Of a stretch of DNA of 64,000 nucleotides, positions 1 to 64,000 are shown piece after piece; the stretch's first letter is position 1, and each line of letters opens with the position of its first letter. Source of the DNA: Trichosphaerium sp. ATCC 40318 (Eukaryota; Protista; Tubulinea); assembly GCA_038496445.1 (NCBI GenBank), contig JALMLS010000577.1:124001-188000 (forward strand), read 5' to 3'. A program made the position numbers and the translations under genes. The notes beneath the pieces were generated by a model that ran no database searches, was not told the DNA's origin, and saw only the letters and a program-made list of their open reading frames with translations.

Positions 1-1492
1 TCTCCGCCAAAGTACATGATATACTTGTCTTCCATAAGACAACTACAAGCGCCCCTACGCGGCGTAGGCGCAGGCCCTGAGGTTGTGAGACAGCTCCACT
101 GGCGTTTGTCTAAATCCAGACCGTCAAAATCCACAATGGACACGTACATACAAGTAGTTCAAAGTAACGTACAAAAGTCAAAAGTGTAAAGTGCATTTGC
201 GTGTTGTTCTGCAGTGCCGCCCAATAAATACAATTTTTTTTGCTGGGAAAAAAGTGAATAAGGGCAATTTGGTCGATGACTTAGAGATAACAATGCGAAC
301 TGTACCCAAACTAGTGATGTGTGATAATGGTTTGGTGGTGGCCAGGCACTGTTTGCTTCATCAGGGGGCACCTCAGTCCACGTTCTTGTCGTCTAAGAAA
401 GCTTGGTGTCAGTGAAAAAAAAAAAAAAAAGAATAATCCTTCATCTAAATTGTTTGCACGTCGCCACGCACCAAATGAAATTCCCAAAAGTCATTTAACA
501 ATCCGTTCGCCCCTTTGCCGCCTTGTATGTACATTGATTCGCCATAAACTACAGCAGTGTGACCCCACCTAATTTGTTTGTTAGTCAGTGGGTAGGTAAG
601 GTATGTATGTTCTTATTGAATACATATCAAATAATAAACAGTTAAAAAAAAACCCGTGCCGCGTGGCAGTCACGCAAAAAAATATGCTACAACACAAAAC
701 AATATCTAGCTGCGTAATTGAACTGGTAATCACGTACCGTGGTTCAGGTGATGCACTTTGAACTGGATATTTTACTTTTCTCCACTGTTCAACCTCTACG
801 CTTTGTGAGCATGCTGCAGGTTGAATGGAGGTTGCTATAACGCACTAATGTCGAATTCCAACATGTCACCAAGTGGCCCTTCCTTGCCCAAACCGCCAAA
901 AACCCACATAGAATGCTACGTGAATAAGTATTTTACAATCGTTGGTGCGTCGCGTAGCCAGCATTATCAAAAAAAAAAAAAAGAAAAAGAGAATACTCAC
1001 CTTAAATACAATGGCTGTGTGAGAGTGACGAGCACTTGGTTGCATAGTTGCTCGTGGAGAATTATTTCTATGTACGAGCTGGGAGCGCGCTGTGGTGGCG
1101 TCAATTCGCTCAATATGCGTAGTGCAAGTACGTACCATTGTTCGCTTGCTGCTCACGGGTTTGATTTTTGATGAACCACTGTTGCGAAGCTAAAAACACT
1201 TAGAGTGGCGGCAAAAAACGACGTGAGCGCCACATATGGTAAAAGGAGGATAATTTAAGAAGAAAATAGTTAATTGGTACCAAATCGAAACAAGTGCAAA
1301 TCGTCTAGGTCCTTGCCGTCACATTGACCTGCATAACGTCAAACACGCAAACTAGAAAGAAATGCCAAATAAGATGACCAACTAACCTCCAAACACGTAT
1401 AGGGCACTAGACTTATACACGGCTGCAGAATGGAGTTGCCGCTTTTGGGGCGCTGCATCGCCATTTATTTTGAGCCACTGACCGTCGAACAT
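1..1492 (-). CDS. Kelch-repeat protein (multi-exon, 3' end runs off the window)
   Basis: Spliced minus-strand translation gives repeated kelch motifs: APQKRQLHSAAVYKSSALYVFGG, PSARHSHTAIVFK, RWGHTAVVYGESMYIQGG, KLYLLGG, PTPRRGACSCLMEDKYIMYFGG. Putative ATG at 1492. Confidence 0.85.
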
Positions 1493-1689
1493 TGACGTCA
1501 AATATTCATTGCATTCTTACTTGAACAGCTCTCCGTGTAATGTAGTGACAATCAAACGCACTGCGTCGCTTAGGGGCTCACTTAACAAACTGCCTTTTTT
1601 TTTTTGCTTTTTTTTATTTGCAATATCAACTAGTTTTACATTTCTTATTGTGTAACATGTCATCTCATCATTTTTTTTGAAATGTGATG

Positions 1690-3245
1690 TTACGTGGTAG
1701 AGTTTTTGGTGAGGCCCTCAGCGGAGGCCACGTTAAACAAAAATTTATCCATGTGTGGCGGCAATTTTCTTGATTGTCTAAAAAATGATTCGTATTAGAA
1801 ATCAAAACTTAGTGAATACTGCAGACGCACAGGTTTGCAAGCGTTACGTTCATGTTGCCATCTTCATCTTCCACTTTAAGCTTCTCCAGTCCCTAGCAGT
1901 TGTTACGGTGGGCTAGCGCCAAACAGAGCTGTGCGTGCATACCTTGAGAACATTTCTGGTGCGAATCGCCAAATCCTACGTCACAACTTAATCTCTGACA
2001 AAAAGAAACAAGTGTGTCGCACCTTTATTATGCTTTGGTCATCAGTTTGGTCATTTTCTGCCGAAGACACGAGCCAAGTTGTGAGTTCTTGGTGAAACTT
2101 ACCGAGCATAAAATCAGGTTGCGCATGTGATGCTACAGTCACTGATTGAGCTGGCACATCAACGAGTACGTCATAGAGTGCTTCTTGAGGTTTGATTCTA
2201 GGGTCTGTGAACTAAGTTAAATTATTAGGTTGAGGAAGCTAAGGGCGTATTTAGCACGTGCTCCTGCTACATAAAATGCCTCTTCCTGCAAGTCATTAAT
2301 TTCAGCGGCTGAGACATTGACGAATGGCCGTAATTGATTCCAATCCTGCCTATGCCACACTAATAAAGGGATGGTTCTATGCACAAACTAAATAAGTACA
2401 GAGATGACAGGGCGGTGTTTTTAAAGTAAATAACCACAAACCAACCTGACAACGGTGAGCAGTTCTTTAATGTCGTCCGATACAACAACAATTCTCTTCT
2501 TTGTGAGAAATGCTGTCCATATCAAAATAATCTCCTCTTCGAATATTTTTATCAAATCTACGCGATTGTTAGGTGTGATAGGCCCAAGTGAGCATCGGCA
2601 GGTACCTTTTATTGATGATTTCAGGTAGGATTGTGTCGCGTCAAAATCTTTTGCATCAAATGTACGCCCATTTGCTATCAATCGACCAGTGCTTAATACG
2701 GCCAGGTAACTTTGGGATTAACCATTAGTTTTTTTTGTATAATCACAAAATCAAAATGAAGCTTGTGGTATGTGTAGTGACTTGAAAGTAAATACTTGCC
2801 TTTCAAGAAACTTGACTGGAGACAGGGTTTCGCCATACACGATGGCCAACTCTCTTGACAAAGCCTCGTACTTTTCCGGTTCGAAGCCCTGTGTCAACTG
2901 TTATTTACCGTCATTTGTATTAGTTGTCGTAGTGTACCGTTGCGTACAAGCAAATGGCAAATTTTGTAACCATCTGCGTTGGAGAGCTTGGTATTTCATG
3001 CACCCATATGTATAACCACTTTTCCTTGTATTTAGAGTATGAGAATTGTATTTTGGTTTCGTCCTCAGTTAGCATTGAGTTTTTTTTGACAAGTGACTCC
3101 AATACATTCCCTTCTGGCGCTAGTATTGGGTACGTCCTAATGGACACTTAAATTGATGTTTTCAAAGCGTTTTGTCGCACCATGAAACCATAACGTCACC
3201 GTTGACATCCTTTTCAACAATAGCTGCGTGCTTTAAACCGTTCAT
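1690..3245 (-). CDS. DENND10: DENN domain protein 10 (FAM45A-like)
   Basis: MNGLKHAAIVEKDVNGDVMVSW, FEPEKYEAL, PVKFLESYLAVL, KDFDATQSYL, TAFLTKKRIVV, LLVWHRQDW and LPPHMDKFLFNVASAEGL match remembered FAM45A motifs in order; many short introns. Confidence 0.9.
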
Positions 3246-3456
3246 GGTTGTTTGACACGCTCTGACTTATTCTCGGGGGCATATAAGCCAACCACGTTTC
3301 AGAATAAATTACATCAGCACTGGAACATTGGCCTCTTTAAAATTACATTATTTTACTCTATATATACATGGCGGGAGAATGGTTTGACAGGACGAACAAA
3401 CGTCACATGTCATTATTTTAACAGCGCTCATTTTTTCGGTAGTTAGAATTAGGACA

Positions 3457-4720
3457 CTACCATCGACCTCTTCTGCCTCTACTGCTTCCTCTGTAAAACC
3501 CTCTGCCTCTACCTCTACGATTGTTATACCGAGGAGATGAACTCCTATCGAAGCTACCACGCCTCGACCTTGAATAAAGAATGAATGCGTTGAACAGAAG
3601 TGGTTGTTGCGTGGTTTTTTGTTGAATTTCAAATTGAAAAAGTAAAAAGAGCCCTTGTGTCTGGTGATTTGCTTCAGTATACCTGTAGTCTGTGTAGCCT
3701 CTGCCCCTACCTCTACTCCTGCCACGGCCACGGCCACGATCATAGTCGTATGTAGAAGAGGATGAATAACTGCTGCTGTACGACTGATCTTGAAAGTTTG
3801 TTGTGCTGCTTGTCCTGTTGTATTTATTGCTGCTACTATAAGGGCTGGTTTTCGAATATGGCGAGCTATCATGGTACTCACGACTGCTGTGGCTTTGACT
3901 GGAATATCCTGACGACGTGCGGCCTATAAGGTACTGTAAGATAGCTGCACACTTACGAATAGGTAAGTATATGGACATGCCATTATCGCTGTCGTTGGAG
4001 TACTGGCTGTAAGACCTCTTGCGCGGATTGTATGATGACGAGTGCGCGTGAACACTTTTATCAGGTGCACTGCTTCTATCATCATTGTACGTGCTCTTGC
4101 TCTTTGTATCTCGCTGCCTGGGAGATGGAGATCGCTTCCTCTCGTATTTACGATCGTCGTCCTGCCTTGGAGGCTTTGCACTGTATTGTGGTAATTGCTT
4201 AGCGACTGCGACAGACGGTTCAGGAGGCAATATCTGTGAAACTGCTTGTTGTTGCTGTAATTGCTGCTGCTGTTGTGCTTGCTGCTCCAATTTACGACGC
4301 TCCTTGGCTTCATTTTCCTGTTGTATGACTACTTTCAATCCGCTAATGTATGCACCCCATGAGCATGTGGGAACAAAATAGCCACGTGTGGTATTCGTAC
4401 CTCCAAGAAGCGGTTTTCTCTTCCTTCAATGTCTCCATCTTTCTGTTGAGGTCTGTGATGCGCTGTTTTACGGCGGCCAGAGCGGCTAACAAATAAGAAA
4501 CTGTTCAACAAAAAAAACAGCGGCCTTACGCACCTCTTATTTCGCGTTCCTGCCTATCTCTTGCCTCACGTCGCTCTTGTTTGCGTAGTAGCTTTTGTGC
4601 TTGTTTTTTTTCTTTTTGTCTTTCCTGTTGCGCCGTACGTAATTTTTCTTCTGCTTTGATGGCCTCCATCTTCAAATTTATGATTTTTTGGCGTACAGCC
4701 TCTTTTTTGTCTATATCCAT
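3457..4720 (-). CDS. Coiled-coil plus Ser/Tyr- and RG/RS-rich low-complexity protein, probably RNA-associated
   Basis: Exons at 4526-4720 and 3457-4338 encode a charged coiled coil, a Q-run, RSPSP and GRGRGR repeats; no recognisable folded domain. Confidence 0.6.
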
Positions 4721-4883
4721 TCTTGTGCGTGGTTTTGTGCCAAATGTAAACCGTGGAGGTTGTGGATATTGTTACAACCGCATTGTGAATTTATAAAAAA
4801 AGAGAATTAAGTTCCCCACTTAACCACTTTACAAAAGCGGCAGCAACGACTGCACACGATAGGTGTTCGCGTTCGGAACTATA

Positions 4884-6346
4884 ATGGAAGCTACTGCGCG
4901 TCGTCACGTTGTGTATTGGCCAAAAGATGTATTACCGCTTGTAAGCGATGCATACGTTACAGGTAGTGTGGTACCTGATCCTGAAAAGCGTGTAAACGTG
5001 GTTTCTGTACACGGCCTTCAAATTGATCGTAACGGTGACACATCGACAAATGTCATTGGTAGATTACACCAAGAGGTACCGAAGGCAGATCTTTTACATC
5101 TAATAGAAACAGCACAGAGCCGACGTTGAGCACGACCCAGACTTGCTTTTGTTTGTGTGGGACGCATCTACCAACCGCCCTGCACTTGTATCAAGCACCG
5201 ACACGTTGTTTGTAATGCAACCGCCCGCGAAAACGTGTCATGCAGACGCCGCTATTTCAGAAAACATTGCACGTGCAGAATCCATACCACCTGCACGTGA
5301 ACTTCATACATCAAACGAAGACATGTTCTATTTGAATCAATACAGCACATGGGCGCCTTTTACCGTGTCTGTATTAAAGAGTAATTTTACCACAAGGCGT
5401 GCTGCATTACAGATAGCACTGGATCAAATGTTTGGTGCTTTGTTAGGATTGTTCACTTTGTACAACATAGCATGGCTTGCACATGAAATAACTATTTGGG
5501 TGCCTATTATAAGACAAGCTTTGCTCAATGATTGGATAACATGGTTGTTGACTGGCCAACCTGCTGGCTTGAAATTAAATACCAACCTGGGCACATTTGT
5601 TGGTAAAATCTTACTTGGTTATGTTGGGCTATGGCATGGCGTTGTACAAATTATGCTTGATCAATCTGTTGTGTTATTATATATTGTGGCTATTGTTGGT
5701 ATTGTATTTGGTTGTTCAGTTATGTTTGTTGCTATTGTGGACCTGATATCATTGCTCACATTTGATTTGTACTGGATTGCCAAGATTATGTGTTTTAGGT
5801 ACAATCCATGGGTTACAGTTGGATGGCTAATATTTGGTAGGGTGCTTGGCCTGTTTACTGCCATTTTAAGATCCATGTTCAGATTATTTAATGGTAAGAA
5901 AGCCAATATTCTTAAGGGCAGAATTGATACTGAGCATTATTACTTGGACCAATTATTGCTTGGTACTCTTATTTTTACAGTGGTATCATTTTTAATACCT
6001 ACAAGTAAGTATATAATACAACTCTGTAAGTTGAAACTTTGTAGTGTTGTTATATTGCTCTTTATTCTTGGTGCTTTATATTATAATACAGGTTATTAAA
6101 GTGTGTTTGATGTTACCTTGCTTATTATTCTGTACCAGGTACCTTGCCTTCATATTTATAAATAATAACAATGCTAGGTTGATCAACTCAAACCAGACAA
6201 CTAAATTTAAATCAAAGATATCCCAAATTGCCCACAATGGACAAGTCAGTTACATAGTTAAAGATGTTCAAATTAGTTTTAATTTTGGAATTGGCCAATT
6301 TTGGAGTAAAATTAAAGGTTTATTGCAAAAAACAATGATAATGTAA
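4884..6346 (+). CDS. PIGQ: GPI-GlcNAc transferase subunit Q (Gpi1)
   Basis: WLLTGQPAGLKLN, LFNGKKANILKGRID and LDQLLLGTLIFT are Gpi1 motifs. A 31-nt intron (5076-5106) joins ORF 4863 to ORF 5143 in frame. Confidence 0.9.
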
Positions 6347-6622
6347 TAATGTAATAAAGTCTTTTTCTCAATTTATAGCTAAAAGTATTTAAAGTTTTGG
6401 CTTTATGTATAGTATTAATTTACATGTTGTTTCCACCTCTACAAATATGCATCCATAATATTCATCATTACCTTCAAATCCTTTACCACTGGAAAATTAA
6501 CCAATTATTAGATTTTTACAGTAAATGTGCTGTTTGTGAAGCTCATTTGCACACAAATGAAGATAACCTCTCAATTAAACATATTTTAAAAATCCAAAAC
6601 TGTACACTGCAAAACTTTTCAA

Positions 6623-7420
6623 AATAGGTATTTTAGGGGAATTTAAGGATATTATGGAACAATAAATGTATGTGTTGTATTTGCAAAATGCATGCCTTAA
6701 ACATGCAATTTATGTTTTAGCCTGAACTGGCCTTATAGTAGTTAGATTTGTATCAACAGTTCTTTTCCAAATCATCAATTGCTCAAAAAAACAACTAACT
6801 CTTGTTTTAGGTGTGCAAAAGTATATTCAGACAGCATGTGAATTGCATGTTTTAGGCACATTTTGGGCATGTTTATTTTTCATGTTTTGGGCATGTTTTA
6901 AGCACACATATTGCATGTTTTGGGCATGCATAAAACACCACTTTATAGAGGGAAAGAAAATAATGATTTATTATGATACATACACATGATGATTACAAAG
7001 AGGTTTGGTACAATATTACAAACTTTATATCAAACAACTTCATGTTTTTGCTATTTTACCACCAATTCTGCCTTATTGTAAATACTTAAGCAAGAACTTA
7101 CCTAATTAGGCAACAAATCTCAAATCCAATAATTGTTTTTAAAAAGGGGTTTAATGGAGTTATTGAGCAATAATATCCTTAAACTACCTAAATATCTATT
7201 TTTTATCGTTTTTGCCTTAAAAAAAGGCACTGAACCCCAAACCACTATGAAACCACCTAATAGTGGGCCATACTTTGTTTTTTAAAGGATTTGTATTAAT
7301 AGACCTGAGTTATTCATGGAAAATAGAAAAATCAAGAAATTGTTGGTTTTTGGGTATTTTTAGATTTTTTCACCTACTTTTAAAGTGCTTACTTGGGTGA
7401 AAATACATGTTTTATTGTCA
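6623..7420. mobile_element. Old, CpG-decayed copy of the hAT-type element (plus short inverted fragments at 6623-6715)
   Basis: 6827-7415 is collinear with 9765-10593, with CG mostly changed to TG or CA. 6623-6656 is the reverse complement of ~10319-10352. Confidence 0.85.
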
Positions 7421-7625
7421 GGAAAATGTTTGCAAAGTTCCAAAATGCTTTGTATCTGGCAATGCAGCCAATATAAAAAAAGCCAATGACTTTTTTTGTG
7501 AATGATGTGCCAAGGCCAACAAAGGGTTAAGACCTACTTTGTTGACTATTTTGGAAGTCTTAAAGCATTATATTGCCAATACATGCATTGGAGCTTGTTA
7601 TTGGCTATTATTTTAAGCTTGTTTC
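7420..7625 (+). pseudogene. hAT transposase fragment
   Basis: Reads KCFVSGNAANIKKA, then after a frameshift C..HALEL: degenerate hAT DNAAN and CxxH motifs. Confidence 0.65.
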
Positions 7626-7859
7626 TGTGGCCAATAGCCAATACTGAAATTGGGATTTTGACCATACTAACCCCATATAAAACCTGTACTTTTGACTCAT
7701 ATCTAACACATACTTTTGACCTGTGAAACATGTGCCATTTTCAAAGCCATTGTTGTTAGATCTAATGGTGTCAGTGTCTGTTGAGTTAATACAAATTATT
7801 GCTTCAAGTCCACATTGTTGCTGTAGATGCAATGGTTGTCTTACTTATAACACTATGGT

Positions 7860-8000
7860 AATGGATTTATTGAGCCATAATATCCTTTTCTTACCCTAAA
7901 TACCTATTTTCTATTGTTTTTGCCTAAAAAAGGTACATTGAACCCCAAACCATGAAACCATGCATTGTACCTAATAGTGGGCCATACTTCATTTTTTAAA
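7860..8000 (+). mobile_element. Third internal fragment of the hAT-type element
   Basis: Matches ~10305-10442 (ttattgagccataatatcctt...gtacctaatagtgggccatacttc). Confidence 0.8.
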
Positions 8001-8004
8001 AGAT

Positions 8005-8795
8005 TGATCAATATGTACAAAATGTTTCCTAAACCGTCACATACTGTTAATGCATTCAAAAAATGCACGTGTTTATCACCATGATAAAGGCGTTGCTGTC
8101 CAGGATGTGCTCGGTTTTTAAAAAAAAGTAATTTGTGGCTTAATTAATAAAACGTTACATACCTGAAATGCGATGTACAATCAATGAGAGCTTTTGCACC
8201 ATCAAAAGTAGTTGGTACATTTCCCCATTTTTTGGGCCACTTTATGTAACAGAGCCATGCATACAGTATAAGAATAAGATGATACAGTTCTCGGCTTACA
8301 TACGCTTGAGACACCCCAAAATCTTTACCAGTTTTGGTTTGAAAGTAGTTGTGGCGTAGGTGGGACAATACAAGTGCCAAGCGAGCTCATGGTGATAAAG
8401 AATTGGCCATTATTGAGTTGAGTGTTTGCTTGTACTGTTACAAAAAACTCGAGGCTATTGAAGTGTAAACCAGTTGTGCGTATTAAAAGCCAATAATGCA
8501 CACTATTGATATCATCTGCCACCAACTGAAAGATCTCTTCAAACAAACCAGGATCAAGGCCAGAAACAAACCTAATATCTTTTGATGCTTGTTGTAGTCT
8601 TCTTTTTCCATGAAGTATTTTTCTTTTCGTGTATTTTGGTTTTCTGTTACATGGCTTCATTTTGTAGTTATAGCGTTCTATCTTTCTCCAACGTGTTGTC
8701 GCAACCAATAACTGCTGTAAAGTAAAAATTTGGTGCTGGGTTTGTAGAATGCATTGTTATAGCTGTAAAATGTTGTTCAACAGCTCATCAGACAT
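8005..8795 (-). pseudogene. PIF/Harbinger (ISL2EU/IS5-like) DDE transposase relic, 3'-truncated
   Basis: FVSGLDPGLFEEIF, LSHLRHNYFQTKTGKDFGVSQAYVSR (HTH), ALIDCTSH (first catalytic Asp) and LYHGDKHVHFLNALTVCDGLGNI. Has an in-frame TAA near the start, a frameshift and an intron whose acceptor appears mutated. Confidence 0.8.
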
Positions 8796-8891
8796 GTTGT
8801 TGTAAGATTGGCAAGCTTAACACATTAAGTGTGATTGAAAATAACATTTCAACTAACGACAGTGCATATAATACAGATTCTTGCTGTTATC

Positions 8892-9570
8892 ATGGCTTTA
8901 CAAATAAATTCAGAGCTTGAACTAAGGAGTTTTGAAGAATTCAACTCTGAAAAAGAACAACCAATTGTCCAATCACCTATTACAGAACCTCCAAGTGCTA
9001 AAAGATGGAAGATTTTTGATGTAGAGTTGGATTGTGCTTTGTTACATATTGCCAACAAACTTTACAGTTCCAAAAAGCTACTATATGGGCTAGGAGACAT
9101 TGTAGATGTGTTAGCAGCACAACAAAAAATCAGATTGACTACTCAACAAGTTAGTAATCGCTTGAACTCCATAGCTCAAACAAACAGTACATACCACCAT
9201 GGTAAAAACCCATGCAAAGATTCCACACTGTATGGCAGAATCCAAAACAAAAACGACCTCAGCAAAGAACAAAAGGCAGCTGCACTTCAAAGTTAAGGGA
9301 AGCTGACATGCTGGCAATTCAAAAACATGCCAAGGTCATGGAGTTGTGTAAAATGTTTATTGAAAAAAAATTTGAGGAACCTCTTGCTAGTATGTATCAA
9401 ATTGTGTGAATAATTTAAGCTTACGCATTTAGGCACCACAGAAAACGCTACAGTTGAGTCAGCCAATGCAAAAATTGCTAATGCCCGACATGACCATACC
9501 ACTGAAAGAGAACGCAGTTTTCGCAACGATGTGCCATTTTTTATCACCTGAGTGCCCTTACAATTTATAG
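8892..9570 (+). pseudogene. Myb/SANT-like accessory gene of the Harbinger element (frameshifted near 9290)
   Basis: KRWKIFDVELDCALL...DIVDVLAAQQKIRLTTQQVSNRLNSI fits the Myb/SANT-like pattern W..D..LL..I...L..T..Q..NR. It is divergent from the transposase with a ~96-bp gap; Harbingers typically carry such a second gene. Confidence 0.55.
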
Positions 9571-9753
9571 CTTCAAGGTTGGCACGATAAATGCCATGAA
9601 TCAACAAATATTATCAATAAAATTCTGTGTCAAACTCTTTTACATTTTGAATAGTTTTTTTGTAAAGTATCTGGTGTAAAGTTGTTGAGTTTCCAGTTTT
9701 GCCACTCAAAAACGGTATTTTCATGTAATTACACAACTTTACTATCTGCAATT

Positions 9754-10625
9754 CAGTGGTGGAATCGGACAGAACGCGAATCGCACGTTTTGGGCACGTT
9801 TTGGGCACGTTTATTTTCCACGCAAAAGACACGTTTTGGACACGTTTTGGGCACGTTTTTTCCACGCAAAAGGCACGTTTCTCTTCCACATGCTGGCCAC
9901 AAATCGCACGTTTTGGACACGTTTGGGCACGTTTATTACCTACGTTTTGGGCACGTTTTAGGCACGTTTATTTTCCACGTTTTGGGCACGTTTTGGGCAC
10001 GCATATTTGCCACGCATATCACACGTTTTGGGCACATAAAAAACACCACTTTATAAAGGAAAAGAAATAACAGTTTATTACGATACATAACACATAACGA
10101 TTACAAAGAGGTTTGTACAATTATTACAAACTTTACATAAAACTATCCCCACATAAACGATACCCAGTTTATATCAACCAACTTCATGTTTTTGCCATTT
10201 TACCTGCTTTTTCGCCAATCCTGCCTTATTGTAAATACTTAAGCAAGAACTTACCTAATTAGGCAAAAATCTCAAATCCAATAATTGTCTTTAAAAGGGG
10301 TTTAATGGAGTTATTGAGCCATAATATCCTTAATCTACCCTAAATATCTATTTTCTATCGTTTTTTTAAAAGGGCACCGAACCCCAAACCACCACGAAAC
10401 CATGCTTCGTACCTAATAGTGGGCCATACTTCGTTTTTTAAAGGATTCATACTAGTAGACCTGAGTTATTCACGAAAAATAGGAAAATCAAGAAATTGTT
10501 GGTTTTTGGGTATTTTTAGATTTTTTCGCCTACTTTTAGAGCCATGCCGATACAAACCTAACTACTGCTTACTTGGGTGAAAATACATGTTTTAGGCACA
10601 CGTATTTTGTCCGATTCCACCACTG
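9754..10625. mobile_element. Non-autonomous hAT-type DNA transposon (872 bp) with 18-bp perfect TIRs
   Basis: CAGTGGTGGAATCGGACA at 9754 and its reverse complement ending at 10625. CAG termini, subterminal repeats and no real ORF; no 8-bp TSD is visible. Confidence 0.9.
9783..10035 (+). repeat. Subterminal array of CACGTTTT(GGG) units
   Basis: Many degenerate copies of the ~11-bp unit GCACGTTTTGG just inside the left TIR. Confidence 0.9.
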
Positions 10626-10917
10626 AACCTCACTTTGAATATTCCTCAATACAAACCTGCAATATATATTGAAGAATGACCTTTAAAGCACCATCATACT
10701 ATTTCAGATGATATAGTTTTGGAACTTGCTAAACAACTAGAAGAAAGTGAGGTAAAAGAAAGTGAATTAGAAGTCATTGATGTTAATTTGGAAAACAACA
10801 ACCTATGTAAGCTTTGTTGAACAGTGTAAGCATAAGAAAAAAAAAAAGAAACAGATTTGCCAAATTACAATGTGAAACATTTGCCAGTGATGAGGTGGTA
10901 GGTTATGATGAACAAAA

Positions 10918-11197
10918 AGTACCTACTTTTAAAGCCATGCTGATACAAACCTAACTATTGTTTACTTGGTGAAAATACATGTTTTATTGTTAATGATTGG
11001 AAGCGATCAGCTTTGGGGTGAGATGGTTGAATTTTGAGTTTGTCAATTTTTTTATTTTGAATTTTTGGCCAAATTTCTGTTAAGGACAGGTCATGGTTAA
11101 AACACACAAATGACACGTTTTGGGCACGTTTATTGCAAATATACAACACACAAATGGCACGTTTTAGGCACACATATTTTGTCTGATTCCACCACTG
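10918..11197. mobile_element. Solo right end of a longer member of the same hAT family
   Basis: 10922-10986 matches 10529-10594. It then carries ~175 extra bp and ends in TGTCTGATTCCACCACTG (the TIR with one CpG>TpG change). Confidence 0.85.
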
Positions 11198-12500
11198 TTA
11201 ACATACCTTCAAGTTTTCTGACCATAAATGCTAGAGGCTTTATTATTATATCACACACTGCTGACAAAATTATAATTACTTGAGTGTTTAAAATATCATC
11301 AAGGTGAGCAAACACTTTGATGTCCTGTGTTGTATTCTTTTGGCGATGATATTGGGTATGTGCAGCAAACAACAAGGTTTGTCGTTCAGGATCCAAAAAA
11401 TGCTTGAGCAATTTGTATGTGGAGCTCCAACATGTTGCAACATCTGTAGGAAAATAAACTGTTGTTCCGTTGTTAAAATACACTAAAAATCTCTTTGCAG
11501 CTCTGCAGTTTTTATAACACATAACAAATTTTCATAAAGCATTAATGCATGATTCTACACAACGCAAAGCAGCTTTTAGAATGAGTTCTAACATATGACA
11601 ATGGCATCCAAAAGAAACTGCTTTCATATTTTGAGCTAAAACTGACAACTTTTTAAAATCGGCAAAATTGTGCTTGTTGCTCCATGCAACAAGAAGTCTA
11701 CAAGCCTTCTTGATGTTAGCTGCATTGTCAGCTACATAACAAACAGGAGCAATCTTGTATTCTTTTAACACAGAGACAATCAAGTCCTAAAAAAAAATTC
11801 AGTATTTTCGTAACAAAAATAACGAAAACAACAAAAACAAAAAACCAATACAATATCAACCTACACGTATATTTTCAAAAGTGTGGCTAGCATCCAAACG
11901 CTTTTCTCCAAGGCAAATAGACCACAATTGCCAATTTTTATCCACAAACAATGCAGACATACCGCAGACATAATGCTCACCCATGAGCACCATCCCACCC
12001 ATTTGCGACAAACAATGGTCATACATCAGAATTTTGGAGTACAGTTTAGATAATTTCCTTTTGTTTAATAAACTCCATTATTGCCATCTCGTGTACTTTT
12101 TTCCACGTAGAGAGAACATAGCATGAGTTTAATTGCTCACAAAATGTCCTAAAACTGTCTTCTTCTTCATCGTGTTAAATGGTAAACAGAATAAGTATGA
12201 TATTTATGTACCTACCAAAGACCAAGGCTTTACATTTACCAAAATCCAAAAGATCAGTGCATTGTCCAAAGTATTTTGCACTTCTAACGGCAATGCTCCC
12301 TGTGAATATTCCAAAGGATTCCAATGGTTTTCCTTGAGAAGGTACAAGAGCTTTTCCAGACTTTTGAAACTCAGCACAGTTTTTAAAAAGGTGTGCAGTT
12401 AGGTTTGTAGTTGTTGTTAGCCATGTGATCTTACTAAAGGATTTGATAACTTCAAAAATAATAATACAACCATTTTTTTTAAACATGATGGTAGTGCCCA
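11198..12500 (-). pseudogene. hAT transposase relic (BED-finger remnant to the mid catalytic domain)
   Basis: TTNLTAHLFKNC; GW...MSALFVDKNWQL..SHTFENI; VADNAANIKKACRLL; FGCHCHMLEL; DVATCWSSTYKLLKHFL (canonical TRW.STY.ML.RF). Frameshifted and cut off by the TIR at 11197. Confidence 0.9.
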
Positions 12501-12830
12501 AATCCTCAGTCTATTTTTAGCTAATTGTTTATCTACACCAGCCAACTTGAAGGTGCCAACATCTAATAACCCCTCATATGCTCAATGACCACAATTGGAG
12601 CTAATCATGCAAGAGCATGGTGAGCAAATTTGCTTACATAACTGTAATACAGAAAGTATTGCTCTGTTTGCTAAGGTTCAAGCATAAGGGCAGACAGTTT
12701 ACCCTGGCCACTGTCAAGATTTGTTGAAGATATGTAAATTACAATAAATACTCAATGGACTACAACGTGTACTGATTTATTTACAATTACAATTTAGAGA
12801 TTAATACACATATTTAACATTATAAAACCA

Positions 12831-15800
12831 TTAATTACTTCGCACACCCAAAGCATCCAAATAGCGGCCAAAAGGCTTTTCACTAATTTCCCAGCCAGCT
12901 TGCTTGGACAAGGCACTGTGCAACTTTTCTTCCTTCTCATTTGTTGGCTTCCAATATTTAAATGCGGCTTTCATTGGCCCTGCCTCTGCTTGCCACTCTT
13001 GTTCTGCAAGGCATTTCATCTGCAAACAAGTTAGTTTGAACAGCAAAGAGTGAGGTGTTACCTGAGCAATAAAAAAAGCAATCTGCTGATTAAAATTTTG
13101 AATGTCTCTATCGAGGTCATCACGCAATGTTGGCGGTGTTGGTTTTTGGTTGTGTACGTCACTCAATATCCACTCTACACCAAAACTACACAACAAGAGT
13201 AAATAACTATAGGAGAGCACCAAGAGACGGACCTGTAGGCCTTTTTGCTGTGTGCAATGTCAAGGTGGCAAGGGACTCCCTGACGGAAGTTCTTGTACCA
13301 TTTATACAGGCTCTTTAGATTAAGACCCCATGGACTGTCTTTGAGGACTTGCCCCTTTATGCCCAACGATAATAAAAATGCTGGAAAGCTCAAAACATCC
13401 TTTAAAATAATATTAGAAGGCACAAAAAATTAGAAGAGTTGCGCTCGGCTATAAAATAAAGGCAAAAGGTGAGTACGTACCACAAGCTTATGCGTATCAA
13501 AGAGCAGTTGCACCAGTTTGTCCTGTGCCACCACTTCCCAAATGTCCTTGTGTACCCACATATTGGAGTAACTGTCATCCTATAGCGACTTGGTTAATCA
13601 CTGAATAAAAAAAACAAAAAAGCACATACAGCCGCTAAAAACCTGAGAAGATCTACGTTGTGACCTTCATTCTTCATCCTGACTGAGAAAAGAATTGCTT
13701 CTTCGATAAAATTGCGAGGGTTCTTCCACGTTGAACTGAAACGTCACGCGCTATAAGCACACAGAACAAAAAAAAAAAAGCTTGTGCGTACCTCTTTTCG
13801 AACTTGTCAATGTGCTTTGGATGAACATAAACGCCTCTGGACATATTGGGGTGGTCCACAAAATCTAGCGTGGCCGAAAACAGGTCAGCTATACTATCAC
13901 CGTAGCTCGCCACTGCGGCAATCTTGACACCATTCGCAAGAATACTGGACACCGCCTCTGTGTAGCGTTGGTAGCCCTCATCGTGAATGTGCAGAACGTC
14001 CATGTCGTTCGCAGGATCGAAAGGACCTACACGAGAAGTCACAGGACCATGAATACCTGCCAAAGACACTATCCCAACTCTTTGTTTGTCGGGTCTGATG
14101 ATGCCTAATAGTAATGGTCTGTTAGCGCTACTGGTCCCTTTTGCAACAGTAAATAATGTACGCACCTCGCTTTATCAAATCGGCAATGAGAATAGTGGCA
14201 ATTGGGGCGCCTTGGGAGTGTGTTGTGACGATAACAATGTTGCTTTGAATAATGCACTGGCGAAGTTTTTGTTCTGAAATGATCTGCTTCTTCAACGCTT
14301 TCAGTCGCATTGTTGTGCTTCCAGAGTTGGCGAGAGGGTACGATGTGATCATTGCGCCTGGAAGGTACTCTTTGATGGCGTCTCTGGTCAGATTGCACAA
14401 CCGTTTGGCAGCCTGCAATGACTCCATGTCTGCGCTCGATCGCACAGTGTGTGAGTGCCTTGCGAATGACAAGTCTGGTGCCCAGCCGTTGCATCCAAGA
14501 ATGCAAACTGTCTTGAGTTCATCCAGAGCGAATGTTGGCGATATCTCGTGTACACCTGGGAAGAATACGCGATCGTCTGCAACATGATAGTATACTGGTT
14601 CTTCTGTCCTTGGAGATTCGTCTTCTTCCTATTATAACATGGTTATTATTATATTACAATACTAATTATAATAAATACTGCTTGCACAGCTTTATTGGTC
14701 AGTTCAAAAAGTGGGTTGAAGTACCTTTAGAGAGAGCACAGTCAGTCTTCCCTGCAAACCCTCCAACTCTGTTTTTAATTGTTCGTCCTGTTCATCAGAT
14801 TTGAGTACCATATCGCTTACAGCCGTCTTTAAATCAGTCAATTCTTCCTCTATCTTCTCCTTGTGCAGCTCAGAGTTGCGTATGTGCTCCTTTAGCGCCT
14901 CAAGTATGATGGGCACGAGGTCTATGTATGAAATGCTCAAAAAACCAGTTTCCTCGTCTTCTGTGACGACATCAGGCAGAACACGCCGAACTTCTTGTGC
15001 AATCAATCCAATAACCTTTCTGCCACCGGTGTGTCGTTCAAAGTCAGTATTCTCCTTCCACCGGTAAGTTTTACCCTGCAACTTGGTGACAATATCTATC
15101 GCATCCACAATATCTTCAATATCCTTTTTCAGCCTAATATCAGAGTGTTGCAAGTACCCCTAAAAGCAAGGACAAAGGTGTAAGCAGGAGAGCATCCAAA
15201 CAACAACAAAAACCGTGGGTACCTGAGCACGAACGACGCCATTCACTTGCAAAGAGCCTGGGAGGTAATAATCCATGCCATTGGCGTGCCTAGGGACGGA
15301 TGGTGCCATTGGTTTTTGTGATTCAACTTTAATCTTCCTCTTTTTCGTGGCTGGTTGATACGTGTAAGCGGATGTGTGCGGTGCCAATTGGTCTGCAAAT
15401 ATATTCTGGTTCAAGTCCATCATCCCATTGGCAGGCAGCGTCGATTGGCTCATGCCTTGCGTCAAATCGCTAAGCATGCCCAATTGATTGATGCCATTGT
15501 TGTGTATGGTGCGTTGTGCCGGTAGAGCGCTTGTAAATGTAGGTACTGGCGAAACGATGGTGGGTCTGGTGTTTATAGGCGCCTTGTGAGACAATGATGG
15601 GAATGGGTTGCCCATCCCGCCGTTACTGCTAGGTTGTGGATGATTGTCCAGTAACTCGCGTGCAAACTTATCTAGATCTACATTGATCGTCTGGGAACGT
15701 GCCCTAAAACTGAGTTAAGAAGACCACACGTGCACGCACATACAAAACTAGCTGAACAAAATAATAAAATCTTTTTAGAGAGCGCTGTACCTAGGCTTGC

Positions 15801-16708
15801 CACTATCATGGGTAGAAAACTGAATAGTCTTTCCTGTTACAATCTGACTCATAGACTTTACGACCACGTGAAACTGAAGGTTTTTGCAGAGATCATAAAT
15901 CTTAACTTCAAGCTGCAATAAAAAAAAAACACGTAAGTTAGGATGCAACACGCCTACTGAACACGGGAAATTGTAGTGTGTACCTCCGTGTATGATCCCT
16001 CAGGCGTTGTTTCGTGTTTGTGATTGTCAAACGCGATTTTGCGCACCACGCAACAGTCCTTGGTGATTTCGTAGAGTGAAACACGAATGTCTTCGAACTG
16101 ATAAATTTCGCGTGACTTGATTGTCAGCTTTAACTTTTTCCCAACTTGCTTTGTTACGCGCAGTAGTTCCATTGAAGTAATTTGATGCCACTCGCCTTTG
16201 CGTCCTGGGTTTTTTTTTTGTTAGTTCTCGAAACACTTGAACTGAAACGTTTTGCGCAACAGCCATTTTTTTTTCTTGCTATTCTTTTGGTTGAATGGCG
16301 CTCATGAGTGTTTTAACAAAAAATATTTTTTTGTAGAGTACGTTTTTGTTAAACAGAAATTGTACCTCGTTGTTTTTGATACAACCCGACTGTCAAGGCA
16401 TCACTATTAACGAGTAAGAAACGCAACACAAAAAGTAAAAAAAAACGCTTACGGACGAAAATCCATTGAAGGTCTGCCATGATTTCCAATGGGCGAGAGC
16501 GTTTGTGGTGTTAAAGTTGGGGGCTCAGACTCTGCGTCTAATGATACAGATGTAGGAGTGCCTTGATCGGGAATATAATAGTCAAATAGCTCTTCTAGCG
16601 GCTGATCATCGAACATATCGCCTGTTATAACAGTTAATGCCGTGAACAATTTATTCACTTCTACTTACTAGCATCTAGCTCCATCTTAACGATCGAACCT
16701 AATTCCAT
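12831..16708 (-). CDS. Putative self-cleaving transcription factor: unclassified N-terminal beta-rich domain + NLS + Peptidase S74 (ICA) + coiled coil + YML020W-like alpha/beta-hydrolase
   Basis: Consecutive GT-AG introns keep one frame from ATG 16708 to TAA 12831. S74 motifs: GSLQVNGVVRAQGYLQH-SDIRLKKDI, YRWK, IGLIAQEV..VLPDVV. Hydrolase motifs: THSQG, LAGIHGP, VASYGDSI, HPNMSRGVYV, FKYWKPT. The junction between the halves (intron 14629-14724) is predicted only. Confidence 0.7.
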
Positions 16709-17041
16709 ACGAGGTGCCTTGCCCCGATTGTATTCGGGTAGAATTTTGGGTCAAATTTTTACAAAACCCGAATTTTTCACGGTCAAAATCCACCTGATTT
16801 TTCAGGAGATCAAAGAAACAGTAACAAAAAACAATCAACATTTGGCATCAGTGCAACTCCACCGTGATGTTTTTTAAAACACCCGATACTTGAAAGCATT
16901 CGCATAAAACACGTGTGCCATCACCCTTCCCTGCATTAAACGTGGCTGCATTTCACGTGCTTTCGTATTCCTTGCAGGTTGAGATGAATTGTCTGCCACT
17001 TCTCACACTGGGTGTGGTGAGTATTGGGTTTTTTTATAAAA

Positions 17042-19233
17042 TTACAAGTGTAAATTGGGTACAGTCCATGATTGCGGTAGGGACACGTCCATAGCGTGTG
17101 TGGGTAACTAGAAACAACGACTTAGCCTCAGTAAGTACGTCAAGCGCTTTGTACCGTTATGCCCACGATCCTACGCCGTATGCGTCGTCTGGCTAATTTA
17201 TACAAAGGCGTGTATTCCACTTGTGATGGCTGTCGCGTTTTGATAGGATGCAGACGTTCCACTGAAGGCTTCGTCATGACCTTCGCCAAACCACCGAAAA
17301 CCGACTCTGTTGCGCTTACTAACAACCTACGCGGAGTGAGGACTTTGCCCGTGGATTAGTACTACCTCTGTTCTGCTTTTTTCTGTGGATTGTACAGCTC
17401 CCAATCTTGGTCAGGGTATAGCGTCTTCAAAGCCTTAGGCCAATATGGCAGTACGCCTGCACCACCTCGCTTTAATATTTGGCGCTTGGACACTCTGTAC
17501 CTGTTATTCAATGTGTTAACCAAATAGAATGAATAAGCAAGAAAAATAGAGCACCATGCTGCTGGATTAGTAATGTGAAGTGTCTCCGCAATATTGTTTA
17601 AAAAGTGCTTTACGTTGGTGCCACCTTGCCAATATTTGTTTTCTTTGTACTCTAGTGTACGCCATGATTCGTTGGGATAGAGCACACGTAAAGCCTTGTA
17701 CAAAGAGCCGTCATATCTAACCAATTGTAGTCAGCAACTGAACACAAGTTCAGTGGGTTGCACCTGTGCAAGATATGTCTGCCACCAACTGCTTCTAAAC
17801 CACGCGTGGTTACGCCAACCCACCCTTCAACCGTCTTTACATTCAGCTTTTGTGCTAGGCGAGACATCCACAAACGTTGATTAGACAGAAGATGCTCTGA
17901 AGCTCGTTTCCTGGTATAACGTTACTTTCATGCTTGTCGTGCAAGTTAGCGTGCGCACTTAAACCGCATCTTCATCCACTTCATCTTCGGATATAAAACG
18001 GATAATGTATCCTTCAGGGAGCCAAACCTGATAACGTATCATTTAGAAAGAAAATCCCCAAACTCTCCATAGGGGGTGTACTTAGGGAGATGACTTACTT
18101 TGCTACTATTTTAATGGCAGCTGTAGGTGCTAGCAATGCCTTGTTGATGTGATACCAATCCTCTACTAGTTTAACATTCAATTGCTGACCAGCTTGATCG
18201 AACACACGGCGTTGATTCTCGACGTCATCCAAGTAACCTTTAGGTGTTGCTCTACGTGAGTAAATGTAAGTACGACATGGCTTGGTAAAGCGTGAATCGC
18301 ACGTGAATAAGGAAAGGCGCCATGAGAAGTTGGGGTATATTGCAGCCAGTGCGCGTGGCAAGCTCGAGTCATACGGCTCCAAGATGGCGGCCATGCGTGC
18401 ATCCACGTTCAGTAAGCGCTGTAGATCAACTCTGTACCACAGGTCCAGAGTTTTTAGATTCAATATAGCGGCTGCTTCTTCAAATCTTAGTCTTTGGTTG
18501 CTTACATCGTGCCAAAAACGCTGAGGGGCACTCCTGCATTGCAAATATTAGCAACTTGGTTTCACAACTAATGATACAACGCACACAAACCGCCACGGGT
18601 TCCATAAATGCGCTGGAAAAATAGATTCTAAAGCAGTTGATATCGAGCCAGCGAATCTGTTCAAGTTGATTAACCTCAGGCATGCACCGCTCTACGCACT
18701 TGTCGATTACCCTGGAGAATCCCAGGTCTGCAAAGTCACGCTTACGAACTCTATACCAATCGTCTAGAGACTTGATGGCGAGCTCTTCTCCCACAAAATC
18801 GAAAACGTGTAAAAGTGCTTCTCTACTGGTCCAGTGGTTGCGCGGTACAATCCTTGTCGTACATTAGTATAACAACGAAGAATTGGTCCTTAATGCAAGT
18901 CAATCGCACCTGAAGCGTGACACATCCCACACGTGATTTCTATAAATATTGGATAAAGCGCTTGACAACGAGCCACTGTAATACCTTAACAACCAGCAGT
19001 CAGATTTCAGTTTTATGCGATTGCACAATGAAAAACTCTATATACCCGCACAACACCTTTTTTCCGCCCACGGCACATACGTCAGCGCCCGTGGCGTAGT
19101 ACCAGTCGTCAACAACCTTTACTTCTAATCGCTCACCAACTTGATCAAACAAGTGACGTTGGTACTCCTCCTTATTACAATTGCTTTGTGTAGTGCGAAT
19201 TTGGCGCTTATTCGCGAGTAAGGTGGTTCGCAT
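17042..19233 (-). CDS. Tandem ~70-aa Trp-rich helical repeat protein, possibly mitochondrial
   Basis: About six repeats of P..(F/Y)W......R..FD.....L.....DDWY.V.......GG...L..Y.GSL..AL..(I/L)YP...W. The N-terminus MRTTLLANKRQIRTT is basic with no acidic residues. Confidence 0.7.
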
Positions 19234-19377
19234 AGTTTAATAATTGCGCAACTGTACGCGCCATAACTACAACAGCTACAATTTCACTGTATCAGCGTCG
19301 AAAGATTGGCTTAGCGTCATTAACGGTCTTTTGGGTCAAAAATTTGTATGAACAAAATTGCTACGTAAGCACAATAA

Positions 19378-20095
19378 ATGTACAGCGAAGCGCAGTACAC
19401 CAACAATTTTGGCGGAGAAGGCTTCCAAAATGGTGGTTTCGATGATGAATACGCCAATGAACCGCCATTGCTCGAAGAGCTTGGTATTAACTTCCCTCAT
19501 ATACGACAAAAGACGTACAACGTATTAAACCCGTTCAGCAAGATAGAAAGGGAAGTGATGGAGGATTCAGACCTGTCAGGCCCTCTAGTGTTCTGTCTTA
19601 TATTTGGTTCCGCTCTTCTCATGGTACAAGAGGCTGTGATAACACTTCTAAATTGTAACTAATGTATTTTGGTGATTTAGACAGGCAAGGTGCATTTTGG
19701 TTATGTCTATGGCTTCGGTAGCATAGGTTGCGCGTCATTGTACATGGTGCTTAGTCTAATGGGCGACGTGTCGATCGACATTTTGCGCACTGTGAGCATA
19801 CTAGGCTATTGTCTCCTACCCATGGTTATGCTTGCAATCGTTGCGATAGTATTACCCATGACGTACGCCCTTTTAAAAAGCAGCCTGCTTAAATCACTAA
19901 AACCGTTTTTTTTAACTGTTTCTTTTTTGTAGAGAATTGATAGGCATCATTCTCACAGTTCTTTGCGTCGCGTGGTGTACCCAGTCTTCTGCTCTCATGT
20001 TCACAACAGCACTAGATATGAAGGAACGTACACTGCTAGTAGCGTACCCACTAGCTTTGTTTTACGCTTGCTTTGCACTCCTTACAATTTTTTAA
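19378..20095 (+). CDS. YIP1: Yip1 domain protein (YIPF5/Yip1)
   Basis: EPPLLEELGINF.HI, DLSGPLVFCL, GKVHFGYVYG, SILGYCLLP, LVAYPLALFYACF. Confidence 0.95.
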
Positions 20096-20221
20096 ACCAA
20101 CAATCCACACAACGAACTAAACCTCAAAAAAAAGCTGACGTGCATGTACATAACAAAGAAAAAGTCTAGCTTTTACCACACCCCGCTGCAACACTTGATT
20201 TATTGCTCGTTCCAAAGCGCT

Positions 20222-23200
20222 TCACTCTTCGGCACGTAGCTTGTGTGTCATCTTGAGAATGTTTTGTAGTAAAATGTTGGCAATTACACGAGGTCCTGCA
20301 CGCGCTCCCTGCACTATTAAAGGAAAATCTTCGTACATCTTGGTAGTAAATGCGAACAGCACGCAACTTCCCTGCAATCTTTTTTTTTAAGGCAGTAAGT
20401 TAGCACGTGATTACAGAAACCGTTAAATTTTGTTACGTACTTTGAGGCTGGGTGATCTTGCGTAACTTCGACTGGTCCCACAACGACTGATGGATTGTCG
20501 CAGTTCAGTGATATTTTGGTGAGGTATCTAAGCACCTTGTTTTCCGCTTTGAGAGACTCCACGCGCTCAGCCAAAGAGCTTCCAATGGTTTCAAGATGCT
20601 TTAATAAGTCTTCATTTGATTTTGCAGTTTTGAGATGTTGTTCTGGCACGAGTGGCTCTATCTTGACCTGATCTAGTGTAATGTCCAATCCCAACTCACG
20701 TGCCAATATTAGCGACTTTCTAGCAGCGTCTAATCCGGATAGATCATCCACCAACGATCCAACATAGCCTGCACACTAATTAAACACGTGTGCACACATA
20801 ACGTGATTTTTTTTGTTAGCAGGGAAAAACATACCTAGTCTGATAGCCTCCTCTGTTGCCTCAAGTAACGTCTTTCCATCAGACATTTTGGACGTAATGT
20901 AGCCAAGGGTACCTGATAGAGAGCCTTCAAAACAACGTATCGTATCGCCGCTGCGACGAAGGCTGATTATAGTATCGGTGATGGGTAGTGTAGTACCCAC
21001 TGTAGGCTGCCAACATGATCGTTAGTGTCTTGCATGTGGCGGCAATAGTGCCTACTGGCTACGTGGAACGCACCTCAAAATTGAATATTCTGTGATGTTT
21101 GGCAGCTTGGTTTTTTATGTCTCTGTATGTACTTAGAGAAGTGTTCGCCAAAGAAGTTTTGTTTGATGTTGTGACGTGAATGCCAGTCTTTAAAGCGTCC
21201 ATGTAAGCGCTTGTCATGTTTTTATCGCCACAGTTGTTGCAATCGATAAGAATGGGCACGGATAGGCGCCTAAGATGGGCGGTGACTTGCTGCCAATTGA
21301 TGAGATTATTTTTGGTTGTAGGTTGAACGTCTCCATCTTGTAACATTTGCTTGCAAGCCTCAACAGAAAGGCCTCTACTATCGAACAGAAATCCAGCAGT
21401 GACAGTGCCAACACCAACAACACGGAGTTCTACAGCATGTTCTTTTTTCAAATAGTGTTGTTGTGTTTTAATTTGCTCCATAAGACGAAGCGGTACTGCA
21501 CCTGTAAGGCAATCATTAGCTTTTTGACAGTACTGCTTTGGCTCTTGAGGTTGATGACGCATACCTTTACCACAAATTACAAGCGCTACCTCCTGATGTG
21601 CAAAATTGAAGGCTGCGTGGACTGTACGTACAGCCGTTTTTGTGTCTTTTGCATCAATGACGCAACTGATGGATCTTGATGTACCTCCTAAGAGTTGCAA
21701 TTTAATTTACAGCTTTTTTGGTATTTTCAAGTAAAGTTACCTTGAGCAATGGCAAACACTTCAATACCGACCTGGTACAGAGCGCCAAAGAATTTCCCTG
21801 CGAAGCTCTCAGCGATCTCTTCAGCAACAAGACTCAATAGTGTTACACCTTGTTAAGAAAAGGGTAGAGTTAGCGAGGATGACATTGCCATCGTAGTACA
21901 AAAACAGCAAAACTAACCTTTTTTGACAGCTAATGGTTCTATTTCATGCCTCTCGAACTCTATTTGGAAAGCATTTTGAATGACAAGCGTAGCCCTTTCA
22001 AGCTCTTGTTCCGGTATAACAGCTGTGATAGCTTGTCCATGTGCCGCTTGTGTTGCCATCCAAATTGTGACACCTGCCTGTTGAAGCGCTTTGAGAACAC
22101 GATATCCCATGCGTGCTTGCATTTGGAGCTGTCTCCATCGCACTGTAACAGTCGCTAATTTTTCTAATGAGGTGACACACGTTGGCTTATCCGCAGATCT
22201 GAAAACAAAAAGCCAATAAATATAAAGGATGGTGTCATAAAGACACTAGACATGTTTAAATGCATACCGAATTCCAGTGCTATCAACCACAGTGCCTGGA
22301 TCATTTGGGTCCCTGGTACTCCTGATACGAAGCGGTATACCTAATACAATAAATCAATGACCAGCTAAGTATTGGTGATTGAGGGGGTGGTGAGCCAAAA
22401 TGTGATTGTACCAGATTCCATCAATGGCAACATTGTTCTTGGATGGAACATGCGTGCGCCATAGTTGGCCAATTCAAGAGCTTCTAAATAACTTAAAAAG
22501 GGAACTTGAATGGCATTGTGTATGATATTAGGATCTGCCGTCATTACTCTGTAAACGGACAAGTTAGACCTACTAGTTAGCGTATTGGTTGCTCACCCAT
22601 TAATGTCCGTGTTAATAACAACTTCTACAGCGCCAATAGCACGACCTATCAGAGTGGCTGTATAATCGGATCCATTTCTACCTAGTGTTGTAGTCTTGCC
22701 GTCCTCAGTCATCCCAATGAACCCTAAAACACGTTAGTAATCAGGTTGCATGCCTGCGCAATACCTGTCACAACTGGTAGTGCGCCACCACACTCTTCGG
22801 TGAGCTTGAGTATGTTCTGCTTGGAGCGGTCCCAATAAACTCTAGTAGCAATGTCAGCACCATGGTGTACAGAAAAAACAGGAGTAATGAGCAGTACCTT
22901 GCGTGGCCGTATGTGTCATCGGTGATTATCAATTTGCGTGCATCTACGCTCATTGCAGGGACGCCCCACACTTTCAATAGCCATGATACAATCACGCTGG
23001 ATAATCTTTCGCCAAAAGATAATGCCTAAGTGTTCTTCTTGTCAATGTGACGACACGGTATAGTGGTGATTTAGGTAGATGACTATGCGTACCAAGTCTT
23101 CAACTGATTTGGACGCCTCCCTCAACAAACTGACGCCCAGTAACACTTGGCGAAGCGGTTTAAGCATATGACGCATTTCTTTTGCAATGTCAGACGTCTC

Positions 23201-23658
23201 TTTAGGTGCTCCAGGAGCTTGATTGGCGACTAAACACGCAATTGGCATTTGACGTGACCTTTGATTTGTTGAGTTTCGAAGGTACCTAAAAGTGCGTTTC
23301 TAAACGCCAGATCGTATAATTTATCGATTAGCTTCTCGGCTTCTTCGTGTCTGCCTTCAGCAGCAACTTTTATTGCGTCAATTAGCCAGTCTGTTCCTTT
23401 TCCCTTGTATCGCGCGGTGAGGACAAAATCTCGGTGAACGACGAAAAAAAACGGTGAGCGAAATTGCTCAAAACTCGTTGGTACCATTGCTGACACTACC
23501 ACTACTAGTTTCGTCTTTTGACACTCTGCTTTAAGCATGTTCATTATTTGTACGAGCGTTTCCGCCTTTCCTACCGATGTACCGCCAAACTATGGCGCGT
23601 TACGCTAATCTACACGTAAATAGTAAATACAAACCTTAAATACTCTCCAGCTCTCCAT
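20222..23658 (-). CDS. Bifunctional aspartokinase / homoserine dehydrogenase (ThrA/MetL-like)
   Basis: VFKFGGTSV, VVVVSAM, SFGERLS, TTTLGRNGSDYTA, LELANYGARMFHPRT, two ACT regions, then TSNK, SGTLGYI and DDLSGLDAARK. Confidence 0.92.
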
Positions 23659-23809
23659 TGTTGCTTGCAAAGAGTTTAAACAATGGTGTTAACGCGTGAG
23701 ACGGTCCTCTGCTAAAGTGAGAACAGGCAGTAAAAAATGAATGTACAAAAAGTGTTTTGTTTTCTGAATCAATCATTCCAAAGTACAATATTTTACACGA
23801 GAAATAACT

Positions 23810-26683
23810 TTACATTTTATTCATAGACACCAGTGCGTCTATGCTTGTCGGATCCCATTTAGCATTATTTTGCTGGGTGTAGACGACGTTGTCTTCTATT
23901 ATAATTGGCACACGTCCAAACTTAAATATCTGCTTTCCTTGATGTCGACGGCCAGTTGGTACGCATAGTAGATCGTTTTCTTGAGCCTAAAAGTAATGGG
24001 AAAGTGAGTGACACTATTTTAATTACGCTTTCAAGTGGTGTTGACGTACAATTGATTGCAGCATCTCCTTTAATGTCACCTTCATTGTTGGGACATATGC
24101 CTTTGCAGTGCGTGTATTATCCGAACGTTTTTGGTGCAATGGTATGAACGGTTGGGCTGTATCGAATTGTGGTAACGCTGGGACGCGTCCAGCAACTGCT
24201 TCGTTCATCATCAGCAGTCCTGAATTGAAGGCGTTTTGCACAGCTTTCTCTTCAACTACAAAAAAAGTACAGTAAGAAACAACAAAAAAAAAACTACTTT
24301 CAATTTGGTAAACAAACAAATTGAACAACATCTTACCTATGTGCGTTGGTATCTGACTCTTCCAGTTGAGATACCATTGCGTGAGTTGTCCAAAATCTGC
24401 ATTGCCATGTGTGAGCCAAGTGTGAAGTGCCTTGAACCACTTTGGAAAGAATTCATTGTTGAGCAACGTGGCCATATGATGCGATGGAACCACATCTTTC
24501 CAAGCCATCACCCAGTTGAATTGGTCAAGCTGTTGGTTCTTCGGATTTACGTGGAATTCTCTCATGGCGAGGATGAGCTTTGGTATGATGGCGCGTATGA
24601 GGAATACTTCCATATCCTTATCGCTAAAAACCTTCTTCCAAGGTGCCAATAACGTCAGCGCAGTGCTATCGCTTGGGTGCCATTTCTGCAGACAGACGCT
24701 CAAGTATTGCCGAATAGTAGCCCACAGGTGCTTAAACTAGAACCAGAATAAGTAATCAATGAGGTTGTCACGAGTTTGGTTATTGTCTGTCGACGAAAGC
24801 AAAACGTGAAAAAAACCCAAAAAAGGCGTACCCTGTCAACGCCGAAGAATGGCAAATATTGGTGCATCCATTGATGGATAGGTACTCTGTCTACCAATGG
24901 GTTCCAGTTATTGACTTGTGTCTCTATCTTTGGCATTATGACGGTGGTTTTAAAGTACTCAGTGGCGTCTAGGCCCATCACATCCGACCAAGAATCAAGT
25001 GTACGCGTGCACGCCTCTGGCTGTTTTGCGGACCATTCTGGACTAAGGAAATAAGGGTAAGTATGTGACTTGCTCATTCCTGAGTGGTTAGTTACCCTAA
25101 GAAGATCTGACGCATTCTCGGTAACACAATGTAAAAAATGATGTAATTGTAAGTGTTGTATGGATCCTTGTCCTCTGCAAAGTCGTCTTGAGACGGCCAC
25201 AGGAGTCGCTTCCATTTGCCCACCACTTTTGCGGTTGGATCCTCTCCTTCTATTGTCAATGGATTCCAATTGGCCATGAAGCTTCTGATCTAAATCGACG
25301 AGTCAGCACATGAGACCAAACACTAACATTGCAACAAAAAAAAAGTGCGTACGACTGGAACTACGACTGCGTGAGCCAAGGACGATAACCGAAATCGTTT
25401 ATATTCTTCTTTGTATCGGTCCGTAAGCATCGCAAAAAACTTTTCGAGGTCGGCCAGACTCAAAGTATTTGACACTTTGATTTTGTTGATCATTTGAATG
25501 ATGCCTTTTAGTGCTGTTATTCCTAAATAAAAATGGTGAGTAAATCTCACAAAGGGGTTTTAATGTTATTTGAAATGTAAGTATACTCACGCCTCTCTTC
25601 CTTTATGGTGTTTGCCTTTAGTTGCTGTGTTTCTTCCTTGGCTATAGACTGGCGCTTGGTGTTTTCTCCTTCTTGGTAGTACAGGTTGCGAATCTGATTT
25701 TCTTTCATGTCTACCAACATCCGCATGTTGTACTTGAGTTCTGGCATGAATGTTCCGGTCGGTGCAGTCCAACGAGAGGCTGGTGTATTCAACTGACTGG
25801 CATTTGTAACTACTCTAGCAGATGGACCTGTCATATCATGTATGACGAGCCGTGGCGCATCACGCTTCTCTTCCAAATCCTGTGCTGTCTTGTACTTGAC
25901 TTTGACGCGCTTTGGTTTCGATCGTCGCCAATTTTGTGGAGCCTCGGCCATTTCTTCATCGCTGTCATCTGCCCCATCTTTTTCTAGAGTTTCGCCACGT
26001 TTAGCTGCAAAATGTTCCTCAAACTGATGTGTTGCTTCTTGCATGTTACCCAGACCCAGGTTCTTTGGCCTTACTTTAACTTCAATAGCGGTACGGATAC
26101 CGTTACCCTTTGGACCGAGACCTTCGCCCTACTCAATGTGTCACTCAAAATATTGCTTAATGCTGACATCAGGACGCACAGGTTTGTAGCCCATCATTGC
26201 CATAAGTTTACTACCAATACCCTTTGTGTGTTTCTCGAATCCAGAGGTAGGTTCCGGTGCGGGTGGCGGCCTTGATCTTCTGGATCTATTTCCGCCTCTT
26301 TGTTGTTGTTTTTTTTGTGGAGGCGGTTTAGGCTTGTCTTCATCATCTTGAGTCACCACTCCTCCACGAACGAATCCAACACCACGTGTATAGTCTCTGT
26401 AGTGAAAGTGAGTGAGTGATATGACACTTGATTTTTTGTTCGTTTATTATAATTCGTTCAGTATTTGCCTTCACGGCGTAATGTACGTACACTTCTTGCC
26501 TTCTGCCTTGTCTGTTGTTGCTCTCACCGAAAACGCCAAGCATATGATCTTCTTTGGTCAGTTTACGCCTTTTGCGTTGACCTATAGCGTGTTAGACGCA
26601 CGTTTAGCTTTTTTAAATTAATATCACGCACCATTGAAATATTGAGCTTCCATACCATATGGATCACTTCCCAGGCCAGCCAT
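23810..26683 (-). CDS. TFIP11: Tuftelin-interacting protein 11 (G-patch/GCFC spliceosome disassembly factor)
   Basis: LTKEDHMLGVF, FEKHTKGIGSKLMAMMGYKPGEGLG (G-patch), PELKYNMRMLVD, PIHQWMH, WHPSDSTA..LAPWK, EFFPKW, WYLNWK. Confidence 0.93.
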
Positions 26684-26815
26684 TGCGGTCCTGTAGTAAG
26701 CAAAATGAGTATCAGTGGCAATGCTATTTCTTGTACAAGGCAGGTGTAAGCCAATGCTTCCTTAAACTAACGTGAAGGCTCTATTTTGATATAGCACTCG
26801 CGTCACGGCCAAAAG

Positions 26816-28401
26816 ATGGCGTGGAAAAGTAAGTTTAAAGCGTTAGCGAATAATTTCGCCGACAAAGTGAAGCAAAGTGCTCGCGGGGCAGTGAGCCAAG
26901 ACAAGAAGCGGTTCCAGAAAGAGTACGCTAATTTTTCCGTTACTGATCTAATGAATTCTAGCGGGTAAGCACTTAAAACGTACGTTAGGTGACTGTCCAT
27001 AGGTTTGATCTTGATCTGTCGTACATTACGCCTCAACTGATTGGTACGCACGTTATGGCGTCGTCGTACTCATATTTTATAGCCATGGCAATGCCAGGTG
27101 ACAGGGTTAACGCAGCTTGGCGAAACGATATTTCTGAGGTTGCGCTGTTCCTAAACAGATACCACAAGGATCACTACAGGGTCTTTAACTTGATGGAAAA
27201 AGTTTCTTACAACAGACAAAGACTTGGACACAACACTGTTGTCAGGCTAGGTACACAGCCACACCCAGTAAAAACGTTACCTTTTGAGGTTGACACTACG
27301 TTACATAGGGTGGCTTGATCACCACGCGCCTCCTTTCGCTACATTATTGCAAATTCTACAACAAATAGGTACATAATGTCTTTGACAGGCTGTCTTCTAA
27401 TTGAATGTCGTTGGTGAACCCTGTTGACATTTAATAACGTAGATGATTGGCTGAAGCAATCTGATGACAACGTCGCCGTAATCCACTGTAAGGCTGGCCG
27501 TGGTCGCACAGGTACAGTGGTTGCATCTTACTTGGTATATGCTGGCATTTGCCGTACAGCACACCACGCCATAGAGCGCTTTGGTCAAGCACGCTCAAAC
27601 ACAGGTGCAAGTGTACAGGTTCCATCCCAAAAACGGTACGTATAATATGACTGAACTTGGTCTTTGTCGTGCTGATTAGCCACGCGCGCAGGTATGTAGA
27701 GTATGTAGAACAAATGATGAAAGGCCTCGTAGCCAACCCAACTGCACCCACCAAAGTTAAGTTGCTGCGCATCCTCATGAAACCTGTACCGCGACCAGAG
27801 ATAACCAGGGGCAGCATGGCTCCTTCTGTTGAGGTGTGTTTTATAGATTGCATCATTGCCACCCCTATATACTATGTGTCGTCTATGTTGACACAACTTT
27901 AAACATTTAGGTGTTCCAAATATCGAGCGCCGACCCTACACAACCGAAACTTGTAGCCACATTAGAACCAGGCACACAATTTCGTGCTGAGCATCAACTT
28001 GTGCGCATAGGTACGTGCATGAGCCTTTACAGCCCACTTTTCTATGGTAGCCGCAAGTGAAACGTGACACCGTACTAGATGCAAACATTCCTATTCAAGG
28101 CGATATCATGCTTAAAGTTTTCAACAACAGACGGTTAATGGGCAAGCAACTTTATTTTTTTGTTTGACATAAATTTGCAACTAACAATCACGTGGTAGGC
28201 ATCAAGTTGTTGTGCAGAACACAATTTTCTACAGCGTTTGTGGGAAATCAGCGTTTTATTGATTTACGTCCACATGATATAGATGCCTCGTCTCAGGGCA
28301 CCCTTGTTGGGGAGAAGGGCATTCCCTCAAACTTTGTATTACGACTCATGTTTGCACCACACGACCAATTACCACCACAATCCCAACCTAGAAACATTTG
28401 A
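26816..28401 (+). CDS. PTEN: PTEN-family phosphoinositide phosphatase with C2 domain
   Basis: VSQDKKRF, FDLDLSYIT, DHHAP, HCKAGRGRTG (P-loop), PSQKRY and GDIMLKVF. Confidence 0.9.
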
Positions 28402-28685
28402 CATCAATGGAAAATAGAGGATGATTGTACATTAAGAATAAAAACTACTTATTTGCTTAGTACTTGGGCTTTTTATTAGGCGGGGTAATATTGTGCTGAC
28501 AGTGTAATCACCGTAGTGCGTATTTACAATTTACAAGTGTCAAAGGTGTAGCAAGTGGCTTTTGGGTGTCCCCAACAAAATAGTAATAATTTAGCAAAAG
28601 GGTGGCGGACACATTTCTATTCCACTTTGCTCGTGATGGCATTTGTTTTTTTTCTGATATTTTAAGGGTGGATAGACGACGGTCT

Positions 28686-31256
28686 TTAAAACTCCATGTG
28701 AAAGTTCATGTCGTCCTCACCTTGGTTACTCTTTTGTCCTATTGTAACTGAGGTGTTCGTTCTATTGGCTTTGTCTCGATTGCGAACCCACTCTAACGTT
28801 AGATGATTAGTGCCGATGCCACAAAAGAGCAGAAAAAAAAAACCTGATAAAAATTAAAAAGGAACACGTGCGCACCCAGGTTATCTGCGTTGAACTTGGA
28901 GCTCGAAAGTGCGCGCTTGCGTCTGTCTTCAGTAGCATGTAACCGTTTTCTGGTGAGATCTTCGATGATCTTATCCGTTCTGGGGAAAAAAAAGAGTGAG
29001 TTGTCAAATCGTCATTGATTGTGTGCTTGGACGAGAAACAAAATTTTATCAATAATATTGATAAATATACCTATCGGTCATGTCAACGTCTTCAACACTC
29101 TGTGCTTGTTGTCTACGTTTTTCCATGTTCTTAATCAATTCAGAGTCGGCGTCATAGGAGAAGCCAGCAAAGTGGTTTTGGTCAATCTGTATTGTTGGTG
29201 TACGGCTCGCAAGAAGAGCTTGTGGGTCCTCGTTGATGAACTCTTTGTCGAAATACCGCAAATCAAGTTCGTCACGCTGAATTAAAAAAAAAACGTTAAT
29301 AAGAACACTTTGAGACCTTTTGTTAAAAAAAAGTGCATACGAGGTGGGGTTTGAAGGGAGGGTCTATCTCCTTTCGCCACAATTTATTCCAGTCAAGACC
29401 ACGGAACCAAGGGTGGTTAATAATGTTGACAGTGCCGTCCGATCCTGCACCGAGTCTTGCTGACGCCTCACGTGTCAGAAGGCCTGCAACGAACGATTTT
29501 AACTCTTCTGAAAATCCGCCCTTTGGAAACTTTAATGGGGCTGACTTGATGTTACGGTTCATGGCTATATTATAGTCAGTGGCAAGCAAAAAAATTAAAA
29601 CCTTTCACGTGTTTAAAATAATAAATAATTGGACAAAACGTGCCTTGTTCATCCTCACTGTAAAAAGGCGGAAGACCCGTCATCATCTCGTAGATAAAGG
29701 TGCCCAAAGCCCACCAATCGACCTCTTTGCCATATCCTTGGCCGTTGATAATCTCAGGGGCGAGGTACTCTGGCGATCCACAAAACGTATGTGTTCTTGT
29801 TTGATAACCCAGACCTTCTTTCACGAGTCCAAAGTCTACCAAGCAGACATTGCCATCCATGTCCAACAGTAGATTCTCAGGTTTGAGATCTCTAAATGAA
29901 CCAACGCGTGAGCATATTCCAAATAAACTACTATTGCTTTGAGCGGGGTATACCTGTATATGATGCCACGTTCGTGAAGGTAGCTGAGTGCGAGCACCAC
30001 CTGCGCCGAGTAAAATTTGGTTCTTGGCTCAGAAAAGCAATCTGCTTCGTTCAAATGAAAGAAGAGCTCCCCACCGTTCAAGTAATCAATAACCATGTAC
30101 AGACTCTCAGTCGTCTGAAAAGCGTACTTAAGGTTAACGACAAAGGGGTGGTTGATCGCCTTCAGGACACGATTTTCAGCCATTGTGTACTCTACCGCGT
30201 TGCGCTTTATCACGTGTTCTTTGCTCAACACCTTCATGGCGTATATGCGGTTGGTGTCTTTCTTTTGTACTTGGAACACCTACAAAGAAGAGAAATGTGA
30301 ATATTACTTGCGGTCAGACACAGCAATAAACAAACGTACACGGCCAAACGATCCTTTACCAATGACACGCAGAACTGTAAAGTTATCAGGACCAAGAGAC
30401 CTCTGTATGAATGCGGTTGGTACGTGACATGGCTTGTTCAACTAAAAACCAAAAAAAAGAGGTCGTTACCTTTTCCAGCGGACTGTACTGGATTTTCAGA
30501 TGTAGGAACTGACCAGTTGTCTGGGAGTGATCATGAGGTAACGTCAGAGCGAATTGCTTGTCAACTGGCTTTTCATTTGCGATGCTGGCAATAGGTATGG
30601 ACAGGGATCCTATGGCTGATGCACCACCCGGTCCTTTAGCCCACACAACTGTCGTTAACACAGCGAACGATTGTGTCACATCACTACAGGCACAGTCAGC
30701 ACGTTTAGGAGCAATTTGAGATAACAGCGTAGGTAAAGAAACAATAAAACCAAAAAAGGAGCCTTAGTTTAAAAGATCGAAGGCGCAAAGGTGACACTCG
30801 CGCATTTGGGATGAAAAGCGCGCAAGTAACGTCAGCTTTGTCCAAATTATACTTTTGGCAGTCGGTACGAAAATATAAATTAAACGTACAAGCAAAATCC
30901 TTCGTTCCATTCGAATTTAAGGGCCTTATGGCTGACAAGTTGTACAGCTTGTGCCGAAGTACGCGCTTGTTGCTTCTCCAGGCTCAAAATACAATACGCA
31001 GTATCTGAAGGAAGGGTTAGATTTGTTTGGTTAGCCTTGTACCCCATTTGCCACCGAAATTACCAAACTCGATAACTAACGTATTATTAATATCCACATA
31101 GCAATAAAAACATCTGTAGCGTACTCTTCACGAATAATTGCGCGTTTATTGGGGTGCTTGGTTTGACTCCTAGTTACAAAGTAAGACCTCAGTTACGTTT
31201 AACCACTCTGCTGCTGTACCAGCATGATACGGTGGCTGCCAAGGTGACGTTTCCAT
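28686..31256 (-). CDS. C2-domain AGC Ser/Thr kinase (Sch9/Ypk1/SGK-like)
   Basis: C2-like exons ([22 protein letters not shown]), then [45 protein letters not shown] and hydrophobic motif FAGFSY. The start exon is uncertain. Confidence 0.9.
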
Positions 31257-31515
31257 TGTTACGACAACAAATGCAACGTTACGTTTATCCGTGTGCGTGC
31301 CTTTGTAAAAAGCTAAAACACGCTCAAAACGCCAAAATAGCTACGACTTGAATTGACTGTGTAAATTTGTTAAGACTCAGTCTGGTTTAGATCTCAATTT
31401 ACTCACTCAGTGCACGTGGTTACGAGCATAGTGCGGTTAGTAGCTTGTACAACTAGAATCAGGGTTTTATAGGTTGTGTACAAAATTGTTTTTTGGAGTT
31501 TTGGTTTCCAGTGTA

Positions 31516-33110
31516 CTAAAGTTGGTTCCCCAAGTTAGAAAACCTGTGACCTACTGGAGCCTGCGCAGGTACACCTTGTCCTTGTGGATGTTTTTTGCCG
31601 TACCAGTACTTATAACCAAAGTAACCAAAGGCGCAAATGGCAAAAATGACAAGAATCATAATCGCCCAATTTGTAGAGTTAGACTCGGCTACCTTGGCAG
31701 CGTCCGTAGCACCTGAAGTTCCTGGATCTGCAGTTGGAGCTGGTGCAATAGGCGAAGAAGGCTGTTGTGTTGCAGGAGCTGTAGAAACAGGGGTATTCAC
31801 TGGTGCTGATGCCTTAGGTGCCTCTGTAGGTGGCGGAGCTGTAGGTTGCTGGGTTGGCGCTTTGTCCAGTGTGTCAAATGATAGCGCACGTGTTTGAATA
31901 TCTTGTATGTTTATAGGACCAGAAAAAGCGTTGACTACATGTGTCATTTGAGTAGTAACAAAAGGCACTTTCTCGCGTGCGTGTATGTGGCACTCATCCT
32001 CGCTGTCTGACGTTGTTGGCAGTGTCCTTGCAACATAACAATCTAGGGCGTTACAAGTGGTTGACACTTTAACAACTGTCACACGTTTCTTAGCGTCCTT
32101 TACATCTGTACCGCAATAATAAATATCGCTCTCTATACGGACAGCACTATTAATGTGAAAGTACGGTACTGTTCCATTGTTCAACTGCTTGAACTTATCA
32201 TCGAAGCCAACGATAAAGGTTTGTACTGGCGACGATTGTGACGAGGTGTATGCGTAAGCTAAGCAAACACCGCCTACTTGGTCATGCATAAAAGTGCTGA
32301 CTAACTTGTTATCACCAAGTGGCACTGACCACAATACTGTTGGTGTCGCTTCTGTGTTTGATAGTTTCAATGTTTTGTCGCTACGCGCGGGTGAGTGGAT
32401 TTGTCATCAAACTGGTTAGATCGCGTACGCTACTTGCAACACTAGTACCTCACCTGTGGAGAGTACTGTCATTGAGTGGATGCCTGTTGCTTGCTTGGTG
32501 GCTGTTGTACGGCTATTGTCTGCGAGCTTAATGGTGTCTACAGTAACGGTGTCATTTGACAAGCCCAAAGCTGCCACGTATAGTAGCGCATCGGTAGCTG
32601 CAATAGCTACTTGTGAGTGTGCGAGAGCAGTAGTTGGGTGAACAAGCATCGGTGGCTTGCTGGCTTCGAATATGCCTACGGTAAAATTTTCGAACACAAC
32701 AAACACCTTGTTGTTAATCTCATGTGCAGCTTCAATAAATTTTAGTGTCACAATGTCAAATGCGTTGACATACCTGTAGCTGCCATTGGAAACACAACTG
32801 GTGCCTCTGTTTTACTCTTAACGATACATTGCAGCTCTCCAACTGCAGTGCTAGATTCTGGAGTGCCAAAGTGAAGGCTAGGTACTGTGTTTAAGACTGA
32901 GAAAAGCTTCCCAGAGTATATGACGTCCACTTCTGCGGTGCCTCTAATATGCTCTACATGTTCATCAATTTGTGCGAACAATGCGTAAAATGCCAGAGAA
33001 AGCTACCACAAGCTCAGAGACCTACCTGATACGTCGATAGACGAGACTAGGACAGAAAACATCACCAGGCACAGACCCAAGCGAGTTACGCGCGTAAGCA
33101 TGGTTTCCAT
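31516..33110 (-). CDS. Type I membrane protein with beta-rich ectodomain and Pro/Thr/Ala stalk
   Basis: Signal-like N-terminus, three short introns that restore frame, PTA-rich stalk, TM segment WAIMILVIFAICAFGYFGY followed by KYWYGKK. Confidence 0.7.
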
Positions 33111-33214
33111 TGTGCAACGTTGCTGTTTGTAATTTTAATTGTACAGTCAATGTTCTTCAATTTACCTTTTTGTTGTTGTCAGCGTTATAACTATGCTGTA
33201 AGATACCGAATAGT

Positions 33215-34737
33215 ATGTTGTCAGTGCGTACACTGCGTTGTCGCTTAAACATTACGCCAATTCGCGCTAGTGTCACTAGGCAACGCTATTTTAGCGTCAC
33301 AACACCATCACGGTTCGGTATGCGTTGATTACCGACATTGGCTTAATAATTTTGTTTAGAGTCACGTATTAGCAAGGTACGCGGCGCTGTGGACAAGTTA
33401 AAGGTAGTGGAGGACAATTACCACACGTTACAAGAGAAATTATCGGACGAGAAGACACCAGCACGAGAGCTCTCAGCAATACAAGAACAATGTGCTTCAA
33501 TAAATGACCTGGCCAACGACGCCAGTCAATGGCGCCAAACATGGGAGCAATACAAAGAGCTAAAACATGTCCTAGCTGATCCTAAAGCTGAGGTGAATAT
33601 TTCCATCTTTAGCGTACACGTGGTGTTTAACGTTAATTGGATTAGGCTGAATTCAAAGAAATGGCAACAGAGGAAATCGAAGAGGTATTAGAGAGTTTGG
33701 AAGAACTTGAATCCAACGTCATTGCGTACGTTTGCACAATTACTACAAATACACAAAAATGACTAAGTAAACAGCCACTTTGTTCCACCTGTACCAGAGG
33801 AAAACGCCGCTGCTGTAGTTGAATTACGTCCAGGTACCTTACTTACCATAGCCAGTCCTTGTGTAACCGAGAGCTCACCAGGAACCGGCGGCAGAGAAGC
33901 GCAACTGTTTTGTAAAGACGTGTACGAGATGTACAAGGCAGTGGCCAAGGAAAATGGATGGAAATGTGAAGTGTTAAATGTTGGTACAACAGAAGGTGGC
34001 GGTATAAGAGTACGTCAGTTAGCATAAAGTCTATTCTCAGAATGGCTCTGAGGGTTGATTGCAAATGTTGTGCCAGAAGCAATAAATAATGCATTGTTTA
34101 GGATGCAAGTATGCTCATTTCTGGTCAACCAGATGACAACGTGTTTGGGTCTATGCGCTATGAGATTGGTGTACATCGTGTACAGCGTATACCTGATACC
34201 GAAACACAAGGTCGATTGCACACAAGTACTATGACTGTTGCAGTGTTACCGCACTCAAAATCAATTGTATCAGCGATTGAGAAAAAAGATGTCAAAATAG
34301 AAACTTTTAAAGCTGGTGGCAAAGGCGGACAACACGTCAACACCACGGACAGCGCTGTAAGATTGACACATATACCGTCAGGTGTAGTTGTGTCTATACA
34401 AGATGAGCGATCTCAAATACAGAACAAAGATAAGGCGTGGAAGGTGATGGCAGCACGTGTTTACGATTTAGAACATCAAAAAAAAATGAAAGAGCGTGCA
34501 GAGAGATTCAGTTCACAAGTGGGTGATGCGGACAGATCTGCAAGAGTTAGAACATACAACTTCCCTCAAGATCGTATTACCGATCACAGAGTCCCAATAA
34601 CATTAAATGGCATTGATGATATGCTGCAAGGGCAGTTGATGGTTGAAATTCACGATGGACTACGACAAAAAGAGGAAGATGACCACTTTGCAAAGCTGAA
34701 ACATAACATTTTTTCTTCTCCGCAAAACCAACAGTAG
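33215..34737 (+). CDS. MRF1: Mitochondrial peptide chain release factor 1 (RF1 type)
   Basis: Presequence-like N-terminus, ELRPGTGGREA, GVHRVQRIPDTE (PxT), GGKGGQHVNTTDSAVR and RTYNFPQDRITDHR. Confidence 0.93.
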
Positions 34738-34821
34738 CATTGTTCATCTCGCTATAATTGTATTTCTTTCAAGCCGTGTACAAACAATACCAACTTTTAG
34801 TGATTGATTTCTGGTATAGAG

Positions 34822-35548
34822 TTAAGTGTTGCACAACCGCTTCAAGTCGGCTTCAACGAAGCGATATGTGTTAACTTGTTTGGCATGTGCAGCGCCCAAT
34901 TTCTTCTCGTAAAAAGCTATAGCCTTGGCATTCCAATCCAAGACTTGCCATTCAAGCCTAGGAGCACTCAGAAACTGTGAGAAAGAAAAAAGGTAGTGCG
35001 CACCGGCTACAACCGGTATCTACAGCATCCTTTGCAAGTCGTTGTATTAGACTGATCCCAACACCTTTGCCTCTGTATTGTGGACACACATACAAATCCT
35101 CCAGATACAAATACTTGCCCTGTCATCGTAATTTAACAACAGTAACATCTTGACATGTCACGCACGTTTTTTACATCGTAAGACGTGAAATATAGAGCAA
35201 ACGCTGCTGGAACAACCTTGTCTCCTACACGTGGTCAGTTGCTTTTTTAGACATACACTTGATGCCAACCTTGATTTGTTTCTACAATGTACGCTTTGTA
35301 ATACGTTCCAAAGTCACTTTTTAGCTCTGTTTGACGTTTTAGCTGCGCGATACGGCCTACAGTAAGCACGTACGTGGAATCGTTATTTTGACAGCGTCAG
35401 GCTCTTTTTCAAAGACAGCCAGTTCCTATGCGGCCGCAATTAGACCATTTAGAAGTGGTACGCTTACATGAACCAATTGACGAATGATCACAGCGTCATC
35501 GACAGTAGCGTGCCTAGTGTTAAATTGTTGCGAAGTTGAGGAGGTCAT
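34822..35548 (-). CDS. GNAT acetyltransferase (diamine/SAT-like)
   Basis: ELAVFEKEPDAV, YLYLEDLYVCPQYRGKGVG, LEWQVLDWNAKAIAFY. Confidence 0.9.
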
Positions 35549-35798
35549 GTGTTACAGCAAACTCGGTGGGAAGGTAATTTAAGTTGGAATCGAGATGATT
35601 AAGGTAAAGTGTATATTTAATTAATGTCAAATCCAAACTATTTACAGGAAGCCGCCTGCTTTGTACACTACCCCTGATATTACACTGCGGCTCATTTATC
35701 ACGTGCCAATTCTTATTCCTGTAGAGAAGCAACCAAATCGGACCTAATCCAATGGTTAGTTTATCAAGGCAAAGCAAACAAATTGAAACAAAAATGTG

Positions 35799-37051
35799 TC
35801 AGTTTTGTCGTAATGTGTACTTTTTGATGTGGAATAAGCCAGTCACAACATTGTTTATCTGTTGTGCTTGCTCAAAGATGAGTAGCCTTTGTGGCAGAAC
35901 TCGTGCATAGCGCCGTGGTACACGTGTAGGTGAGGCTTGACTTGCTGCAGCAACAACCTATAATACAATGACAAGAGTCAATAAATGAAGACCAAGAGGC
36001 ATATGATGAACGTACCATTGGGAATAACAAGGAAGATAGCCCCCATTTTAGGAGTCCTGGTAAGAAAAAGGCTGTAGTGAGGGGTAGACCAAAGCCTATA
36101 AAGTATATCCAGTGGTACTCAAAATATATAAACAGAGATTTCATTCGACGCAATGGTTCCTGAGCTGGAAAGTTTACACTCCACCTTGAAAAGCAATATG
36201 TAAATAGAAGCAGTTTACAGCGTCAAAGGACATGTATCATACCTGTATTGGAAGCACCAGAGGGAAAATAGCCAACAAAAGAAAATGCCTTTGACAACGA
36301 GACCCAAGAACGGAACCAGTCCAAACAGGAGTGCCACTAATGTGAAACTAGTGTAAAATACAAACATGTATATCGATACAGCAGTATGTTGGATGTATCT
36401 AAAGACGTCTTGTGGTAAGTTGTCAAAAGTTTTCGAAAAGAGTTCCTACAGGTACAACGTACAGTTTTGGGTCGTTTGTGGGCGCTGGCGTTTTCCCTGG
36501 CGCAGCCGTTGGTTTGTTGACTAGTGTCACAATTGACAAGTACCTGATTCCGTTTTAGATGGATTTTTAGGCGCGTTGTCAAGCGTACCATTGAGAGTTA
36601 AAATACAGACAAAGAATATTAACTGGAAGGCGCCAGAGTACCTTAAAAGCCTGTGAGGCGGGAGTTACATACAAAATAAGCGTACAATATGCAGTTTACC
36701 GATCATCCAATCAATAATGACAATAAACAGGCTGGGTGTCACGCCTTCGTTGTGTGTATACGCAAATGGAGAGCGTGCCCATTGTAAGACTGGGTATAGC
36801 GTGTAGTTGTAAATTATCCACGTTACAGCAAACAGAAGCCCGTTGAAGAGCACGCAGGTAGCGCACAGGCTTCTGAGCTTCTTGTTTGTCCAAATCGTTT
36901 GCAAAACGTCAAGGCGGCAGGCATCCTTCAATCCATGCAAAAATGCGAGTACACCGCAACGTATTTCTGCTAGTATGTCCCTGACATCGTTGAGGCGACT
37001 GTTTTGCTTTTCCGGCAATTCCAGTTTCTCTTCTGCCTCAAATTCCTGCAT
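35799..37051 (-). CDS. EI24: EI24-family membrane protein
   Basis: FLHGLKDA, CVLFNGLLF and YFEYHWIYFIGFGLPLT; multi-TM layout. Confidence 0.8.
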
Positions 37052-37190
37052 AACGCCCTACAGGAACCACAGTTAATGATTGCCTTCCCTTTGTGGTTTG
37101 TGAAATCAAGCGAATAACGTGGACTATTTTTTTGCAAGTTTATTCGTGGTTGGTGATAGGAACTCAATTTTGTAACCTTGATGCTGATCA

Positions 37191-37937
37191 TCACTTGCCA
37201 AAAGCCCCCATGCGCTCAGCAAAGCGCGCTTGGGAGGCCTTTTTCTCCTGTTGTCTTTTGCGCTCCTCGCGTTCCTCCTTGCGCAAAGCTGCTGCTTTCT
37301 TACAAACAATGTCAGTGCCAAGTTGGATTGGAATCAGAAGGCGTACTTTGACTGCTTCTCGCTGCTCCTCTTCAGTGGTACCTTGGGCGTCTCGTATTTT
37401 TTCTTCAAATTTACTGGGCGCAACTATTATTGCACGTGCTATAGTAACAATACGTACCGTGCTTGACTCGCCATAGCAGAGTTTTCAACGTGTTTTAGTA
37501 GTACGATTGGTTTCTTGCCTTCTGGAGGATAGCACGCCTAGGTGGCAATTAAAGTCTTGTCCTTAAAAAAATTGTTTCTGCTTACCATCATAAAATCGTT
37601 AAAATTTATGGTTTGTGTGCCGCTTGTATCTATTTCCTCTGTGACAAGTGTCAATAATGACTGTAAACTGATACATTAGTTTTAACACTTACTGATCCAC
37701 TTGATGGTCTGCACGTGCGTCATTGTCTTGCCAAGGGCTTCTAACAGCCTCTTGATTTCGAAGAGATCCAAAGTATCTACGATTACGTTAAACTTGCTTG
37801 AGGTAGTAGTATTTACCATCTGAATTAGCATCGAATCTTGTAAACTCCTCTTGGCATTTCAAAATGTGTTGCTTTGCCATGTACGGATACACTTTGCGCA
37901 CTTCATCTACTGTACTTCGTACTGTTAGGTGAGACAT
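37191..37937 (-). CDS. EF-hand protein, EFHD/swiprosin/AIF1-like
   Basis: FTRFDANSDG.LDLFEIKRLLEALGK..THVQ, EIDTSGTQTINFNDF, SKFEEKI, and a C-terminal coiled coil ending ARFAERMGAFGK. Confidence 0.8.
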
Positions 37938-38115
37938 TGTTCGAGGTAATAAAGCGGTTGAAGGTTTGCTACTAGGTTAAGTAGAGTGTACACGTGTTTT
38001 TAAAGTTGGGCAAATCTACAAGCCGTAATACCGTTTATAGCTTTGTAGTCAAAGGAAACCTGCTTACAGTCTACCAGACCTTAATCAACCCAAATTATTT
38101 AGCGGTTATCCATCA

Positions 38116-41100
38116 ATGGAAGTGGAAGAGCCCGCACCAGCGGGACTGGATACGTTAGAAACGAAAATTGTGGCAGTTTCGAATTTAACAGATTCAATAT
38201 GTACAATAATGAGTGCGTATTAATACTTTGTGTTATTTCTAAACGTTTCAGATGGTTTTGAAGGCGATGAGCATGTTAAATTAAAGAAGGAAACAAAAGA
38301 TAGATTAAAGCAACTCACGAGCGATCTACGTGAATTATCAGACCGCGTTGGTGTAGATGAAACCCAATTAAACAGTCTGGCCGAGTTTGTTTCAACTCTC
38401 GCTAGACAAGGTAAAATCACGCCTAAAACTATCTCTCACACCACCTAGACTGTGCACTGGCCTCTAGCGTGTTACGTTGTATGACACCTCGTGGTTCTGT
38501 TGATGCTGAAGCCGTATTACAATTAATGGGCGGATTCTTAGGTACAAAACAACATACAATTTAACGCGCGTTATTTTGAAAAAAAAAAGCGTGGTTGCAC
38601 GTTTTTGTACTCCTTCAATCTGTAATGCTCAAAATATCAGCGTGCCCAGGTAAACTTCAACGACAAATATTGAAATGGATTGTTCTAATTCAAGATCTTA
38701 TCAAAGACAGGCACGTGACATGCTTTTCGTGTCAAATTTATTTTGGCGTTCTAAGGCTCACAACGCACCCTTAGTAAAACACCAAACAGCGTTATGGATA
38801 GTCTGTATGGTGTATTTTTCCATTACATTGGTCACAATTCGTTGAGGTAATAAAATGAAATGAATTAATGGTTAGACATACATTAACCCTTATTTCAACG
38901 CTATAGGCAGTGGTTATGTCACATCCTTTATAGACTTACACGTGAGAAGCATGTGAAACCTTGGAGAGTGAGGCGTCTTTATGTTTCAGCAGAGAGAGGT
39001 GGCGGCTCAGAGCCTTGGGTTGGTCGATTGTTATGGTTGTATAAACAATTCAGAAAGGACATTGTCATATATTCTGACGCACAACGATCTACTCAAAACC
39101 CTCATTTCAAGGTAAACATAGCTTATCACTATGTATATTGCTAATCATTGCACTTTTTCAGTGCCCTGATATCACGTGGTACAGTAAAATTATGAACATT
39201 CAAGCCAATTTGATGGATGCGCCATCTCGGGGTGACACAGCAGGGTTCTTGGCTCAACAACAAACAACATTGCGGTGGCGTGATAAAATAAACGAAACTA
39301 CCAGCCGCAAGCGTACAAGATCCTCAACCGGTCGTAGGGGTAAATCATTAGTTGTAGCACCAACCTACAGGCACGATAATAAATACAAAGGATAATTAGC
39401 ATTGTGATGTATTCTCGTTAATTATTGACATTTAGGCGTCACAACAAACGTGTTCCATTGGCACGTATAAATACAATCCAAGATTTTGTACAGCACATGC
39501 ATTGCATCGAACTTCCGTCAGCACTCCAAAACCACAGTAACAATAGATTCTTTCAACATTACATTATGCTCACTAAGGATTGTACGCACTACTATCAAAC
39601 TAGCTGCCTCTATCTAAACACAGTTTTTTGTAGCAAGCGCAATCAGTCGTATCTCTAACTGGGCAAACTTTGCATTGACACATACATTCTTTTGGGCTGG
39701 TACACAAAAGGATCAACCGATGAGATGGAAGTATTTACCATTGTTGGTGAACAAGATCAGAAACTTTCAGGATGGATGTGATGCTAGCCTACCGAGGATA
39801 CTCAATTTCCTCTGTAGCTTTTTCAAGACATGGGATGGTAGGGATATGATTGACGCAATCCTGCCCCTCATTGAGTTATTACGCCCTATGCCTTTCCACC
39901 AACTCTACGCCAAAATATTACATCCAATTGGACGTGTAGTTCTGTCTGCAGAGCCTACTACTAAAGCCAAAATTCTGAGAACATACACCCACCTTTTGAA
40001 GCATTGGTTAAGCAGGGACTGGCTCCAACCATCTAACACCGGGTACTTTATTTAGTTTGTGAGTATGTACAATGATTTAATTATTCTTCTTTATAGTCTT
40101 CTGGATCGTGTAGACCAATCCCTTGATTACCATCGAGCTTTGTATGACTTTATTCAATACTATGATAAACTAGCGCTTGCATGCTTACAGCTTGAATCTG
40201 ATAATGTAATTGTGCACGATGCTGTACTATCCTTTTACGAAGTGGTAAGTACCCAATTTCTTTTCATTTTTTTGCATGTTATTTCTCGAATATTGACTTG
40301 ACGGTTTTGGTAGGTCTCATCTTTGCATTGCGGTTACGATATTCCTTTTGTAACACCTCCATCTACTGGCATCGTTTACAGGTACGAGACTTTGAATTAT
40401 GTAGGGTAGTCGCTAACACTTAAAAAAAGGTCATTATTGCAAGCCAGTGCGATGCCTGTGTCGCGCATTTGTGGTATCTTAGCCGCGTATAAGAGCGAGT
40501 TTGGAAAACTTAGTCAATCCATGCAAAATGTGGGTACTTGTACGTATCTCTGAGCGCAATATTTCTGTTTCAAGGCTGACTAGTTTATCCATTTCAAGTG
40601 TGTCCTTTATCGTTCCACAACGGAAGTGAAAAGATTGAGGTTCTTAATGGGTTCATTTGGGAATTTTGTTCAGCGTTGTGGCGTAACCGTTTATTTGTGC
40701 AAGATGCAAATCAATCGTTTGAACAAAACTTTATTCTTCCAAGGTAATTAATTGCCTTTTAGATATCTCAAATCAGCAACACATACTTACCACTTTTTAT
40801 TTAATTAGAGAAGTGATGGAGAAGCTTCACTATCCTTCAATCCAATACGCCCTTTCATTGCCACGTGCCACTTCGTTGATTTCGCTTGCTGGGCAGTTTT
40901 ACGAACAACAGCACCCAGACACACCTTCAGACTTTTATTTGCATAAGGTAACTAGAACTCAAGAAGGAAGCGTAAACCAACATGTTGATTAACACCTGAT
41001 TTTAGGAAATGAAGAACAAGAATGAATACATTGAGTATCTAAAGGACAGAGGCTGTATTGGTTTATACGACTTTTTGCACACGTTCATAGGGTCTCTCGT

Positions 41101-41131
41101 GCGCAGACGCGATCAGCCACAAAACGATTAA
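38116..41131 (+). CDS. CENPI: Centromere protein I (Mis6/Ctf3)
   Basis: LYGVFFHY...LCHILYRLTREKHVKPWRVRRL, IQDFVQHMHCIELPS, TWDG, SRICGILAAYK and LYDFL are Mis6-family motifs. Confidence 0.85.
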
Positions 41132-41355
41132 GCCTGGATGTATTTAATACACAACTATTTGTAAAGAAAACAAAACATCATCCATCAGTAAATCTGTTTC
41201 TTGTGTTAAATCTGTATTCTGAAGGACTGAAGACGTATTGTCGTAAGTCCTCTGAGAGCAGCCGAATAAACAAGAGCGTCACGAGAAATTTTCTCGTGTT
41301 TACTCAACTTTACTTGACTGACTACGACTCTTTCTCCGTTTGACACTTAGAAGGC

Positions 41356-43857
41356 ATGCCGTACTATGCTTGCATACTAAAACAGTCGTCAGTGCCAGTT
41401 GATTCATCAACTGACGTGTACGAGAAAAGAGAAGCATGCAAGCTAGACTGTTTACAATTTACAGCCAGAGAAGTGCGCGAAAACGCATGTAAATGGTTCG
41501 TGGCGAACATTAAACCACTTTTGAGCGATCGTAACACAAAAGAATGGAATTCAACTAAACAAGCTAAAGTACCAAAATTAGTCTTACACGCGTTATCGTT
41601 GATACTGGAGATGATGGGTACGCTTTATAATAGTTATTGTGTAAAAAAGCTCAAATAATGTATTAGTATCTTCTGGCATGGCTGGCGAATGTATTTATGA
41701 TGTTCTCGTTATTAAAACAATGTTAATGGCAGTTATGGAGTTGATGGGTTCCTTACAGGAAAAGGCAGCCGCTACATGCGCGTACTACAACAGATTCGCA
41801 TGGGAGATCCATAGTTATTACGCCAGACTTAAAAAACCGCTTGCTTCTTCTGTCTACACAAAAGGCGTTGACGACCTCGCATCCTCAGTTCTACCCAAAC
41901 GAAACACAACGCAGAAACAAAATGAAAACATGATGACAATGGATGATCCAGTAGTACGTTTTTGAGAACAATATATATTGTTCTTTACTCAAGCAATGAA
42001 GGGCTGGGCAATATGGGGCGAGGTGTTTCTCAAGCTAGCTCGAAACTTTCTTATGCCACAGACAAAGTCCCAAGTCAGGCTTTACCTCGACACTGTCGAC
42101 AAGGCAGTTAACAAATTTAATAGAGGCCTTACTGTGCGTTATATCAAAGACAACGGCGTTTAAAAAGTAATGGCCTGCTAGGTATTGAAGCACATTGAGA
42201 AGTCGCAGCCCACAGCCACTGTACGCTCAAATTTCAAGCTAAAAATATGCAAGTTAGAACATTCCCTGACAACCACTGCTATAGGCAGCCATGCGACACA
42301 CCAAACAGAAACTGCAGTGTGGCCTTGGTTACGCTCTTTTTTTGCGAGCACGTGCAACTCGCGGCGATGAACAAAGAAGGTATTGGTTGCCCTTTTCTAC
42401 TCCAATCAAGAAGTTGTTATCAGTGTCTAATTTTTATGGTTTTAGCCTCCTAGTGGCAGCAAAGAAAGCATTGAATGATGCTGAACGCATTAGACCTTCA
42501 TCAAACAGTACTTACAACTTGGCATGCGTTACAGCACTTCTTGGTCAACACTATGAAACAAAGCGTGCGTTAACTTCAACAGCTCCTTATTTAAACAAAG
42601 CTGGTTTGGGTAATTGTGATTGTAGAGTGGTTAGAAATTTGCGTTAAGGATTCTACTCTACCTCCACGTGAGCTACTTCGTGTGGACCGTGATCTTAAGA
42701 GTATTCGTAATGTAAGTTGGTTCAAAGCAATCCTAACAGCACCACAGCCTTCCCTCGGTACGTAAAATGTACTGTGAAGCGCAACATCTTTTTTCTAATT
42801 ACTTAATTCAGAAGAATCACACTATCTCGGAGGCACAGTATTGAATGGTCCCCTCCAGGAACCACAAGTACGTCTATTTCTTTGATAGTGATTATTGCAT
42901 CTTTATACATTCATTGCACTCACATTGCAAACCAGGAGGAGGAAGAGGTTGCTGTACCAACACTAACAGCCAGTTTGGCACATCACCTTACACATGATCA
43001 CGAACTAAACAAATTACAAGCATCCCTGTTGCGAGAAGGTATGTCATCCTCCCCGCATTTATAAAAATGTTAAACTACCCATCGCCAAATTGGAACTCAA
43101 TGGCTTGTTATGCAGGTTTCTCTGTGGCAACAGTGATGGACATGATTCGAGAAGTGTATCAAGGCAAAAAGTTGCAAGAGCGCGATCAACAGCGGATACG
43201 TGCAAACAAAATAAGGCTTCAGAAGAGGTTAACAGCCGCCGGGTATAAGATCAAACGAGAGGTTCCAGCGTGCGTACTAAGCAATCACATTTTTTGCAAA
43301 GTTACTAATTCATGAGGGCAGAGACGGTAACTGCCAGATGTACAGCATAAGCGATCAGGTACAAAAAAAAACCCGTACGATTTACAGGGACTGACGTGTC
43401 TTTCTAGCTGTTTGATACCCCTTCACATCATGTATACGTAAGAAACACTATAGTTTCGTGGCTACGGAATAATCCAACATGGACACTGGTAATTACTTTC
43501 TAAGATGAGGTTCCTTTAATTAACAAGACTCTTTGTTCTAGCCTAATGGTGCAAAAATGACAGATTTTGTTCACAACCAAACATGGGGTGCGTATTGCGA
43601 TGAAATGTCACGCCATGCTATATGGGGAGATCACTTGACTTTGATTGCAGCATCACAGGTATGTCTATCAAATATTTTCTATGGTTGTATGCTCAATGCT
43701 CAAGGTGTTTGGATGTGTTATCAAAGTTGTTTCAAGCGTTGAAGGGGATAACTTTATTACAGAAGTACGACCTTCGATCATCAAAAGCGAAAAACAAATC
43801 TTACTGGCTCACTACGCCGAGTTTCACTATGACTCGGTTTGTAAAATCACTCAATAA
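41356..43857 (+). CDS. TPR-like helical protein with C-terminal OTU deubiquitinase domain
   Basis: YNLACVTALLG and D.DLKSIR..WF (TPR-end like); OTU motifs DGNCQMYSISDQL, WGDHLTL and EFHYDSV. Confidence 0.85.
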
Positions 43858-44391
43858 ATCTTAACATTGATTTATTTGGTTCGACATTTTATCTAGACGC
43901 GGTTTACACAGAATCTCATGGACCTGTGCACCAGATTATTTTCGCACTTCTCAGAAACTTTTGGTACTTGCAAAAGAAGCCAGGACGAATCACGTGGGTG
44001 ATCGATGAAAAGAACGTCTACTCCATTTTTCGAGGCTGCGTTACTTCAACGTCATCTATTCTTTTTTCTTGCTCTTTTGTTCTTCATCCATTTATTTATG
44101 TATGTATTGCCATCAAACCCATAGTGATAGTATGTATTCTCAATCACAAATATTCATTCACTCACCGAATTATCATTCAGTAGTTAATCAACTTTGTTCA
44201 AGTGGATAAACCGCAACTGAAGCCTTTGTTACCGCATCACATCAGTCAGGAATAATGCTAGCAATATTTTAATGGCAAAAACCAGGTGTTCAACAAAAGA
44301 TTTGTGTCGAGTTTATAAAATCAATCACGGGACAAATGGCATTATTATCGACCCCAACCACATACACATCAACACCTAAATACTACAAATA

Positions 44392-44933
44392 ATGGCAGAC
44401 AATACTAACGACAAGAGGCAACAAAAAGGGTTACCCCAAAGAATTGTACTCACTATCGTCGATGTGATACGTAGAGGAAACTCAACCGCACCAGAACAAA
44501 CATCAATCAACAATGAAGTCATATGGCCAAAACAAATGAATGGAATCTCGTGCAGGATTTAGCTTTTCACAGAAGAATAACGCTGGCATTTGCGCTCCTT
44601 GGTTTCTACACGTCAGACTACGAGTGCATACAGTCTGTCAAAGAAATAGTTAACAAGATGATTAATTCGCTCTGCCTGCCTCCACAAGAGTTTTTCCCAT
44701 ACAAAGACATCCCAGAATCACTTTGTGGAAAAATACGTACTGCGTATTTAAAAGCTCGAGCTCTGTATTTTGTTGATGCAAAACAATGTAAGAAAATGCT
44801 CGCATACACTGCCACAAAGACTAGGGTATCTGCATTCCCGCCACGACGCTTTTTTCCGGAGTGTTCTCGCCTAGCATACACCAACTACGTCGTGTCCTTG
44901 GTATTAGCAAGTGACAAACCTGTACACAGTTAA
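44392..44933 (+). pseudogene. Intronless member of a small unknown family; 1-nt frameshift near 44532
   Basis: INNEVIWPK/NEWNLVQDLAFH...FPPRRFFPECSRLAYTNYV aligns with the ORF at 55592-56095. The frameshift could be an assembly error. Confidence 0.65.
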
Positions 44934-45206
44934 TAAAAAAAACTACAATGGTCATTAAATGCCAAGAAATTGCCAAAAAGTTAATCTTGGTTGATACTCT
45001 TTTCAACGATTTTGCTTTTCAGCCTTTGTAAACTTGATACACGCTATCCTTCAGTGAAAAGGAAGTACTAGTTAACGCCAAGCACTTGTTAAGCAATTAA
45101 AAAAGTATGAAACGTGGCTACAAAAAAAACTGACAGTCTAATAACAAAAAATTTCTGAGGTTTTATTGAATATCAAACCACGTTAACGAATACTTAACAG
45201 TATTTT

Positions 45207-46923
45207 CTAAACTGAAGCGACTGCAGCTTGTGCGGCCTTGTCGAGGTCTGGTTGAGAGACAATAGGCAAGCCTGAGTCAGCCAAAATTTTGGTACCTTCC
45301 TCAACATTTGTACCTAAAACAAAACATGGTTATTCAAAATAACTAATTATGTAGGGGAGATGTACAAAAGGTAACACCACTGTACATACCTTGCAAACGA
45401 ACGACAAGAGGCAAATTAAGGCCAACTTCTTTGACTGCGTTGACAATACCTTGAGCAATAACATCACATCTCATGATACCTCCGAAGATATTGACCAAGA
45501 TGGCTTTAACCTTTTGTACAAAAAATAAGCTCAAAGGGTTTCCTCTGTATCACTAGCGTACTTGAGGGTCAGAAGACACAATCTTGAATGCCTCTGTGAT
45601 CTGCTTTTCGGAAGCTGAACCACCAACATCTTTGACGAGAGTTAGCAAAATACACTTGAAATTATTTTTTGTTGAATATGCTCCACGAACCCAAAAAGTT
45701 AGCTGGTTCTCCATTGTATAGCTTGATAATGTCCATGGTGGCCATGGCTAAACCAGCGCCGTTGACCATACAGCCGATGTTACCAGTCATGCCAATGTAG
45801 TTCAAGTCATGGCTTTCAGCTTCGACCTCACGTGGGTCTTCTTCAGCAGTATCACGCATTTCGTAAATGTTCTTATGACGGAACATGGCGTTATCGTCAA
45901 ATCCAATCTTGGCATCAGCACAGTACACTACAAATAAACGAGTGAGTACAATAAAAATAGAAACAAAAAAACCCCAAAAAGTAAAAAAACACAAAGGGCT
46001 TACCTTGTCCATCTTTGGTCTCAGCAAGAGGGTTGATTTCTACTTGTGTAGCATCAAGATCAATAAATAGTTTGTAGAGGGACTCCATTTGTGTTACGGC
46101 TTGGGAACGGAGGGACTCGTCTGTAAATCCTAGGTTCTCAGCCAAACGTGTCAATTGCTCTGACTTTGGGCCGTTGTTGATGTCAATGTACTCTTTAAAG
46201 ATAGATTCTGGATTCTTTTCTGCTACTTCTTCAATGTCCATACCACCTTGGCTAGAACCCACCATAACTGGTCCATTTGAATCTCTGTCCATTAGAATGG
46301 CGTAGTAGACTTCGCGATGAAGATCTACGGATTCAGCAAGCATCACTTTATTAACGAGTACGCCCTCCTGAAAGAGAATAAGCTTATACGCGTAGCGGTG
46401 CTAATACGAATCGAGACGTACAGCTGCTGTTTGCTTAGTGACGAGTTTGTTACCTAACATGCTTCTGGTGATCTCTGTTGCCTTAGCAGCGCTAATAGGC
46501 TCGTTAGACGCTGTATTCAGCCTCGGACGTACTCGTAGTCAATGACATGCACACCACCCTTGTAGCCAGTGTCAAAAGTACCTTTACCACGCCCACCAGC
46601 AAGGATTTGAGCCTTGATGACGAGTTCACCCTCTATTGTGAGTTAGAAAATTAATGTAGAATAAGCAGTACGCACTGAGATTCTTTACTGCTTCTGGTAC
46701 TTGGTCGGCATTGTCTACAACTCTAAACTTTTGCACACGGGCTCCAAAGTTTTCCAAAAGTTCTTTGGCAGTATACTCTTGGATGTTAAGGTCTCGTTTT
46801 TGAACAACGCGACGCTTGAAAAGAGTGAGATTGTGGCAAGGGCGTAAATCAATTGTAAACCTTAATAGCCTTGGTAGGTGCGTGTACTGATCGGCTGGCG
46901 CGAGAAAAGGTCCTCAAAAGCAT
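45207..46923 (-). CDS. SUCLG2: Succinyl-CoA ligase beta subunit (GDP-forming-like), mitochondrial
   Basis: [70 protein letters not shown]. Nucleotide specificity is inferred. Confidence 0.93.
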
Positions 46924-47007
46924 TTTAAAATGAACAAGAGCAGAAACAGACAACTTAAAACGAACCACTTTAAGTTTACTCGAGAAACTCATAAAATACT
47001 TACGACA
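46924..47007. promoter_or_regulatory. Compact bidirectional promoter between SUCLG2 and SDHB
   Basis: Only 84 bp between the divergent ATGs. Confidence 0.6.
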
Positions 47008-48638
47008 ATGTTTCTTAGAGCCTCACGCGCTTTGAGGACGGGATTGCAACGCAAAAACACAACTGTTAATGTAACGCGAGCAAACGCCGCAAAGTACAGT
47101 ACAGGTACCACGAGATTAGGCACACACATATGTAGTGTACTCACCGAGCTTTATAGAAACTGCAGAAGCGAAACCACAGAAAAGTACGTAATTGGTACGA
47201 AGGTCTTGTTAATAGTGTCTAGATGTAACTTTCGCCATTTATCGTTTCGATGGCGAGAAAAAAGCCACACCATGGATGGATTCTTTTAAACTTGACACCA
47301 ACGATTGCGGGCCTATGGTGCTTGACGCTTTGATCAAAATTAAAGCAGAGATGGACCCAACTTTGACATTCAGAATGTCTTGCCGTGAGGGTATCTGCGG
47401 TAGTTGCGCCATGAACATGAAAGGTAAGGAAAAGCTAATAACGCTAAATGATTTATTACACTTTTTTTTTTGTTTTTTGGGTTATGTACTCGAAACACAG
47501 CTCTTACAAGTCCTTCCTAAGGTAAAAATGGACTCGCTTGTTTGACGTCCATAGAAGAAGCCACAGACACAGGCGGCAAAGTAAAAATCTACCCACTCCC
47601 TCACATGGTAACCCTACCCGCAATTACCCACAAGAATCCGCTCACCTTTCATTCTAGCCTGTTGTCAGGGATTTGGTACCAGATCTAACTAATTTTTACG
47701 AACAACACGCTTCCATCAAACCATGGCTTGAAAACTCATCTACAGACCTCACTAAAGAAATTTTCCAGTCACAAGAAGACCGTAAAAAGTTGGATGGATT
47801 GTACGAGTGCATTCTTTGCTGTTGTTGTTCAGCATCTTGTCCTTCCTACTGGTGGGCTGGTACGTTTTAATTATTTGCCGAGTTAATCAAAATTTGCTTT
47901 TTATTGTAATCACAACGACTTTTTTTTTTTCTTGTAGTTCAACTCCTCTAAACGTTTAAATGTAGGTCAAGATAGTTACCTTGGTCCTGCTGTTCTTCTA
48001 CAGGTGCGTTAACTATTTATTACATCAAAAACGAAAAAAAGCCATTGGTTTTCTGTTAGTGCAGTTTAACAACCACTACGCTCAACAAGATCATGCCCTC
48101 TAGAATTAGTGTATGCTGCTTGCATACCTCAATGTAGCAGAGCAGTAGTTTTCGGAGCTGTAGGGTTGTCACTAGCGTTTCATTTTTGAGGCTTCGAGCA
48201 TTTTATTAATACCTTTAAACTGAAATTCCAGTCGTTAAATTTACATTTTACGTATTGGTAAATTCTTGGACGGCGTTTTGACGATTTTACGAAAACTTAC
48301 GAAACAGTGCACTCATTTTTCTTCTTTTTTTGATTGTTTGGTCTCATTACATCAGGCTAACAAGAATATAGGCATACAGGTGGATCTCAGACTCTCGTGA
48401 TGAGATCAAAGACGAGCGCCTAGCTAACTTGGGATCAGAGGTTGGTAAAGTATTTAAATGTCACACTATTCTCAACTGCACTGAGTACGTTTTTTCTTAT
48501 TGAGGTTGTCACTAATGTGCGTGTAGTGTGTGCCCTAAAGGATTAAATCCTGCACGTGCTGTTCAACAAATCAAGGCTAATGTCATTTTACCAAACGGAA
48601 AAAGGATTATGGGCCAAGAGATTGAGTCTCGAGACTGA
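47008..48638 (+). CDS. SDHB: Succinate dehydrogenase iron-sulfur subunit
   Basis: [60 protein letters not shown]. Confidence 0.97.
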
Positions 48639-48892
48639 CTGGATTAAAATGTAAACAATGCCACATATTTTTTGGTATTCAATTGTCACCTCTAGAATAA
48701 ATCACTGTTTTTGCACTTTGGTGATTGACACGTTACTAGTATGCAATCTTGGCATAGTGCAGCAGTTACGTTGAAGACATTCAGTCGCGCCCATCCAGTC
48801 AAACAAAGTAGCTCTTTTTTGTGAGATATTTTCGCTAGCTCTACTAAGTCACATTTTTTTACTACGCGAACATACCAACGTCATATAAATAC

Positions 48893-49832
48893 ATGATGCG
48901 CGTTTTAGTGTTGTTTTTGAGCGTAATCGCTTTGGTGACGTGTTACATGGATGAAGACACAGTATTCAGTACGAAGCGGCACTATATAGCAACTGACGCG
49001 CGTAGATCATGATTATGTAACATGTGGCTCAACAATAAAGCTAAAAAACATGAAATACGAGTATCGGCTCCACAGTCACCAGGTATCATACGGTGGTGCG
49101 TCAGATACATTATAATCGTATTTCACTTTATTTACAACGACACAGGTTCTGGATCAGGTCAACAATCTGTCACTGGTGCGTAGTACTATTTTTTTAGCGT
49201 AGTTATTAATTTTAGCACAGGCTTTAACGCTGGAGACGATACCAACTCCTACTGGGTTACCCGTGGTAACGATGGCAACTACTGTTACCAAGGGTGCGTT
49301 TAAACCAATTCTTACAAAATATCCTGACAACGTGATAGAACTCCAATCAAGAACAATCAAATCATCCGTCTCGAGCACGTCAATACGAGAAGATTGTTGC
49401 ACTCGTACGTATAAGAATTCTTGTTACTTAGTGATAGTTAAAAAAAGCGGCTAAATATCGAGGCCTAGACACCGTCATAAATCTCCATTGACAAAACAAC
49501 AAGAGGTTTCTTGCTTTGGAAATGATGGACAGGGTGATGAAAGTACGCTTTTTTAATTTTGAGTTTTGATTTGAGACCAATTTTCGTTTAACCATTTTTT
49601 GCTAGGTGATAATTGGAAGGTAACCACTGTTAGTGGTTCCGAATATTGGGAGGTTGACGGCGAAGTACGATTTCAACATGTTGTCACTGGTGCTTATTTG
49701 CAAATGAACAATGCACAATACGGTAGACCAATACCAGGACAACGTGAAATCGTTGCTGGTAAGAAAAAGGCAGAAAACAACAAATGGAAATGTGGTGAAG
49801 GTTTTTACTTCCCAAAACGTGATTACAATTAA
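48893..49832 (+). CDS. SDF2: Stromal cell-derived factor 2-like MIR-domain protein
   Basis: Signal peptide, VTCGSTIKL, RLHSHQVSYG, GSGQQSVT, SPLTKQQEVSCFG, YGRPIPGQREI, WKCGEGFYF. Confidence 0.93.
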
Positions 49833-50033
49833 ACAAAAAAAAAAACCAACCTAATGGGCACAAGATGACTAACTATAAAAATGTAAACACGTAACACCAA
49901 TAAGAAAATTAGTTAACCTAACTTGTAAGCACACCCTTTTTTTGATTCAACTTACAAGTGAACTGAACATTTATTACTTTTATGTTAATTTTATTTACAA
50001 TTTATAAAACAAGCCAACCACGACCACTGCCTC

Positions 50034-51694
50034 CTATAAGTCTCCCTGAAATTCATCGAGAATAGATTGCAATGCATTTGGACCAAGAGGTCGCCTGTTT
50101 CCGTCTAAAAGAAGTAAGTATAAGCATAATTTTTAATCAATGATTATTGCTTGTACCTGGACAATACCAATTTTTTTGTGCTGTTCTTTTTCCTTTTTGT
50201 GCAATAAGTTTATGATCAGCAAATTCTGTTAGTGCTTGTTTGAAATCTGTGGTTGAATGTACGGCAAACTGTGATTCGCATAACTCATAATATTCGCTTT
50301 CAGCGATGGATGTCTGTGTTGGATTGTCACGAAGATATTTTACAAGAAGCAAGAAAATACGCCTGAAATTACTCCTCAGAGAGTTCAGTACATAACTCAC
50401 ACCTAGATCGTCTTTGTTAGATTTTACCTATGGAAAAGGAATTGACGTACCCTTTCGTACTAGAGGGTTATTATGACTCGAAAATAATTGACCTTCGTAT
50501 GAGGTTTCTTTTGTGTATCTATCAAATGTCGGCATTGCATACCACAACCTGCATTAAAAATAAGTTTTTGGTGCATGATAGGCTCAATTTGGATTACCAA
50601 TTGAGCTGACTTTGCATCCTCGAATCCCACAACAGAGGTGAGTTTACAGTATCGACAGACGCTATCAAGTGTATTTGTGGTATCTCGCCAATATCAGCAA
50701 GGATGCCTTGTGCTGTTCTAGAATGCAATGATGGACCATCTATGTTATGTACAACGAGGTAAACGTGTTCAGGAACACCTATTCATAACAAAAGGTAAAC
50801 AACATGTACGCCATACCACCGCTCTTATCACGTGCCTTCAGTGCCACCATAATCTTTGAAAATGTTTGCAATCTAAAGTGGTAGGTGAGCATTAAACGCG
50901 CTTCAAAAGTTGGTGTACCCAACGACCACGCTCAACAAGTATGCGAGAGTTTGTTTCTTTGTTAAAGGGTAAGATGATACCTGTCAATTGATCCAAAATA
51001 TGCTTTATACTCAACGACGGGTAGTAGCCCTAGTCTCTTTTTTAGTTCTCTCCACAGTGTCAATAGACATAGATATCATCATCTGAATTACTTTATCGTA
51101 AACGTACATTAACGATGATTATCGGACCATCACTAAAAGTTTGACACATTTCTTCAATCATGCCCTTTTTTAAAAACAGTTAACGCGAGTGTTATGCAAA
51201 GTTCTTACCTTCTTTGAGCCAACGCCGTAAAACAGTAAGTTGAATCCTGATCTAATAAAGAAAAAAAAATAAGCACCACCTGATAATGTTGTACAACGTG
51301 ATATAAAACGTACTTTAGTAGCGCTGTCCACTTGCTGAAACAAGCGCGATTCTTGTTTTTCAAAAAATCTAAGTTATGTTTTGTACGCAACACCGAGACC
51401 TCTTTGTGCATTTCCTATTGTTCAGTAAGCTTTAATTGAAACGGTCTGACAATAATCATTTTTTGAAAAAATATTTAATCAGTTTAGGCGGGAATGTACT
51501 TCTATGCCCATATAATCGAGCGACGAGTGCTCACTGGTGGGTTTTCGTCGTCTTGCTTGCGTGTGTGAAAAATAATCATCCTCTTGATCTGAAGAGGTGC
51601 CAGATATGTCCCATTTGTCGTAGAACTGAAAATCTACTTCAGATGAGCTGCTGTCTACAACAACCACATCTTCTATTTCCTCGTTTTCTGACAT
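50034..51694 (-). CDS. ORC2: Origin recognition complex subunit 2
   Basis: GFNLLFYGVGSK, VVHNIDGPSL, IHLIASVD...LLWD, YTKETSYE, LTEFADHKLI. Confidence 0.93.
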
Positions 51695-51785
51695 GGTAAC
51701 AGAGTCTCAGTGACAACGCTAGAACAACAACGCGTTTTTTGTACATAATGCCTTAAACAGCTTAAGGTCCAAACAATCAGACGTG

Positions 51786-53484
51786 ATGACCTGGTGGCTG
51801 GTGCCATGCGCGGCTGTAGTGCTATACGTACTTTATTACTTCGTATTTCTGGTGTCTAAAGTACAATTGTTCTACACGAGCACAGAAAACAACAAAAAGC
51901 TTCTTGATAATGCCCCTCTGCTAAAAGGGACGTATTGGAACAGCATATGGATGTTCTCGAATCACTTGCAATGTATCGCCGCGACTCAGTTTAAGAAGAT
52001 GAAAGAGCACAAATACGAAAGGTATGGCGTCAACTGGCGATAAATACAAGCGCTAATTCGGCGACAGTGTTGCTATAGTGACGGAACACGATGGAGCCAC
52101 GCTACACCTCGATTTCTTACCAGAGACGGCGGAATGCACAAAAACAACACCAGTTGTGCTTATCATTCCCGGTTTAACCGGTCACAGGTACCTTACAGCG
52201 TTTGGTACCTACATAGCGTCGTCTGCGAGCGTGTTTGGTTGTTTTAAGGTGTTTTCATTTAACCTACAGCGTTCAATGACACTTTCGCTCACTTTAGCCA
52301 TTAGTAACAGCCTGTACATGGTTTCTATTGTCAAAGAGTTTCAAAAGTACGGCTGGCGCTGTGCTGTGTACAGTCAACCTGGCATGAATGACAGGAACCC
52401 ATACGTGACTGTGCGTGCGAGCACGCGTTTTTTTTTTCATTTTGGTTGGACAAAATGTTGTTGACACCTGTCAAAATGTTAGGCTCCAAGATTTCTTCGT
52501 GGGATAGATTCCAAGGATTTTGAGGCTATAGTGGGGTCTGTACAAGACCGATACCCAGATGCACCTATATATGCTGCTGCATTTTCAATGGGAGCCAATC
52601 TTCTAACAAACTATTTGGCTGACCAAGGTGAAAATGCACCAATCAAGGCTGCAATCTCAATGTCAAATCCTTTTGATATTTCCAAGGTACAAAAACCCGC
52701 TCAGTCTATTTTTTTCACGTTGAACAAAAATGGGGTTGTTCGTTAATGTTTTGATAGTGCTCTGCTTGGCTTGCATCGAGCTCTTTACGCAGGTTCGTGT
52801 ACGATGGACATTTTGTAAGAATTTTCAACAAGGCGCTCATCAGGTACACCATTAAACTATCATTGAGTAATGCCTGTGACTTACATCATATATAGAAACA
52901 TTGACGTTTTTAAACGGATAATTCCTGATCTGACGGTTGAGCAGATTAAGGGCGTACGTCACGTGCTTTATGTTGATATTGCAAAGTCTTAGATGTCTTT
53001 AGATTAAATGTACATATGATTTTGACAATGTCATTACCACCAAAGTATTCAAAACAAAAACACCAGAAGATTACTACAACATAGCAAGTTCATTCAACAA
53101 GATCGATAAAATAAAAGTACCTGTACGTCACACGCACAAACACCATTTTGATTGCAAACCAAAGATTTTAATACTGTTTTTTTTAGATGCTCTTTCTACA
53201 GTCTATGGATGACCCTGTTGTTCCTTTCTTCAATGTGGTACCTATTGAAGCCATAACAAAAAATGAGCACTGTATACTAGCAGCGACCAGAACAGGTGGC
53301 CACACAGGTACATACATTTATACCAGATTGTAAAACCAGCGTGAATCTTTTTATTGTTTGTTATGGTGTTAACACGACTATTATTATAGGATGGCTTGAA
53401 GGAGTTTTTGCATTCCATAATACAAGTTGGTGCGATAAAGTTGCAAGACAGTTCCTAGAAGCTCACCACAAGACATGCCAGTAA
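51786..53484 (+). CDS. ABHD1/3 (YheT/Eht1)-like alpha/beta hydrolase with N-terminal TM anchor
   Basis: HLQC, DGATLHLD, IIPGLTG, FSMGANLLTNYL, SMDDPVV, GGHTGWLEG. Confidence 0.9.
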
Positions 53485-53585
53485 TTACAAAAAAAATGTA
53501 CAAAAATAAAGAAAAACTGCAAATAGGAAATTAGCAGCTTTGAAGTCATGTTATATCTTCTCCTTTTGTCAAGTATTTTTTAAAT

Positions 53586-54486
53586 CTATTTGGTTGTATT
53601 GGTGGTGGTGGTGGTGGTGGTACTTGTGGTTGTACTGGTTTCGATAGGAGGTGTATTTTCTTTAGGGATTTTGTTTTGAATTTGAGCTTCGTTTTCAAAT
53701 TTTACTGTCGCTGGTTCTTTCTTCTTTACAACAACAGCTGTCCCATATGCTTTATTATATATGAACACACCAGCTGTAGGATCAGATGTTGCTGAATCCT
53801 CAAACCTAGAAGTTGTAGGAGTTAGTTAACACCCATGGAGAGAAAACGTTTTCTACCTTAAACCCACTACTGCATTTGCATCCCTTTCATACGCTTCTCT
53901 TTGCAAGGCTTCAATTGCATCTATAAGTCCACGTGTTAATTGCAAACGCACGTGGTGCTTTATTCTACGCATAAGCTTTTTAGTACCTTTACTGACACGT
54001 GCACCTAAAGTGCCGTATGACTCTGCTTCTCCTCCAAAAAAGCCTCTAACACGAGCTATTCCCAGGTTTAGTGAAATTTAATTTATCAAAAATTCAAAAT
54101 AGGCCGAGCTCACTGAGCAAATACGATCAGAAACGTACTCCATAGATCGTTAAAGAACGATACTGCTCCTGCTGAACTCCCAATAATTACACCTAGCTCT
54201 TGATCAACTGTATAACCTTCAATATACTCTCCTTTAATAAAGTTAGCAGAGTGCACGCGTATAAGGCCTTCTTACTGGTTGATAACATTACTCGTCTATG
54301 GGGAGACCTTACAAGTGATGTAAATGGTTTTTGATCATCTTTAGTATCTGTTTTAGTGCTTTGTAACCGTATTTGGCGTTTCGGTTGAGTTTTAGATACA
54401 CGTAATCCACGAACACCAAAATTGGCTTTACGTGACCATTGGTTATGCGTGGATGTCCAACCAAGTGCTAATCTTGGTGTTAGCAT
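53586..54486 (-). CDS. YbjQ/UPF0145 domain protein with presequence-like N-terminus
   Basis: RGFFGGEAESY, AIEALQREAYERDANAVVGLRFE, AYGTAVVV. Confidence 0.85.
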
Positions 54487-54667
54487 GCTGTACACCGTTT
54501 ATAAAAGTTAAGTACAGAAAATAGCGGTCAAACAATTGTCAATCCGTTTAGTCAGCTCTGTGAGCTCTAATATTGACGAACGTGAGATAGAGAAAGCACG
54601 TGTGGATATAAGAAAGTTTATTGTACATGGTTGTCAATGAAACAAAGACAGATTGATTCAATGAATA

Positions 54668-55123
54668 TTAAAAGCCTCCTAACGATGTGTTCACTCCCAA
54701 TGACACCAAATAGTGCTTGTATTTAGACCAAGCTTCTGTTGGAAGTAGTTTGTAGGATGGAAAGGGGCCGTTATCTATTATGAGGTTGTAGGCACGTGTG
54801 TGCAATTTAAGAAGGTGTGCACTGATACGAAAGTTAACATCTTCTGAAACTTCCAAGTATTTGTCTGTAGCATTGTCAAGCAATATTAAAGTCACCAACT
54901 TAGATATATGTAATGAGTGGTTCTTAATACTAGATAAAAGAATTAGCTATCTAGACCAAGCGAATCTACTTCAAAAGTCGGCGTACAGGTTCCATTTGTT
55001 AGATTGAATATGTGTTGCGTCAAGACGTTTATGCAATGAAGTTGGTTCACCCTCAGGTTTTTTGGTAGTTTCGATATGTGTTGCTGGCAAGCGAATGTGT
55101 ATTCTTCTGGTTGCAGTTTGCAT
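54668..55123 (-). CDS. Divergent intron-containing member of the small unknown family
   Basis: Removing intron 54930-54986 gives NKWNLIKNHSLH..LILLD...FPSYKLLPTEAWSKYKHYLVSL, similar to the paralogs. Confidence 0.55.
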
Positions 55124-55591
55124 TTCTGTTGGAGTTGTTGTTTTCTATGTTGTAGTCAAGTTGAATTGCTTTGTTTTCCTGGCCTTTCTGTCAAGAAAAC
55201 TTAGTTGTTTTCATTCAATCTTCTTTGTGTATCAATCAATTCTAAAGGTGGCTCTACACAAATTAATGTTCCAATGAGTTCGATAGCATAGAATGATTTG
55301 CAGTGAGGTAATATTTTACACGTGATAGAGAGTTACATCAATCAGAGAAAAATGTCTTTCGATCATGAATCAATCAGAAGGTTGCTAGCCCTGAGTGAAC
55401 TTGAAAAGTGGCTTATGTACGTAAGAATATCTCAAAAGCGCACGATTTATTGGTGTATAAAGGTGAATTAAAGTAGCAAAAGCAACAGAAGATAATACCC
55501 TTACGGCAGAAACATTAAATATGATTAATTTTTTTTATTTGTTTAATATTGGTTTCACTAAATTGCTGTTGTACAAGTTCTGTTGCTGCCT

Positions 55592-56095
55592 TTATAACTG
55601 TTTAGTTAACAAACACAACACGTAGTTGGTGTATGCTGCACGAGAAGACTCAGGGAAGCAGTGTCTTGGAGGGAATGCAGTTGTCTCAACCATCTCGTTA
55701 GCGTCTCCGAACATAGAGATCATTTTTTCGGATTCTGATCCATCTGCGTAATCCGCGAGTGCAAAAGCCATGAGAATCTTATTGTGAAGAACTTTATCTT
55801 GAATTAGATGCCATTCATTTGGTTTTGGCCATGAGACGTCATTGTTGATTGATTTTTGTTTGGTGGAGTTTTTTCCTTGGTGGTTGCTTGATCGTAAAAT
55901 TCTACGGAGCATATCTTTGCTTTTGAGTGAAAGTCGTCGCGTTAACCGTTTTTGGCGATTGTCAGCTTTTGACGTGTTCTCTTTCATCTTTTGAGCGCGT
56001 TCTACGTCCTCTGTAAAGGTGACGCAGCTTTTACGTTTGTTCAAGCTTTGTTTTGTTGCGGATGTAGTAGCTTTGTTAAGACTCCTTTTAAACAT
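55592..56095 (-). CDS. Intronless member of the small unknown family (basic N-terminus)
   Basis: Open ORF from ATG 56095: INNDVSWPKPNEWHLIQDKVLH...FPPRHCFPESSRAAYTNYV. Confidence 0.7.
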   Translation of the reverse strand: MFKRSLNKATTSATKQSLNKRKSCVTFTEDVERAQKMKENTSKADNRQKRLTRRLSLKSKDMLRRILRSSNHQGKNSTKQKSINNDVSWPKPNEWHLIQDKVLHNKILMAFALADYADGSESEKMISMFGDANEMVETTAFPPRHCFPESSRAAYTNYVLCLLTKQL

Positions 56096-56497
56096 TGTAA
56101 GATATTGTTGAGTTGATGTGTATGTGGTTGGGGTTGATAAATAATGCCATTCGTCCCATGATTGATTTTGTAAACTCGAAATCAATCTTTTGCTGAATAC
56201 GTGGTTTTTGCCCTTAAAATCTTGTTAGCATAGTTCCTGATTGATGTGATACGTTAACAAGGCTTCATTTGCGTTATCTCCACTCGATACAAGCATATTC
56301 GGGGTGATTGAAAACCAAACGTTTTGTTGATTGAGAATAAAAACTCAAGTCAGATTTTTGGCTTACCGAAACAGTAATTGTTAACAGGGACTTTAAGTTG
56401 ATACGTATTCGTTCAATGCTGAAGCGACTGTGAACAATAGTCCAAAGCTGTAAATAAAAGTACTCAAAATCAATCAAAAGGACTAGTAAAAACCGTT

Positions 56498-58138
56498 ATG
56501 GCGCATCAATCAAAAAAACCCTACGCTGCAAGAAAGGAAAATAAAAGTCTATTATCTCTACCACTTGAGATTACAGCTAAAATATGCTCTGAGCTATGCG
56601 ATATTGATCTCTTCGCGATATATTGCACCTCTTCCCTCTTTGTGAGCATTATAAGAGATATTATTGGTTTTCGCTCTGCTAGAGTTCCTTCCGTTGATTA
56701 TGCGACCCGTATGAGACAATACGACGGATTCAGATGCTACACAGAGATGATTTATTGTATACCGGCGCTAGAAGACGAACCGGCATCGCTTGAGGCATTT
56801 TCAGGGTTTCAAAGGATTAGTTTTGATGACTTTACGCAAGTAAAGGAGGATGAAGACTACGAGGATCCTGTAGTGGAAGTAAATGACGATAACATACGAT
56901 TTTTATCTGGCGTTCAAGCACTTGACTTGACTGCAACAGAGTGTATTGTGACAGACGAAGGACTGCGTCATATTGCCGGAGTCAAAGATTTATCAATCAA
57001 TAGCCAATCCATAACCGGATCTGGATTTGTTCATCTTGAGGGTATACAAAAACTTAGATTGGGTACTTGGACTGTCCCTGTATCTCCCAAGTTTCTGCTG
57101 GGACTAGAGAAGCTGAATGTAAACGCAACTGAGTATATTACAGATGAGAATATAAAGTATCTTTCAAACTTAAAAAGTTTGACTTTTTTCAGGCTTCCAA
57201 ATGTGAGTGAAAAGGGCTTTAAACATTTAGTTAACCTCAAAGATTTGACTCTTATTGGTAATAATACCTTCACAGAAGACTGCTTTAAGTATATGACAAA
57301 CCTGGAATCACTGGAACTGAACAGTACTTCATTCACTGACGATTGCTTCAAGCACTTGACAAATCTTAAAAAAATTGACTTGGTGGTAAACACAAACATT
57401 ACAGCCAAGGCGTTTCAACACCTCCAACACCTTGAGGAAGTCAGCGTAATGTTTTCATCAGCACTGAAAATGGATTGTTTTAAGTATATGTCTGGTGTTA
57501 GAACAATCAGTACTACAGGCAATGAAGGTACTATGCCATATGACAAGTGTTTAACCTACTTTGGTGTTGGTAGTATCAAAGAATGTCATTTTTCTTACGC
57601 AAGAGGGCTAACATCAGAAGGAATAAAGTACCTCGCTGGTGCCCACACTATCGATATACCTGGATCATCCCTTGACGATGAAGCCTTGAAATGTCTGTCA
57701 GGTGTTGACACAATAATATTAAACAGTTGCAAAAACATTACCGACGAAGGACTAAAGTACATTTGTGGTGCGAGCCATGTTTCTTTGAATAGCACAAATA
57801 TAACCGACAACGGACTGAAGCACCTCTCTCGTGTGTATCATGTTCATCTTAAAGATGTTTCAGGTATAACAAACGAGGGTATGAAGTATCTCAAGAGCGT
57901 CCGAGTGTTATCGATTGGGTACACTTCTATTGGTGATTTGGGTTTATCCTATTTGAATTTTCCTCCCCTTTATAGCATCAACGTAATGTTCACTCCAGTC
58001 ACTGCTGAAGGAATTAAGATGTTGGCTGGTGTACCTTTTATCACTTGTGTTGAAAGTATTGGCGATACTATACCAAAGAGTTGCATGGGAAAGTCAAGTT
58101 TGAGGACAGTACCAGACTCATTTGGAGGCCCATTTTAG
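56498..58138 (+). CDS. Intronless F-box / leucine-rich repeat protein
   Basis: LLSLPLEITAKICSEL (F-box) followed by many ~22-24 aa repeats ending ITDEGLKYL-like; single 546-aa ORF. Confidence 0.9.
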   Translation: MAHQSKKPYAARKENKSLLSLPLEITAKICSELCDIDLFAIYCTSSLFVSIIRDIIGFRSARVPSVDYATRMRQYDGFRCYTEMIYCIPALEDEPASLEAFSGFQRISFDDFTQVKEDEDYEDPVVEVNDDNIRFLSGVQALDLTATECIVTDEGLRHIAGVKDLSINSQSITGSGFVHLEGIQKLRLGTWTVPVSPKFLLGLEKLNVNATEYITDENIKYLSNLKSLTFFRLPNVSEKGFKHLVNLKDLTLIGNNTFTEDCFKYMTNLESLELNSTSFTDDCFKHLTNLKKIDLVVNTNITAKAFQHLQHLEEVSVMFSSALKMDCFKYMSGVRTISTTGNEGTMPYDKCLTYFGVGSIKECHFSYARGLTSEGIKYLAGAHTIDIPGSSLDDEALKCLSGVDTIILNSCKNITDEGLKYICGASHVSLNSTNITDNGLKHLSRVYHVHLKDVSGITNEGMKYLKSVRVLSIGYTSIGDLGLSYLNFPPLYSINVMFTPVTAEGIKMLAGVPFITCVESIGDTIPKSCMGKSSLRTVPDSFGGPF

Positions 58139-58374
58139 AATAATTATTTTGCACGTGCTCCTCTATGTGCACTCAAAAATGTAAGGGACAGAATAAAAGA
58201 AGCAACAATAATGTAACGTTTAAAAGAATCCAAAAATGACTTGTCAAAAATTGCCGTTAACTGCCGTTAACTTTTCTTCAAACGTAGTTCTAATCAATTC
58301 ACGGAAAGCAGTGTAAACCCAAGAACGCGTAAATATACTGCTATTATTATTCACCACGATAGGTGTTCTGATTT

Positions 58375-61119
58375 TTACATGTTATTGAACTCTTCTAAAT
58401 CCAAGTCATCATCGCTAATTTCCCAGTCTACATCTGCTGCTTCTGTCTTCATTTCAGTTATACCAGATACATCTTCAAGGTAGTCTGGTCGCAATAGAGC
58501 CTTAAGGACGAACTCAAAGCCTTTTGTGTTGTATTCATTCAAAATCTAATCAGAAATTAATAAGAAAATGGACACAACATTTTCTGAAAAGCTCTTAATT
58601 ACCGTGTCAGAGCAAGCCACACATTTATCATATGCGTGTCCATGTATAACCATATTTTGATAGTGTGATAAGAACCCTCTGACTTGATGAGGCACCTGAA
58701 TAACTTAGTTAAAAACCAATAACTTGGCTGGTAATCCAGAAAACTAGCGCACCATTCCAAGTTCAGTTGAAGTCTGCTCTGACAACTCTTTCTTTTGCTC
58801 AGCAGGAGCTAGAGCCCTTGTTTCACTATATTAGCAATGTAACATAATTATAGCAAGAGGGTACCCTTTAGGGTGGCACCACACTGACACCGCCAATTCA
58901 GAAGCCATTGCCGAAGTGATAAAACTCAACCCAGGTCTAGTTACAGTACACTGCCTATCAAGTGTCCTACTCGTCAGCGACTAATTCCATGTTAACCACA
59001 AAGTAACACGACTTGAGTAATACAATATAGAACGTACATCACGTGGCGCAACTACGTCATTGCAAAAATAGCAACCCAAGCGAGTGTAGTCCTTGGCACC
59101 TGTTTTGTTTGGTAAACCATGCCTCATAACAACAAACGTATCAAATCCCATGGCAGCGTTGATTGCAAGCTTGTTATGGAATTGACAGAGAAGTGTAGGT
59201 AACCAACGAGCTTCACGTGAATCCAAGAGAAGAAATACAACATCATGTTCTTGTATAAGCTTGGATAGATCTTTTTCTGTCTTTTTCAATACTTCTTTTT
59301 CTTTTTCTGATTCAGCGTGATGTCCAGGCATTGGTATCATCATCTCTACACCTTTAGCGTCCTATATTGGCTACTATTAGCTGTATATGAAGCGGTTATT
59401 ACTTACAAGATCAGGGAAGATCTTTTGGAGCATGCTAGCAGCTGCTATAGCTTTTGGTCTACCGCCGTTAAGACAGTCTTCATACGTGAAAAGAGTTTGT
59501 CTAACTGGATTCGAAAACGAAACTTTACCGCTGTCCACGAGTGTTATTTTCCGTACACCCCATGACTAATGCTGTGAGCGGATATTATAAAGTTATTGAA
59601 TAAGCTATACCATTAGAGAACGTGCAACATTACATCCCAAGGTACCAGCACCAAGCAAAAGGCATTTCATCTTTGAAATTTTCTCTAGTTCCAAACCAGG
59701 TAGGATTTGCCATCGCATCAGCTTCAAGTTCAAATCTACTGCGTTTGCTGCGAGCCTATATATTGTGTTAGTTTTCCACCTATCATTTGTTGCTAGAGAA
59801 TCCTTCTGCGCACTTTTTTGGGTCCATTGTCTGCCCAAGGTTCATGTATTTTGGCTTCAACTTTCCTTTGCTTCGCTCCCACCCATACACTTTTGGTTGC
59901 TCGTTAGGATCACCTAACGTATATTAGTCACTATAGTTATTGTAATAAAGATAATTGCGTACTTTTAGACATTGTAATGTATGACACACGAGACATTGAA
60001 ATATCTTTGTTGTTCCGCCTATAGTTGCTGTTAAGACAGCAATTATTGTATTGCTGTGGGTTACCTATTCACGCGATATGCGATGATATTGACGTCCGTA
60101 ACACCCCATTTTGTTGACAATAGATACAATAGATTCCTTAGAGGCCAGCTAGCATTTTTTTCTTTACCACATGGATCAGCAAATGAAACAAAGCACTGAA
60201 TAATTCGCATTAGTTTTAGATTAGAAGGTGTTCAAATAGTTACCTCTTCGCCAGGATTCCAGTACTCATCCCACTCACTCAATTGTCCAACAGTTACTTT
60301 ACCATCTTTACTCTTACGTACAATGGTTACTGAAACGCCCTTATCAACAAAGGATTGCATTTGTTGATGATATGAAGATACCTTAAAAAAAATCAAGTTA
60401 GAAACTTTCAATTCTCAACTTGTATCACGTGCTTCAGACTCATTGAATACTGTCGAAAGCGAAACTGTAGGTTTGCTTAGTTTTGCAGCACTTGTAGAAG
60501 AAGCTAAAGCAGGAAATGCAAACCTTATAAAGTAAGTACTTGACGTGTCAACGAGCAGAGCGCAAAGTTAGTTGGTACCAATAGTAAAACTGGAATTTCT
60601 TCAAGTTGGCATAAGTAATTACAACAAAGCGGTTAAGAAGCGCTGTGTTTGTTATGGCAGCACCAGATTTAATATCAGCTAGTATCTAAAGAGCGTAAGT
60701 AAGCGATTGGATGAGTTTTGGGATTAAACGAATTCTCAAATTCATAAGGCTTCATTTTAGGCAGTACTTTATTTCCTTCAGCGTTTAGTAGGCTTGTTTT
60801 ATCGAGCTTTTTAAAGTCGTCGAGAGTGTTGGTGTTGATAAGGCTTCCTTTCATAGGAATATGGCCTAGCGGAGCTCTGAGCCAGGTGTTAATTCATTGT
60901 AGGTGCGAATATTCGTAACTGAAAGTTTTCAGCGTTAAACGCTTCTGTGGTAACAAATGCGCACGGTGGGAGCTCTTGCGCTACATTTGGCGTATAGTAG
61001 GCTCCCAGTGGCACTGCGTCATCTTTGAGTTTGTAGACATCAAGCTTCTTCGATACTAGTTCGTGCCAGAAGCCAATATCAACTGTACTAATAAAAGACT
61101 CGTATTTAACTTGTGACAT
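58375..61119 (-). CDS. ATG7: Autophagy E1-like enzyme Atg7
   Basis: [81 protein letters not shown]. Confidence 0.97.
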
Positions 61120-61218
61120 GGCGTTGTTAACCAGTTTGGTAGTAAAGTAAAATTCACACATACCGCTGTTGACTTTAGAAACCATCTGTACAACTTATTA
61201 CAACGTGGGGATGTAACG

Positions 61219-63160
61219 ATGATACATTGTTTGTTTTATTCAGAGTTTGATAACGCTCGTGGGCCCAAATTACATGTACAGGTACTAAGATAGCTTAAAA
61301 TCGTATTTCGTTTATAACTAACGCATGTAGGCACCTGACAAGTACATAAATAGTCAAAATGTTCTTTGACGCTCATAAATCACTTAGTTTCATTGCCACA
61401 GAGCTTTTTGATCGCATATCTGAGTTCTTAATAACAGGCGAGAATTTATGTGGCAAACTTATCACACTGTACGTCACAACAGTTATGAGTAGACCACTCA
61501 TTCGCTCAGCAAAATGCCATCGATGTTCAGCACAACATTTGCAACGCCAGACGATGCCAAAGACATCAAGACACTGGCTGTACGCCTACCAGTCTACAAC
61601 CACGATATATTGACTGTGCCAACAGCAGGCAAACAAAGAACAGGGATGCATAATCGTGGGCTGCCCGATCTACCTAAAATCTCCAGAATACAAGCGTAAC
61701 GCCTTCCATTTTAATGTTGCTGCTGTCATCTCAGGTGCGAACAGAATCTCAAATCCTGAGGATTAAAGTCAGTTCTAGGCACTGAAGAGGAGCGTAGGAC
61801 ATTCACGCCCGTGCTGCGAAAGGTAAGTGACCTAAAATAGGAATGTATTAAGATTGACAATGGATGCACAGCTAGGATTCTTTTTTACTCACATGGAACT
61901 CTTCAATAAATTTCTATCTCAAAATCCGACCAAAGAGAATGTCAAACGAATATTTACTACAATGCTTCATGATCTAAACACAAAAGGTACTAAAATAAAT
62001 GTTACAGTACCTCCACTGTTTTTGCTTCACAAACAAAGAAAGTCATTGACTTAACTTTTTGAACTTCAGGGTCTACTATGATTGATATTAAACCCCATGA
62101 TACTCTGCATTTTAAACTTATAGAACGACATGATACACCAAAGGAGGTACTTACATAGCTCCCCTCTCACTAGAGGTAAGATAGTAATTTGTTCTTCAAA
62201 CAGGTTTTCGAGTATGAAGTCCCAGTACCATTGGTTGACTTGCACAGTCTGGTAGGATCGTCATGGGATCTTGTTATCATAAAGGTAATGTCCATTCTCT
62301 TTTTTTTGTTTATGATCACGTGCTTATGAGTCTATTTATAGCTTGTAAAATACATAGATGGCATAAACCATGTCAAAAAGATAGCCAGCTTGGCTGATGT
62401 GCAGATTGATATTGCAAAGAATGCGATAGCTCACCTTCTTTACTACGAACTCGTCTCGATGGTTGATCTCTTCCAGTATACTAACATGTATGCTATTACG
62501 CCTAAGATTAGATTGTTGGCAAATGACCACAAGATGCAAGCAGAATGCGTCCGTTTAGTAGCAAAGGATCGTAAGTATTCATATTATCGTCATTTTTCTT
62601 ACCTTGCCAAAATAGCCGAGTCACCTCCCAAGTTCTCAAAGGTATTCTCTCTGTACTGCGCTTTAAAGCCTGGTAAACCTCTCAAGAACTTTGCAAAGGA
62701 GCACGCACCAGCTAATGCGAATGTTGATCTCAGGTCAGTTGGAGACATTGGTTTGTTTTGCTTTTTATACTGACATCCTCACTTTAGGAGTTTAATAACA
62801 TTTGGTGTCATGAACGGATTACTAAGGCGTATTCAATTGTACGACATTATCCATCTTTCTTTTTCAGTAGTGTAACCACCGTAGGTACCCTCTTTCATTG
62901 TCGAACCTGATACGCATTGGAGACCCTTCAGTAGACTCAGCAATACCTAACGTTGAAGAGTACGTTTCCTGTTTTTATTGCAATACAAAAAAATAAGATT
63001 GTCTGTGCTCCAGCAATGTTTAACATTCGCTAGGCTCATCGATGGTCAACACTGCTTTGATGAGATATGTTGTAAACTTAATCTATCCTACATGCGCGCA
63101 GCTACCCATTTCGGATACACGCTAGGAAGGTGACTACCCTTCATCATTGTAACTGTATAA
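61219..63160 (+). CDS. NPRL2: GATOR1 subunit NPRL2/Npr2
   Basis: FYSEFDNARGPK, LCGKLIT, YKRNAFHFN, WDLVI, YIDGINHVKKI, DLFQYTNMY, DGQHCFDEIC. The exact stop is uncertain (63133 or slightly later). Confidence 0.92.
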
Positions 63161-63256
63161 AACACCATTGTATTGAGTTTGAGGTTCCCTTAAATTTACG
63201 AAGGCCGGCGCTGTTGTTGACTGTCAAATAATTCGTTTATATTCCAATTACACAAC

Positions 63257-63880
63257 ATGTACTACACACTAGCTCTTTTCTTGGCTATTATCTGTATTGT
63301 CGCTGCTCAAGGAGATGCAGGATGCTCCTGTAAAGGCGTGGCATGTAACTGTTGCGCAGAATACGAGAACGGACCTCTCACTCTATCAACATGCGCTGAT
63401 TTGACATGGGACGCTGCGAATAAAGTATGACACCTATTTCTGATTTTTTTATGGCGCAAGGCTTTAGTTTAACGAAAATTAGAGCGTGGGTGCCGAAATA
63501 ACCTTTGGAGGCGCTGAGGTTCTTCAAACATCATTCTCTCGTACGTATTTTAGAAAAATCACGTGAATATTTCCAAGCTTATAAGCTAACTAGAGAGTCA
63601 TCCTTCCGAATGCATTAATGTCGGTTTATTCAAGCTATGGTAAGAATCACGTGTGATACCTTTCCGTTTTAATAATATTGTTTCTTCAAGCTTTACAATG
63701 GAAAATGCTACGCTAACAAACACCGGTGCTTGTGCTTGCTTTAGTGTCGCCTTTACCACGTTTGGCGTTAACGTTGCCCTCCCTCTTGGTTTTATGAATG
63801 TACCTGATGACACGTTTGTGTGCCCTACTACATCTCAAGGTACTAATATATCTCTTATTGACTTCCCAATCCCCATCTAA
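63257..63880 (+). CDS. Small secreted Cys-rich protein, DUF4773-like
   Basis: Signal peptide, then GCSCKGVACNCC...TCADLTW...PSECI...GACAC; three short introns. Confidence 0.65.
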
Positions 63881-64000
63881 CCCCATTGTTAGCTCAATGC
63901 AAAGTTGGAGAGAATAAGAAACGTTAAAGTTTAAATAAATATTCTTGGTTTCACAAAAAAAAAAAAGGAGTTGTTGCTCACAGGGTCTTATACAAACCAC

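Follow-up and report, generated by a model that had tools for sequence, protein, structure and literature searches.

One expressed gene on the minus strand of the window (the whole 64,000-nucleotide stretch of the marine protist Trichosphaerium sp. ATCC 40318 that was analysed) encodes, in a single open reading frame of 988 amino acids, an Ig-like N-terminal domain, a Peptidase_S74/ICA domain and a C-terminal domain with an alpha/beta-hydrolase fold. In our reading, which we hold to be probable though by no means secure, this protein is a tethered-factor precursor like MYRF and MrfA, processed by its ICA but built of different parts and ending in a lipase-fold partner. To our knowledge, MYRF and MrfA, with their Ndt80 DNA-binding domain and transmembrane (TM) anchor, are so far the only ICA-processed tethered transcription factors. 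They represent animals and Dictyostelium, respectively (PMC3742443, PMC3742440, PMC3828593, PMC8326128). A preliminary description of the locus had known of no earlier report of the architecture, and no account of an S74-hydrolase fusion was found in the literature on YML020W, on Peptidase_S74 (PF13884) or on MYRF evolution.

The gene and its parts are arranged as follows.

12831 to 16708, minus strand: complete coding sequence, 14 exons and 13 GT..AG introns, 988 aa, from RNA contig joints and the spliced translation.
16455 to 16708, minus strand: acidic, proline-rich leader, residues 1-69, with 14 Asp/Glu against 3 Lys/Arg.
15694 to 16454, minus strand: N-domain, residues ~70-200 (~130 aa), Ig-like beta-sandwich, from the family alignment.
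15334 to 15345, minus strand: KKRK basic cluster, residues 317-320, putative nuclear localisation signal, ~43 residues N-terminal of the cleavage site.
15145 to 15258, minus strand: pre-cleavage stalk GSLQVNGVVRAQGYLQH, residues 346-362, split by intron 15160-15222.
14911 to 15144, minus strand: Peptidase_S74/ICA domain (PF13884), residues 363-440, Pfam E 2.7e-18.
14620 to 14910, minus strand: heptad-like helical segment, residues 441-505, including the 96-nt intron 14629-14724.
12834 to 14598, minus strand: PF26147 alpha/beta-hydrolase domain, residues 513-988 (~475 aa), from precomputed Pfam, phmmer, AF2 and Foldseek.
Introns, in plus-strand coordinates: 13020-13061, 13186-13232, 13400-13480, 13580-13629, 13736-13791, 14105-14165, 14629-14724, 15160-15222, 15704-15790, 15913-15983, 16205-16365, 16404-16452 and 16622-16668.

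Splicing was read from Logan RNA contigs of run X1 (record 1 of 2263 nt at depth 82, record 2 of 654 nt) and of runs X2-X4. All 13 joints are CT..AC on the plus strand, i.e. GT..AG on the minus strand. Translation starts at the first in-frame ATG past an upstream stop (16708-16706) and ends with TAA at 12833-12831, while RNA joints placed the 5′ exon 16669-16718 and a 38-nt micro-exon (16366-16403). Every element of the preliminary description was recovered at its position in the RNA contigs and the 988-aa translation, and the spliced product carries the motifs PATKKRKIK, EEDESP, TVCILGCNGW, THSQG, YGDSI, PCHLDI and FKYWKPT that had been read from the DNA. The flanking open reading frames, 11130-12026 and 17362-17873, gave no Pfam matches.

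The intron proposed at 14724-14629 is indeed removed: joint 14628|14725 skips 96 nt and connects the S74 exon with the hydrolase exon in phase 0. One could still suppose that adjacent genes for an S74 factor and a hydrolase had been joined by read-through or in a chimeric contig. The joint does come from a single contig of a single run, and the MMETSP transcript ORF P0001 (708 aa, identical to residues 281-988), which also crosses the junction, probably derives from the same reads, so that independent support has to come from orthologous single-ORF fusions. Such fusions exist. All-against-all HMMER comparison and a family-profile search found S74 together with PF26147 in at least ten other non-redundant proteins (P0008, P0015-P0019, P0024, P0029, P0038, P0040), the co-occurrence for which the preliminary description had recommended a search; a word-indexed search for homologues of the hydrolase region returned only the protein itself. 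At least five of the relatives are uninterrupted ORFs, four of them on genomic contigs (L004, of 766 kb, L005, L006 and L007) and one on a 7.7-kb contig with two genes on the same strand (L001); the two domains are therefore not always encoded separately. The intron, moreover, is canonical and in phase 0 and keeps the 988-aa frame open, and the RNA contigs contain no joint that would give the hydrolase its own start (ATG 14585 plus a 44-nt intron). An artefact of joining is thus effectively refuted, and we give it hardly any weight.

The Peptidase_S74 match is far beyond chance. In the context GSLQVNGVVRAQGYLQH|SDIRLKKDI cleavage is predicted between His362 and Ser363, and the Ser/Lys dyad, described earlier as intact, consists of Ser363 (codon 15142-15144) and Lys368 (codon 15127-15129). 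By phmmer the ICA matches phage T5 pb1 (6F45, E 3.5e-6, the best PDB sequence) and MyRF (7DC3, E 4e-4), with the dyad aligned in both; in 7DC3, Ser363 and Lys368 stand opposite S587(A) and K592, the stalk aligns with the MyRF stalk 'alvvhGnVkvmGslmh', and aromatic residues near the dyad also correspond (YRW against YRY). Of 38 family proteins checked, 37 contain the motif SDxRxK. In MyRF, S587 and K592 are needed for cleavage, the domain is active only as a trimer, and a coiled coil C-terminal to the ICA drives trimerisation (PMC8326128). By analogy, the heptad-like segment after the ICA is a putative trimeric coiled coil.

Phage tailspikes and tail fibres, such as endosialidase K1F and T5 pb1, share the Peptidase_S74 domain and the S-D-x-R-x-K dyad with our protein. 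However, the phage ICA is situated at the extreme C-terminus and is discarded, whereas here it is internal (residues 363-440 of 988) and followed by a large domain. The present gene is expressed and contains 13 spliceosomal introns.

The likeness to MYRF and MrfA extends to the whole order of parts: leader, beta-sandwich, nuclear localisation signal, beta-stalk, S74/ICA dyad, helical trimerisation segment and C-terminal retention module. Yet the NDT80/PhoG, MYRF_ICA and MRF_C domains and the TM helix of those proteins are missing, the C-terminal module is a hydrolase-fold domain of 475 aa, and sequence similarity is limited to the ICA (E 4e-4). The ICA extension and the C-terminal domains specific to MYRF (PF13887, PF13888) did not appear in a Pfam scan of P0001, and precomputed Pfam for P0001 gives PF13884 and PF26147 only. 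The protein is not a member of the MYRF family; the earlier label "MYRF-like" holds for the ICA and for the part order, but not for membership, because the N-domain is Ig-like and not Ndt80.

The N-domain is encoded by exons 3-5 and continues into the first part of exon 6 (exon 15223-15703, at its 5′ end), and the family alignment shows three invariant motifs in it, HKxRG, RVTKGxGK and THDSGK. The AF2 model for the orthologue P0008 has a pLDDT of 87.9. Neither the N-terminal exons nor 19 family N-domains had a Pfam match, and the N-domain profile found nothing among PDB sequences. A scan of metagenome loci with a closer N-domain alignment as query gave only two loci. Fold searches returned generic Ig domains, including those of adhesins and receptors, with an Ig-like AGS-C domain at the top (Z 9.5); neither Ndt80 nor the MYRF DNA-binding domain was among the matches. 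Assignment to Ndt80, p53, Runt or Rel was rejected, with Runt (Z 7.4) and p53/Cep-1 (Z 6.9) inside the generic-Ig background. A CudA-family assignment (AFDB E ~6-9e-4, 11-13% identity) did not rise above background either and is kept only as a lead. The N-domain is unclassified and has no demonstrable kinship with any DNA-binding family.

The generic character of these fold matches, and the lack of any Pfam or PDB sequence match for the N-domain, would also suit a protein that is no transcription factor at all. It could be a trimeric enzyme or tether in the cytosol or on an organelle, with the ICA serving, as it does in phage fibres, solely as a chaperone that helps the beta-stalk and the Ig-like head to fold and trimerise, the head binding a protein, lipid or glycan ligand and not DNA, and KKRK being incidental or having another role; the family relative Cvm1 is in fact a tether (PMC9247719). 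We regard this as unlikely. The basic cluster lies ~40 residues before the cleavage site and is kept in both subfamilies of the family: KKRK is invariant in seven hydrolase-type proteins, and the TM-type relatives described below have a basic cluster at the equivalent place. The leader is acidic, with the motif LEELFDYY and the counterparts LENLFELE and LESFVESS in relatives, and from its sequence may be an activation region. The part order is exactly that of MYRF and MrfA. In addition, the whole protein has neither signal peptide nor TM segment and so would not be extracellular, unlike adhesin-type Ig domains.

The absence of a TM anchor after the ICA, as expected from the preliminary description, was evaluated by hydropathy: no 19-residue window reached 1.6 on the Kyte-Doolittle scale, and the highest-scoring windows fall on core strands and helices within folded domains. 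The other hydrolase-type proteins likewise have no hydropathy TM segment past the ICA, whereas relatives without the hydrolase do have them. These TM-type relatives (e.g. P0009-P0012, P0020-P0021, P0023, P0025-P0028, P0032) share a homologous N-domain, the basic cluster, the ICA and the helical segment at 30-50% identity, but in place of the hydrolase they carry one to three hydrophobic TM segments past the coiled coil, and one of them has a C2 domain. In the tree, 11 TM-type rows out of 12 group in a clade of their own (SH-aLRT 100); the exception is P0009, which has a long branch. No description of the TM-type subfamily was found in the literature. Since the anchors of this sister branch lie at the same position, it is natural to read the hydrolase as standing in place of an anchor.

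The C-terminal domain is a member of the YML020W family, as its motifs had suggested in the preliminary description. Precomputed Pfam assigns PF26147 (AB_HYDROLASE_YMC0-YMC35) to P0001 and ten more fusion proteins, phmmer with one hydrolase exon reached family members (E 2e-7 to 4e-4), and the best atlas cluster was PF26147 (score 0.91, 171 shared features). The AF2 model of the domain (pTM 0.82) found its best AFDB Swiss-Prot match by Foldseek in YML020W (E 3.4e-16, TM 0.58, residues 11-456) and its second in YMR160W/Cvm1 (E 2e-8, TM 0.54); among PDB structures, PPT1, monoglyceride lipases and similar enzymes were matched at E ~1e-3. Fold, family and the motifs GW, HSQG, D, HP..R and W.P[ST] are common to YML020W, Cvm1 and our protein. 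The yeast proteins, in contrast, have disordered N-termini without ICA or Ig-like domain, and the fused clade is distinguished by an extra insert of ~70 residues ahead of His874 and by a longer helical tail at the C-terminus.

The codons of the key residues are the following.

14482 to 14490, minus strand: NGW.
14215 to 14217, minus strand: Ser640.
13896 to 13898, minus strand: Asp726.
13851 to 13853, minus strand: His741.
13265 to 13267, minus strand: His874.
12942 to 12956, minus strand: YWKPT.

Of the Ser(HSQG)/Asp/His triad proposed earlier, Ser640 and Asp726 are present. In the model Ser640 sits at a strand-Ser-helix elbow and Asp726 follows a core strand. The His is ambiguous, either His741 or His874, both of which are invariant; His874 (PCHLDI) lies within a predicted helix, a non-canonical position. 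A profile of the domain gave no useful match among PDB sequences, so the catalytic His was not assignable by homology.

An active serine hydrolase is a further possibility for the domain, to judge from the retention of Ser640, Asp726 and the invariant His residues. Variation within the clade points the other way: the nucleophile motif is HTQG, with Thr, in P0024 and P0029, HSQA in P0008, HSQS in P0015 (Ala and Ser, respectively, for the glycine of GxSxG) and ESHG in P0016, P0017, P0019 and P0040, and where the fungal family has the oxyanion 'HG', the fused proteins have 'NG' or 'SG'. Such variation among orthologues suggests that catalysis is perhaps dispensable in parts of the clade. The domain could then be a pseudoenzyme, serving only for localisation or sensing, and no report assigns catalysis to Cvm1 (PMC9247719). 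This is a possibility to be taken seriously, but we consider it the less probable one, given that 9 of the 11 fused proteins, as well as the present gene, retain Ser, that Asp726, His741 and His874 do not vary among 15 sequences of 21-30% identity, and that the elbow is formed in the AF2 model.

For the tethered-factor precursor the following course can be proposed. The newly made chain would trimerise through the ICA and the helical segment, and the Ser363/Lys368 dyad would then sever it at His362|Ser363. The trimeric N-terminal fragment, made up of the leader, the Ig-like domain and its conserved basic loops, KKRK and the beta-stalk, would move to the nucleus, and the C-terminal fragment of ICA, helical segment and PF26147 domain would be left behind, also trimeric. 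We infer each of these steps, from trimerisation and cleavage through nuclear import to DNA binding, as we do the enzyme activity, the association with membranes and any link to lipid state.

If the chain is cut in this way, then we can ask: What holds the C-terminal fragment outside the nucleus? Most likely the hydrolase-fold domain has taken over the anchor function, because the sister subfamily has one to three TM helices after the same N-module. Placement would probably be by peripheral binding to an organelle membrane, since yeast Cvm1, the second-best structural match of the domain, acts so without TM. Cvm1 (YMR160W) is membrane-associated, is found at vacuolar contact sites and affects sphingolipids, and for the yeast PF26147 members only its localisation and lipid phenotypes have been published (PMC9247719), YML020W being uncharacterised.

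A more specific and rather doubtful extension is that PF26147 is a lipid-sensing tether, bound peripherally to a membrane in place of the TM anchor, that the state of the lipids at an organelle or a contact site gates either trimerisation and cleavage or release of the nuclear fragment, and that the N-domain is a new Ig-fold DNA-binding family. SREBP and Spt23/Mga2 are transcription factors kept extranuclear by a lipid-related module and freed by proteolysis; they depend on other proteases or on the proteasome for their release, not on self-cleavage. The comparison with them is a functional analogy only, as the folds are unrelated and lipid dependence is here a conjecture. If the lipid-sensing reading is true, the protein would be an enzyme-tethered counterpart of SREBP and Mga2 that works with phage ICA chemistry.

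The analysis thus reveals in protists a second, separate family with the phage-derived cutting module of MYRF and MrfA, here joined to an unclassified Ig-like head, possibly a new family of DNA-binding domains. Its members either carry a TM anchor or are fused to a lipase-fold domain of the YML020W/Cvm1 type, which suggests that eukaryotes have combined the ICA "release switch" with different parts on more than one occasion. The conserved and almost uncharacterised PF26147, whose studied member Cvm1 is connected with contact sites and sphingolipid homeostasis, gains a testable functional context, and the fusion is a candidate for directly connecting a lipid-handling module with the regulation of genes. 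As to expression, run X1 has the mRNA in two separate contigs, its 5′ half at depth 13 and its 3′ half at depth 82, and a shorter isoform without the N-domain may also be made.

The open reading frame pieces quoted in the preliminary description were recovered by six-frame translation on the minus strand of the window, which has a GC content of about 41%. To define the splicing, contigs of four RNA runs (X1-X4) were placed on positions 12750-16750. They contain 13 splice joints, every one CT..AC on the plus strand and so GT..AG on the gene strand. Among these is the proposed joint 14628|14725, with 96 nt skipped, seen in a 2263-nt contig of X1 (record 1, depth 82) that covers 12764-15522 with seven introns removed. 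A second X1 contig and contigs of X2 and X3 take in the 5′ exons as far as at least 16718 and reveal a short first coding exon and, in three runs, a micro-exon that ab initio models would easily miss:

16366-16403, minus strand, micro-exon of 38 nt with neighbouring introns of 49 and 161 nt

It codes the start of the N-domain, DALTVGLYQKQRG, in which QKQRG is the equivalent of the family motif HKxRG. Splicing by the RNA joints gives one reading frame of 988 amino acids from ATG 16708 to TAA 12831, exactly the limits claimed. No joint among these RNA contigs supports a separate hydrolase start at ATG 14585.

Between the two X1 contigs there is a gap at about 15523-15660, inside one open exon (15223-15703) and within the low-complexity linker, and depth on its 3′ and 5′ sides is 82 versus 13 in X1 and 8 versus 5 in X2. 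Possible causes are 3′ bias, a break in the assembly, or a start inside the gene that would produce an isoform without the N-domain. Since the contigs are separate and their depths differ, such a 5′-truncated isoform is conceivable; the gap and depths are compatible with it and are the only hint of one. The database protein P0001, an MMETSP transcript ORF of 708 aa, equals residues 281-988 and begins at Met281, but its reads are probably the same as those of X1 and it therefore adds no independent support. Contigs from X2-X4, runs labelled as other organisms, differ from the window by single bases at 12966, 14526-14551 (four changes within 26 nt in X4), 14968-15019, 15283, 15736 and 15847. These differences in coding exons indicate variation between strains or close species.

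Is the fusion a peculiarity of this gene? With a profile built from six relatives, about 35 eukaryotic proteins were retrieved that have the N-domain and the S74/ICA domain, and these are of two types. The hydrolase type, with S74 and PF26147, comprises P0008, P0015-P0019, P0024, P0029, P0038 and P0040 besides the window protein. Homologues are not always separate genes: P0008, P0016, P0018, P0019 and P0040 are uninterrupted single-ORF fusions, so the fusion is independent of splicing in the window gene. Four of these five come from genomic contigs that are rich in genes (36-55% GC; one is 766 kb long), and P0008 shares a 7.7-kb contig with another gene of the same orientation. That the architecture is an artefact of two genes joined is thus effectively excluded.

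Hydropathy analysis found no transmembrane segment after the ICA in any hydrolase-type protein. The TM type (P0009-P0012, P0020, P0021, P0023, P0025-P0028 and P0032) lacks the hydrolase and has one to three hydrophobic segments C-terminal to the helical region; P0011 carries a C2 domain between two of its TM segments. When N-domain and ICA together were used for a tree, 11 TM-type proteins grouped into one clade with SH-aLRT 100, distinct from the hydrolase type; the long-branched P0009 is unplaced. This sister subfamily looks like an undescribed MYRF-like family of tethered factors in its own right. A divergent sub-branch, P0038 (1822 aa), P0041 (1547 aa) and P0035 (811 aa), has large N-domain inserts and very long linkers of low complexity; of the three, P0038 retains PF26147, and no hydrolase match was recorded for P0041 and P0035.

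The Peptidase_S74 domain is identified on exon 14725-15159 (Pfam, E 2.7e-18). A phmmer search of PDB sequences matched two structures, the ICA of the phage T5 long tail fibre (6F45, E 3.5e-6) and the crystal construct of MyRF stalk plus ICA (7DC3, E 4e-4). Ser363 and Lys368 align onto the catalytic Ser/Lys of both structures, so the dyad is intact as described, and GSLQVNGVVRAQGYLQH, directly before Ser363, aligns onto the MyRF stalk. The SDxRxK motif is kept in 37 of 38 family proteins checked. In MyRF, S587 and K592 are indispensable, and the cut is made N-terminal to the Ser, in the trimer only (PMC8326128).

Residues 513-988 are PF26147 (AB_HYDROLASE_YMC0-YMC35) in precomputed Pfam. An exhaustive HMMER search with one hydrolase exon returned members of this family at E 2e-7 to 4e-4, and the best protein-atlas cluster belongs to it too. 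For the AF2 model of the domain (pTM 0.82), the top Swiss-Prot match by structure is yeast YML020W (E 3.4e-16, TM 0.58). By these four lines the assignment to the YML020W family was correct, and the window protein is a PF26147 member by profile and by fold. Later matches were YMR160W (E 2e-8), Ldp1, YDL109C, PPT1/2, FAM135 and PGAP1, a set that constitutes the DUF676/PGAP1-like lipase neighbourhood. To our knowledge, YML020W itself is uncharacterised. The sole studied relative, Cvm1 (YMR160W), has no TM segment, is a vacuolar contact-site component and tether, and affects sphingolipid levels (PMC9247719).

In the AF2 model, Ser640 (THSQG) forms a nucleophile elbow at the turn from a core strand to a helix, Asp726 comes after the next-but-one strand, and His874 (CHLDI) falls within a predicted helix. 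Asp726, His741 (HPN motif) and His874 are invariant in 11 fused and four fungal sequences at 21-30% identity, and either His may be the catalytic one. The nucleophile is Thr in P0024 and P0029 (HTQG), the small residue that follows the nucleophile varies (HSQA in P0008, HSQS in P0015), and P0016, P0017, P0019 and P0040 have ESHG, a GxSxG-like shift. The domain may be a pseudoenzyme serving as a targeting module only, a possible but less favoured reading that would also fit the main one: the Thr and Ala variants point to catalysis being dispensable in some members, but the retention of Ser, Asp and His points to active enzymes in many, the window protein included.

Throughout the family the N-domain (residues ~70-200) is conserved, and its HKxRG, RVTKGxGK and THDSGK motifs do not vary. 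The domain of orthologue P0008 was modelled in place of the window's own, which is split over exons, and is confidently predicted to be an all-beta sandwich (AF2, pLDDT 87.9). Its fold matches (Foldseek, VIA) are generic Ig-like domains only. Identity with DNA-binding Ig folds was rejected as not demonstrable, since Runt (Z 7.4), Velvet (7.2), Cep-1 (6.9) and a CudA-family model did not rise above background; fold and profile searches likewise gave no demonstrable relation to Ndt80, and the profile had no match among Pfam models or PDB sequences. Seven hydrolase-type proteins share an unchanged KKRK cluster, a putative NLS, and TM-type proteins have a basic cluster at the same place. It is unlikely, though conceivable, that the protein acts as an enzyme or tether in trimeric form, with an Ig-like head for a partner other than DNA.

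By analogy, a MYRF/MrfA-type mechanism would be the most economical reading. The ICA and helical segment would trimerise and the Ser/Lys dyad would cleave His362|Ser363; the N-terminal trimer (acidic leader, Ig-like domain, NLS, stalk) would enter the nucleus, and the ICA-helix-hydrolase trimer would stay outside. The hydrolase domain probably supplies this extranuclear placement, since the sister branch has its TM anchors in exactly that position. The likeness to MYRF and MrfA lies in this presumed way of working, whereas membership failed on the DBD, TM and MYRF-specific domains. The window protein would be an ICA-released tethered factor in which two components are new: its Ig-like head is unclassified, and its partner module has a lipase fold. 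A 2026 survey of membrane-bound regulators covers only Ndt80 plus S74 variants (PMC13294678), and we found no description of the S74-hydrolase fusion or the N-domain family in literature on YML020W, PF13884 and MYRF evolution. The preliminary observation holds and its interpretation is supported in part: the gene model, domain identities and hydrolase instead of an anchor are solid and conserved, and beyond the presence and conservation of the domains, cleavage, a role in the nucleus, catalysis and a coupling to lipids are inferred.

Beside the gene lie two ORF fragments with no Pfam match at E 0.01 or better, one with KKACRLLVAWS-like text, transposase-like by eye, and one with repeated LYPxxxW motifs:

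11130-12026, minus strand, ORF fragment
17362-17873, minus strand, ORF fragment

Around orthologues in metagenome and Logan contigs synteny is conserved: two contigs have a WRKY-domain gene directly downstream, and two have a Renin-receptor (ATP6AP2-like) gene near the fused orthologue:

L005:7841-8956 and L007:6678-7691, WRKY-domain gene
L004:145-1575 and L007:7864-9003, Renin-receptor gene

The fused gene is intronless in the genomes of these contigs, in contrast to the 13 introns of the window gene.
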